A stretch of 64,000 bases of DNA from Neodothiora populina (taxonomy: Eukaryota): positions 1,054,001 to 1,118,000 of the forward strand of contig NW_027191405.1 in NCBI RefSeq assembly GCF_041146345.1, written 5' to 3'. The notes beneath the pieces were generated by a model that had not been told where the DNA came from, made no database searches, and saw nothing but the letters and a program-made list of their open reading frames with translations. Made by a program: the position numbers and the translations under genes. This document shows positions 1 through 64,000 of this stretch, one piece after another (position 1 is the stretch's first letter; each line of letters begins with the position of its first letter).

Positions 1-450
1 AGCACCAAAACTACAAGTTCAGCTTTCAGAGAAACATACCGATCGTCCTTCCGCATGAATGACAATACCGCGCTTCAGTGCCTTGCGTGAGATAATACGG
101 CGGTGGAGTCGCGGCCGATTTCCTGGGCCGTGAACCTGTCTTATGTTTAGTAAAGCCAATCAGAGACTCCGCTTCTTGTTCTAGACGACGGCAAGATAGT
201 ATGATATGAATGTGCACAGTAGTGTTTGTTTCTGATTCAACGTACAGAGGAGGGCGATGAGGCAAAGAGGAGAGGGGGAGGGGGTTCTCACATGAGTCCA
301 TCCAACTCATCTTGTCGTAACTTAATAACCACCCCGCCTGAAGCAGTTCTATAGGGACGTGTCTTCGGTGTGTTCCACAGGACAATCAGTATACGCGGCA
401 GACGTAGAACAATGTATGTGATACAATGCAGCAGCAAGTGAAAGATTCTG

Positions 451-475
451 TGCAGTGCAGTGCAGTGCAGTGCAG
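451..475. repeat. (TGCAG)5 pentanucleotide microsatellite
   Basis: Five perfect TGCAG units read directly. Confidence 0.9.
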
Positions 476-1153
476 TACTGTAGTGGTGTAAGTATAGGTG
501 TACCTAGGTGCGTGCATGCAGTCACCGTTGTTGCCTGGCTGGCTCAAAGCATCACGTCACCGATGATCGCTTACGGTACCTGAGGCTACCTACTTTGGCG
601 TTTAAGCTTCTTGCCTTACCTTACTGTATTACCTCACCTTACTTCGAACATCTCACTTTTGCTATCGATCACATGTTGTACTGTAATGTTTGGAAGATTG
701 CTATTGATCCTTTCGCCGTGGACAAAAGTGGGAATGGATTAGTATGGAGGGAGGTGATATCTTCAGTGAGTGCCGTTTTTGTCTATGTGGCTACAGTGAG
801 CTATCGTATCGCATCTGGATGTGTAGATTGAGGTGGCATGATAGAGTGGATTTGTTTCGTGATTCGAGATGCGGTCATGGGCATACTTTGCTGTCTCTTC
901 ACTGCTCTTGCCAACGCAACGATCAGTATGATCGGTTATGCATGGGTAGTCAATGTGCGTGCGTGCGGTACAATTGTTTGCGAAACCTGAGTACATGGAA
1001 CTTTCATCTCTACTTGCAGCAATGAAGCATACGGCCCAGCAAAGACACCAAGGTTGTATAAGGTATGTATGATATATTTCAGATCAAAACGCCGTCGACA
1101 TGAGGTCCGGAAAAACTATAAATCCACCAGTCAAAACTTGAAGACATGCAAAC

Positions 1154-3438
1154 TCAGCCTCCAAAGTCCTCCTCGATCTCGTCTTCGTCCATGGTCGCGA
1201 CAAATGCTCTTCGCACGAATGCCAGCCATGCCTTGTTGTGTTTCGTGTGCTTCTTCTTCTTACCGTGCTTGCCCTTGTTTTTCTTCTTTTTCTTATCCTT
1301 ACCTGAAGCATCAATGGCTTCTGCCTCGCTTTCTGCGGGTGTCTCGACTTCTTCTCCTTCTTCATTGATTGCAAGATCCGGCATGTCCTTCTTCTTGCTC
1401 TTCCCCACTGTGCCGATTCTTTGGGCCAAGTCGAGGACGCTGCGCATCGACAGGTCGGTCAGATTGTAGATCTTGTCCTCCTGTGTGTCATACAAGACGT
1501 CGTAGTGGAACTCCGTCGGGTGAGGTTTGACGTCTCGGTCTTGAGGCTTCTTGCCCTTGTGCTTTCCCTCGCGCCATTTCTGTTCCTCGAGCTGTTCCTG
1601 AGTTATGACGTTGAAGTCATTGTTGATTTGAGTCAGGTTGGCGTAGTACTGGGTGAATTTGGTGAGCGAGAGAGCCTGTGGAGAATATGCTGGTCCTGGA
1701 GGTGCGGAGCTCGAAGGCGGGTTGGGCACGGTGAAGCGCTGTCGCTTGGGCTTCTTAGGCTTCTTTTTCCTCATGTCGATATCGACGTCGCCCGCAGCCT
1801 CGATCTCGATCTCGTTCAAGGCTTCCCTTGTTGGTGTGTCTTCAGCAATGAAGAAACTCGACCACGCATCTGAACCTTGAGTCTGCAACCCAGTGATGTT
1901 GTATTCGAATACACGAATCGTTGGGAAGTAGTTGGGCACGACACTGGGTGCAGCAAACGATAAGCTGAAGCGCTCTGCGTAAGCTCCACCAATCGCTTCC
2001 AGATAGTCCTTCCCGCGATTGGGCTTCTTTCCATTCCCTGGCTTCTTCTTCTTCTTGCCCTTTCTCATTGCGATGTCTGCCTCTGCATCGGACTCGCTGA
2101 TATCACCACCAATGAGGGCCTCAATCTCCCACTCTGGTCGGGCATCGTCACTTGTATCTAAATTATCTTGCACCATTGCTTTCCTTCGTGCCTCCTTCTT
2201 TGATGGCGGATGAGGTAATTTTGACCATCCCTCTCTAAGATCGACAAGATAGTTCCCGGAAGCTTGCGCCTTCACGGGCGCATCCTCCTCGTCCGGAGTG
2301 CTCCTTGCCTTGCTACGGATCATCTCGTAGCCGTTGGACACGTCTTCATCAATGTCATTAAAATCTTGCAGCATGAAGTGATCGAGGTTCATGTGGCCAT
2401 ACATGCTGCCGACGACAACATCCCTGTACTGTCGCATCCACAGCGCATACTTCTGCCAACATGTCTCGTCCCATGCCTTTTTGTTCTCTGTTCGCGCCGG
2501 CGGTACATGGCCAATGATGATGGCCTTCATGCCACGGTCACGCATGTACTGAAGTTGGATACGCAGCCACTCGAGTTGACGATAACCGGGCTCCGATTTA
2601 GCAGCACAGCCATCCACTGCGGAGTTGGAGTTAAAGAAGTAAAGGGAATTCAAGGAGAAGACAGCCAGGTGTCTTGGGATCACCTCAACAGAGAACCAAC
2701 CACCCTGTTCGAACTGATGCCTCTGCTCCTCAGGTATAAAACGCTTCCAAATGCCAAGATATTGTTTCGTCCAACGATTAGGACCTTTTTCGAAGATGTT
2801 GTGCGGTAAAATATCATTATTACCAAAGGTTGGAACGACAGGGACTACCAGGTCGTTGGTAGGGTCTTCATCATCATCGTTGTCTGGTTTCCCAAAGCAA
2901 TCATAGACCCTCTCGACTAGATACTCGTTCAGGCCTACCACCTGCTGTGTGTTCCGCGGATGCTCTTCGTCGTTGTCGTGTCGTGCCGAGTCGCCAGTCC
3001 AGACAACAAAATCAATCTGATCTTTCAGCTCTGCCTTGATCCAATCGAATGTCGCATTGACCAAGGCGAAAGGAGAATCACATTCAGACGTCTCGGCGCC
3101 ATAATAGCCTGCAGGCCCAGAACCTCTATGGCACGCAGAGTCTTCTGATGTAGACGAATAGGCTTCATAAAATCTATCAGGATGAAAATCTGTATTTGTT
3201 GATTGTTAGTGGTTCTGCACAAAATCCATCGAATGTACTGGGTGCTGTGCGACTCGCCTGTCACCTGTAGGAAGCGGCCATGCAGCTTTCGCAGCGACGA
3301 CTCAATTACAGCTTGAGCTCCTCCCAAATGCAAAGGCTTTTGGCTGTCGCTAGAACGCAGGGGAATCTGAAGACCCGCGACTTGACCGCATAGTAGAGAA
3401 TATAGCACAGGCGACACTATCGCACTTGCACCCAACAT
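1154..3438 (-). CDS. PPN1: Endopolyphosphatase (calcineurin-like metallophosphoesterase); one GC-AG intron at 3190-3257
   Basis: Hydrophobic N-terminus MLGASAIV. Splicing restores LHGRFLQVTDFHPD. Motifs WTGDSARHD, FGNND, GHVPP, YGHMNLDHF and PSVVPNYFPT match the Ppn1 family. Confidence 0.92.
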
Positions 3439-3980
3439 GTTTGCTCCTCTCCTACTCTTCGCATGCCTTCGCAAGGTGGAATACAAACAAAGTTAATGTC
3501 GGAAGCGAAAGATCAGAGTATCCTCTGCTGCAGTGCAATATATGCCGAGGATCAGTACGTCATTAGCGTCCCCGGGTCCTTGCAGATTCGCTTACGACCC
3601 GATCTTGCGACACAAGAAAAACTACCTTGGTAACGACGCCTGATAATTTATGTGTGTATTGAACTTGAACTACAAAGCACTCAGAAACGAGATGATCCAA
3701 AAGTGAGAGAGTATTCCACGGATACTGCACAAAACTTAAAAGGCTCAGCAAAAAGTCACAGGTCAGAAGACGAATTCCACACATTTTAACGGAGTATCTG
3801 GTTGTTATGCTACACTCCGCGTGACGCTACCTTGATGGTGTGCTTTTAGCCAATCATGGCTTCGAACTCCACACGTGGAGACCTTTGAGGGGATCACCAA
3901 GACTTGTGACTGCTTAGGCGTCTCGTATACGACGCATGTACAATAACTGTACCATGCTATTGTACCTTTCTATTCCTTCC

Positions 3981-5798
3981 TTACAAGTCACTTGTCCTCT
4001 CTTCACTCTCTCGGATCCAGCGATCGAGCTGCGTTCTGTCTCTAGCGCGGATGCCGACTTTGAATGGCTTTGGCTCCATCGTCAAACCTATATGGCATGA
4101 GCAACCCGAATGTGTATCCTATATGTCAAAAGGTGTACTTACCTGTGGGTAAAGAGTTGGCCTCGAGCGCCTCGAGCACCGGCTTGTCAGAGGCTAGCTT
4201 TGGCGGCACAATCTCGAAAGCAGTGATAAGTCTGAGGAAGGCGGTGTAGAGCTCTCGGTTGGCCAGATGAGAACCAACGCACATGCGACTCCCAGCACCA
4301 TACCCGTAATGAGGCGTGCCCGTGACGCTTGAGGACTCGTCCGCAAGGTATCTATCAGGATTGAACTTCGAAGGTGAGTCGAAATGCTCTTCGTCGTAGT
4401 CTGCGGCGTAAGCGTTCATGTAGAATGTCGTCCCGGCGGGGATCGTGGCATCCTTCCACTGGATATCCTTGATGCTCGTTCTTGGGAGACAAATGGGGAT
4501 CACAGTCCAGTAACGAAGGACCTCTTTCACTAATGCAGTTATGTAAGGCACTTTCTCCTCACTCAAGCACTTCTCCCAGGCATCGCCGTCTGGGTATACT
4601 TTTTGGATTTCGGCCAGAGCTCTCTTCTGGATTTCTTGCCCGTGCTCGGAGGAGAGGTATGCTATGCACATCACCAGATTCCCGGGCACTGTGTCAAGAC
4701 CAGCACTGACCATGGTCAGACAAATGGACATGACCTCGGCTGTACATTTAATCAGTCAGAAGGTCATAACCGAAACGAGGAGGTTACTTACCATCGTTCA
4801 ATTTCGTGTCTGAATCCTTTAAGATGTTTCCTGTGATACAAGGCTTCATTCACCTACGTCAGCAAGGTCACCTTTATCACGGCTAGGGAGCATACCTTGT
4901 CTGTGCCTTCAGCAATTCTCGCCTTCAGCATACCCAAAAGCTTGCTCATATAAGCACCTCTTCGCTTCTTGTATTCGAGCGGCTTCTTATTGCCATTTGG
5001 CCACAACCTCATCAGAGGGATATAATCTTGCCTAGGCCAGTCAGGGACGTCTTCACGAGCGACAAAAGGATTCTTACCAGTTGTTCGACGTGGAGCGAAA
5101 GTTACTGATCTCGCGCTCCACATGAGTGATCTCCTTGAGCAAAGTATCGTCAATGCTACCCTCAATCTTGATGCCATAATTGAGTGTCAGAGATGTCGAG
5201 AGAGCGTAACGCTGGAAATAAGGATTGGGATCGAGGTCAACGGCTCCGTCTTTCGAGTTCACCAACATCTCCTTGATGGATCGAGTCGACTCGAAGTCGA
5301 TGAAAGGCATATACGTCTGCACTGCGGGTCTGTTGAGCGCTGTCGCTGCAGCCTTTCTACGAGCCTTGCATGACTCGTCCCATGGGCTAGTTCCAATGGT
5401 GAATCCCTCAGAGCTTGACACTACAGTGTGGAACGTGTGTAAGGTCGGACGAGAAATGAGAGCAGATTGGTTCTGGATCCACAGAGTCTTGACCGCATCG
5501 AAGCTGTTCGCAAATACGATTCTCTTCGCTGTTGTGTCAGCCGCTGTGCCATCTGGGCATACAAGGTCATATTCACCTTGTTTCCCAGACGTGTCTGGAA
5601 GACTGGACCATATTGCTTGGCCCACTTCCGGGCTACCAGAGCATGCTGACTCCCCAATTGAAGCAAATTGCCAAAGATTGGCACGCCAGGAATCTCTGGC
5701 AAGTTCTTGATTTTGGGGGTGTCGGTCTGGTTAAGCAAGTACCGCAGTGCAAAAAACACAACTGCGACAATGGCCGCGCCAACTACAGGAGAAGTCAT
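3981..5798 (-). CDS. phacA: Cytochrome P450 of the CYP504 family, phenylacetate 2-hydroxylase-like (multi-exon)
   Basis: N-terminal membrane anchor, ALISRPTLHTFH, GFTIGTSPWDESCK, SAGLDT I-helix, EVLR, heme motif YGYGAGSRMCVG. Last exon ends at TAA 3981-3983. Confidence 0.88.
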
Positions 5799-6293
5799 AT
5801 TGTGATAGCTTTGTAATTGGAGAAGACTGGTTGGTTGTTGTCTTGAAAGTGGCTTCCTCGTTCATATAATGTAGTAAGTCTTATTTGTCTCCTGCGGTTC
5901 GAAACCATGCAGATGCGGAATTGACTGCGGTCAGCACTCCTGGTTCCTAATTCCGTCCTCATTTTCTGCTGCTACATTGCGATGTCATCTCCTCGTACCC
6001 CCTCATCTGCAGATGTCTTCCCCGCGATGCGCTATGAGCATGGCACGTGGAGGAGAGTATATCAATCGGCTGTGCGGCAAACCTTCTTCCGGAATGCTTC
6101 CGCTCAATCTAATAACCTTCTGAATCCATATGTACGTACGCGCATACATGATTGAGCGGAACAGTGTGGTCAGCAGGTAAAGTTTGCCCTGCTTGTGGTA
6201 GCGAGCAACATGTTGTGAGTGGAGAAAGTAGCTTACAATTTTTAGTGAACGTCATTGTAAAGAGGATCAACGTTCTGGCTCTGGATACACACA

Positions 6294-7631
6294 CTACTTG
6301 GCTAAGTCTAATGCAGGCTCTATCAAACCAGTACAATCGCCAAACCCTACCAAATCACCATCGTCACCACAAAATCCCTTCAACGTGATCTGGTCACCAT
6401 CCTGTAGAAACATACGTGTCTCTCCCTCCCCAATTTTCACAGGAACTTTTCCGTTCTCGCTCTGTTCCAACAAGCTGCCCCGTGCAGAAGGCTGGTCTCC
6501 GGAAATCGTTCCCGAACCTAGAAGATCGCCAACATTCATTGGGCATCCTGTAATTGAATGATGCGAGAGCATCTGTGCAAACGAGAATAACAGATTGCGG
6601 CCATTCGTCTTGCTGATAGTGGTTGACGTGCCAGAAGCAGCTGCTCTAGATTAGCATAATGTTTCACTCGAGATTAGGTTACATTTCTTACGCTTCAATT
6701 CCACTTCCAACATGATGTCGTATACATTGCGGTCATCTTCTTGCTTTAGATACGCAAAAAGTTCGGTATCGTTCTGCATACTTTTGACACGAAATGGCTC
6801 AAGAGCGTCTGTGAGGACGATCCAAGGGCTAATGGTCGTGCCAAAGTTCTTGGAATTGAAAGGTCCAAGGGGAACATACTCCCAAGCCTGTATGTCTCGG
6901 GCCGACCAATCATTCAGCAGGACCATACCAAAGATGTAGTCTTCAGCTTCATTGATCGGGATGGGCTGGCCCATGGGGCTGCTTTTGCATAAGAAGGCAC
7001 CCAGCTCCAGCTCTATGTCGAGCTTGCGACAAGGAGAAAAGATGGGCCTCTTGGTCGCCATGTCCAGAATCTGTCCATTAGGTCTTTTGATTGGAGTACC
7101 TGAGATCACAACGCTCGAAGCACGTCCATGGTAGCCCACGGGTAAGTGCTTGTAGTTTGGCTGCAGCGCATTGTCAGGGCCGCGGAACAAGACACCCACG
7201 TTGTGAGCATGGTGCATGCCAGCATAGAAATCTGTGTAGTCTCCAATCTGCATTGGCATGTGCATAGTCACATCAGCCAAGGGGACAAGAGCTTCAGACT
7301 GCAATGCCACATTGTCCTTCAATACATGGGGGAACGGCGTGGCGTCCAGGAAGACCGATTGCAGGTACTTTCGGACTGCTGCATGCAGTGGCTTTCCCAA
7401 GGCAGCGAAAGCGTTCAAGGTCTGGCTACTGAAGACTCCTTGGTGTGGCTGAATAGTCGACAGACCCGAGAAGCCATTGTGTGTCGTGAAGATCTCCAGA
7501 TCGAGAGCATAGTCTCCAATCGCGATAGCAGGAACGCGCTTGGGTCTTGCTGGACTACTAATTATCCCGAACGGTATGTTCGCGATAGAGAACGGTGACC
7601 CAGAAGGAATTTGTAGCCAGCTTTTCGTCAT
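6294..7631 (-). CDS. fahA: Fumarylacetoacetate hydrolase (one intron, about 6640-6690)
   Basis: FSIANIPFG, GDYTDFY, PVGYHGRASS, LDIELELG, NDWSARDIQAWEYVPLGPF, GDLLGSGTISG. Confidence 0.95.
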
Positions 7632-7894
7632 GATTGATACGGCAAGGTAGCAAAAGAGATGTTATTGATCAACAATTTTGAGTATACGTTTCAACTTCCT
7701 TTGAGAAAACCAACAAATCAGCGGCGAAAAGACTCGAGTTTTCCATTCGCACAAGTTCGTCCCATGTTAGGGATATAGTCATCCATGAGTTCCACCGTGG
7801 AACGACACCTCACTCGACCATGCAGTAGAAACTAAGTGACAACCAAATTGCGATGGCGGATGGTTTCCGCATGAATCCACTTCTTCTCCAACTT

Positions 7895-7930
7895 CACCCC
7901 GCGATTATCACTGCGGGGTGGCTTCCCCAC
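7895..7930. promoter_or_regulatory. Inverted pair of CreA/Mig1-type SYGGRG sites plus a third site in the divergent fahA-hmgA promoter
   Basis: CACCCCGC-GATTATCACT-GCGGGGTG at 7895-7920, then CCCCAC at 7925-7930. Match to the established SYGGRG consensus; function inferred. Confidence 0.55.
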
Positions 7931-8205
7931 ATACTATAACCATTTTCGACGAATACAGCCGACCTTAGAGGTCATACTTTGATGGAAGAAAACCTTGTGC
8001 GTCAAAATGACATCTCTGACATGTGCTCTAATTCCGCAGTGCGCACGTCTCCGCACAACTTCACAGGTCCGCGTGTGCGGGATGACATGTGCTCCGTAGT
8101 TAGATGCTCAAAGGTCATGGAGTGCATCCCGGAGGATATTAGATGCGCGAGATGGGATGAATTCGTCTCGGACCATTTGGAACAGACATCACTTTTCTCT
8201 ACACA

Positions 8206-9800
8206 ATGCCAGTAAGCACATTCAACGAGCCCGAGAAATACGTGTACCAGAATGGCTTCAATAGCTATCATGAGTAAGTCGAACCCCTTCATGCTCGCAT
8301 TTATATACTGAATCCTTGCAAGGTCCGAAGCCATAGAGGGTGCCCTGCCACTGGCTGCGAATTCACCACAACAGGTTCGCTGCAGAGGAATGTCGACTGG
8401 ACCGCAACATATCATGCTGACTCGTCTCTTAGCCTCCTTACGGCCTCTACGCTGAGAAGCTCTCCGGTACAGCCTTCACTGCACCGCGTCACGAGAACCA
8501 GCAATCATGGCTGTATCGCATATTGCCAGCTTCAGCCCATAGTCCTTTCGAGGCACGTGAGCATGCAACATTCAACACAAACCCAGAGAACAGACCCGGC
8601 CAAGCGATCCACCAGATCCCCAATCAATTGCGATGGGACCCCTTCGACATTGATGAGTCGGTTGACTGGGTCCATGGACTCCACCTCATTGCTGGTGCAG
8701 GCGATCCTACCATGAAGACTGGTATCGGCATGTACATCTATGCTGCAGGGAGAAGTATGGATCCCCACCAGGCATTCTACAGCGCCGACGGAGACTTCCT
8801 CATCGTTCCACAACACGGTGTACTCGATATCCAGACCGAGTTGGGTAGACTCCTTGTTCGACCTAACGAGATCTGCGTCATTCCTCGCGGTATCAGGTAT
8901 AGAGTCAACCTAGCAAGTGGGCCTATCCGCGGGTACATCCTCGAGCTGTATCAAGGCCACTTCCAACTCCCTGAGCTGGGGCCTATAGGGTCAAACTGCC
9001 TGGCCAACGCTCGCGACTTCCAGGCACCGGTAGCATATTTCGATGAAGATACAGACACGGAATGGTCTCTTCTGTCCAAATTTGCAGGCCACCTGTTCGA
9101 AGCCAAACAGAACCACACTCCCTTCGATGTCGTGGCCTGGCACGGCCTCTACTACCCTTACAAATACGACTTGGGCAGATTCAACACCATCGGCAGCATC
9201 AGTTTTGATCATCCGGATCCCAGCATCTTCACTGTGCTTACGGCACAGAGCGAGCATCCGGGCACCGCGGTGGCAGATTTCGTCATCTTCCCGCCCCGAT
9301 GGCTCGTCGCGGAGGACACTTTCAGACCGCCTTGGTAAGCGAAACACGTGGCCTATAAACGTTACAATACATCGATGCTGACACGCTACAAAAGGTATCA
9401 CAGGAACACCATGTCCGAGTTCATGGGTTTGATTCATGGTCAGTACGATGCAAAGACCGGCGGCGGCTTCCAGGCGGCCGGCGCGTCCTTGCACAATGTC
9501 ATGTCAGCGCATGGACCCGATGCGACCACGCATGAGAAGGCCTCAGGTGCAACTTTGCAGCCAATGAAAGTCGGAGAGGGAAGCATGGCGTTCATGTTCG
9601 AGAGCTGCTTGATGGTCGGCGTGACCGACTGGGGTATCAAGAAATGTGCAAAAGTGCAAGAAGACTACAACGAGGAGAGCTGGATACCTCTCAAGCCTCA
9701 CTTCAAGCGACCGGAAGCCGTAGCTGAGCACAGACAAAATGGTGCCAAGGACGTACCTGGCGAGATAGGGGATCTCAAGCAGGTCCCGCACTGGACTTGA
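8206..9800 (+). CDS. hmgA: Homogentisate 1,2-dioxygenase (multi-exon)
   Basis: Exon 1 [22 protein letters not shown], then [66 protein letters not shown]. Confidence 0.96.
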
Positions 9801-10050
9801 GGACCAATTGCTCATGATCGTTCTAGCTATGGTCAGATAGTCGACGGACCTGGAATAGTGAACTTAGGGGAGCACTTGTCTTGTGCTAATGATCTACATA
9901 TGCAATTACTTCCATGCGATCGTGATTTTAGTTGTATTATGAAAGTGAGTGTCTCCTTTCGACAAGTACAACTTATCCCTTATAGCCATATCACTCCACG
10001 AGTGGCTTCCATGAACCGTTCGCCTGTATCTCGCAATAAAATCCCTAGGT

Positions 10051-10944
10051 TTAAAGGAACAAGGCAGCAAGGCCCATGAGCATGACGCTTGTGCCAACGA
10101 CCACTGAGCTTGCACCACCAGTCAAGGGGGATGAAGATGGCCCAGCAGATCCACTGCCGCCCAACACACTCGAGTTTGAGCCTGTGGGAGATCCAGACCC
10201 ACCTGCAGTGGTCGAGGATGAGCCGTTAGTGGCGGTAGAAAGAGTGGTGCCATTGGCCAGCTGCTTCAGAACTCCGCAAGTGATGATGGTCTTGTTGGCG
10301 TAGTGCACGACGACGGTGCGGTTACCGACGTAAGCTGCAGTTCCTGGCACCATGGAGACATAGTCATCAACGTAGCTTGGGCTCAGTCAGCACATTGCAC
10401 CTTTTCGCACCTCAACAGATATACTTATACTGACTTTGCAGAGAAGGAAGTGCCGTTGATCTTGCCGTGCTTTCCAGAGAGATCACCGACTTGGCAGGTG
10501 TTGGGGGAGCTCGATACACATGATGGACTGTCGCCACGTCCGAAGGGATCAAGGTGACCTCCAGGGGTTTCGCAGTTGTCGTTTGCGTGGATGTGGTAAA
10601 GGAAGGGACCACCTTCAGATGGGAAGCCAGAGAAGGAAACCTGGAACAGAGCTCCAACACCTGACGGGTTCGACTGAGCGACGAGAGAACCGCGACTATA
10701 GTGATGTATTAGAGTGGGGTCACAAGGGAGGGGAAGGTAAGTGTTCTCCATACATGTCAGTAGTACCGAGATTGGGAAGAGTGGCGCCTAGGAATACGTT
10801 AGTATGAGACCCATAATCATGGTTATTTGCTCAGTGAACGGTCATACCAAAAGTTACACCACTTGGGTTGTCATCGACTTCGACCGCATTCTGAGCGAAT
10901 GCGAGACTGGCGAAGACGCCGATAGTTGCAGTTTGGAAGCGCAT
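10051..10944 (-). CDS. Secreted/GPI-anchored Cu-only superoxide dismutase (SOD5-like), 4 exons
   Basis: Signal peptide MRFQTATIGVFASLAFA, GGPFLYHIH, GGHLDPFG, CQVGDLSGKHG, RTVVVHYAN, Ser/Gly/Thr-rich linker and a hydrophobic C-terminal tail. Confidence 0.88.
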
Positions 10945-12004
10945 GGTCAAGCTTGATGATCTAGTTAATGCGAGGTAATGCTTCGACAACAAGGAGCAGT
11001 ATTAGAAGGACAGTATTAAAGAAGGGGGTTATGTTGTTTTCCTGTCGAAGCAAATACGAAGTGGAAGGAAGTCAAATAGGAAAGAAAACAAAGTTCCTTA
11101 CATGTTTCAGGATTTCACACGCTTTACTTGTGTAACAGAAGGCACAAAGGGGGGTTGTCTGTTTGTTGGCGCGCAGCGTGGCCGTTTTCGCCGTTAGTTT
11201 CCAAATGAGTCTGTGTTCATTTTAAGATTGCACAACCACAAGGCACAGACAAACCAAGAAACTTTGGGCTTAGTATACCTGTTCCGCGAGATGGAAGCAG
11301 TCAATGATCGACTGGCAGTAGCCACATCGCGGCAAAATGAGGATGGCATGGACAACTGCTTAGACTAGTTCACGGCGTTTGTGCATGGGAAGTGTCCACA
11401 CGCCATGACTATCTCGCCGACGCACGCGAGTCTCACTGACTCTGTTGTCTCAGCCAGTCGTGCAGACATGTTGGAGGCTGGGATATAATTAGGCTGTTAC
11501 CAAGACGGGAGTGAGTGCTAAGACAGAGGCTATGACAGTGGACAGAAGCGTCCGGCAATATAGCAGTATTCACAAGCCGGCTTTTCCAACAAATTATCTC
11601 CGCGTTTTCCCCGCCCCGGTCGGAGCATGATTCGGCAAACTTTATTAAGACGTAGAGTTAGGGTTGAGATCTCATCCAAAGGGTACCTCAGAGACATCAC
11701 AGTGTTCATGCTAGCTCTTTTGATTATCGATCATGGGTCGAACCCTTTTCGTGACCAGTAGACATACTGTAGGACTTGTAAGTTCTGCCCTAATAGTTAT
11801 ATCAGAGCAATGTATCTTCGTAGGTGATACTTAAAATCGAGTTTATTCCATTGAGTCAGCTACTGCGGAGCATCGCTATTATTCTATATCATCAATTTTC
11901 AACGGGCAATTGCAGAAGATACCTGACTATTGGAGCAACAAACGACACGCGAAGCGCGAAGCGGTGACTGCACCAGAATCTGAAAAACACAATTTTTCCA
12001 AGCC

Positions 12005-14045
12005 ATGAAACCCCCCGATGAGGTATCTAGCAGTGATCCCGGTGAAGGGATGGAGCAATTGGAGAAGCAAATGACTGGAGCGTCGAACATGTCTACGGTA
12101 TCCATTGCAGCGCAGATGTCACCCATGCGGGAGATCCTGTTCGTTTCTGTGGTGTGTCTAGCACAGCTATGTACGCAGGTAGGCGATTGACATATCTCAA
12201 GATACCAAGCAAATCATGTTAACGACAAGCTTTAATTGCAGGCAGCCTTGGGTCAAGTATTAGCCATCTTACAGACCACACTCGCCCAGACCTTTGGACT
12301 TAGTAACCCGGGTGACTTGGCGTGGTTGATTGCAGGATATTCACTGACAGTCGGCACGTTCATCCTTATGGCGGGCCGGCTTGGAGATGTAAGTTTATCG
12401 AAAGACGAATAGATTGCTATCCCGGAATTGATGTGATGGCAAGGTGTTCGGCTACAAGAAGATGCTATTGATCGGGTTTTCCTGGTTCAGCTTATGGTCA
12501 ATCATCGCCGGCCTTGCTGTGTTTTCGAATCATGTCTTATTTGTCTTTGCTCGAGTCTTCCAAGGTATAGGTGCTAGTATTTGCCTCCCGAATGCTCTGG
12601 CATTACTGGGTGCGACGTAAGTGAAGCAGAAAAGACCTATGGTACTCCCCTCAGGCTGATAAGCCCTTACAGGTATGCCCCTGGGCCTCGAAAGAACATG
12701 GTATTTGCACTTTTTGGAGCAACCGCGCCTGGCGGCTCGATCATAGGCGCAACTTTTGCGTCCCTGTTTTCTTTAGCCTGGTGGTGAGTCTTCGTAAAAT
12801 CCCAGTGACCACTGACAAAACGTATTGACATGAATCAGGCCGTGGGCATTCTGGAGCTTCGGTATAACACTGGCAACTATAGCTGTGGTCGGCTGGTTCG
12901 TCATTATTGATCCACCATCCAAGTTAAGAACAGAGGCAAGTAGTCGAACATACTGGGAGACCTTTATCCTCCTCGACCCTCTTGGTGGCCTTGTCGGCGT
13001 GACAGCTTTGATTCTCTTCAATTTTGCCTGGAACCAAGCTGGAGTGATTGGGTGGGCTGATCCCTCGGTCGCGTGGTATGTTTACCTCACGTTGATTCTC
13101 GGTAAGTCAAGCCCCATGCCTATCTACTTGCCAGGCAACCCCCCGAACTGACACCAAACAGGCATTCTTCTCGTCCCAGTATTCTTCTATATCGAGAAGC
13201 GTGTCTCATCCGCACCTCTGATCCCCTTCGATGCACTCACTGTTGACGTCGCCTTCGTTCTGGGCTGTATAGCCTGCGGATGGGGCTGTTTCGGCATCTG
13301 GGTCTTCTATATCTGGTCATTCGCAGAAGTGCTGAAAGGAGCCACGCCTCTCCTCGCAACAGCATATATATGCCCCGTGGCAGTCAGGTACAGCAATAAT
13401 CCTCCCTTCCTCCTTGATTCTCTTTCTCGAGAACTGACCACTTTCTCCGCTCTAGCGGCGCCCTAGCATCCATAACAACAGGCTACCTCCTCGGCAAAAT
13501 GCGGCCCGCCTTCCTCATGATCATCGCCCTAAGCTGCTTCACAGTCGGCACGATCCTGATCGCCACCGCGCCTGTCCACCAATCCTACTGGGCACAGTTC
13601 TTCGTGTGCACCCTCGTCATCCCCTGGGGCATGGACATCAGCTTTCCCGCCGCCACGCTGATTCTCTCCAATGCCGTCGGGAAAGAACATCAGGGTATCG
13701 CGGCGAGCCTGGTCAATACCGTGGTCAACTATACCATCTCGCTTGCGCTGGGCTTTGCGGGCACCCTTGAGGCGAACGTCAATCATGGCGGGGTTACGAA
13801 TGCGGATAAACTCAGGGGTTATCGCGGGGCGTGGTATCTGGTGAGTTCCGATCTCTCTTCTCGTCTTTCATTGCCTTTTTCTCTTCTGGGGTTGTGCCCC
13901 TTTGAAAGAAACAAGTCCGGCTAACGTATAGTCATTGCACCCTGCATAGGCCATCGGACTCTCTGGCTTCGGTATGATCCTCAGTGTCTGTTATTTGCTC
14001 AAGGATCTACATAGATCCCGGGCTTCCGCATCTTCTGCTTCTTGA
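12005..14045 (+). CDS. MFS drug:H+ antiporter, ATR1/DHA2-like (multi-exon)
   Basis: Spliced segments WLIAGYSLTVGTFILMAGRLGD, FALFGATAPGG, PWGMDISFPAAT, QGIAASLVNTVVNY, many hydrophobic helices; stop TGA at 14043-14045. Confidence 0.88.
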
Positions 14046-14183
14046 CTCTGATGTTTTCCGTTGATGCTGGCAACGTGGTTCATCTGAGCCGCAAGACTTA
14101 CAATGGGGACTGCCGGCGATGATATGACGAGGTGAAAGGAGACGAGATGAGATGATTTATTGTATATGCACACGCATGTACGC

Positions 14184-14185
<2 letters not shown>

Positions 14186-14239
<54 letters not shown>

Positions 14240-14246
14240 CACACAC
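14186..14246. repeat. (CA)n microsatellite
   Basis: About 60 bp of AC repeats with one interruption, downstream of the MFS stop codon. Confidence 0.97.
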
Positions 14247-15095
14247 GCATATGTATATATATATGTACACAGTACATACAGCACTCCTAGCCGCGTTATC
14301 TGGGGGGGCCAGTCAGGCTAGATAGAGGAACAAAGTGTAATTCGTAATTCCGAACATCATAGTTCATGATGAGATGCGGCATAATGTAATGTAACCTTTC
14401 TCAATGGCCTGTCAGCCAATAACGCTAATACCCTGGCCGTGGAAAGCGCGCCAAGGACGAGTGAATGGAAGAAAGCTTGCCAATGAAGCTAGGCCTCTCG
14501 TCGCGAGTCAAGAGCTCTCTGCTGATGCTTCGCTTGGAGTGCTTCCTTCCTCGGATTGATCTACATATCGCCCCGATGCTTTCTACCATGTGTCAGGCCT
14601 GAACCACGGCCTTTGATTGTGGTAGCTGGGAAGGATGTATACGTCACCAAGCCTGTGTATTGTTGCGTTTGCCTCGACACTTATTTAAACTCCCGACGGA
14701 TGATATGCCGACAAGGTACGGAAAGCGTTAGGAGAGGAAGCGGAGGATACGGAGGTGGGAAGTATGTGGCTTCGTCTCCCACACATCTGACGCAGCCTGT
14801 GCATCGGGGCCTATATTGCGTGTAGGATGGCGTATTTGCAGTTGCCTCTGCAGGTCAAACTCGTCAAGTCATATCTACAGCTGCATGCATGAATGTCAAG
14901 GAGTGTTAAGCTCGTCGTCAGGATGCCAAGCAGGGTGGCACTAAAGCGTTCGGAAGAACAAGCATGTGGAGAATTTGGGGAACGGCCTTCTGAACCAGTG
15001 TGCTTCAGCCATGCCTTGCGGTAGGCATTCAACCGAAAGGCAAGGATATATGTAGACGTCAAATGATGATAAAGGTTCATATATCTAGGCCGGTC

Positions 15096-17707
15096 TCAAT
15101 CACTTTCTTCGTCTTCTTGGGCTTGGCGGAGCATCTCTGCTTCCAATTGCGCCTCGAGATCGGCGTCCGAGTCCTCAAAGTCCTCGGGAATGTCGGCTGC
15201 CACGTCCTTGGTTCGAGGAGGCTCGGGGGTAGCCACATTGCTGACGGCAGCCACGTTGGTCAGACTTGTAGTCCGGGCCAAAGCTTTTCTCTTTCTTTTC
15301 TGCAACTCGCTCTCGCCTTGACTGGCATCGCTGTCGCCATCATCGCTGACCGAAGCTACATCGACCAGCTCTCTTTTCCGCTTCTTGGCACTAGAGGGTG
15401 CAGTCTCACTGCTTGTGGAGGCGAGCGACCTGACGCTCTCTGTGTCGGTTTCGCTGTCGTCGTCGGCATCGGAGCCGAGGAAGTCTGCTAATTCGTCGTT
15501 CATGTCCTCCCAGTCTTCGTTGGTCTCTTCATGCGCAGAAGTGTCTTCGTGGGACAGCTTGGGCATGTACTTGGCGAGCTCAGCCTGCTCGCGAGCGTTG
15601 CTTTCGACATCAGTACCGTTGGGTGTATCCAGTTCGTCCTCGGTCAAGGCAGCTTCTTCATCGGATGACGACAGAGCTGTGTGTTCATCGGGCTCGTCGA
15701 ATGGCGTCGTGCCGATCTCCGTCGGCTTCTCGCCGTTTTCTGCCACCTCCGAGTGTATCCTATACGGCTCTTCGCCGACTCTTTTCCATTGCGACAAGGA
15801 GTCAAACAACCAATCTTGCGTGACGATGGCTATTCTATCGGGTTTCTTGGCGGCTTGCCGGACCTTGGCTGTTCTGCGCTGGGGCGAGGCGATGACATGA
15901 GTAGTTCTCCTTTTGATGTTTTCGGATACGGTGGCACCAAAACTCTTGGCCCAAATCGCCAGATCATGGCTGTAGAGTAATTAGTGTTTGCTGATGCGGC
16001 TCATGGTCCTTGCTCGACGACTTACCTTTGAACGTCGACACCCAATGGCATGATGCCTGAAAAGACTAGATGACAACCCCGCAAGACTTTCTGCTTCATT
16101 GTAGCCATGATGGTAGTGACATCAGGCAGCTGACCCAGATCGTCCACGGAACGCTTTTGAGACCCCGGCCGCAGCTCAGCCACGCGACCGCCGTGCGTAG
16201 CGGCGATGTTGCGATCGTACTCTTCAAAAAATGCATGGTGGACGGTCTCGAGACTCTCTTGGAGGTAGTGTAGCTCCGTGTCGTCGTCCCGCAGCAAGTT
16301 GTGTCTGTATTTCTGCTGTGACTCGGCCGTGTCATCGTCCTGCTGTTCGTCCTCGTTGCCCTCGCTCTTAGCCTCGGCAGACACGCTGGTGTTGCTCTCG
16401 ACGGCGTCCAGAATCTTCTGTTTGCGCAGTAGTGGTCGATCGGCGAGCTGGGCGGCGATGGTCTCGTCTTGTTTCGAGGTCTGTTCCTGCAACTTGTCGG
16501 GATCGTTGCCGCCGCCCATTGACACGAGTTGGTCAATGGCGGATAAGGTGGGATCGATCAAGGGTTCGGTCTGCACTTTCGGACTCTGGACAGGCGTGTC
16601 CACGGTTGGTCCTGAATGGCCATTCTCGGTAAGCGAAAGGGCGCCAGGTTGGTGGTCCACTGCCTCGGTCGTGGCTTCGACTGCAGGTTGTTTCGAGGGC
16701 TTTGCTTCGAGCTCCGGGCGTTTCGGTAAGAAGCTGGAGTTGATGTCTCCGATGCCGACAAAGAAGTCGTACGGAGTCACCTTGATGAGGTTCTGGCTCC
16801 AGTGCCAGACATCGCCACGATCGTCAATGATGACAACCATCTTGGTGTCGACAGGAAACAGTCGCTTGAGACTCTTGGCGGTCATGCTGCCGCTCTCGTC
16901 TCTGCTCAGGATACGATCAGCAAAGATCTTGCGATCGGGATCTACAATCTTGGCGATGTTCTGAGCATAGGCGCGTGTGCCCATGGTATAGATGTGAAGC
17001 TCAAAGTATTTTGAAATTGTGGTGAGGAACTGCTCGAGGCCTGGACGAAGCTTGATGTAGTACCAACAACCCCTGGCGCCGGGACCGTCGTCGACGAGCT
17101 GAAAGGCTCTCACGTGTTTGACGGCTTCATGATTGGGGTTGTTGACGTCTTTTTGCCATTCAGCAACTGTAGGGTCGACGGTGGCGTGAATGATGGTCTG
17201 ATCGAGATCGACGACGAGCGAGAGCTTCCGAGAGGACAACAGTCGGCGCTTGGCCTCCTCGTCTTCTTTGGAGGCTTCGGCTCTGGAAACGAGCAGGGCG
17301 GTATGGCCGTGTACGGCGTTGACGGTGGCGCGGGCGGTGTCACGAGTGATGGTGTTGTAGGCGACAGTGGTCATGTCCTTGCCACACTCGGCACACATGC
17401 CTCCAAACTGCACTTCATGCTTGCACGGCTCTTCAATCTCTGCTATGGCGGTGCCAGCCTTCGTGATGACTTTGCCCTCTTCTATCATCCACCGGCCGAG
17501 TTCACCTTCGACATAGCTCTCGAAAGTCGACGGCCATGTCCGTTCGACTGGGGAGCCCTCTTTGTTGTCTTCTGAGCCTTCTATGACCGTGCTCTTGTAC
17601 AGGTAGCTGAAGAGAGGTGCATTGCGTTCAATGTGGTCGCGAGGTGATCGAAGGAGCTTGGTGACGGTGATGGGATAGTGTAGGCTGTTGGGAGTAATGA
17701 GGCGCAT
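15096..17707 (-). CDS. FCP1: RNA polymerase II CTD phosphatase (one intron, about 15970-16025)
   Basis: LVVDLDQTIIHA (DxDxT), YYIKLRPGL, RILSRDE, VIIDDRGDVW, a BRCT-like segment, and an acidic C-terminus. Confidence 0.95.
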
Positions 17708-19635
17708 TGATGCTGGGAGGTGGGATCATATCATATCCCTTGCGTCATTGGCTGTGGATGTGCGTGTATGTGTTGCGGTGTACGATTTTAAGTGCAGAAG
17801 ATGCAGGTCTGATATGTGGAAGCTGGCGATGATCAATAAAGCTACAGGTATCTTGAACGAGGTTCCTTCCTATTGTCAAGGTCCTGGATGGCTGGCGTGG
17901 AGTGAGTTGAGTGTACCTCGGAATTTAGAATTGGAAGGAGCGTTTCCAATTTGTATAATCCGAGATACCTTAGGTAGGTAGCTAGTGAGGTGGCAATGGA
18001 AAGTAAATTATGGGTCGACTTGTGCAATGTAGAAGCTTTCGCTGTGACTGCGCAACACTTTGACAATAGCAAGACTTAAGGTATTGTGTTATTTGTTTTT
18101 ATAGAATGCGATTCGGCAATTCACGACTCACGATTCACGATTCACGCGTCTCTCGGAGCTGGCTACCTCACTCGCTTTATATGCCGACACGCTCTCAGGC
18201 CTTGTCAAAAGTCGTCGACAATAACCGCCAAGATCTGGGGATTGGTACAGTGGCCAGCTGTTTAGACTCCTGGTATCCTCTTCACGCCTACTACTGGCGA
18301 GACTTGTCGCGACCTGTACCTGTTTCTCCTAGCAAAGACCCCTCATAGACAGATCGAAGCTCCACCCCCGACTGTGCTCGTGCCTCCATGCTGTCATATG
18401 CCCGTATCTAACAGTTGGTAATATGGGCAGTTATGTTTCTTATACTACAAAGCCATCTATTTATTGCGAGCACCGTCCAGACTACCTTATAGTAAGTAAG
18501 GCCGCCCATTTGCACAAGAGTCGCTTGGTCTCGTGACTGCTTGCTGCCAGTAATGTTGCCTGCCCCTCATGAGTGCACTAGGTACGTCGCTGCAAACGGC
18601 AAACATGTGGCAAGAGAGGACTTGTCTCCGTCCTTGACGACCACAAAGTCAGAGTAATCGTTCTGATTCCACCACGCTATAGATGACTCGCAGACTAATA
18701 GACGTTCTGCATGACTATAATCGTATTCTCACTAGGTGTAGTGAGTCATAATATCCCGCCGACGCAGCTGCGCTCCCTCGCGAAGGAATACGACGCCACT
18801 GAATTGTGTAATCAAGTAAAGTCCCTCTGTGTATGGATAGTAAGGAGGTTGGGTCCGAGTGGCTAGTGTATATAGTCAAGGATCTCTCCCCTTCCTTAGG
18901 GTAAGGACAATGATACCTCACCAAAATACCCCAATATGCCTCCATATCCAACATAGCTCTCAAGCAATACAAAACAAAGTGTGAACAGTAAAGGCGCATG
19001 CGAGCGAAACACTCACCATAATCCTCACTACCACATTAATAGCCAACACTCACAAATGGCCAACCACTCGAACGAATCCAAGAAAACATACTTCAAGGTG
19101 TACCGTAGACGTGACAACTCTTCACCCTCAGCACCGAGAATGGTACATGATCTACGTATCGGTATACACAGCCTCGAGGTGACATTACCCGTGTAAGTAT
19201 TGAAGAATCAACAAGGAAGATCCGTAGTGCGTAGAAAAAGAAAGATTCACTATCCATCGCGATCACAACATCATCAATCGAAGAGCGAGTCCATGATTGA
19301 GGTAAGGTAACCAGGCCTCGTGCTACAGTTCAACCTCGCTCCTAACGTCTAAACCACTACGCATCGACCGGGCGATGCGTTTTGGATCATGTACGAACGG
19401 GTCTAGCCTCTTTAGGCTAGACTCATAGCAATGTCGAGGACTACGGTCGAGATAAAGTAAGATGATGCCAATTCCTCATTCGAATTACATTCCCTGATTG
19501 TCTTGTTCTTGTTCTTCGTAACAAAAACTGTAAAATATCCTCATGAGTTTATGTTTATCACTATTCTTCCGTCTTTAGCATGATATGTCTAGGTAGCTAC
19601 GAAAAAGTAGCTCGCTAGCTCTTTCTCTCCTTCTT

Positions 19636-22409
19636 TTACACGATACCGTACACTCTCCTTGCAATAAAGTAGCATATCATGCCGAATCCCAGCAGGCCAC
19701 CGCACACACTCCAGAACCAGTTCAGGTTGTTGATGTCCTGGCCCGGGACGAGGAAATTACATCCAAAGATACCAGTGACAATGTTCATGGGCAGAACAAT
19801 GGTACCTAGTACGGTCAATTTGCCCAAAACGTCGTTGGTTTGCTCGGCACGCTCGTTCATGCGTATGTTGATCTGGGCGAGGTAGTTGCTGTGTGCGCGA
19901 GATAACAGGCTGTGCAAGTTCTTATTAGCTTGCATGTTCCCCTTTGTACATGGCGGGGTTCGGGACTTACTTTTCGTAATGCGACAGATTGCTAGTCATG
20001 GTCACGATATGATCCTGGATATCGCCGAGGTACAAACCGATCTCACTCCTGGGAGCGACCTCCCAGTGTTCGTTACAGCGTTTGGCGAAGCCCTTGATGA
20101 CATCGGCCTTGTTGCCGAGCAGACGGTATAAAGTCATGACTTTCTTTCTGCCCTCGCCCACTCGTCGCAACATGTCGCCGCCGTTGTCGCCGGCAGTCAT
20201 CTCTCCGCCAGCATCAGAGCGGTCACTGCTGGCGTTCTTGTTCGCCTTTTCGTACTCGAGTTCCTTGGCCTTGCCGGACTTCTTGTGCTTCTCATCTGAG
20301 TTCTCCATGGGGGAATGTAGAGCAAGAATGGCACTGTCGATGTCGTCCACCTCGTCCTCGATCTGTTGTACCAATGGCGCGTAGACGTCAGTGATATCGT
20401 CGATTATGGCGTACGACATCCAATCCGCTGTAGGTGACATGTAGTCATTGAGTTGTCTGATACGACGTCTGACGTTGGCTGGATGAGGTGTCATGGAGAA
20501 ATGGAACTGAAGAATGTGTTAGCCATCGAATCTGTGTCTGCGTGAAGCAACATGAAACTTACACTAATAACACCCTCCCGGAACACCACAACATACATGT
20601 TGACGGGCTCCATGTAGTCTTCACTGTCCTTGTCCTGCTCAAAACTACGGTAGTTGACAAAGTAATAGTGCTGGAACAACTCAACCTTCTCTCGAGGCTC
20701 CTGCATCAAGATATCCTCAGAGGTGAGCTGATGAATGCCGAACGCCTTGGACAATACTTTCATCTCCGTTTCCGTAGGACTCATGACGTCAAGCCACCAG
20801 GTCGGTCGCGGACCAAAGCGCTTCGGTTTGGATTCTTGCTCTTTCGGGGTCTGTGTTTGCGATTGTGCAGGAGTCTGCGATCCAGATGTCTCTCGAGTCT
20901 TGGATGTCTGAGGTCCATCGAATCTAGACTGTCGTCCTAGATCCGAAGCCGAAGGTTGGGTCATCAGGACCGTCCCTTCCTCATCATCACTGCTATCGCT
21001 CAACTCAGCAGGCTCAGGGAGGAAGAGCTCTCTGAAGTCGGAGCCGAATTCGGTGAGTTCGCTGATGACCCTGGTGTGCAGGGTTCCGTCGAAGGTTTCA
21101 TTGAAATAGGTGAATCGGAAAGGCGCATCGTTCTCCTCTCTGTGCCAAGCAGGATTCTTGGGTCTCAAGCGCCCACTGACAAATATAGGTTCGCTGATCT
21201 TCTTGGCTCTGAGATGCTTCTCTTGCTGCCGCTCCTCCTTCTCTTCCAAACTCCACTCTTCGAGGACTTCGAGGTCCGGCCATCTACGTCTCCTGCGTCG
21301 GCGATCCCGCGGTCCCGTGCTTTCATCCGGTCTCCGGAAGTCCTCCTCTTCGCCAATGACCGACATATCGCCAGGATAGCAGACATCGTTCTCGGCAGGG
21401 TTTGCGAGCGTGTGCCTACGACCGTCGCCCCGCGGCGAAGACGAGGTGCTCCTGAACGCCTCACTAGACATGTCTCTGTCGATGTCGATGACGGTGTCGC
21501 GATGCCCACCTGGAGATCGACCGTTGGAGAATTGTTCGGCAATCATGACATCGTCCAGCGTGCCCATCTTGGGCGATCCAGGCACAGAAGGGGGTTGTTG
21601 ACGTCAAAATCCTCATCTTCGGAGCTCGAGTAACGGAGTCCGCTTTCCATCTTGCCCCTTCTGCTCGAGTTCATCGACATTGGCGAAGCCTTGCGCCTGG
21701 TTCCATAGTTGTTCTTGTGCGATGAATTGGTTCGGTTGGTGCTAGGTCGATCGCGGTCGCGGTGTGCGTTCGACATGAGAGGTGTCCGATCGGTGATTGC
21801 CTCCTCGTTGTCATCGTCGCTGTCAGACATTCTGCGGGGACGCATGGCGCGAGACTTGATGGGACTCGAGGCGAGCAGTGAGTTGCTACGACCAGCACGG
21901 TGCGCACTCTGGCGAGAGCTGAAGGGGGTACTGCCGCCGCGAGAAGCGAACATACTCTCCTTGATGCTTTGGCGACGGGTGCGTATGGGCTGCTGCTCTC
22001 TGTGATCCAGCAGCGCCTCGCTCTCCAGGCTGGTGTTGCTCCGCGCAGCAGACTTCAAGCGGTAGAAGCTGGTCTGGGTGGCCGAGGGGCGATTCACTTC
22101 GAGGAGACTGGGACGCTCGTCCCGCTCTATTTCAGTATTGGTGTCTTCCGAGGGGGCAATGAAGCTCTGTCTCCTGTTGCGTCTCTTCTTCCCTGCCCGA
22201 TGGCGCTTTTTCTTTGCAGGAGCGACATCTGCACCCTGTAGCCGTGCGTTTGCCGCAGCATTGTGAGATTGTGCATGGTGTTGAGTTCGCGAAGATGACG
22301 GTGCATTGGAACCAGCGGCGGCGGCGTACGAGACGCGGCTGGAGGAACTGCTGGGAGCAGCCATTGAGTCGGAGCCGGCGACTTTGGACAAGTCTGTCCG
22401 CGGATCCAT
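19636..22409 (-). CDS. CorA-family Mg2+ transporter (ALR1/MNR2-like); apparent 1-nt frameshift at 21590-21594; two introns
   Basis: WWLDVMSPTETEM, EDILMQEPREKVELF, YAIIDDITD, LYLGDIQDHIVTM, and two C-terminal TM helices with GCN in place of the GMN signature. The N-terminal and core ORFs are in different frames. Start codon uncertain. Confidence 0.85.
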
Positions 22410-22957
22410 TATGTTGCAAAGTCCAGACAGATGACTGACACCAATGGCTGGCACGAGTTTGGCGTACGTCGGTGGTGGGACAAATTACCTATGATCTGAA
22501 TGGCGTTCGAACCAAGAAAAAGCCGCAAGCCTCTTAGTGCAAAAGCAAAGCCGGACCAGGTCGAGGTTGTTGAATTAAGGTACTGTACGGCTAATGGGAA
22601 AAAGGCAATCCAGGATCCCAGATGCAGGAGACTGTCGATGATGCGTCAATGGCGTTGCATCCGTCTCCACTCGGGCCAATTGACCAATCCCCAGATTGCG
22701 GGGTGGGGGTTTGTGCTTTTGCACAATACAGTGTCACGGCACTGAACACTAAACAAGTCACCGTCCTGTAGCTGGCTGGAAAGACGCCCAGGCTGGTCTC
22801 AATTGAAAAGCTATCACTATGTACATTGCTCGTTACCCACACGTCAGCTAGTGAATGCGGCCACACAGCCAAAAGCATTGCAGCACATCGTCCCATATAC
22901 AAGAAAAGGAATGTGGGGTCGTCTTCGACCATGACACGTCTTCCGCCCGCCCTTAGC

Positions 22958-25668
22958 TTACAGACGACTGAGCCCGGCAATCTCACGAGGAGCGTGGTAG
23001 TTGGGAACCTTCATGTCCAGTGCACTTCCGCTGTAGCCAAGATCTTCTGCTACGAGCATTGCACACTTCTCTCCGATCAGGAGCGCCGAGCTGTAGGCTA
23101 CACACAGGTTTAGCGACACATCAACCCGCGCTGCTGCTTGATGGTGACTTACTGTTGCAACCGACGTTGTCGCCCAGAATACTGAGGTCTGCCACACGGA
23201 GCTGCTTGACACCATGGACACGGAGACGTTCATCGAGCACGCTGTTTCTGTTAGCCCAAGTCTTTCTTGGCAGTGTCAGTCCATCGCTTGGTACATACCC
23301 GTGCTTGCAATAGCTGTTGCCCTCCTTTGGTGCCATTGAGCAAGTTCCGAGCGAGTGCCACGTCGTCTCTACGTGACGTTTGACCCATTCCTCGACGCAG
23401 GCGATATCCTCGTTAGTGTACTCAAGATCCTCGCGGATCTCCTGTTTGTTCGAATTGAGGAAGCTGGCTTGAGGTGCTTTGCCTGGTTCAACGGCCGTGG
23501 TCCAACTACCATGCTGAATGTTGGCCGTAATGTGGTCAGGACCCGCATATGCGTTCGTCGTGGCGATATCCATGTCGAGCGCGCGTGCTGGCGAATCATA
23601 ACGATAGAAGGGATGCATGCCGGTGACTTCTCCGGCGTATGCGTCCATCCGCCTCGCCGTCTCGCGAGACTTGATGTATCCCCAAACCATAGGAGCCATG
23701 TCACGCTTGTCGTTCATGAAGCCGGCGTCAAAGTCCGGGGCATCATAAGCGCTCGGGGAAGTGATGTGTGTGAATCCACGTGAGAAAGGATACTCGAGGA
23801 AATGGAACCTGTGAACGATCAGATATTGCTGCAGCTCGCAGCGACAATCTACACTGGACTTACATTGTAAAGAACTTTCCAGGAGGCATGCTGCAACCTC
23901 ATCAGCGAACGGCTTCTTCAAGTCGGGATTGTTTACTTACTGCATGTGGTCACCGAACCAACCTGCTATGACCGAGTAATGCATAACTGGCTTATCAGGC
24001 TTGTTCTTAAAGTAAGAGTCCCAACCAGATCGGAACTCTTTGCATGGCCAACTGTCCATTTGCTTGAGTTCCTCCTCGGTGGGCCGGATCTTTACGCCAG
24101 CCTCGATTCCACTGGACGAAACGTAAGCAGCAATTTCTTCCCAGGTTCACCATGATTTACTTACTTGGTGGCGAGTGGGCCTGTACCGTTAATGTTCCAC
24201 TGATCAAAGACCTTCTTCTGTACCGCAAGATCGCCACGGACGAAGTCGTCGAAAGACTCGACATGTGGCTTGGCACGGTATGTGGAGAAAGTAAGGTAGT
24301 GATCCTGGAAGTTGAGACCTACACCAGGCAGATCAATGATTGGCTTCACGCCAACATCTCGGAGCTTCTTGGGGTCACCTGGGACAGGTTGTTAGAATCA
24401 TTACATGAACTACATGAACGAGGTAGACATTGCAACATACCGATTCCAGAGCGCTGGAGGATCAAAGGCGAGCTCAGAGTACCGCCACTGACAATGATTT
24501 CCTTGCGAGCTCTGTAGATCTTCGAGCCATCCTGGCCGGGGGACAGAGGCTTAGTCGGGACGACTTTGACACCGACTGCCTTGCCATTCTCTAGTATTAC
24601 CTTCTCGACCTTAGTGTTGCAAACAAGGTGGAGATTCTGATGATATGCCCTGGTGGAATGGATGTATCCATGCGCCGAGTCTGATCGACGACCAGTGTCG
24701 CTTGCGATAGTTAGCAATGCCCGGACAATCTGGGTGGACTCGAATGACCAACCGATTGATCCACTTCAACCAGTGTTCAGCTCCATGACCGGTTACCCTT
24801 ACTTGATTAGCAATGTGACGAAGCATACGACTCGAGTAGACATACAAATCCTGGAGATCATCGGTGACTGGAACGCCCTGGGACTCAACCGCACGCAGGA
24901 AATCTTGCTACTTTTGGTAAGGTTCATGGCTTCTTATGCTCGACAATTTCAAGGCTTACCATGATGGGATAAGTGTAATTACTTGACTTCAATCAGCGAC
25001 TGGTAAGAATCAGAGTGGGAAGGGATGACATACCCAAAAGAGACCTTGATGGGTCCCTCGAATCCGTGAATGTCACGGTTGTTACACGCTCTCTGGTACG
25101 TCTCGTGCTTCCTCATGAGGGGAATAAGTTCCTTAGTGGTCCACCCCTTCGCTTGCAGATCATCGTAGTCTGATGCAGAGGCACGAGTGTACATCTACGA
25201 TTGTTTCGTCAACAGAAGTTGGTCCAGCTAGTGCAGTATTGCTTACCATGAAATTGATACTGCTGCCGCCACCTAAGATGTGGGCACATGGTACAACTGC
25301 ACGACGACCAGCAAGGAATTCAGAAGGACGCGAGTAGTAAAACGAAGCTGTCTTGCTGTCCAACTTCATGTTTCTACAATCTTCTCATCAGCATCTAGTT
25401 TTACTGTTCTCGATAGGCACGGATGAGGAGGAGCACGGACTTGGGATAAATTCCAGGACGATAGACCCATGGGTTGTTCAAGTTGCTTTCTCCAGCTTCA
25501 ATGAGTATCACTTGCAGGTTATGGTCCAGGTTTGCCAGCCTCCCAGCAACGACACATCTAGTCCACGTCAACAAAGCTATCTATACGCCGTACAAGAGAC
25601 CGGACTTGAGCGTACCCACAACTACCACCACCACACACGATGATATCGACCTCGTCAGGAACTACCAT
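22958..25668 (-). CDS. Peroxisomal alcohol (methanol) oxidase, GMC oxidoreductase, many introns
   Basis: MVVPDEVDIIVCGGGSCG FAD-binding start, LGGGSSINF, GRRSDSAHGY, VETTWHSLGTCSM; ends in SRL (PTS1). Confidence 0.93.
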
Positions 25669-27205
25669 TATTGCGATATGATGATTGAAAAGTCAAGAAT
25701 ATCAGGTCTACCAGGAAAAGACCTTGGGTTGCTCTTCACATGGGATCACACCATGTAAATGCATTTATAGCATCCACACCCCTCATAGGACCCTTTACCT
25801 GTAAAGTGAATTGAAGCATCAAACCCCCTCATGAGAGCCCCGCACAGCTGACGATCGGGGACATGGCTATAGCTGCACTATCCCACGGTGTTTCATGCTG
25901 ACTCGTCACATACATGAAGTACCTTCGTGAGGGGCAGAGAACGAACGACGACAGAGTTCTGTGCCTCATTTGTCTCCTAGGGATCCCCGGTTTAACAGCA
26001 ACGAAAAGTCTTGTTCCACACTGGCAACAATGCCAGTATGGTATGGATGCTGATGCTTCAGTACCGAAAAAATTTGCGTGCCTCCCGTCAGGGACGAAGA
26101 GTTGTCCATTCATGACGAGCAGTATCACCTCTCGAACTCCCACAGCTGACATCGCACCTAGAGCAGAGACTCCAAGGTATTGGTCTTGCATTGTCTCCCC
26201 AAAGCCCCACGTAACTACACATTGCTGATCAAAGTATGCGAGCGCTTACGCGGTGGATGAGGAGAACCTTGCAACGTCGCCAATCTACAGCCCCGCTTCA
26301 TCTAAAAGCTCAAGCTGAAAGTGAGATGTATAGATTGTCGAGGAGCCTGAATGCGGAAAACGTTACCGAATGCGAATTGCTAGCCTTCGATCTTCATTGC
26401 CTGCTGTTGGGGAAGTAGCTCCTTAGGTGAACAGTACCAATCGGTAGCAAGTAGATTGACATGCAAGCGTAAAGAACCCTTCATGCGTGGGTTCTCCATC
26501 GAAGGCGCATCAAGCGAGGGATCTTGCAGTGCATGCTCACCTACTGTGATCCAGGGTCGACCTCGTGTAGAGTACAGAAGTCGACCTTGGCCGTTGTGTT
26601 AGTGGGTGTTTCCTGGGCAGAGACACCTATTCATGTACCTTACAGCGTCCGCAGCACTGCATTAGTGGATGTGGGGTAAGGATAATAGCGTGGGAAAGGG
26701 CGGGGAGAGCTTGGTAGTGCATCACGGCCGTAGAAACCCACTCCGAGCTAGACTTCACCTGATCCTGGGAAAAGCGGAAATGGAAATACATTGTGGTGAC
26801 AGGGCTAAAGGGCTAAATACACTTCTAGCAAAAGCAAGGCAATGCAGGGCAGGAAGGTGTAAGGCTGTCCGAGCTTGCGGACCGGGAATGATATATCTTC
26901 GGAGCTTGGGCGTGACACGATGGCTTTTCTCGCTCCCAGTGAGATGAAGAAGTCAGCGTGCCTGGTGAAAGGAACACAGTTTGTGTTGGTCTAGGCACCG
27001 GAAAGATTCGATCATCAAGTACCGTATTGGGAGTGAACACAGTTCGTTTCTGAAGCCTAAGGCTATAAAAATAATGGGTGGTGAGTACAAGCGGGGATCC
27101 TAAATCCGGGGTATCTAACTGCACGCTGAGAGAAAGTAAGGTAAACATACGAAAAACGTGGGCAGCAAACCATGAAAGGATTTACCACGTCATTGTCGAA
27201 GAAGG

Positions 27206-28816
27206 CTAAGAATGGGAGGCTCTGGCAGTGCTCGGCATCTGGTCCATGTCCGCCCACTCCCTTGACAGCTCTTCTCGCACACCTGCGCACCAGACGCGGA
27301 TGGCGTTCTCGAACCGGATCCACGCCTCTTCGGAGTCTCCGTGCACGACCTCGAGTGCATCAAAGTCTAATTTGATCTCCCAGCGAAGTTCAGAGGCTTT
27401 TGCCCAGTAACGCAGGTTCTCCGCACAGCGGTAGGGTTTTGCGAGATCGACATAGAAAGTTGTAATAGCACCAAATGGCCGTTTGGATCTGCGAACCATT
27501 TCGTTGTGGAGAGTGACCAGTCGCAGTCCTTTAGACAGAGCTATCAGAAATTCAGAAGGGTAGGATGTCGTGTCTTCCCATGGTGGTAGCGGAGACGGGT
27601 TCGGATCAAAGGAATTGAGGAAGAGCCATTCTCTTTCCCGCTCTCTACCAGTCCAGTCTCCATCACGCCATGGTGATTTTTGAATGCGCTCCAATTCTAC
27701 GGCTTCCTGCTCTTCCTCCATAGACAACAACTCATGGATGCCTTGCACCCAAGCAGTGATACCATCGTGCTCTTCTGCTCTCATACCACCACGGAATCCG
27801 CGAGAAGCCATACGTTTGAGGATGTCGAGGACCTGGTACAGATCTGATCGAATCTGCCGCTCCGGGCGTATAGCGTACAAGTCCTGCGGGTGGGTATGTG
27901 TAATGTAATACGTCCGGGCCTGACGTATGGCTAAGGTAACGTTATCAAGAACGTGCAAGCCTTGAAGCTCGTGACGGCTATGTGTTACAGATTGACCGTC
28001 ACCTTCTACACTTGTTTCGGCGACATGAATTTCTGGCAATTTGGCGTCGTTGTCTCGTCTGGCATTTTCCAAAGCCTTCTGGGCTCTATCCAGTGCTTCC
28101 CGCAGCTGACGTCGAAGCAGGGCCACGTCTGGCAGTGGCTCGGTGACAGGCTCCTTGTAACGATAAGTTGAGACTGCAGGTGGCGCCATGATCTCCGATG
28201 CATTTTCCGAATCTTGCTCAGCGCCGGTCTCCTCTCCCTCTTTTGTAGCAGCAGATGACTTCGCTTTACGTTCCTTGGCCATCTGTGCACCTTTGCCGTC
28301 CAAGAGTCCAGTGCGAGCAAAGTAGTACTGCAATGCAGCTATGCTACCAAGGCACATGACGCTATCTCGGGCTCGAGCGGATTCGGCAAATTCAGTACCT
28401 TGTGGACGCATGAAACCATTGCGTCGGCGAGCATGGTTGTGGCCACCGTTGCAGCTACAGTCGGACGGATGTGACGAGTCGGAGAATGATCTACTAGACC
28501 GATCTGAAGAGACAGATGGAGACGTGGAAGAGATATCCAGCGGTGTGCAAGTGCACGAGATTTGTGAAGGCGATATGCTGGGCGACGACGATATTGGGCG
28601 GAGCTCCGGCGTCTTCGCATCAGTTGCCATCTTGGACGTGGTGTCACTGTCGCTGTAATGCTTTGATGTCTTTGATGTCTGACTCTGATGTGGTCCGGTC
28701 TCTGACCATATAGACACTCGGGGCGACACGAAAGGGCTCTGTTCGACTGTCCTTGGATGAGGTATCTTTGTTGAGTGTATTGCAAATGCTGAAGAATATT
28801 GGCGGTATTGCCCCAT
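27206..28816 (-). CDS. Fungal hypothetical protein: Ser-rich N-terminus, helical core, possible CH-like C-terminal domain
   Basis: Uninterrupted 536-aa ORF with protein-like composition. The true start may be MATDAK at about 28630. Confidence 0.7.
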   Translation of the reverse strand: MGQYRQYSSAFAIHSTKIPHPRTVEQSPFVSPRVSIWSETGPHQSQTSKTSKHYSDSDTTSKMATDAKTPELRPISSSPSISPSQISCTCTPLDISSTSPSVSSDRSSRSFSDSSHPSDCSCNGGHNHARRRNGFMRPQGTEFAESARARDSVMCLGSIAALQYYFARTGLLDGKGAQMAKERKAKSSAATKEGEETGAEQDSENASEIMAPPAVSTYRYKEPVTEPLPDVALLRRQLREALDRAQKALENARRDNDAKLPEIHVAETSVEGDGQSVTHSRHELQGLHVLDNVTLAIRQARTYYITHTHPQDLYAIRPERQIRSDLYQVLDILKRMASRGFRGGMRAEEHDGITAWVQGIHELLSMEEEQEAVELERIQKSPWRDGDWTGREREREWLFLNSFDPNPSPLPPWEDTTSYPSEFLIALSKGLRLVTLHNEMVRRSKRPFGAITTFYVDLAKPYRCAENLRYWAKASELRWEIKLDFDALEVVHGDSEEAWIRFENAIRVWCAGVREELSREWADMDQMPSTARASHS

Positions 28817-29634
28817 AATAATAATATGAGCTCAAGACACACGGACTGCCAGCAGCCGTAAGGCTGATAGGTTGGCTAAGAAATGACCACCTATGGTACG
28901 AAGTGTACACTCTACTCTATATCAGACTGCTAAGGGGCCGCCCTCAATTTCGTACCACTGGCGCCGCAAATCATACGCGTGACGCGCCGATGGCCGTATA
29001 TCGCTTGCCGCGTCTTTGGCCAGTCGAGTCTTCGATTCATGATTCATACTACCTTAAAGGGCTAAAGTTGTCGGTTAGTCGGTCAGACGTATAGAGAGAC
29101 ATGGCTAAGGCACAATATCGCAAACCGATAGAGTTGTGCAAATTATGGCAATCTCAGGCGGACCGGCGATCATATATATTTCAATTAGGGACAGTTTCGA
29201 TCAATAATGATTCATGGATTGTTTTGCCAAGCAAACAAAACAATACTCGTAACCGCTCCGGAGTTCCAGAAGCGGACCTCAAAGCTACTTCCAGGACACC
29301 AAGGGGAAGGGAGCTCGAGGCGAACTCGAGGCGAGGTAAGGCAACAAGGGTAAAGCATCGGTAAGGTAAGGTAAGCTGAGGTAGATAAAATAAGGTGCTG
29401 TAGACCTGTGCTTTCGCTGGCTGCAACAATGACGTTGAAGCTCCCTCACACTTCAAACAAGTAAACCTCTACATCATTAGGTGCAGTTATAGCTGAAGAC
29501 CTTATCGCAATCTACCTTGAATTCCTCGAAAGAACGTCTAGCAGTGCCATTACTATTCGACCAAGTGAATTTAGAAATCGTACACTGTCCGCCCTCTGAA
29601 GATCACGGGAGTAAACCGTACTTCAGTCCTCAAC

Positions 29635-30217
29635 ATGTCAAGTCGAGTAAGCACAGTCCCCTGCTCGCTTTGCTTTGATATGGATCATCGCTAACAGACA
29701 ATGGTTACAGATCAGCTTTAAAGTCGAAGGTGCGACATCATAAAAGCCACGTTTTGTGAAATCTATCTAATCAATATGACTGACGAAATCAGGCCTAGTG
29801 CAGGTGGGTGACCTCAATATCCATGGATGTTTATTTATGCATCACGCTGACCAAGATGCATCAGGGCGTTAATTTCAGGTAATTGGCTTACGATGGCTAC
29901 GCAAACTCTTGATTACTTCACTGACATATTCTCCGAAGAAGTTTCACTGTAAAGCAAGCAAGATCTTTGGGACTGACTGGACATGTTGAGAACGCCCCAG
30001 ATAGCACTGTAAGAAAGTTGATTCGACGTCCACATAAGGAATACGAGGCTTCGGTGCTGACAATGCGGCCAAGGTCATTGGCGAAGCGCAAGGAAACAAC
30101 GACGCTCTTCAAGAGCTCGTCAGCCATCTCAATAGGGGACCTCCAGCCGCCAGCGTGAAGAAAGTTGACGTGAAGAACATTGATTCGAAAGATGGCGAGA
30201 CGAATTTTACTCAGTAG
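29635..30217 (+). CDS. Acylphosphatase, 6 exons (12, 19, 11, 14, 70 and 144 nt), 89 aa
   Basis: Manual splicing gives MSSRISFKVEGLVQGVNFRSFTVKQARSLGLTGHVENAPDSTVIGEAQG...LNRGPPAASVKKV, containing the GxVQGVxFR and GxVxN signatures. All introns are GT-AG. Confidence 0.9.
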
Positions 30218-30818
30218 TAGGTATCGCAGAACTGTGGGACTAGAGCTGCCTCTGAGGGCTTCTAACCTGGTCGCCACCCAAGCGTTTTTGTCAAAACACA
30301 ATAGAAGAACCGTCATCCATATTATGCTGTCGCTACATTTGACCAAGATCATGCACTCTTCGTGCTCTTCATTTGATCATAAAAGCGCGCCGGATAAAAT
30401 CGCGATTGATGGCACGCAAAAAAGATGCAAACTACAGTGCGACGATAATTTCCCGCTTCATGGCAAGGTCATGGATAGAGTAATCGAAATTCAACACCTC
30501 CGGAGGAAGCAATAAGGTATGTTCCCGGCTTGCATGGTGCAAGTGTTTAGGTCCTAACAGCAGGGAATAATGGAAATAACACAGGAAGGATCTAGAGTTA
30601 GTCATGTGGTCAGCAGTCCGAGGGAGCTGAGGAGTACAGTACAATGGAGGATGCCAAGGTCAGTCATCCCAAATCTCATTCCCAATTCCGAATTTGTAGA
30701 TGCAGCAAGCTTGGCTACGTTATACAGTCAAACAACAACACAGGTTCAACGACAAAAAGGACAGAAGAAAAATGGAGCAGATGAGTCGAACTCTTCTATC
30801 ATATCTCCTCTTCCGAGA

Positions 30819-30873
30819 AATCTCCCAGCAATCTCCCAGCAATCTCCCAGCAATCTCCCAGCAATCTCCCAGC
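30819..30873. repeat. Tandem repeat (AATCTCCCAGC)5
   Basis: Five perfect 11-bp units upstream of the alternative oxidase gene. Confidence 0.95.
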
Positions 30874-31310
30874 AATGTCCGAAGATATTGCTTCACTGTG
30901 AAAGTGAACGGCACCCCTGAGCTCAATCATCCCGAATCCTTCCCTAAACAAATTCGTGGATTTGACTCACCGACTGGGGGCGTGACTGAACGCTCCATAC
31001 AAGCTCGTCTTTCCTCCCTTTGCTTACCTAGTTTGCATCACGATGATACGACGTTGGCGAGAAGACACAGTTCTCTTTCTGGGGCTCCCTCAGGAGTGCA
31101 ACACGGGCTGACCCGAGAAAGCTCCTTAGTGTAGCCATGATAAATCTGATCCACTGCTATTTAATGGTAGAGCTGTGTATGTCGTTTTGGTGATTTCTTT
31201 CCTGTCTATAGCATTAATCATATATCATATTCCTCGGAATACGAAGTCAAAGAACAATACGCCTGCACATTGACAGAGGCAATTGAAAAAGAAGCACTTC
31301 ATACACATCA

Positions 31311-32556
31311 ATGTACGCCAGGAAAGCTGTCGCATGTACCAAACCTTTATACCGTAAGGCGGTATTACTTAGCAGCCATGCTTCCCTGAGGACAGCAAGT
31401 TGGACAGTGTGCTCCAGGTCATTCCACACTACCAACGTGTGCAGCCTCAAGGGAGTCTTCCCAGTCCTGTCAGAACAGCCACACATCAGAAAGACTGATC
31501 CTGCATGGCCACACCCAATGTAAGCAAGAATGGGGGCGAACTGTGACGTACGTCAGACTGATGGCCCTCACCAGCTATACGAAGGAGCAAATGGAAGCAG
31601 TCATCGTCGCACATCGAGATGCAAAGACTTGGTCTGACTGGACGGCCCTTGCAACCATCAGGACGCTGAGATGGGGAATGGATCTGGCCACGGGATACAA
31701 GCATGATAATGCGGTGGCGCTTGGCAACAAAGATCCAGCCAAAGCCAATCGACGATATGCCATGACGGAGAGGAAATACATGATCAGAAATATCTTCCTG
31801 GAGTCGGTGGCTGGAGTCCCTGGCATGGTGGCGGGCATGCTTCGCCACTTGCGATCACTAAGGAGGATGGAGAGAGACAATGGCTGGATCGAGACGCTCC
31901 TGGAGGAGTCGTACAACGAACGAATGCATCTCCTCACCTTCCTGCAGATGGCGCAACCTGGGTGGTTCATGAAGATCATGGTTCTTGGGCGAGTAGCAAC
32001 GACCAAAATCCAAATGGCGAATCACGCTGACAATATCCGGACAGCGCCCAAGGAGTGTTTTTCAATGCCATGTTCGTAGCCTACCTACTGTCCCCAAAAA
32101 CATGTCATCGTTTTGTAGGCTATCTCGAAGAGGAGGCAGTTTTGACTTACACGAGAGAGATTGCCGATCTTGATGCAGGCAGACTGCCTCAATGGGAAAA
32201 GCTGCCAGCGCCGGAGATTGCAGTCAATTATTGGAAAATGCCAGAAGGGCACAGGACGATGCGAGATCTGTTGCTTTACATGTAAGTCATGTTCGACATG
32301 TTCCTTATCGACATGTGCTGATCGTCCATTGCAGCCGGGCGGACGAAAGCAAACACCGCGAGGTGAATCACACTCTAGGAAATCTGCAGCAGGACGATCC
32401 GAATCCTTACGTTTCAACGTATGTATAGCTCGAGCGTTTGCGCCATACGACAAGCGACCGCTGACCAAACATAGATACAAAGATGCCAGTGGACCACACC
32501 CAACCAAGGGTCTGGAACATCCACAGCCGACTGGATGGACTCGCGATGTTTTGTGA
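31311..32556 (+). CDS. aod1: Mitochondrial alternative oxidase (multi-exon, one GC-AG intron)
   Basis: Basic presequence, [45 protein letters not shown] and [12 protein letters not shown] di-iron motifs. Confidence 0.95.
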
Positions 32557-33343
32557 TAGCATACATTTAGCAAGTCTAGGACACCTTCTCCTCTTTGGCG
32601 TTGCAGATTGAGGTCCGCGAGTTTTTCGAGACGATGGGGAACATGTACAGTAACAGTACCTTATCATTCTTTGAAAGCATGTGTGAAACATATTTCAAAC
32701 TCCAGAATCGCGGGCGAATGGCAGTCCATATGTCTACGACGGATGCAACGTGCGGACTTGACGTACAATTTCGGTAGTTCCCAAATAAGAGCAGTCCCCA
32801 TATTATAAGCCATCAAGGTCAATGCAAGAGTCGTCATGATCTCGCGCGTGCAAGTAATAAGATTGACGATAATAAACATGAGGCGGCGACAAGAGTTGAA
32901 AATACGACGCGAGGAGCCAAGGAGAGGCTCCTGCTCCACATATGCTCCAGAGCCGCCCCTGCTAAGACACAGAGCGTACCCTGATGTAGCTCAACAATGA
33001 ACATCCGTCTTCGAAGTTGCCTCTGCACTTATCGTGATGAAGACCAGACATGCGTAGAGTTGGGCGGACTTGAAGCTGTCAAGGTAGAATATACCCTCAT
33101 CTGTGAACAGGTGACAAACAACGCAAAAGGCATCAGCGAAGGAGAAATAAACAAATACATCGCCGGCTACACTAAGAATGCGGATGCGGCATCTTGTCTG
33201 CACAATACCCGTTTTCGCAAGACTTACACGACTCACTAGCACACGCTCAATCATACTCTGCGCACTTTCAATTGCTTAGGAATTGAGAGCTGTGCTGTAC
33301 ATCAAAAGCACTTGGCCATGGTTACAGCTTTCGTGGTGACACA

Positions 33344-35914
33344 ATGAGCGACCAGTCATCAATCATCAGTATAAGCGAGAGAATGGCTGCCTCGGATACT
33401 GACGATGGACAAGAAATATACGAACACATCGACACGCGAAAGTACTTGTTTCTTCAAAATGATGGGCTCCAGCCTATGGATCTTATTTCTGATCAACAAC
33501 AAACAAACCATGCATTCGGATTTCCAACACGCGAAGCTACTCCGCTCGCGAACGTGAATCGTCGTCTGTCCGACGACACATACAACCACTCGAGTGATAG
33601 CAGCAACACCAGTGGTAACAGTGCCGATGGTGATGACGAAGGAGAGATTGCTGCGGCTGCTGCTGCTGCAATTGCAAATAGCGACTACGATGTATATAGC
33701 AGAGGGGACAATTATGGTTACGGCTGCGCCCCTGTGTCACGACCTGCATCCATATTCTCTCTCTCACGAGTTTCCTTCACCAGCCAGCTCGCAGAACTCA
33801 CATCCATCAAGCTGCCCAGCGCTGTCTCGCTTTCCAACAAGATAGCATCCATGGCCACGTCCACTGCTGCAGCCAGGGCTTTGTCTGAGTCGGCAGAATC
33901 TATTCAGCTGTGGATCCGCAATGCACTCAAGGTGTTGCAGGGTCTCCAAGCCGATGACGATGTCGAGTGGGCAGCAGCTGCAGGTAGAGAGGGCCTGGAC
34001 GATGTTGACAAGGCCATCAATCGTTTCGAAAGAGTCATCAAAGTCTACATATTCTCCGTCGATGAGCTACAATCACGAGACGACATTTCCGTTCTGCCGA
34101 AGTCAGATCTCACCCGAAACGTGGCAGAGATGGAGGCCGTCTTGATAGAGTGGCAGAGGATCAAAGACGGCCTCGACAAGATCAAAGAGCAGGTTGAAAT
34201 AGCGATGGAGTGGGAAGAACTCTGGAATCATGTTTTAGGCGCGGGCATTGGCCAAGAAATGGACGAATTGGCCCGCTTGGTGTTCGAAATGGAGGAGAAA
34301 CGACATCGCTCTGCTGCCTTCGACCCTGCCGATGAGACGACGTCTGCCATCGATCTCGACGACCTCAACACAATAGCAGAGGAGTCTCCGGGCGCCATGA
34401 GGATGGCGTCAAATCTGCAGCGCGGACACTCATCGACAGCCGCCATGTCTCCCTCACCAACACTGGGAAATATGGAGGATGGTCTTCTTGCACTCTTTGC
34501 CCGCATGCAGCCACTGCGCGCCTCGCTTGATTTCCTCCCCATGCGCCTTTCCGTCTTTCATCAAAGAGGAAATCCGATATTCCCCTCTGCCTGTGCGATA
34601 CTGGAGTCGAGAAGAGACATGCTCGAGGTACAATGGAAAAGGCTCGAATCAGACGCGGAAGCGCTGCGACGCGAGCTAGGCGAAGATCGCTGGCTGCTTG
34701 TCTTCCGTAATGCCGGCCGACAAGCTCTCAAGATGTGCGAGTCCGTCTCGCGTACCATGGATAAGCTCAGACTCGCAGTGCTCAACAGGGAACAGCACAT
34801 TGACGCCCCGGGCTTGGCTAGAAAAATTGAAAGCTACGAGGCTAAGAAGACACACTATGCGCCAGCGATAGAACGTGTTCTGGCCATTGTTGACAGAGGT
34901 GTCAAGGATCGCCTCACCGTCAACGGAGAAATTCTAGGTCTGCAGTCAGACATGAAACGCAGGTGGTTGTCCCTACAGAGTGAAATGCGAGAGCTCGACA
35001 CCACCCTCACCGAAATGAACGTGAGCACGAGGAACCAACAACTGCGAGATTCTATTAGTACTATCTTGTCTTCTGAGCAGTCCTTGGTGAGCAGTTATGT
35101 TGAAACACCACGAAGCTCGTCGGCTTCGTCCGTGAGTGCACAGAGCAGCATGTACAATCACAACACGCCGAAAGTCCACAACAACAGCAACAGGCTCTTC
35201 AAGAGCTCGATACCTCGCAGGCTGTCGATATCACAGACCCGAAAGTCTAGCCATAGCCGGTCTCCTCTCACCCAGCCACTGAGACCATTTTCGCCGACCT
35301 TGACCCCTGTGCCGTTTTTGAGGCAGTTCAAGCCGCCTACTGACAAGCCTAGATGGAATGGATCTACGAGTACCAGGGGCTCGGGGATTGGTCTCAACTT
35401 CACTCCGCTATCTGCCACTGAACCGTCTCCATACAGTCAAAATGCTACACCTCGCAGAACCGTCACACCTAGCTCAGCGCCCTCGAAAATCCCTGCGCCC
35501 AGTCCAAACAGTCCTCGCGGTCGACCTGCAATGGCACGAGCAAAATCACCGACGACTCCCTCATCTGCGCGTTTCGCTCCTGTGGCGGCACTATCGAGTC
35601 CTTTACGATTACAGTCTCGAGCCTCGATGGACAACATCCGCCGAGCCAGCAATGGCAGGGCTACACCATCGTCCAGTTCATTGAACCCCCGTTCCATCAC
35701 CGCACCTGTGCCCGCGCAACGGAGGGGCAGTCACCTGACCCAGAAACACGAAATTGAGCAGGAGAACAAGACACCTGCGAGAAAAGTCGCGAGAGCACCC
35801 AGTGCGTTGGCGGTACCTACTGGTAGAAAAAGTAACATGGCTACAGACAGAGGTGGCGCACGCAGCAGAGCTAGCGGTTCCACTGAGGATTTGAATAAAC
35901 CGCGGTGGAGATGA
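33344..35914 (+). CDS. KAR9-domain (karyogamy/spindle positioning) protein
   Basis: 856-aa ORF with a coiled-coil core (AMEWEELWN, RMQPLRASLDFLPMRL) and a basic Ser/Pro-rich tail containing SxIP-like motifs (SSIP, SKIP) and KPRW repeats. Confidence 0.75.
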   Translation: MSDQSSIISISERMAASDTDDGQEIYEHIDTRKYLFLQNDGLQPMDLISDQQQTNHAFGFPTREATPLANVNRRLSDDTYNHSSDSSNTSGNSADGDDEGEIAAAAAAAIANSDYDVYSRGDNYGYGCAPVSRPASIFSLSRVSFTSQLAELTSIKLPSAVSLSNKIASMATSTAAARALSESAESIQLWIRNALKVLQGLQADDDVEWAAAAGREGLDDVDKAINRFERVIKVYIFSVDELQSRDDISVLPKSDLTRNVAEMEAVLIEWQRIKDGLDKIKEQVEIAMEWEELWNHVLGAGIGQEMDELARLVFEMEEKRHRSAAFDPADETTSAIDLDDLNTIAEESPGAMRMASNLQRGHSSTAAMSPSPTLGNMEDGLLALFARMQPLRASLDFLPMRLSVFHQRGNPIFPSACAILESRRDMLEVQWKRLESDAEALRRELGEDRWLLVFRNAGRQALKMCESVSRTMDKLRLAVLNREQHIDAPGLARKIESYEAKKTHYAPAIERVLAIVDRGVKDRLTVNGEILGLQSDMKRRWLSLQSEMRELDTTLTEMNVSTRNQQLRDSISTILSSEQSLVSSYVETPRSSSASSVSAQSSMYNHNTPKVHNNSNRLFKSSIPRRLSISQTRKSSHSRSPLTQPLRPFSPTLTPVPFLRQFKPPTDKPRWNGSTSTRGSGIGLNFTPLSATEPSPYSQNATPRRTVTPSSAPSKIPAPSPNSPRGRPAMARAKSPTTPSSARFAPVAALSSPLRLQSRASMDNIRRASNGRATPSSSSLNPRSITAPVPAQRRGSHLTQKHEIEQENKTPARKVARAPSALAVPTGRKSNMATDRGGARSRASGSTEDLNKPRWR

Positions 35915-36462
35915 CATGGGACTACCCTGCTGAGCAAAACACGAGACCAAAACCCCTTCTAGTCTTGTCGTTGATTTCATTCTTTAGCAAGCAAAACACA
36001 AACAGGCTTGCACGAGTTTTTTGAAGGCGAAATGGCCTAAACTTTTATGAAATTGGTTTTGCGGACGAGGTGGACGGATGGGTTGGGTTCATCTGAGAAT
36101 TGTTATTGTTTCTGGTTGTTTTTTGCATGGCGTATGGTTGATAGCCCGAGGCGTGCGGAGTAGGAAAGGAAGGGAGGGAGAAAGGAACATTTTCCGTTCT
36201 TGCACTTTTCAAGCCAAGGCTGGTGTGGGTCAACCCTGCGCAGGTAAGTCATCTTGATCCTTTCTTTGCAAGTATATCTGCTGTGCGGTGGGTCTTCGTT
36301 CTGGGTCGGTGTCTTTTCCTCTCTCGGGGGTCTTCTTCTCTCTCAGACTAGGGATCGGAGTCTTTAGGGAGTGCCTGTGTTCGGGCTATTGTTATACATG
36401 CGTTTGCGTGTGGGTGAAGGTGTGGGTGTTCAGGTGCGTGTGTCTATTGGTTCTTTGTTACC

Positions 36463-36483
36463 GCAGCAGCAGCAGCAGCAGCA
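36463..36483. repeat. (GCA)7 trinucleotide repeat
   Basis: Read directly in the intergenic region. Confidence 0.85.
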
Positions 36484-37093
36484 GATATTGGGCATACCCC
36501 CATAAGCATTGTTAGAACTTTTTTCCTATCCTATTCCTTTTTCTTCCCTTTTGTAGCTAGATACCTCAGTTACACATACAAGAAAAGCTAGGCAGACACT
36601 GGTTGTCTGATGATATAAACATCTCTTCTATGTTTTCTGTTTTGAGTCTTGACTCTTGGTCGTCCCCTTTCTTTCTTCTCTTCTCTTTCGTTACCAGGAA
36701 AAGAGGAAATTTCTCCTGGCCCTTGCATGAGGCATGACACGTCGAATGCATGTCTTCTGTAAGAGCACCGAGCAAACGTATTTGTTTAGACAATGCTGTA
36801 ATATGAATATCTCTATGTACGTATATGTATACAACCGATTTTTCACTCTCCAATACTTTGACTTGACAGAAGAACAGAAAGAGAAAGAGGACTCGATAGA
36901 CAACCTGGAAATAACCCCGCGTGCGATTGACTGACTGACTGAACTCTCCGAACGCCTTGTTGTATGCAGAGGTTGGAAGATGGTTTGGCTTTTCCCGCTT
37001 TTTCCGGGAATGTTTCTTGAATGCAACGGGTCCAGGATCAAGCGAGGATGAAGATGATGGCGATGAAGGATAGAAGAAAAAAGAAACCCCTTC

Positions 37094-40000
37094 TCAAGGC
37101 TCGACGTTATACTTCATCTTGACGCCCATAGCGGCGAGCTCGACATCGAGGTACTTGAGAACACCGGGGACAGCGAGGACCGTGACGTCCGAACCGCCCT
37201 TCCATCTCTCGCCCTGGCCGTCCTCCCAGCAGTCGGACTTTGCGTCGCCGGCGACCGCTTTCTTGCTGCAGCGCTTGCACCTGACGGAGCCCGGTTTTCG
37301 GCGATCGTACATGTTGACCGTGGGCGTCACGGACAGGAACGAGCCGCAGGACTTGCAGATCCAGGCTTTGGTGTAGTCAGAGCAGTTCATCAGACGATCT
37401 TGAAGCAGGAATGCGGTGCCGTGGGCGAGTAGCGCGTCGCGCTCCATCTCGCCGACACGGATACCGCCTCCCTTGGCTCTACCCTTGATGGGTTGCAAGG
37501 TCTTTTGCACGACAGGTCCCGTCGTGCGCACTTGGAACTTGTCGTTTACCATGTGACGGAGACGTTGGTAGTAGACGACTCCGACGTAGATGTCGGCGCC
37601 GAGCTCTTGGCCAGTGATTCCAGAGTACATTGGTTCGTTGCCGTAGAAGTTGAAGCCGGCGCGCTTGAGCTGATGACCGAAGTAGTCGACTGCGGTCTCG
37701 CCCTCGGCGTCTCTGAATTTGAAGGGCGTACTGTCCTGCGCGATACCGTGCAGAGCGCCAGACTTGCCGGCGAGAGACTCGACGAACATGCCGATTGTCA
37801 TACGCGAGGGGAAAGCGTGAGGGTTGATGATGACGTCGGGTTGCATGCCGCCTTCCGTGAATGGCATGTCGATTGCTGGCCACTTTTGCGAACAAACACC
37901 TTTTTGACCGTGACGAGACGAGAACTTGTCTCCGATGACGGGGGAACGGGGGATTCGTAGTCTGATGCTCAACATCTGACATGGCTCGTCGCCACCGGTC
38001 TCGGTTCCGATGAGTTTGATTTCCTCGACGTATGCTTCCTCGACGTCCTTGTACCTGTGCAGATGTGTGATGCCATCTCTGTTGACATACTCGCCAGTGA
38101 TGGGATCCTTAGTGACGCTGTGCGATGCGGCAATGATGTCGCCCTCCTTGACCTTCATGCCGACGGCGATAAGACCGTCGTCATCGAGAGTCTGGCGCCA
38201 TTGAGCCTTGACCAAACCGTCGGGAGCAAATCCCCATAGCTTAGTGACTTTAGTGCTGCGGCCACGGCGACCACCTGATTCTTCTGCCAAGTCAATCTTC
38301 TTGGTCTTGTAGACTGTTCCGTGGCCAAAGCCACGCTCGTGAGCAGACTTGTTGATAATCATAGCGTCGTCCATGTCGTAACCAGTATAAGAGATAACAG
38401 CAACGACAGCGTTGGTGCCATTAGGGAAGTTGTCGAGACCGTACTCGTTGTAAAGAGGCGGCCGCACGATAGGGGTCTGACCAGTTTGTAGGCGATATGA
38501 TTTGTTGTCGGTGCGGTACTTGAGCGCGGTTCCAGGAGTACCCATAGTCTGCTTACCCATTTGACACTGGTACATGTTACGAGGAGATTGATTGAAGTCG
38601 GAGAACGGGGTCTGGTTCGCGACGATGGAAAGAATATTCGTGGGATCGTACTCGACGTGTGTCGACTCTCCGGAGACGATCTCCTGCTCGGTACAGGCAA
38701 TAGACATGAAGGGCTGCTCGAAGGGTCCGACGAAATCCTCCTTGTCAAGGGGTAGGTACTTGACGGGTCTGAACATACGGGCGGACTGGGAGAACATGTA
38801 AATACCGGGATATTGACCACCGTGGGAGTTGGGAATGTAGCCGATCTCCAGTTCGTTGGGCACTTCGTGGCTGCCCTCGACCTTCCAGTAGCGAAGGGTA
38901 TCTGCGATGGTCTTCGCTTGCTCGGGAGAGCAGAATCCAAGGATACGCCCGTTGAGCTGCACAACGACACTGTCGTCGAGAGAAGCAGCGGATGTAGGAG
39001 TTACACCAAGCTGAGAGATGAGAGCCGGGATGCCACTGACATCTGCACTGCTGGTGGCGATCTTACACTTGTGGGCTAAATGGTTGAGCAGACCGCAGGG
39101 ACTACCGTCAGGGGTGTGTACCGGGCAGAGGAAGCCCCAACTCTCGGGAAGGAGCTTTCGAACAGTGGTTGTCTTGAGCTGAGCGAAGAAACTACCTCTG
39201 TGAACCATGCGGAAATGACTGATGAAGCGGTAAAAGTTGATCTTCTCAGCAACGACGGTGAAACCAGAAGTCTGTTGCAAGTCGAGACCTGAAGGACTGA
39301 CGAGGTTTCCGGTAGACAGAAAGTAGTCGAGAGCCTGGGCCAAGTTCTCATTGGTCCTCCGCAAGATTTTGGCGCCAAAATCACGCTCAAACTCGGGACT
39401 CGTCATAGGGGCCCAGTTGTTGTTCCTCCCCCAGTCACGGAGCACGAGACCGATGGATCCCAGCCACTCCTCGATGCGCTCCTTGACGATCATGCCGTAG
39501 AGAGTTCCAGGCAGCAAGATTTCCTGATTCTGAACAGCATCAGGATTGTCGACGGCACACTCGCCCTCGACGAGTGAGTAAAGCTTGCGGGTCATGAACA
39601 AAAGCATGCGGAACTTGTCGGCATCGATGAGATCCTTGTTGTCGGAGGCAGCGAGATGAGGCAAGACAATCTTGGAAAGGAAGACGGCGCCAGCGTCCTC
39701 ATCAGTCATGTCGTCGGACACGCCCAGCACGACTCTGAATTTGCTACCCAGATAAGCCCTGGTTTTTGATTTGCCGTGGAGGTTGTATGCCTTGTAAGTG
39801 CGAAGCAGAAGCTCAACACGATCTGTGACAAACTGCTTGCCCTCCAGTCCCTTGCTACCAGCGGGTCCGACCAAGCCCTCGAAGATCTCACGGTCGTTGG
39901 TCTCGACCAGAGCCTTGAAGATCATCATGACGGGAATGAGATACTCGTTCTTTCGCCACGAGAAACGGAAGGTGACGTTGCCATCGGTCAAGTAATGTAG

Positions 40001-40735
40001 CACGTTGGTCTGAGATGTCTGGTCCGGCCTGACGGAGCGGATCTGGATACCGTACTTGGTGTATGTGCTTCCTCTGTTCACAAAAGATGGACGGATGATG
40101 GCCATGGGGTAGTTGCGGCGGTTCACCACCAGCATTCGGACGAGTTTCTCGATACCGTTCACGATGAAATAACCACCGAGCTCCTCGGTCTCTTCGCGCT
40201 TGTCGACCAGCTCCTTAGGTGAAAGGCCTTCCAGATGGCAGCGACTCGAGCGTAACATGATGGGCATGGCGCCAAACTCTCGGAGACTCTCCTTCCATTC
40301 GCCCTCGTTGATTCGCCATTCGAATCTTCCTCTGAAGCGACCTCGGTAGGTGACGTGTCGTTCTCTGCACTCGACTGGCAGGATCTCTCTCTTCTTGTCG
40401 AGCTTATTTGAGGGGGGCAGGAGACTCTTCTCCATGAAGACTTCGCGCACACGGACCTGGAGTCTGTTGCGTCGTGCGCCGCCTTGGTTGGCCGTGTTCG
40501 GGTCCCCATCGAAGAAGGTCTTGGTGCCAATGTCGCGCAGAGCATGGTACAGCTGGCCGTTCTCGGCGAAGATAGCATTGAAGGACTCGATATGGGGAGC
40601 GATGGTGGCAGCGAGGGTAGGGTAGGCGGTCTTGTCCGAGGGAGGGTCACGGAAAAGACGCTGTCTCTTCACGGTGTCGAATTCTGTCGACCATTTGGAG
40701 TTGGCCGAAACGGCACTCTTGGATGACGGAGCCAT
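37094..40735 (-). CDS. RPA2: RNA polymerase I second-largest subunit, intronless
   Basis: GGYFIVNGIEK, KLLPESWGFLCPVHTPDG, YTGYDMDDAM, GDKFSSRHGQKG, GGIRVGEMERD and a C-terminal CxxC zinc site. Pol I-type sequence (RPA135). Confidence 0.97.
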   Translation of the reverse strand: MAPSSKSAVSANSKWSTEFDTVKRQRLFRDPPSDKTAYPTLAATIAPHIESFNAIFAENGQLYHALRDIGTKTFFDGDPNTANQGGARRNRLQVRVREVFMEKSLLPPSNKLDKKREILPVECRERHVTYRGRFRGRFEWRINEGEWKESLREFGAMPIMLRSSRCHLEGLSPKELVDKREETEELGGYFIVNGIEKLVRMLVVNRRNYPMAIIRPSFVNRGSTYTKYGIQIRSVRPDQTSQTNVLHYLTDGNVTFRFSWRKNEYLIPVMMIFKALVETNDREIFEGLVGPAGSKGLEGKQFVTDRVELLLRTYKAYNLHGKSKTRAYLGSKFRVVLGVSDDMTDEDAGAVFLSKIVLPHLAASDNKDLIDADKFRMLLFMTRKLYSLVEGECAVDNPDAVQNQEILLPGTLYGMIVKERIEEWLGSIGLVLRDWGRNNNWAPMTSPEFERDFGAKILRRTNENLAQALDYFLSTGNLVSPSGLDLQQTSGFTVVAEKINFYRFISHFRMVHRGSFFAQLKTTTVRKLLPESWGFLCPVHTPDGSPCGLLNHLAHKCKIATSSADVSGIPALISQLGVTPTSAASLDDSVVVQLNGRILGFCSPEQAKTIADTLRYWKVEGSHEVPNELEIGYIPNSHGGQYPGIYMFSQSARMFRPVKYLPLDKEDFVGPFEQPFMSIACTEQEIVSGESTHVEYDPTNILSIVANQTPFSDFNQSPRNMYQCQMGKQTMGTPGTALKYRTDNKSYRLQTGQTPIVRPPLYNEYGLDNFPNGTNAVVAVISYTGYDMDDAMIINKSAHERGFGHGTVYKTKKIDLAEESGGRRGRSTKVTKLWGFAPDGLVKAQWRQTLDDDGLIAVGMKVKEGDIIAASHSVTKDPITGEYVNRDGITHLHRYKDVEEAYVEEIKLIGTETGGDEPCQMLSIRLRIPRSPVIGDKFSSRHGQKGVCSQKWPAIDMPFTEGGMQPDVIINPHAFPSRMTIGMFVESLAGKSGALHGIAQDSTPFKFRDAEGETAVDYFGHQLKRAGFNFYGNEPMYSGITGQELGADIYVGVVYYQRLRHMVNDKFQVRTTGPVVQKTLQPIKGRAKGGGIRVGEMERDALLAHGTAFLLQDRLMNCSDYTKAWICKSCGSFLSVTPTVNMYDRRKPGSVRCKRCSKKAVAGDAKSDCWEDGQGERWKGGSDVTVLAVPGVLKYLDVELAAMGVKMKYNVEP

Positions 40736-40963
40736 GGCCTTGCAGTGTGTACTGCGCCTTTCGTTATATCAGGTCAATGGGCTGACCAGCATGGGCTGGT
40801 GGTAGTCAGGATAGACCAGAGACCGATGTGGCTCGGGACACTATAGTGAAGATGCAGAAGTGAAGCAAAGACGAAGATGAAGACTTGCAGTGAATGAAGC
40901 GACTATTGCTCCCGAGATGATGTGAAAGTGTCAAGCTTCATGCGTAGCAAGTGACGCCGATAC

Positions 40964-41086
40964 TTGAAATTTCAAATGAAGCAATTGATAAAAACAGCAC
41001 AGAATTTGGTACAGAGTTGATACAGAACTGGAAGTGTTTGAGCGTCTTTCGAGTCCGAAAATTCGGACATGGGCTTATCGATAAGC
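40964..41086. promoter_or_regulatory. Cluster of palindromic elements upstream of RPA2 (RRPE-like and GATAAG-type)
   Basis: TTGAAATTTCAA 40964-40975, GTCCGAA-AA-TTCGGAC 41053-41068, GCTTATCGATAAGC 41073-41086. Function inferred. Confidence 0.5.
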
Positions 41087-42173
41087 GGCAGCCATTACTT
41101 TCCCTCTCACAACTCCGACTCTCCCTCCATACGGACCCTCTTCTAGCGATACCTTGCTCTACAAGTACTTGGTACTACTGTACTACAGCAATGTGCAGCA
41201 GAAGCCTGGAGCCTGGAGCCTGGAGCTTGGAGCTTTTCCGATTCTTGGGGTCCTCATCCTGACCTCAGCATCTCCTACCCTACTCCACAGTACTCTGTAG
41301 TAAGCTGAACAACAGTACCCTAAGAACCAGACGCACAGAAGGACCTTCTACGGTATGTCTCCTTGATACTGCTGTATACCTGATCGTCCAAGTACGACTC
41401 GGTACTCCTCAGCACGGCAAGAACAACGCAGTACTGTGTCCCATACAGTAGATGATGTCTGCCCTGTGCAATAATAGCAAAACCACTGCTGCACTAGTAC
41501 ATTAAAGTACTAGTACGCGGGCAGGGCAAGGTTGCTTTACTGTACTGTACATACGGAGCACAGTGCAATACCCGCTGTGCAGTGCAGCAAGTGACCACGC
41601 GAGCCACGGTACAAGCACGGTACAAGTAGGCAAGGTCCCTTCCTGACGCCTTAGCCCCCCCCAGAGCTGCCAACCACATGTGGCAAGCGGCCGCTCGTTA
41701 TGCAGGACCTCGGATGCTGAACCATCGTCAATACAATCAATATCGTCGCTTGTCTCTCTGTCTGTGTATAGTGTGAACTACCTGGCCAGCCATCACTCTA
41801 GATCTCCGTGCCTCATCACTGCTGCTGATCGCATTCTTACCGCATATTCATCGACTCTGCATCATACCGACCATCTCTTGTTAACGCTTGCGACTTTAGC
41901 GCTGCCTGCATCCAGTGCCATCTTGCCCGGTTCCTATCTTGTTGACACGCATTGCGCCTTTAATCGTGCATACAACTAGGCAACGAGCCTATCCGCGCCC
42001 GTCCCACTTTTGTCATTTCTTACATCAGTCACTCGATATTGGTACACAATCTCTGCCTTGCTCCATCCTAGCTGGACCACCTTGTCTTCATCTCACCCGA
42101 CTGCCTCTGCCTCGTGTGACCGTCCTCTAGTCTCGCCTTTGCCACCACTTCGACACACGAAACACCAACGATA

Positions 42174-43072
42174 ATGGCGGGCATATTCAGGCGTCTGTAC
42201 GACTGGTTGCTGAGTCTCTTTTGGTGAGCCATCACCATGATCTTCCAGGTCCTTTTTCATCGCCTTGCTTATCCGCCTTCTTTTACTTAGGGCCACAGAG
42301 ATGGATGTGACCATGATAGGTCTACAGAATGCCGGTAAAACTTCACTGCTCAGAGTGTTAGCTGTAAGTTTCGCACCTTGTCTCGACGTATATCTTGACC
42401 ATCGCGCGCTAATCCATCGTGCAGGGCGGTGAATTCACCATAGAGTAAGCTTCGCCTACCTGTGTCCCTCGACTTTAAGCTAACATGCGTAAAAGCTCCA
42501 TACCAACCGTTGGATTCAACATGAAACGTGTTACCAAAGGTCATGTGACTCTGAAATGGTAGGTGGAGCGCTTCCCCTGCCTATCGTGTAATGTCTTCTT
42601 CCTCCCTGTGTCTGCGCATGTTTTCAAGCCAAGAATGACCATGTGGCTATCCGAATGCTTGACTAACGCAGAAAAGCTGGGATCTGGGTGGTCAACCTAG
42701 ATTCAGGTCCATGTGGGAACGATATTGCCGGGGCGTCAACGCCATTGTGTGAGTCTCCCCTGAGCCTGTCGACCTTCCGTTCTCTGACTAGCCTCTAGCT
42801 TCATCGTTGATTCGGCTGATAAAGATGCTTTGCCGGTTGCGCGTGAAGAGCTCCATGTCTTGCTCGAGAAACCAGCCCTGGAGGGTATACCGATCCTGAT
42901 CCTTGGTAACAAGTCGGACTTGCCAGACCATCTGTCGGTTGACGAGCTCATTGATGCTCTCAATCTTAAAGCGATCACGCATCGCGAGGTCAGCTGCTAC
43001 GGCATCAGTGCCAAAGAGGAGACGAATCTGGACGCAGTGTTGCAATGGCTGATTGCTCGCTCGACGAAGTAG
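42174..43072 (+). CDS. ARL8: Arf-like GTPase 8 (6 exons)
   Basis: MAGIFRRLYDWLLSLFW, IGLQNAGKTS, IPTVGFNM, WDLGGQPRFRSMWERYCRGV, LGNKSDL, CYGISAKE. Confidence 0.94.
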
Positions 43073-44354
43073 AAGCGCTCTTGCATCGCGAATCCAGAGG
43101 CTATCTGTAGAGCCTGTAGGTCGTGGAAGCCTGCGAATCATGAGAAATGACCGCTTGACATGGTGCATCGGCAGCGACCTGACTTATATTCTCTTCTTTC
43201 TTGGTTGATGAGCATCTTTTAGACAACTTGGAGATACACGGGTCAAACAGTACCGGAGGTCAGCGATGGCTTTGCATGCGCCGGTGTCTATTTTGCGCGA
43301 AAGTTCATATATCAAATCAAATCTTGGCCTGGCAATGACTATTCGAGAAATGAAGGAAAACCAGACCTTCGTACGTTTTTGACTCTACACAAATTCACAC
43401 GAGACAGCAGGACGTAACGTAAGAGTAATATTGGTTCATCGAATAGGGGGGATTGGGCTGCCCTTAATAGCTACTGGGCGTGTGGCTTATGTGCTGGCAG
43501 CATCATGCGTTGGCAATACGTTGTGAAACCTGCAGCCCTACTGCAATGGGCAAGATAGTCAAAGAAACCAGAACGTCCCTTATGGAGTCAACGCTGATAA
43601 GATAAACATATAAGCATATTACAGAGGGTGGCTAGTGGACCATCAGCTCGGTCATGATCATCATTTACAGTATGGTGTTGAATGGTAGGACAGAAATGTC
43701 AAGGAAAAGGTAGATAAGCGAGTACGTTAGAGGCCGGCTCCATCTCATGCTAAGGTACCTTAGGCTTCGATGTACTCCAGCGGCGCAGTCGAACCATGAC
43801 TCAAGAACCTGAGACATGACCCACGCCCCCCAAGTGGCGGTGCGCTGAGCCATGAGCGCACACCCAAGCCCTCGATGGATTCGGTGAATCCTCCTCCTCC
43901 GCCATCAGGGCAATCCCACAAAACACATCTCCGCAGCTTTTTACATACAGTATTTGGATTTCAATATCCATGATCTCATCGCGCGAACAAATCGTGATGC
44001 ACTGTCCAAGAATCAAGTACGTAGGTTTGCCTGGGCTGTGCAATGCAGATATGATCGACAAAGGGACAATTCTCAATCCGGTAACAGAAAAAAACAGAGG
44101 CACAGTAAGGTAGAAACACCACGGCACCAAGCTTGCCGCGCTGCCCAGATCTTGGAGTAACGTAAGGTACCTAAAAGGTTTGGAAATCGAAAGCCGTTTG
44201 TACCGCCTTGCGCATCGTCGTCACTGTGAGACTCCGCCACGTTGGTTGGCTTTCACATTCCTACAAGATTCTCTTTAACTTGACGTCCTCTCGCTCTTCG
44301 CTGTGACTTCATCATCTTGATACCATAACTCCATCGTCTTTGCCAAACAAAACA

Positions 44355-44999
44355 ATGGCCCCCACACTGCTATCGAACACCTTACTACCCCGCTACATAT
44401 ACGGCTACAAGTGAGTTTCGCGCGATAATGGCTTTGCTTACAGTCTGCTGATCTTTCAACAGCAACTGCTATTATGGCAATTGTACTTCAAGCCGTTGGT
44501 CTTCTTGGGGCAGAGTAAGCGTCGCCATGAGAGCAGCAACGATATCGTTATACTGATGATCCTTCTAGTGGGTGCTTCTTGGCTGCCTGATTGCTGCTGC
44601 CATCATCCTCTTCTTCCTCTTCTCGTGAGTTTTATTTATCGCATGGTGTTAATTGCTTTGGCTCTTTAATGCTGATATCTTGCGATTAGCTGCCTCACTG
44701 CGAGGAGAAGACGCCGTCAGGGCTATGCGCCATACCGTGGCACAGGCTGGGCCCTAGCTGGTCATGGTCCTGCGCAGTACACGTCTCAGCCGCATTACGG
44801 AAATGGAGCTCAGCCGATGCAGCAACAGCGTCCTTACTACAACAACAGTAACAACCCACCTCCACCACCTGCCTACACCCCGCCTGCCAATCAATCTTAC
44901 TATGGCAACAATCCCAACATCGAATTGCAGCAGCCCGAGACTGCATACTCCGGCCAATATGCGCCACCCAAGGACCCTCCCCCTCACGTTGTGAGGTAG
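44355..44999 (+). CDS. Small single-pass membrane protein, RCR1/Congo-red-resistance-like (4 exons)
   Basis: Spliced CYYGNCTSSRWSSWGRWVLLGCLIAAAIILFFLFSCLTARRRRRQGYAPYRGTGW, followed by a Pro/Tyr-rich tail with PPAY. Confidence 0.75.
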
Positions 45000-46087
45000 A
45001 TCTGCCGAGTCTGATCGGAAGAACTTATCAATTTCTTTTTCTTTTCTTGTATCAGTGCGCATTGCAGGAGCCTTTATGAGGGACAGGCTTTGTGTTGAAA
45101 GGGCGTCTTACGGCCTCGAGGTTACGATTGCACGTTCTTTCACTTCTTACTTTAATGCTATTATTAATGCTACTATGATCATCAATCTCCAGTGTAATTG
45201 ACAATATTTGTCAAAACAGCTTTGTCTCATCTGAGAACAGCAGTTGCAGTCCTCTGTATATGCTGCCAGACATGTCGCAAGATGTAAAATAGTGGTAAAT
45301 AACGTCGTCGCTTCCGATTTTCGAGTGTCGGAGCCTGCTGCGCCGCGAACACAGTGGATTGTTGGATCATGGTATGGACTACGTCACTATCCGGGGAGCT
45401 GTGATATACCTCGGTCCAGCAAGCAAGATTGTCTCGCAAGCTCAGCAGACGAATTGATGGACATCCCATGACTACAGGTTCTAGTTGTTCGTCCAAATTG
45501 TAAGAACTCTCGAAGATAGAGTCATATGATTACTTCCTGTACTTTACATAGTTGACTGCTGCAATGGTTGAAAGAGAAAGACCTTAAAAACTTAACGTAC
45601 TGCTGCTGTTGGACCTCGGCAGCGTCCAGAGCGATATAATGAATTGGACCCCTTCTCAGGACTTCGACTATCGAAACGTGCTTTAATTTTTCTTTCTCTC
45701 GCAACAGATCACACAGTTAGTCGTGCACTAGTGACACCACTAAAATTTCCTTTCGCTGCCCCCAGTTTTTTCTACTTTCGAAAGGGTTCGATTATTAAGC
45801 CGGCGTACGCACATGTCTCGTGGCAGAGAGCAATGAGGCGTCAATGGACATGTATCGTCGGATATCGAAGACTTGGGGAGCTCAGCTTTGGGCACGCGAG
45901 ATAGTATTGGCGATGGAAGCGAATGTGTTTATAAACGTCTTTATGTCCACCATTATTACAAGTTCCTGTTGATTAATACTTCTTGATCTTCACTTTACTC
46001 TATTACTGTGATTGCCATACATCTATACTCATACTCTGTATACCGTGTTTTAACTTTCACACACTACTACCACATAACTGAATCATC

Positions 46088-47285
46088 ATGAGCCCCTCAA
46101 CCATGCAAGCTATCAGAATGACCGCGCCTACAAAGGCCGAGGTCCAGACTGTTCCTCTTCCCAAACTTCGTGACGACTATGTCCTTGTCAAGGTCGAGGC
46201 TGTGGCCTTGAACCCCACTGGTCAGTAATTGCCCATTGTCCCTATCTGTAATTACAAAAGGGAGACAAACCCCAGATCATTGACTCGAGTTACTGACGGC
46301 AACGACGTAGACTGGAAGCACATCAAGTGGCTCTCCAAGCCCGGCAACACCATCGGTTGCGACTACGCCGGCACCGTCGTCGAGGTCGGCTCCAAGGTGA
46401 CCAAGGCCTGGAAGAAGGGCGACCGCATCGCGGGATTCACCCACGGTGGCAACGAGGTCGAGAACGAGGATGGCTGCTTCGCAGAGTACTGCGTGGCCAA
46501 GGGCGACCTCCAGATGAAGATCCCCGACAACCTGTCTTTCACCGAGGCCGCCACTCTCGGTGTCGGTGTCACCACCGTCGGCCAGGCTCTCTGCCAGAGT
46601 CTCGGTCTTCCTCTCCCTACCGAGCCCACTAAGGAGCAGACCCCTCTGCTCATCTACGGTGGTTCCACTGCCACCGGTGTCCTCGCTATCCAATATGCCA
46701 AGCTGTGAGTAGTCATGACTGGAAACCAGAGACAGTGAAACAATGACAAGATATGCTGACTTGACCCCCCACAGCGCCGGCCTAAAGGTCATCGTGACAT
46801 GCTCGCCCCACAACTTCGACTTCGTCAAGTCCCTGGGCGCCGACGCAGCATTCGACTACAAGTCGCCCGACTGCGCCAAGCAGATCAGAGAGTACACGAA
46901 CGACAGCCTGACGCATGTCTTCGACACCATCTCCGAGGGCGACTCACCCAAGATCAGCGCCGAGGCCATCTCGTCCAAGGGCGGCGTCATCTCTTACCTC
47001 TTGCCCGCCAAGTCCCCCCGTGAAGACGTCGAGGACAAGCAGACGCTCGGCTACACCGTCGTCGGCGAGTACTTCAAGTTCGGACCCATGGAGTTCCAGC
47101 CCATCCCCGAGAACTTCGAGTTCGGCAAGATGTGGTGGGCGCTCAGCGAGAAGCTCTTCGCTGAGGGCAAGGTCAAGGTCCACAAGACCGAGGTCCGCGA
47201 GGGTGGTATCCCTGCCATTTTCGGTGGTCTCAAGGATCTCGAGGACGGCAAGGTCTCGGGAAAGAAGCTCGTCTACACCATCTAA
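46088..47285 (+). CDS. MDR-superfamily enoyl reductase-like oxidoreductase (ToxD-like), 3 exons
   Basis: VKVEAVALNPTDWKH, IGCDYAGTV, LLIYGGSTATG, LGADAAFDY, GKVSGKKLVY; strong C-ending codon bias. Confidence 0.9.
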
Positions 47286-47690
47286 ATGTAGATCGCAAGA
47301 AAGGCATGAGCAGTCGAAACCGATTAACGAATGTTAGGAATAAAAAAAAAGATATGCGCAATGCTACTGAGATTACTTTTTGAGAGAAATGAGCATAGCA
47401 TTATAAATATAGATTCAGTAATAACGACAGATTTTTTTTCCAAAACAAAACCCCTACGCCGCATCACGAGATCATATATCATGTCACATCATTCCATTCC
47501 TTCCAAGAAATGTGAACCTTTTCGTGGCATCGTCTTTCAATTTGTCTGCTTTATTCGTACGGACTGATGAGTGAATTGTACAAAGTGTTTAAGGGAACTT
47601 TGCGTCAGTCAGCACCAGATCGACGGTTCAAGCATGAGGTTTTAGGAGCAGCGACGGATCACTTACATTTGTTGGTCATGGCTGGCATCG

Positions 47691-48703
47691 TCAGGGCTCT
47701 CCCGGCCCACTGACCTTGATCTGTGGCGTCGGTGCCGGTGGGCTGCCATTGGCGTTCTGTCGAGCACGTCGCCATTTCAACACGGGTACTCTTTGATCAC
47801 CCTTTCGAGAAGCGAGTACCAGTCAGCGTTTGATTCCTTAAATCAATTTTGGAGATTTCCGTCATTGTTCCAACGCAAGATTTGACAAGATGTACATACC
47901 TTGATCTCAGTGGGTGCTTCACTACCCAGCACAAGTAGGTCATCGTCTTCCTCAAATTTCCATGTCCGTATTTGTACGTCTTTCAGCCAGCCAGGAAGAT
48001 TGCAGACCTGGAAAGTATGTCTGAGCACTTCTTCCCTCCCAGGTCCCTCGTCGCTGATGTAGTACGGTCCGGCGTAACAGAAACTCCTCTTGCCCGCTTC
48101 TGCCCACTGCGCTTCTTCTCCTTCGCCCCTTTTGAACGGTGCTTGACCAGGTATCATCATGTGTGCGCTCATGTAACCGTCCGGTGTATACATGATGATG
48201 CCGGTGACAGCCTTCGTCATGGGATATGTGGGCCGCAGAATCTTACATGATGGAGTAGGATACGCGACATAAGACTCGAGAAGCCAGGTGCCTATTAGAC
48301 GCTCTCGTAAAGTCGGTCGCGGTGACGGACTTGAGCGGGTGGACAACGTGTACAAGTCACCATTCAGATCAACTTTTGGCTCCGTGATAGTGATGCTTAG
48401 GTCATCATTTACGAACAGGCTGTCATGTCGTCGGATGCAGTCCACCTCGGGGGTGGTTCTCGGCGTTGCAGGGGCGTATGTGCTCTTTGTCTGTGAGCTA
48501 TAGCTAAGACGTCGTTCATGAACATCTGCCATGGCAGATGAGGTAGGAATAGGAGACGGCAAACGGGCCTTTGATGGTCGGGATTCTACCGCCTCGATCC
48601 CTCTGGACCTCGACCCGGATCTTGATCTTGATCTGCGATAAGGCAGAACTCTCGGAACCTGCAGATACCGTGTCTTCGTGGTACAAATTACTTCGCTAGG
48701 CAT
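47691..48703 (-). CDS. Lipocalin-like domain protein with a disordered Ser/Arg-rich N-terminus (2 exons)
   Basis: LIGTWLLESY, GIIMYTPDGYMSA, YAGPYY; last exon VPVLKWRRA ends at TGA 47691-47693. Confidence 0.75.
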
Positions 48704-50273
48704 GAGGACGACTTGAGCTGCTCAACTTGATGAAACTACGAATGCGCAATATATCAAAATCGAGGTTGGTGAATATGGGATTCTCGTGCTGCTTCCTTCA
48801 CGATGAAAAGGCCATAGCACGGGATAACAAGAGACTGCATGTGACAGTGAGGAGACATGACTGTAGCGACGAGAACTTACTAGCATTACGGCTACTCATG
48901 TTCCGGGACTGGTCGTGTGGACATCAAAGTAGTGATCGAGAATGAGCCAAATTTCGGAGAATGCGGAGTGTCCGAGAAGCATTGACGGGCGTGCATACAA
49001 TTCTTGACCAAGGTCACCCATAAAATCGCTGGTTTATTCGAGGGCCGGGTCCATTGACCAGGTATATGGCAGCTTGGACATATCGATCCATGTCGAATAT
49101 TGCCTATCGCGGAACGATGATGAGCACATCGTCTAAATCATATTACATCATATTCACGTGGCCCGATAGAAGGATGTCAGAAGCGTCGACAATCACGAGT
49201 AATCACCTACATAAAAGTGGAGGATCAGACACGATACATTGCCTTTCCGCATGCTGGGATGATCGAAATTTTGCAGGACAGCCTTGTCATGCGCCTTGCC
49301 GCCCTACACTGTGTCTAAGTAAGGTAAGGTAGGCAGTCATGTGGGGGTGAGATGTGAGGGATGGATGATAGACAGCTCGCGGGCAAACAATCACCCGAGA
49401 TCGTAGGCCAAGACCTAGGGGCTACGGTCCGCCAACCCGAACACTATCTGGTGTTTTTGATCTTGGGGTAAATAAATAGTACGCTCTTGGCAGCCTACCT
49501 CATTGTAAGTACACCTTACCCTACTCTGGAAGGATCCCATGACTCTAACTCCCTTCCAAGACGTTGTGGCTATAGAGCTAACGTCGGCAGATCTTGCTTG
49601 TGGATTGAACATGTCGGGGACAACCGGATGATTGCAGTAATTCCGCTGTCGTAACAGCAATTGTAGATGAGGGGCATCAAGCCACGATTTGGAGCTCTAC
49701 CTGGTCAGTACCGTGCCTCTGGCCAGAACACTGCGTTCTTCCTCTATCATCAACGCGTAGGTCCTCAATAGCTGTGAACTTAGTATGAGTGGGTAAGTAC
49801 AAACTATTATTTTTACATGTCGAGGCTTTCCATCGCGAAGAGGACTAGAGAGAACCACTGGTTTCAGGCACCACTTAGCTTGACTTGGCCTGAGAGTTGT
49901 AAGCCTCAATTTCAAGACCATCGCTGTCTAAGCCCCTCCCTGCATATCCGCGTGTCCGTCGTCCATAGGGAAGTCGGGACGAATCACCCAACCCCCTCCA
50001 ACAGCTCCGCGTGTCCGTTACCACCATTGATACTTGTCAATCTTTCAAACGGTATGGATTCCTGTCCTGTGGGCCCTTCTGGCCGGTCTATCAACAATAC
50101 CCCGCGCTCCTCAGCTCTTCAGGCGGGGTTGGAGAAGCTGCAAAAGTCAGAGATAAATGTCTGCATGTCCTGCCTACCAGTCGAGTTAGTCCTCCATATT
50201 ACACAGCTCGATTAGACATCAGCAGTACAGTACAATCAAGACAATACCCAACCCGAAGCACCTACAAGTCACA

Positions 50274-51500
50274 ATGGCATCAGAGATCCCCGAGAAGCAA
50301 TGGGCGCAGGTCATTGAGAAGACTGGCGGACCAGTTGAGTACAAGCAAATCCCTGTACGGAAGCCTGGTCCAGACGAGGTCCTCGTCAACATCAAATTCT
50401 CTGGTGTCTGCCACACCGATCTACATGCCGTTAATGGTGATTGGCCCCTACCTACCAAGCTCCCACTCGTCGGTGGACACGAGGGTGCTGGTATCGTCGT
50501 AGCGAAGGGAGACCTCGTTAATGACATCGAGATTGGTGACCACGCTGGTGTCAAGGTAAGCCCTTCCTGGTGTTGACGGCTACGAAAATATACTGACATA
50601 TATCGTCCACAGTGGATCAACGGTTCATGTCTTGGCTGTGATTTCTGTCAACAATCTGACGAGCCTCTTTGCGCAAAGGCATTATTGTCTGGATATACGG
50701 TCGATGGCACGTTCCAGCAATACTGCATCGCTAAGGCAGCCCATGTTGCTCGTCTGCACAAAGACATTCCACTCGACGCCGTGGCCCCTGTCCTCTGCGC
50801 TGGCATCACAGTCTACAAGGGTCTCAAAGAGTCCGGTGCAAAGCCTGGTATGTTTAAGGACTGATGTTGAATCCCGTAAAACACTTACTAATGCCTCACA
50901 GGTCAGACAGTGGCGATCGTGGGTGCCGGTGGTGGTTTGGGCTCTCTTGCACAACAGTACGCCAAGGCCATGGGACTTCACACAATTGCCATTGACAGTG
51001 GTGAGGAGAAGAGGAAGATGTGCCTGGAGCAACTAGGATCGAACGCCTTTGTAGACTTTGCCACAAGCAAGGATGTCGTCAAGGACGTCCAGGCAGCAAC
51101 CGAGGATGGCCTTGGTCCCCACGCAGTCATCTTGGTGGCTGTCAACGAGAAGCCTTTCCAGCAGGCCGCAGAAGTAAGTAAAGAATATCTGTTATTGCCA
51201 AAAACATTCTGACATTGAACTCTGTAGTACGTCCGTCCCCGTGGTACCGTTGTTTGCATCGGTCTACCAGCCAATGCTTACCTCAAGGCACCGGTGTTCG
51301 AGTCTGTCATCAAGATGATCACCATCAAGGGATCGTATGTGGGCAACCGCAAGGACTCTGCCGAAGCTCTCGACTTCTTCAGAAGAGGTCTCATCAAGTC
51401 TCCATTCAAGGTTATCGGACTTTCCGAGCTACAGAAGGTGTACGACTTGATGCACAAGAACCAAATTGCTGGACGCTACGTTCTCGACATGGAAAAATAA
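50274..51500 (+). CDS. ADH1: Zn-dependent alcohol dehydrogenase I (4 exons)
   Basis: [17 protein letters not shown], structural-zinc cysteines, [36 protein letters not shown]. Confidence 0.95.
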
Positions 51501-52696
51501 GCTTTCTATATCAAGCAAACGATGTTTTGGAAGGGCGTTCGTTGCACAGTGATTGGACCGAACTGTGTTTCGGATAATTTTGGTGACCCTATCTTCTCAC
51601 GGATTAGCTATGACAATGAATATGACGTTACTTGACAGCCAACCAGACATGGGTTTCTCCATTGCCTGTGTTAATTCACTGTGGGCATCCCTTGCAAAGA
51701 TGCTATCCCGTTCCCATGAACTGTAAGAACTTCTATCCTAGACACGACATGTAAACATAAAGTTCCACCAAGTATTGTAGGTTGTGCAGTAGTCCTATTA
51801 GTCTTTTTGGCGGGGTAATTAAGCACAAGTACCTTTCGCTGGCCACCCTGGACCCTCGATCGCACTAGACAAAGTAAAGCGGTGTACCGTGATTAGCCGT
51901 ATTGGTGCCCTCACTTCGCCTTACCTTACCTTGCCATACTGCAATACCTCAACTCACCATCGTTCACGCACTCGGTCATATTCGTCACACATCTGAAGGA
52001 CGAGAAGATTCCTGTACCTTAGGCAAGGTAAGTGCACATGTACGATGTATGATGTATATCACTCAAGGGACCGCACGCAAGTATGATGGGTCATACAGAG
52101 AACAAGCCAATCCCTCGCTCCACTTTTTTGTCTTATACCCGCCAGCAATCCTCAGGACCCCTCCGTCCGCCCCGCTCCTGACTCCTATAGAGCGTGAAGG
52201 TGTGAAGGAGGAGTAAAGTTACCTCATCCCTCATTCGGCGCTCTGCAGTGCGGCGGAACGATCTCTAGGTAGGTAGGTCTCGTGGAAATGTACCTGTATA
52301 AGTACTTTACCTACTGTACCTCTGACGAAACAGAACAAGGTTCACGACTCGGTCTCTCTCTTTCGCTCGGAGCACAGTGTTGCGGACAGAGGCCAATTTC
52401 TCCACTCAACTGGGGGATTTTCATGCCTTGCTCGGACGGGTGTCTGGCGGGATCGGTGACGATTCATGTGAGGGGGTGCTTGCGTTTGCGTTTTTGTGTT
52501 TCGTTTGCGTTGTCGTGGTGGTGCGATCAGGTGAGGCGGGGCAGGGGTGTAGCTTGAGGTAGATTGAGGTGAGCTCTATGCGTATGTGCGCGTCACTTGT
52601 GTTACCGCTCAAGGTGTTCTGGAGGGAATGAGACGGGACGGGGTGGGATGGGTCACCCACGTGTGTAGCTTATTGCGAACTTAGTGCTTGAACACA

Positions 52697-52702
52697 TATA
52701 AA
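52697..52702 (+). promoter_or_regulatory. Putative TATA box of THI4
   Basis: TATAAA followed by a pyrimidine-rich tract, about 100 bp upstream of the first 5'UTR donor. Confidence 0.5.
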
Positions 52703-53148
52703 TACTGGACTTGTTCTTCTGCTTTGCCGTTTCTTTTTGATCTTCCTATCCATCTGAGTATCTGAAAAGTATCACTCCAACAATCTCAACAACCACAAGT
52801 AAACTTTCCCCATTCCTGGGCCACTCAGCTAGCTCGCTACCTAGCTAGCCAGCTAGGTGCAATTGGCATGGGCTGTCCAGAACGTATACTGACATCTTCG
52901 TGCATGGAAATAGGCCATCAACCTCCACGGTACGGGTTCACTCCCATGCTATGGACGGACATGAATGAATACAACATCAGTTTTCGCGTCGGATGAGCTG
53001 GGGGAGTTGTGAGGATGGGAGGAAAGAGTCCTCGTCCCTGTCCCTCCCTTCCTCACCAGCCCTCCCAGATTCAATCCTGCATAGATTTGATCGAGATCAG
53101 GTATACAAATGCAACAACAATCAAAAATCAGCAACGTGGGTTTCTGAT

Positions 53149-53267
53149 GCATGTGCCGGTGTTCGACGTCTTTTCCTCTACTCTTAAAGAAGAAGTGGAA
53201 AAGCGTCGTTCTGAGATTATACGGCTTGAACTTGATCTCTGGATAATACCAGCGAAAGGATTCATGC
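53149..53267 (+). ncRNA. TPP (thiamine pyrophosphate) riboswitch in a 5'UTR intron of THI4
   Basis: P1 GCATG...CATGC, CCGGTGTTCG, extended P3 (GACG-T-CTTTTCC...GGAAAAG-CGTC), CTGAGA, ATACGG, GAACTTGAT, P5 CTGG-ATAATA-CCAG, CGAAAGG. Branch point GCTGAC at 53318 and acceptor AG at 53330-53331 lie just downstream. Confidence 0.96.
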
Positions 53268-53338
53268 TCTGTCCAAAGCTCACCTCTGAAAACCCCCAGG
53301 GAGAAAAAAAGGGTAAAGCTGACATTCGCAGGTCTTGA

Positions 53339-54412
<1,074 letters not shown>

Positions 54413-54732
54413 ACATGCCTGCAAGCAAGCAACCGGGCATGTATGCTGTGCTCTGTGGAAGAAGAGCCTACGATGATGCTTTACGGATCTCGACGTGTGT
54501 GAAGGCAGTGATGCTTTTGCACGGAGGATGATGGACGATGTTTTGTCTCTTCGTCCGCTACATTCATTATGATCAGATTAGCTGAGAGAAGTCGAGAATT
54601 TCCCATGATAAGCAAATTTTTTTTGTCGTTGAGGTGAAGCGTTTTTGTAATATCTTATATTCGTGAAGCTGGATGATGGTGAGAGGCAGGAACGTGGTAA
54701 CAGTATTGCGCTGCAGCAAAAAAAACAGGTCC

Positions 54733-55898
54733 CTATTTCTTCGCCTTACTCGCCTCCTCCATAGCGCGCATAGCCGCGCGCTGACTCCTACTCCCGCCCA
54801 ACTTGGGGCCCCTAGACGGCTCATTCTTGCCTCCAGCAGGCGGCGCAGCAGCGTGTTTCCGCTGCTGCCTGGCCTCTCTCTGCGCGACGAACTCCTCCTG
54901 AAAGCGCGTGGCCACGAGCAAGTCAGCTTCGACGTTATGCCCTGCTTCGACGACGCCCGTGGCGTTGCTCTGCGGCCCGACGGAGGGTTTCGAGTGGCGC
55001 GACGACGCGCGGTCTTCGTAGATGTTTTCCAGCGGTGCTTCGCGCAGGATTTGCTCGACCATCAGGTCGCGGGTCTTGTCGAACTCGGAGGGTTGGTTGC
55101 GTTCCTTGCGCGTGCGGAAGGGTTTGCCGTCGCGGCCGAGGCGCGGGGCTTTGGGCCGCGGTTGGATGTGAGATGAAGAAGCCGTGAGCGGCGCTTGACT
55201 TTGATTTGAACATGTCGCTGTTGCTGTTGCGAGAGATGGTGTCGAGGCGGCTGCGCTGTTGGCTTCTTCGTCACGGAGGGCGTTGTTCGGGTCCATGCCA
55301 CTGGCGCGATGAGCAGTGGTGTTGGCAGCAGAGCCGCTCTGGTTGCCAGCACGAAGCTCAGCTAACTTTGAGTCTATAAATGCCATCCTTACGCCGTCAG
55401 TCACCCGTGTCGTTTTGCTGGGAAAAAATGATAGAGACAAGAAATGGGGAAAGAGACATACATGTGCTTGTCGTCGAGTTTGACCACTTGCCCCGTCGGC
55501 GCAACGAAGCGACTGCTCGCCTGTTCGGTCAGTGATGTGCCGGGGTTTGTTATCGTTGTTGTCGCCGTCGTCAGAGCCTGCGAATCTCCATCGTCTTGAT
55601 GGGCTTCTTTTAATCTAGTCGAGGCGGCACTGGTGAATGCTAGTCCTGCGCCTCTCTTGTTGCCGGGTCGGCGCTGCAGAACCGAGGGCCTCTTTCGCAA
55701 GCCATCTTCTTCGCCATCATGCTCTGCAGCGGATGGAGAGAGTCTCTCGGCGGCGGCTACTGCTTCGAGACATGTCGCATCGAGCGGTGTCGGTCTCGGA
55801 GATGCACTTTCGTTGTCGTCGTCGTCGTCGGAGGTGGTCTGCTTGAGGCGCGCGATCCGGCGCCGCTTCGAAGGGCGGAACAGTGGTTCCTCTGACAT
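54733..55898 (-). CDS. Tls1/Hep59 (C9orf78)-like splicing-associated protein (2 exons)
   Basis: MSEEPLFRPSKRRR, RFVAPTGQ...DKHM spliced to MAFIDSKL, and C-terminal RGPKLGGSRSQRAAM. Confidence 0.65.
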
Positions 55899-56630
55899 TT
55901 GGTTTATCCAACACAAGTCTGTGTGAGCAAGGCGGAATGCGCGCACATGGAAAAGAGGCAGGCTGATGTTGTTATAGACGATAGATAACACAAGTAAAGG
56001 ATCAATGAGGAGTGAATGACATGTGAAAGCTGCTGCTGCTCGTAGGGCTGAGCTGGACTGACTCGTTTCTGCTCTGCTTCACGTCACATGCTGACTCGCC
56101 GTGGATCATCCCACCTTGATGTTTCTATGTGAAGACAGTCTGCGGTACACGCTTCTCCTCGTCAGTGATATTGTGATGACAGAGGAAGCGACCATACGAA
56201 ATGTAGTGCGAATACACAATGACCATATTTCAGGAAAGTCATTGGCATCAATCACCGTCTGCTTCACGCCAATTGTGTCTGTTGCGGAAAATGTCCACCT
56301 AGTTCTTCGCAGTTAAGCATGGAATTAATTAATAATCAACCACTACTCTACTGCCGAGGCACAATGGCTCCATCTTTGTGGTCTACTAGACAGCAACTCC
56401 CCTGTAATCACCTCCTCGACCCTCTCCTCTCCTTTTCCATATGAACATTCGTGACAATCGCTCATCCAATCGCCCAAGACTTCAGTGCCCCGAAAGACAA
56501 AAAGTGAACAGGGTCGCCCTCGAGATCTGATCCACCAAAACCCACCCTCGAGCAACCAAGCCCACAAAGACGCAGAAAACAGAAGAGCAAAAACCCACCC
56601 ACCGTGGCGTTCCGACAAACCCTCTCAAGA

Positions 56631-57373
56631 ATGACGACCTACCGCATCGAGATCGTAAGCGACGTCGTCTGCCCCTGGTGCTACGTGGGCAAAAACCGCC
56701 TCGACGCCGCCATCGCCTCCCACAAGACGCGATTCCCCCAGGACACATTCAGCACGACCTGGGCGCCCTTCTACCTGAACCCCGACGCGCCCAAGCAATC
56801 CGTCGACAAGCAAGCCATGTACGAGAGCAAGTTCGGCGTCCAGCGCACCCGCATGATGCAGATCCGTCTGGCGCAGATCGGCAAGTCCGTGGGCATTGAG
56901 TTTGGGTTCGGCGGCAAGACGGGAAATACGAGGGATGCGCACAGGTTGATCCAGCTGGCGAAGACCAAGGGCGAGGAGACGCAGACGAGGGTCGTCGAGA
57001 GGCTTTTCAATGCTTATTTTGAGAAGAACCAAGATATCACTGATCATGCGGTTTTGAGCCGCGCTGCTGTCGAGGGGGGTATTGGTGCGGAAGAGGTCGA
57101 GGAGTGGTTGGGTAGCGACAAGGGTGGGCCAGAGGTTGATAGGGAGGTCGCGCAGGCCAAGAGGAAGTTCATCTCTGGGGTGCCGAACTTCACCATTAAT
57201 GATGTGTTTGAGGTGCAGGTATGTTGTTCTGCGTTGAAACATTCGAATGTGAACAATCACTGACTGCTACTGAACAGGGCGCCGAGGAGCCGTCGGCATT
57301 CTTGGACATTTTCCGACAGATCAAACAAAAGTCCGAGGACACTTCTACTGTCTCGTCAGGCAATACTTGTTAA
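56631..57373 (+). CDS. DsbA/FrnE-like thioredoxin-fold protein (2 exons)
   Basis: IEIVSDVVCPWCYVG (CPWC), GNTRDAHRL, ISGVPNF; last exon ends at TAA 57371-57373. Confidence 0.92.
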
Positions 57374-57876
57374 TCCAAGGTAAACCAAGTCAACGGGCTA
57401 TGTTGGAGTGGACACCGAGTTATGATACGCCGTATGATGCATCTTCCCCTAGTATTCATGTGTGTATATATATAAAACCTCACAGCTAAGAAAGCGAATG
57501 ATTATATCATATCTTGTCCTCCAAGTCGAGCCTGAAGCTCTCGTCTTTACTCTGAGATAAATCTCTGATTGACAAAATCTGTTTCTCGACACTGCTTTTG
57601 CTTCTTCGCCATGCTTGATTCGCCTTTTCTCTTCTTTTCTTTTGGTCGTCCAGCCATGCAAAAATCCACCCGTGTCCGCGTTGACGCCCACCCACTGCCT
57701 CTGGAATCAAGAATGTCGGGAGCTTCTTTGGTGAGAGTGTAGATTTCACAGATATGTAGTCTTGGACGCAAGACACCACAGGACATGTTCTCATCAGGCA
57801 TGTAGCAACAAAAAGCCGTGTGCGCCCCCCTGTCTATGCAAGATTGACATACGAAAGAAAAACCCTCGACAGACCC

Positions 57877-59835
57877 TCATTTTGTACCAATGGGGCCGAG
57901 TGTGGGCTCACTCTTGCCGGGCATTATGCCATACACAGGATTCCGGGTGTTCTTGGCATGCATGGGAGGATCGACGTCTTCTTCCTCCATGGAGAACAGG
58001 CCTTGCTCCTCCTCAATTGTCTCGCGCCCAAGGCTGCTGCTGCTCATGCCACGCTCTGCCAGGCTGTTGCGTGCGGGATTGGATGTCATGGACATGGGTC
58101 TTGAAGAAACGCCGAGTGACCTGTTCTGGTCGTTGATCTGGGTGCGCTGGAGCTCCTGTGTGAGCATGGACATGGACGCTTGTCTCGGGGGGCTGCCGAT
58201 GGCGTGTGGGCTCACATCACCAGTGGAAGAGACATTGGCCAACGACGAGGAGCGAAGAGCCGAGGGTCGCAAAGGGGACCCAACATGACCGAAGGCAGAG
58301 GCACCGTTGCTGTCCGAGTCTGCCTTTGAGAGCGAGCGCGAGGTGAAGAGCGCATTGTAACGGGACGGACTGGCCGAGTGTGGGCTGAGGCTTCCCACTT
58401 TGCTGTCCTGCGGAGTGTTGCCGTTCGATATAGCGCGTCGCCCGGCGGAAAGGAAAGACGGGTTCGTATCATCATCACCAATGTTGCGCGAGAAGCGACG
58501 GAGCTTTTCCTGGGGTAGAAGCTCATGCAGACTCGAGGGTAGTAGATCCTCGCCGATGCCATCATCGTCACTCTCATCCAGGTCCGAGCTCGAATGATCG
58601 GGCTGGAAAAGAGAGGGACGCGTTCCGAGAGAGGCCGACATCATTCCCATGCGCGGTCGCGCAGCAAGTCTCTCGGAATGCAGTCGCTCCGAGTGCAGTG
58701 GTCGCTTGGAGAAGCTCAGCGGCTCATCGAAGCTCGGCGGTGACGAGCCCATGCCGTGCAGAACGCCGTCCAGATTGGCGGGATCACCAAAAGTGGAGCC
58801 CTGCAGACCGCGGAACTTCAAGTTGCTGGCGAAAGGCTTATTGGGCAGTGAAGAAGGGGGCGATTCGATTCCGAAGCGATGGGGAAGCGAAGCAGCGAAT
58901 GGACCATGCCGTGCCGCGAGAGAGATGCCTTGGCTGTCGAAGGAGCTGGGCAGAGGAGCGTCAAGGACACTGAGACCCCTGTTGGTCGGAGATGCAGGCA
59001 AGCGAGAATCGTGCGGAGGCGAGCTGAAAGTGACGGAAGGGTCTGCAGAGCCCTGTGGGCCGTCGTGGCTAGAGAGAGCAAGCGTGGGGTGCTGGTGGTA
59101 ACGGGGATCCAGAGGATCATCGGCGGTCGAGGTCTGGTAGGAAAGGTCTTGCTGGGCGGCGGACAGATCGTGTGCCTGCATTGACAACAGCGAGGGCGGG
59201 CCGGGAGGTAGAGCGTGGGGGATGTGTGAGCGTCTGGCGTAAGCAAAGGTCTGGCCTCGAGGTGGACGGTTGATCACTCTGCCGTCTGGAAGGATGTGGG
59301 CGAGGGCGCAGCCTTGACCGAATTTGCAGCTTCCCTGTGGGACTCATCAGTCGCATGTCTCAGAGATAAGCCAGAACGACACTAGTGTACCTTTGCAAAG
59401 TATTTACAGGGAGCGTTCTGGGTCATGGGGTCGAGGTCGTGTGAGAATTGACAGGCAGCGCCGGCTTGACAGGTGCCGTAGGGGTAGAACTTGCAAGGAA
59501 CGTGGGATGTGTCTGGATGGAGCAGTCAGGTTACTTGTTCTGGGAGAAGACAACGCGGTCAGTGAGTGCTCACTCTTGGCCTTGGGAGGACTCCGCGGTC
59601 CAGTGAAGGCGGCTCCCATGTTGTTGTATTCTCGCTGCTGCTGCATTGTATTGAACGGAGCACTGGCGGTGCGGTTGTGAGGAGCGGCAGGTACGGGCAT
59701 TCCATTTGCATTCAATCCTCCTCTTGAGGCGCCATTGACGCCGCTCGCACTGCCATTACTGCTGCCGCCATTCATGTCGGGAAAGGGTGCGGATGCGTCA
59801 TGGGTCGGCGATAGCGGAGACAGAGGGTTGCTCAT
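57877..59835 (-). CDS. Tandem CCCH zinc-finger protein, LEE1/Cps3-like (3 exons)
   Basis: Spliced HVPCKFYPYGTCQAGAACQFSH and PCKYFAKGSCKFGQGCALAH; later EDLLPSSLHELL and FSMEEE. Confidence 0.85.
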
Positions 59836-61884
59836 GACTTGGGAGCCAGTGAGCGCAGCAGAGCAGTGATGCACTACTATTACTACTACTTCTGACGGTT
59901 GGGTGTTTTGTCGTGTTGACTAGTGGCAAGCTATACAAATCTCAAGGTGTGTAGTAGAGCAAGCACAGAAAGATGTGAAGAGTGGTTGCGTAAGGGGGTC
60001 AGGTGGTGGACCTTGGGCTGGCGGAAGATGAAGGGTCGCGCTACGGCAATGACGGTGCTGGGCAGCGGTTGGCTGTACTGCTGCTGTACTGGGTGTGTCT
60101 ACCTTACTCGAGCCACTCGGAGGAATATGAACAAGGTAGTGTCGCAAATGCTAGTGGAGTAGTATCGTCGGATGATGGTTATCGACGGCTTGGCGGTCAT
60201 GGACGGTTGAACAGGAATGATTAAACGAGAAATGTCTGGATATCAGTCGAGGTCAAGATGGGAAGGGACTCGACCTCGCCCCAGACGCTACAGGTACAGG
60301 ATCTCGACGACAATCCAGGCATCTCATCACAGCTACGGAGACAGTACAGCAACATCAATGGGCGCCGAGGAAAATACGCTTTTGTCCGTGCCTCGAGCAT
60401 CTCCACATTCATCATTCGCGGTCAAGCGCCAGTAGAACGGCGTATCGAACCGCCAGTCGAAAACCGCTCACAAGACGTGGACCCCCTCGAGCCCCTCGAG
60501 CTTGAACTATCAAGGCAAAGCGGCAGACCTGCAGAGCTACCATACCCGTCTGTCTGCGCCTCACCACGTCGCATAGCTAAAGTACCTTACTGCTGCAAGA
60601 CACAGACCAGACACAGACAAGACATGATCTCGGCTTGCAGTCCAAGTACCTTGCCTGCCGTACCCCACATGAAAGGTATGGCATCATATTGTACGATTAA
60701 TTATTGTACGAGGACAAGCCCACCTCATTCGTTGGAACACTTGTACAAGTCCCCTAAACGGCAAAGGCATCCTGATGCGCAAGGTAGAAGAAGGGCTACA
60801 TTGCCCTTGGATGATCCACCTAGAGTCTCCCCGATTGACCATTCCCGAACACGACCTGAACTTGTTGCTCGTGGTGTACAATACGGGCTCCCGAGGGCCC
60901 CCTCGTTCGTCTACCTTATCTCTGCCTCTAGCCTTATCTCAAGGCACCTTACTCGCGCATGCAGCATGCACTGGGGCACAATAATGTGTCTCTGTGCGCC
61001 AACGCCCTGGAAGCCTGGCTTGCCATCAACCTACTTCTGCATCTCTCACCCCGTATCTCATGTCCGCTGTCCTCGGCGTCTACGCGTACAGCCAATATCG
61101 CCTCGCTCACCCTATCTGATTTGCCTGTCTCTCATCACTGCCTCCACTCGAAATCCCCACCCTTGTGCAGCAAACGCGAAGCCGAGCCACCGTAGCTGTA
61201 GCCGTAGCCGTCTCATAGCCACGCCGGCCACAATGCAAATGCAGCTATCCTTTGACCCCGGATCGCACAGGCATGAGAGTGACAGCCAAGCACCCGAGGC
61301 AGGTGACCGTGTACGCACTTGATTACTGATGCCTTTCGAGCATCGAGACCCAGTCTCTTTTCCATTCTCCATCAGACGGCAGGTCTGCCATTATAGTCCC
61401 TGTGTTATGTCTTCAAGTCGAGAGCGCATTCATATGTACTGTATGTAATGGCACTGACATAACCATGGGCCCGTTGGTGATATGTATAACAGGAAGATGG
61501 ACCGTCCATCATGATCAGTAGGTATTCCTTGTACCAATCTTGCAGCCTTTCCATATGTCCATAGTCGAATGCGATGCATGGCTTTGCACAGGACTCCTTC
61601 GATGAACAGCTTGTCTTGTTCTCCAACATCTCGTTCGCACTCCTTGGCGTTTGAAGGATAGGGAGATGAAGTGCGACATGACAGCAAACGCGAAGTCTGA
61701 AGGTGATGGTTTGACCCGATCTCATGGGTCGTGACTTCCCCCGTGACTTTCACCTTTGCAACCTCCAGGTGCCTCTCCTCTCCTTCGAAACTCTTCTGAA
61801 TTCTGTCACTCTTTTGGTTTCCTCAATCCCTTCATCACCCTGCAAAAGACCTCATAATACACATCATTCGCTCGGGGAGACATC

Positions 61885-64000
61885 ATGCAATTCAGACAGT
61901 TCTTCGCTAGTGCTGCACTTTGCCTTGTGCTTGCAGCATCCCTAGTGAATGGCCAGAGGTTTGTTCTTCTATATCTCCTCAACAGCATCCACCGCCCCCT
62001 TTTGACATGATGAGGAGTGTCGAAAGGGCTGCAAGTAGTTCAGATGTACATTGGCTGATCTTGACCATCTGCAGCAATTCTACTGGCTGCTCTATGATGA
62101 CCAAGACCGCAACCACGACCGTCACAGCACCAAAGTTCAATTCGACCTTCCCCAGATCCCCATTGAACTCTATAAGTGATGTCTCGGCTTCGGACCCTAT
62201 CATAAGCGCCGCATCAATTGATAGCAATGCTTCGAACATTGCCTCATCTGTATCACCATTTTCCACCAGCACTTCACTTGCAACCGTAACCAGCTATTCC
62301 ACTCTTACCAATCGTATCACTGTGTACGCACAGACGACTTCCGTAGCTCTGGATCCTGCCGATCCAACCTCTTCTAACACTCACGCTTACTACTATGCCC
62401 TTTCCAACGGCACTACAACATGGATTGACGGTCGCGCTCCACCTTCAAATCACCGCACCTATGTAACCAGTACTGTACAGGTTACCATATACCCCACTGC
62501 GGCTGCTCCAGAAAGAACAGTGACAGTCTCCCAAGTCTCTACAGCGGCTCGCGCAACCATCACGGTCGGCGTTACGAGCGGGGCATATGTGAATCCTACC
62601 AGTACATCCGTCGTCACTTCAACCTTCACAACACAGATTGTTTCCGTCAGCACTTTGTACATGACGCAGAGTCCGCCTGTTCCAGGTGTCGAAGGGGCTT
62701 CGAGTCCGAATGTCACTTTCGGCATCGTGTCGGCAGCAGCAACATCGTTGGCCGGCATCTCTACCGTAACCGGTCGACCTGTCACAACAACAATCAGTCT
62801 TGCATTTGCACATCCACCCACGAGCGCCAGCGATCAAAGCTCCTCAAGGCTTGACCCAGCTGATCCACCACTTGGCCTTACAGTCACAGCACAGTCAGAT
62901 GTTGCCAATTTCATCTTCGGCTCGGCATCACGATCCGTGACCGACGGGGTCGATACAACTGGTGCAGGATATGGTGTCTTACCAGCTACCGGCGTGGCTG
63001 TTGACCCCCTTCTTGCCAGCCAGCAATCCCAATCTTACAGCGGCACACTGCCTGGCCCTTTGCCAAACACTACTGGCCATGTGTCGGTACCAACTATACT
63101 TGGAAACTCGACCGCCTCCACTTCGACTAGTGTTTCGCGGGTGGCTAACAGTCCTGTCACGACCAGCGTTGTGAACATTACTCAGACAGGATATGAGATG
63201 CCTTCGCCGAATGCAACCTCGAGCCTGACCAAGAATACCAGCGAAGGTTCTACAGCAAATGCTGGTCCGGCTTTCGGAGCTTCATACACAACATCTCCTC
63301 TGTCACTGTTTACTCGAAGCAACGGTGATGTAGGCTCGGTGTCGGCACATACAGCAGCCTCGAGCACCATCGTGGCTGCCACCTCGTTGATCCCTTCTCT
63401 GTCAACAAACGCCAACGTTTCGACGGCTGTATCACGTGGATCGACCGACCACACTCGAGAAGCCAACTCAACAAGCTACTCCAAATTCGCTTCCTTTAGC
63501 GGTGCATCGGGTCCATCGTTGACATTCAGAAATGCCTCAACCCTGACGACAGTACCTAGCACCACGGGTAGCTCTAGCGTCATGCCGACACCGTCAGTGT
63601 GTGGCGAGCACGGTGATTTTGTGCTGACAGTAAGCTACTCCAAATTGCGTATCAAGATGGTCGTGGCTAACCATGTCTGCAGTGGGATGACGAGCCAACT
63701 TTCTCGCCGATGGAGCCAATTACTGATCCCAACGATGCGCCGCCAGTCTTCAATCCGTATCACCATCTGTACTTTGCCAATGGCTACGTGTATATCCCTC
63801 CACCAAGCGATCCCTTTCCTCCTGTGTCAGAACCACGTCTTGTCATGTTCCTGACGAACGAGACCGGGCCAAGCGACAACCCTGGAGCAGGAGGTGAGCA
63901 CGTAGGGGAGATAGGGGCCGGCGATCGTGCATCACAGTCGGCGTTCTGGTTCAATGCGTACAGCGCCTACCTGGGCTGTGACAATGCGGGCCCGGAGGAC
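61885..64000 (+). CDS. Secreted Ser/Thr-rich cell-surface protein with a C-terminal globular domain; truncated by the window end
   Basis: Signal-peptide exon MQFRQFFASAALCLVLAASLVNG, an intron, a long S/T-rich exon with N-glycosylation sequons, a second intron, then WDDEP...PVFNPYHHLYFANGYVY. Confidence 0.8.

Follow-up and report, generated by a model that had tools for sequence, protein, structure and literature searches.

The window, by which we mean the whole 64-kb stretch of DNA that was analysed, carries a THI4 (thiazole synthase) gene on its forward strand. Pfam Thi4 matches both exons of this gene, with E 5.5e-23 for exon 1 (53357-53705) and E 5.6e-81 for exon 2 (53769-54412, including the stop codon); an intron at 53706-53768 separates them, and the product is 330 aa long. 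Transcription presumably starts about 30-60 nt 3′ of a TATA-like box (TATAAATA), and translation starts at the ATG at 53357. Between these two points lies what is very probably the orthologous fungal THI4 TPP riboswitch, with its aptamer in a 5′UTR intron, where it governs the choice of 5′ splice site (Table 1). The distance from the aptamer to the THI4 ATG downstream is 90 nt, and the TGA within the CTTGAAC of the 3′-exon leader is the stop of several uORFs.

Table 1. Features of the THI4 leader and gene, in window coordinates
Feature	Coordinates	Strand	Basis
TATA-like box (TATAAATA)	52698..52705	+	sequence reading; putative
Putative additional 5′UTR intron: GTAAAC donor, ACTGAC branch-like motif (52888-52893), AATAG acceptor	52799..52913	+	sequence; putative
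Putative 16-nt micro-exon between the upstream intron and the riboswitch intron	52914..52929	+	inferred
Distal 5′ splice site GTACGG	52930..52935	+	sequence; the corresponding site in relatives reads GTACG, GTACA or GTATGG
Cluster of six uATGs (52946, 52951, 52961, 52965, 52993, 53015)	52946..53017	+	sequence
Alpha-like element	52948..52966	+	MFE fold, local-helix score, swap test
Stable hairpin between the two donors	52994..53073	+	folding
Proximal 5′ splice site CAG/GTATAC (G at 53101)	53093..53106	+	sequence, fold, shuffles
TPP aptamer	53149..53267	+	cmscan alignment to RF00059
Switch strand, common to P4/J4-5/P5 and the anti-donor helix	53230..53239	+	sequence, fold
Alpha′-like strand: P1 3′ strand and 12-nt tail	53260..53279	+	MFE fold
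Branch-like GCTGAC (53318-53323) and shared 3′ splice site CAG (53329-53331)	53318..53331	+	sequence
3′-exon leader, 25 nt, with CTTGAAC (53334-53340)	53332..53356	+	sequence
THI4 coding region	53357..54412	+	Pfam Thi4, ORFs, exon boundaries as in relatives

The original prediction had placed a TPP aptamer in this leader, and an Infernal search with Rfam bears it out. A scan of the 801 nt from 52700 to 53500 matched RF00059 (TPP) at 53145-53278 on the + strand, with 46.8 bits and E 6.5e-8, though this is below the Rfam gathering score of 54.3 bits for the family; the whole 64-kb window, compared with Rfam at gathering thresholds, gave no match. Like RF00059, the window aptamer shows a full-length match (105 of 105 model positions), the P1-P5 architecture, and the conserved junction motifs. 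Unlike it, it has a score below gathering, a long P3 (53164-53208) with a 38-nt insertion, no P3a, and a 2-nt insertion in J4/5 (53237-53238). P1 pairs 53149-53153 with 53263-53267, P2 pairs 53155-53158 with 53222-53225, P4 pairs 53231-53233 with 53256-53258, and P5 pairs 53239-53242 with 53249-53252, while CTGAGA occupies 53211-53216. When the RF00059 architecture was tested, the P1-P5 helices, the conserved CUGAGA, and the P4-P5/...GCG motifs were all present. With the longer J4/5 the G-G spacing is 20, unlike the fixed spacing of 18 that Mukherjee et al. 2018 report as conserved for Type I THI4 riboswitches (PMC5882874). The same 2-nt insertion occurs in six relatives, with differing inserted bases.

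These relatives belong to a set of 80 loci from metagenome collections that encode close relatives of the THI4 protein, at 74-87% identity. The 3′ half of the aptamer is found upstream of THI4 in 25 of the 46 short contigs and in 27 of the 34 long contigs; the other 7 long contigs end too near the gene to tell whether an aptamer is present. A core of P1, P2, CTGAGA, and P4-P5 is common to 33 distinct aptamer sequences, that of the window included, and P2 differs between the window and the relative L071 by an exchange of G-C and A-U, as judged by reading the alignment. Three of the 15 relatives' THI4 loci scanned reach E ≤ 0.001, at 41.9, 40.6, and 37.9 bits, all below gathering. Since these three score lower still than the window, its sub-gathering score reflects the fit of the general model to this clade and not decay. 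The RNA at 53145-53278 is most likely a TPP-binding aptamer, a candidate recognized by its sequence.

The original prediction also named two donors, several ATGs between them, a branch point at 53318, and an acceptor at 53331, and all of these read as it had placed them. Both candidate donors deviate from the usual fungal consensus, and the proximal GTATAC has no G at +5. The proximal donors of relatives likewise have no G at +5, and one of them, GTACTT, is demonstrably used in L071. Use of the proximal donor would leave the six inter-donor uATGs in the leader, and all their frames stop before the main ATG. The segment between the donors also folds into a stable hairpin (−42.9 kcal/mol, z −3.7), and only 1 of 200 shuffles was as stable; it buries a consensus-like GTGAGG at 53009. 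A search of the window for a second copy found none, so the hairpin is single-copy and no repeat. Matches to miRNA families at 52990-53080 (E 0.05-10, far below gathering) were set aside, as they reflect only the hairpin.

The exon-side 8 nt of the proximal donor together with its GT make up the stretch that pairs with the P4/P5 strand of the aptamer. Save for one G-U, GAGATCAGGT (53093-53102) and ACTTGATCTC (53230-53239) are reverse complements, giving 10 contiguous base pairs. This pairing over the proximal donor had been proposed from the outset, and it is now confirmed by the sequence, by shuffling, by the minimum-energy fold, and by its recurrence in relatives. Among 200 dinucleotide shuffles of the upstream region, 0 produced a contiguous helix next to a donor that equalled the 10-bp one. 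A less strict RNAduplex test, in which large loops are permitted, was marginal: it gave −20.6 kcal/mol vs −16.2 ± 2.3 kcal/mol, and 93 of 2000 shuffles did at least as well. RNAduplex with free loops was too permissive, and noisy for the alpha-like helix described below, and it was replaced by contiguous and local-helix scoring. The ligand-free fold of 52914-53356 has a minimum free energy of −143.0 kcal/mol (z −3.68) and holds all 10 anti-donor pairs, with a mean pair probability of 0.81. Enforcing the aptamer raises the energy by 8.7 kcal/mol over this minimum, and neither the anti-donor helix nor the alpha-like helix is then present.

Masking of a donor by the P4 strand recurs in relatives. 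From 81 sources (the window plus the 80 loci), 35 without a match to the aptamer regular expression, 8 with short upstream sequence, and 6 duplicates were removed, leaving 32. In 29 of these 32 loci, the P4 strand can form a helix of at least 6 bp with the exon side of a GTR donor; by the strict criterion, no donor-masking helix was found in L017, L040, or L071. A donor-helix score of at least 6 was observed in 21 loci vs 4.66 expected from shuffles, a score of at least 7 in 9 vs 1.43, and a score of at least 8 in 3 vs 0.39, counts that do not represent independent events because the loci are related by descent. The masked donors are mostly of the form ...GATCAAG/GTA or ...TCAG/GTA and lie 105-260 nt upstream. 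The longest donor-masking helix of the 32 loci is that of the window.

A second long-range helix, missing from the original prediction, competes with the aptamer in the folding model. In it, the 3′ strand of P1 and the tail that follows pair with an alpha-like element that starts 18 nt after the distal donor, and the alpha′-like strand ends 52 nt before the acceptor. The core of the predicted helix (52952-52966 on the alpha-like side) consists of 8 + 7 bp around one bulged C, followed by an A-A mismatch and three further pairs. All 15 core pairs are present in the minimum-energy fold at a mean pair probability of 0.97, with P1 at about 0, and the local-helix score is 34 vs a maximum of 31 among 40 shuffles. 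The counterpart of this helix in L071 has a predicted pair probability of 0.97-1.0. Among relatives, the segment that pairs best with the P1 tail follows a GTAY by no more than 35 nt in 19 of 28 loci, vs 9.5 expected from position alone.

The specificity of this complementarity was assessed by a swap test over 28 loci, in which the own tail and the tails of other loci were compared against the own between-donor segment. The sum for own tails was 590 vs 512.4 ± 15.8, a value that 0 of 50,000 permutations reached (z 4.91), and thinning to 21 loci gave z 4.48. The controls were flat for reverse-complemented tails (z 0.75) and for a downstream region (z 0.93), and a region further upstream gave z 1.6, where the real test on these loci gave 3.87. 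The signal was weaker when all 300 nt of upstream sequence were used (238 of 20,000) and sharper in the 175 nt before the proximal donor. Reversed tails still gave z 2.36 (288 of 20,000), and part of the alpha-like signal thus comes from lineage-specific purine and pyrimidine tracts. At the putative helix, complementarity appears to be lineage-specific and partly compositional, and compensating change across species may have contributed to it.

These results bear on a reading in which only P4/P5 masking matters, and in which the complementarity of 52948-52966 with 53260-53279 is a by-product of a purine-rich uORF start facing the palindromic CATG of P1 and its pyrimidine-rich tail. We take this to be a serious contender, at somewhat under an even chance. 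It accounts for the uATGs at 52951 and 52961 within the element, where relatives often have GCCATGG, and for the residual signal of the reversed tails; about half of the 28 loci have little or no cognate advantage, and Li and Breaker assign THI4 to the P4/P5 mechanism, in an account that calls it “different” from alpha-alpha′ pairing (PMC3597705). Against it stand the dependence of the swap test on orientation, together with its flat control regions, and the signal that remains when only the 13 nt after CATGC are used (z 2.99, 49 of 20,000). Non-purine examples, such as L009 and L071, also covary, and the predicted pair probabilities in the window and in L071 are high. The alpha-like element includes uATGs in good initiation context, which alone could explain its conservation. 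We tentatively propose that THI4 riboswitches, this one included, may combine P4/P5 masking with an alpha-alpha′-type P1 helix, two devices that the literature treats as alternatives. If this is true, low TPP would not only hide the proximal donor but would also place the distal donor beside the branch point.

Transcripts of relatives provide a direct view of splicing. The genomic loci L071, L076, and L077 match four short contigs at 98-100% identity. Two of these contigs, L040 and L044, have lost the coding intron and retain the riboswitch intron. In L042, the proximal donor CATAG/GTACTT is joined to the acceptor and 5 uATGs are kept, whereas in L043 the distal donor CCAA/GTATGG is joined to the same acceptor, which is equivalent to 53331, and 0 uATGs are left. 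Thus, one related species uses both donors with one acceptor, and it also retains the intron, and removal of the orthologous 5′UTR intron is proven in this relative. The expectation that the uORF segment is kept with the proximal donor is likewise upheld, as the proximal product is the only spliced form in the L071 set that has uATGs. Proven transcripts are confined to this set; the other short contigs are transcript-like by their length and by the absence of introns. Among all 46 short contigs, 25 have the aptamer, 13 have neither aptamer nor uATG, and 8 have no aptamer and 3-7 uATGs. Several of these 8 carry GATCAAG shortly before the start codon, where the proximal junction would lie.

Intron-retained transcripts are frequent in relatives, a point missing from the earlier reading. 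They raise the prospect that the repressed state is chiefly one in which the whole riboswitch intron is kept, with TPP slowing or blocking splicing, perhaps through structure that it imposes near the branch point, and with the proximal donor in minor use. The aptamer is still present in 25 of the 46 short transcript-like contigs, L040 and L044 are proven cases in which this intron was kept and the coding intron removed, and the fully retained form of the window leader would contain 10 uATGs. In Aspergillus oryzae, expression of thiA is reported to require splicing of this intron (Kubodera 2003, as cited in PMC11900860). However, products of the proximal donor do exist: L042 is proven, and seven further contigs have at least 3 uATGs, several of them with GATCAAG near the inferred junction. 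Moreover, the conserved masking complementarity would then serve no purpose, and the contigs that keep the intron may derive from nuclear precursors or, in the case of some records, from genomic DNA. On this evidence we judge predominant retention to be rather unlikely. It is compatible with control of donor choice and not exclusive of it.

The original prediction had the distal donor alone yield a short, translatable 5′UTR. Splicing there would remove the inter-donor uATGs, but two more uATGs, at 52868 and 52904, precede the distal donor and would remain unless a further upstream segment is removed, and we rejected splicing at 52930 alone as the source of a uATG-free leader. For such a leader, another intron must be removed further upstream, transcription must begin after 52906, or the splice must run directly from 52799. 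With a start assumed about 40 nt after TATAAATA at 52698, the uATG-free isoforms are only those that also lack 52799-52913 and those in which 52799 is spliced directly to 53331. The putative intron at 52799-52913 contains both of the additional uATGs, and its removal would leave the 16-nt micro-exon. The layout in L071 is similar, with a 17-nt micro-exon, and the first base of the cDNA contig L043 fits removal of the upstream intron, a fit of a single base.

It seems improbable that the productive splice instead runs directly from the GTAAAC at 52799 to 53331, or that transcription starts after 52906, a reading that would remove 52930 as the key distal site or dispense with the micro-exon. The direct splice would also give a uATG-free leader, of 84 nt with the assumed start. 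Yet in relatives, as at 52930, a GTAY donor precedes the alpha-like element by 7-25 nt, L071 uses its equivalent distal donor, and GTAAAC is a poorer donor than GTACGG. Finally, a decayed aptamer that binds no TPP in a constitutively spliced intron might be read from the sub-gathering score and the J4/5 insertion, but it is highly improbable given that the window's 46.8 bits exceed the 41.9, 40.6, and 37.9 bits of the relatives, that the core motifs and all helices are intact, and that the insertion recurs in six relatives with different bases.

We therefore return to control of 5′ splice-site choice, for which we propose the following two states. At low TPP, the P4/P5 strand (53230-53239) would pair with the proximal donor (53093-53102) and mask it, and the P1 3′ strand with its tail (53260-53279) would pair with 52948-52966, 18 nt 3′ of the distal donor. 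Together the two helices would hold the aptamer open. The P1-tail helix would also draw the distal donor near the branch point and acceptor and loop out the intervening RNA. Splicing of 52930 to 53331, with removal of 52799-52913, would then yield a uATG-free leader of about 100 nt from which THI4 would be translated. At high TPP, the aptamer would close P1 and P4/P5, and both competing helices would dissolve. The proximal donor would be used or the intron retained, and six or more uATGs in the leader would repress THI4 translation. What the analysis shows is the anatomy, both complementarities, and their recurrence in relatives; for this organism, the use of either donor, the upstream intron, the binding of TPP, the dependence on thiamine, and any part played by the P1-tail helix are inferred. 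The suggestion that THI4 is controlled in the manner of NMT1 finds support in the published P4/P5 logic, in the fold, in donor masking among relatives, and in the use of both donors in the L071 set.

It is useful to compare this element with the known fungal systems. In Neurospora crassa, THI4 and NMT1 carry TPP riboswitches in 5′UTR introns with at least two donors (PMC5997356), and in both genes P4/P5 nucleotides block a 5′ splice site when TPP is unbound (PMC3597705). As in N. crassa NMT1 (THI5), the window has its aptamer in a predicted 5′UTR intron, with two candidate 5′ splice sites around uORFs and one candidate acceptor (PMC3597705, PMC5997356, PMC5882874). The pairing of P4/P5 nucleotides with the proximal donor in the absence of TPP is also as in NMT1, and in the window it is predicted (PMC3597705). 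Unlike NMT1, which belongs to the pyrimidine branch, the window gene belongs to the thiazole branch, and unlike NMT1 the window has a putative upstream intron and micro-exon, an 80-nt inter-donor hairpin, and a predicted second helix that uses the P1 3′ strand.

Closer counterparts are N. crassa THI4 (NCU06110), A. oryzae thiA, and the “Type I” THI4 riboswitches, which share with the window an orthologous gene, the position of the aptamer, and the predicted logic, in a comparison made by description (PMC5882874). [quoted passage not shown] Many fungi are on record with Type I regulation of THI4, which is traced to an ancestor shared by four classes of Pezizomycotina (PMC5882874). When the window was tested for the Type I features, the aptamer was found flanked by donor, branch, and acceptor signals, pairing of the P4 strand over a donor was present, and the two candidate donors flank six uATGs. 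Alternative 5′ splice-site events are also described for Bcthi4 of Botrytis, in a 2025 paper that calls the THI4 mechanism “not fully studied” (PMC11900860). We regard the element as most probably a “Type I” splicing riboswitch of the published NMT1/THI4 kind, and an ordinary one for its class.

The second helix invites comparison with NCU01977, a DUR31-type transporter gene whose mechanism Li and Breaker 2013 describe as different from that of NMT1 and THI4 (PMC3597705). In that gene, alpha follows the distal donor at a distance of less than 60 nt, and the 3′ shoulder of P1 serves as alpha′, with fewer than 60 nt separating it from the acceptor. As in NCU01977, the P1 3′ shoulder in the window is predicted to pair near the distal donor (18 nt) and lies near the acceptor (52 nt), and this pairing cannot coexist with P1 and would be expected to favour the distal donor. 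However, NCU01977 has its aptamer in a coding-region intron of 550-650 nt in a gene of the DUR3/urea-transporter family, whereas that of the window lies in a predicted 5′UTR intron of THI4. The alpha consensus RGCGGYRRY is absent from the window by reading, and NCU01977 keeps at least 11 continuous pairs, in contrast to 8 + 7 around a bulge. NCU01977 is also described as working without P4/P5 masking, whereas the window has both helices in its predicted fold. Given the missing consensus, the interrupted pairing, and the different gene context, the window may work alike but is not a member of this group. PMC4416257 and PMC8786325 contained nothing on splice-site control. No description of P1-based long-range pairing in THI4 was found in the literature searched, and an earlier description is possible; the two-helix expression platform is the only part that is possibly new.

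These observations may be relevant in several ways. First, the genome has the standard Pezizomycotina THI4 riboswitch, which is useful for annotation. The annotation gains a non-coding regulatory intron, alternative 5′UTR isoforms, and a probable micro-exon, all of which gene callers miss. Second, the Rfam gathering score misses the aptamers of this clade. TPP riboswitches have been discussed as antifungal targets (PMC11683625). Finally, our comparisons suggest that THI4 introns may contain a second P1-based helix like that of NCU01977. If this is true, it would tie together two published fungal mechanisms.

In the aptamer upstream of the THI4 ATG, J4/5, which links P4 to P5, has a 2-nt insertion (53237-53238) in its 5′ strand. 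Insertions of 2-3 nt are also found there in six of the loci encoding close THI4 relatives (L003, L006, L009, L020, L031 and L067), and the inserted bases vary among the six. At a further such locus, L002, an entire additional hairpin occupies the insertion site. With the insertion, the spacing between the two pocket G residues is 20 in the window, whereas a spacing of 18 is reported as conserved (PMC5882874). The inserted bases in the window form part of the 10-bp helix between the aptamer and the proximal donor.

The distal donor reads GTATGG in several relatives (L001, L004, L050 and L071), which places their first upstream ATG across the splice site; in the window, where the donor reads GTACGG, no such overlap exists. 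Between the two donors lies a very stable hairpin, present as a single copy in the window, which buries a consensus-like GTGAGG (53009) and accounts for weak matches to miRNA families in the window. This hairpin looks lineage-specific, since the interval between the donors is much shorter in most relatives.

Features of the THI4 leader and its surroundings (window coordinates)
Feature	Position	Strand	Location	Support
Frame matching Pfam Lipocalin_5	47843-48721	-		E 7e-23
Hairpin	52994-53073		between the two donors	-42.9 kcal/mol, z -3.7
CTTGA(A/T)C motif	53334-53340		3′-exon leader of THI4	conserved
Frame matching Pfam DSBA-like thioredoxin	56508-57263	+		E 1.5e-34

The CTTGA(A/T)C motif recurs in the leaders of L002, L016, L025, L029, L035, L040-L042, L061, L068, L072 and other relatives. 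Among 50 distinct leaders, 24 have TTGA[AT] within 45 nt of the ATG and 11 contain CTTGAA. The leader heptamer is frequently identical to a heptamer in the P4 strand of the aptamer, and several upstream reading frames in the window stop at the TGA of the motif. The motif might pair with the end of the proximal 5′ exon.

Transcripts from the species of locus L071 hint that the processing of two leader introns is coupled, because a small upstream leader intron is kept in the proximal-donor transcript (L042) and seems, from one base of evidence, to be absent from the distal-donor transcript (L043).

Apart from the two tabulated frames, the other long frames around THI4 in the window had no match to Pfam. 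A whole-window scan with Rfam release 15 at the gathering score did not detect the THI4 aptamer. Scanning 15 relative loci recovered three aptamers at E <= 0.001, all below gathering (best, 41.9 bits). Since the window's aptamer and those of these three relatives all miss this score, routine annotation would miss the THI4 aptamers of this clade.
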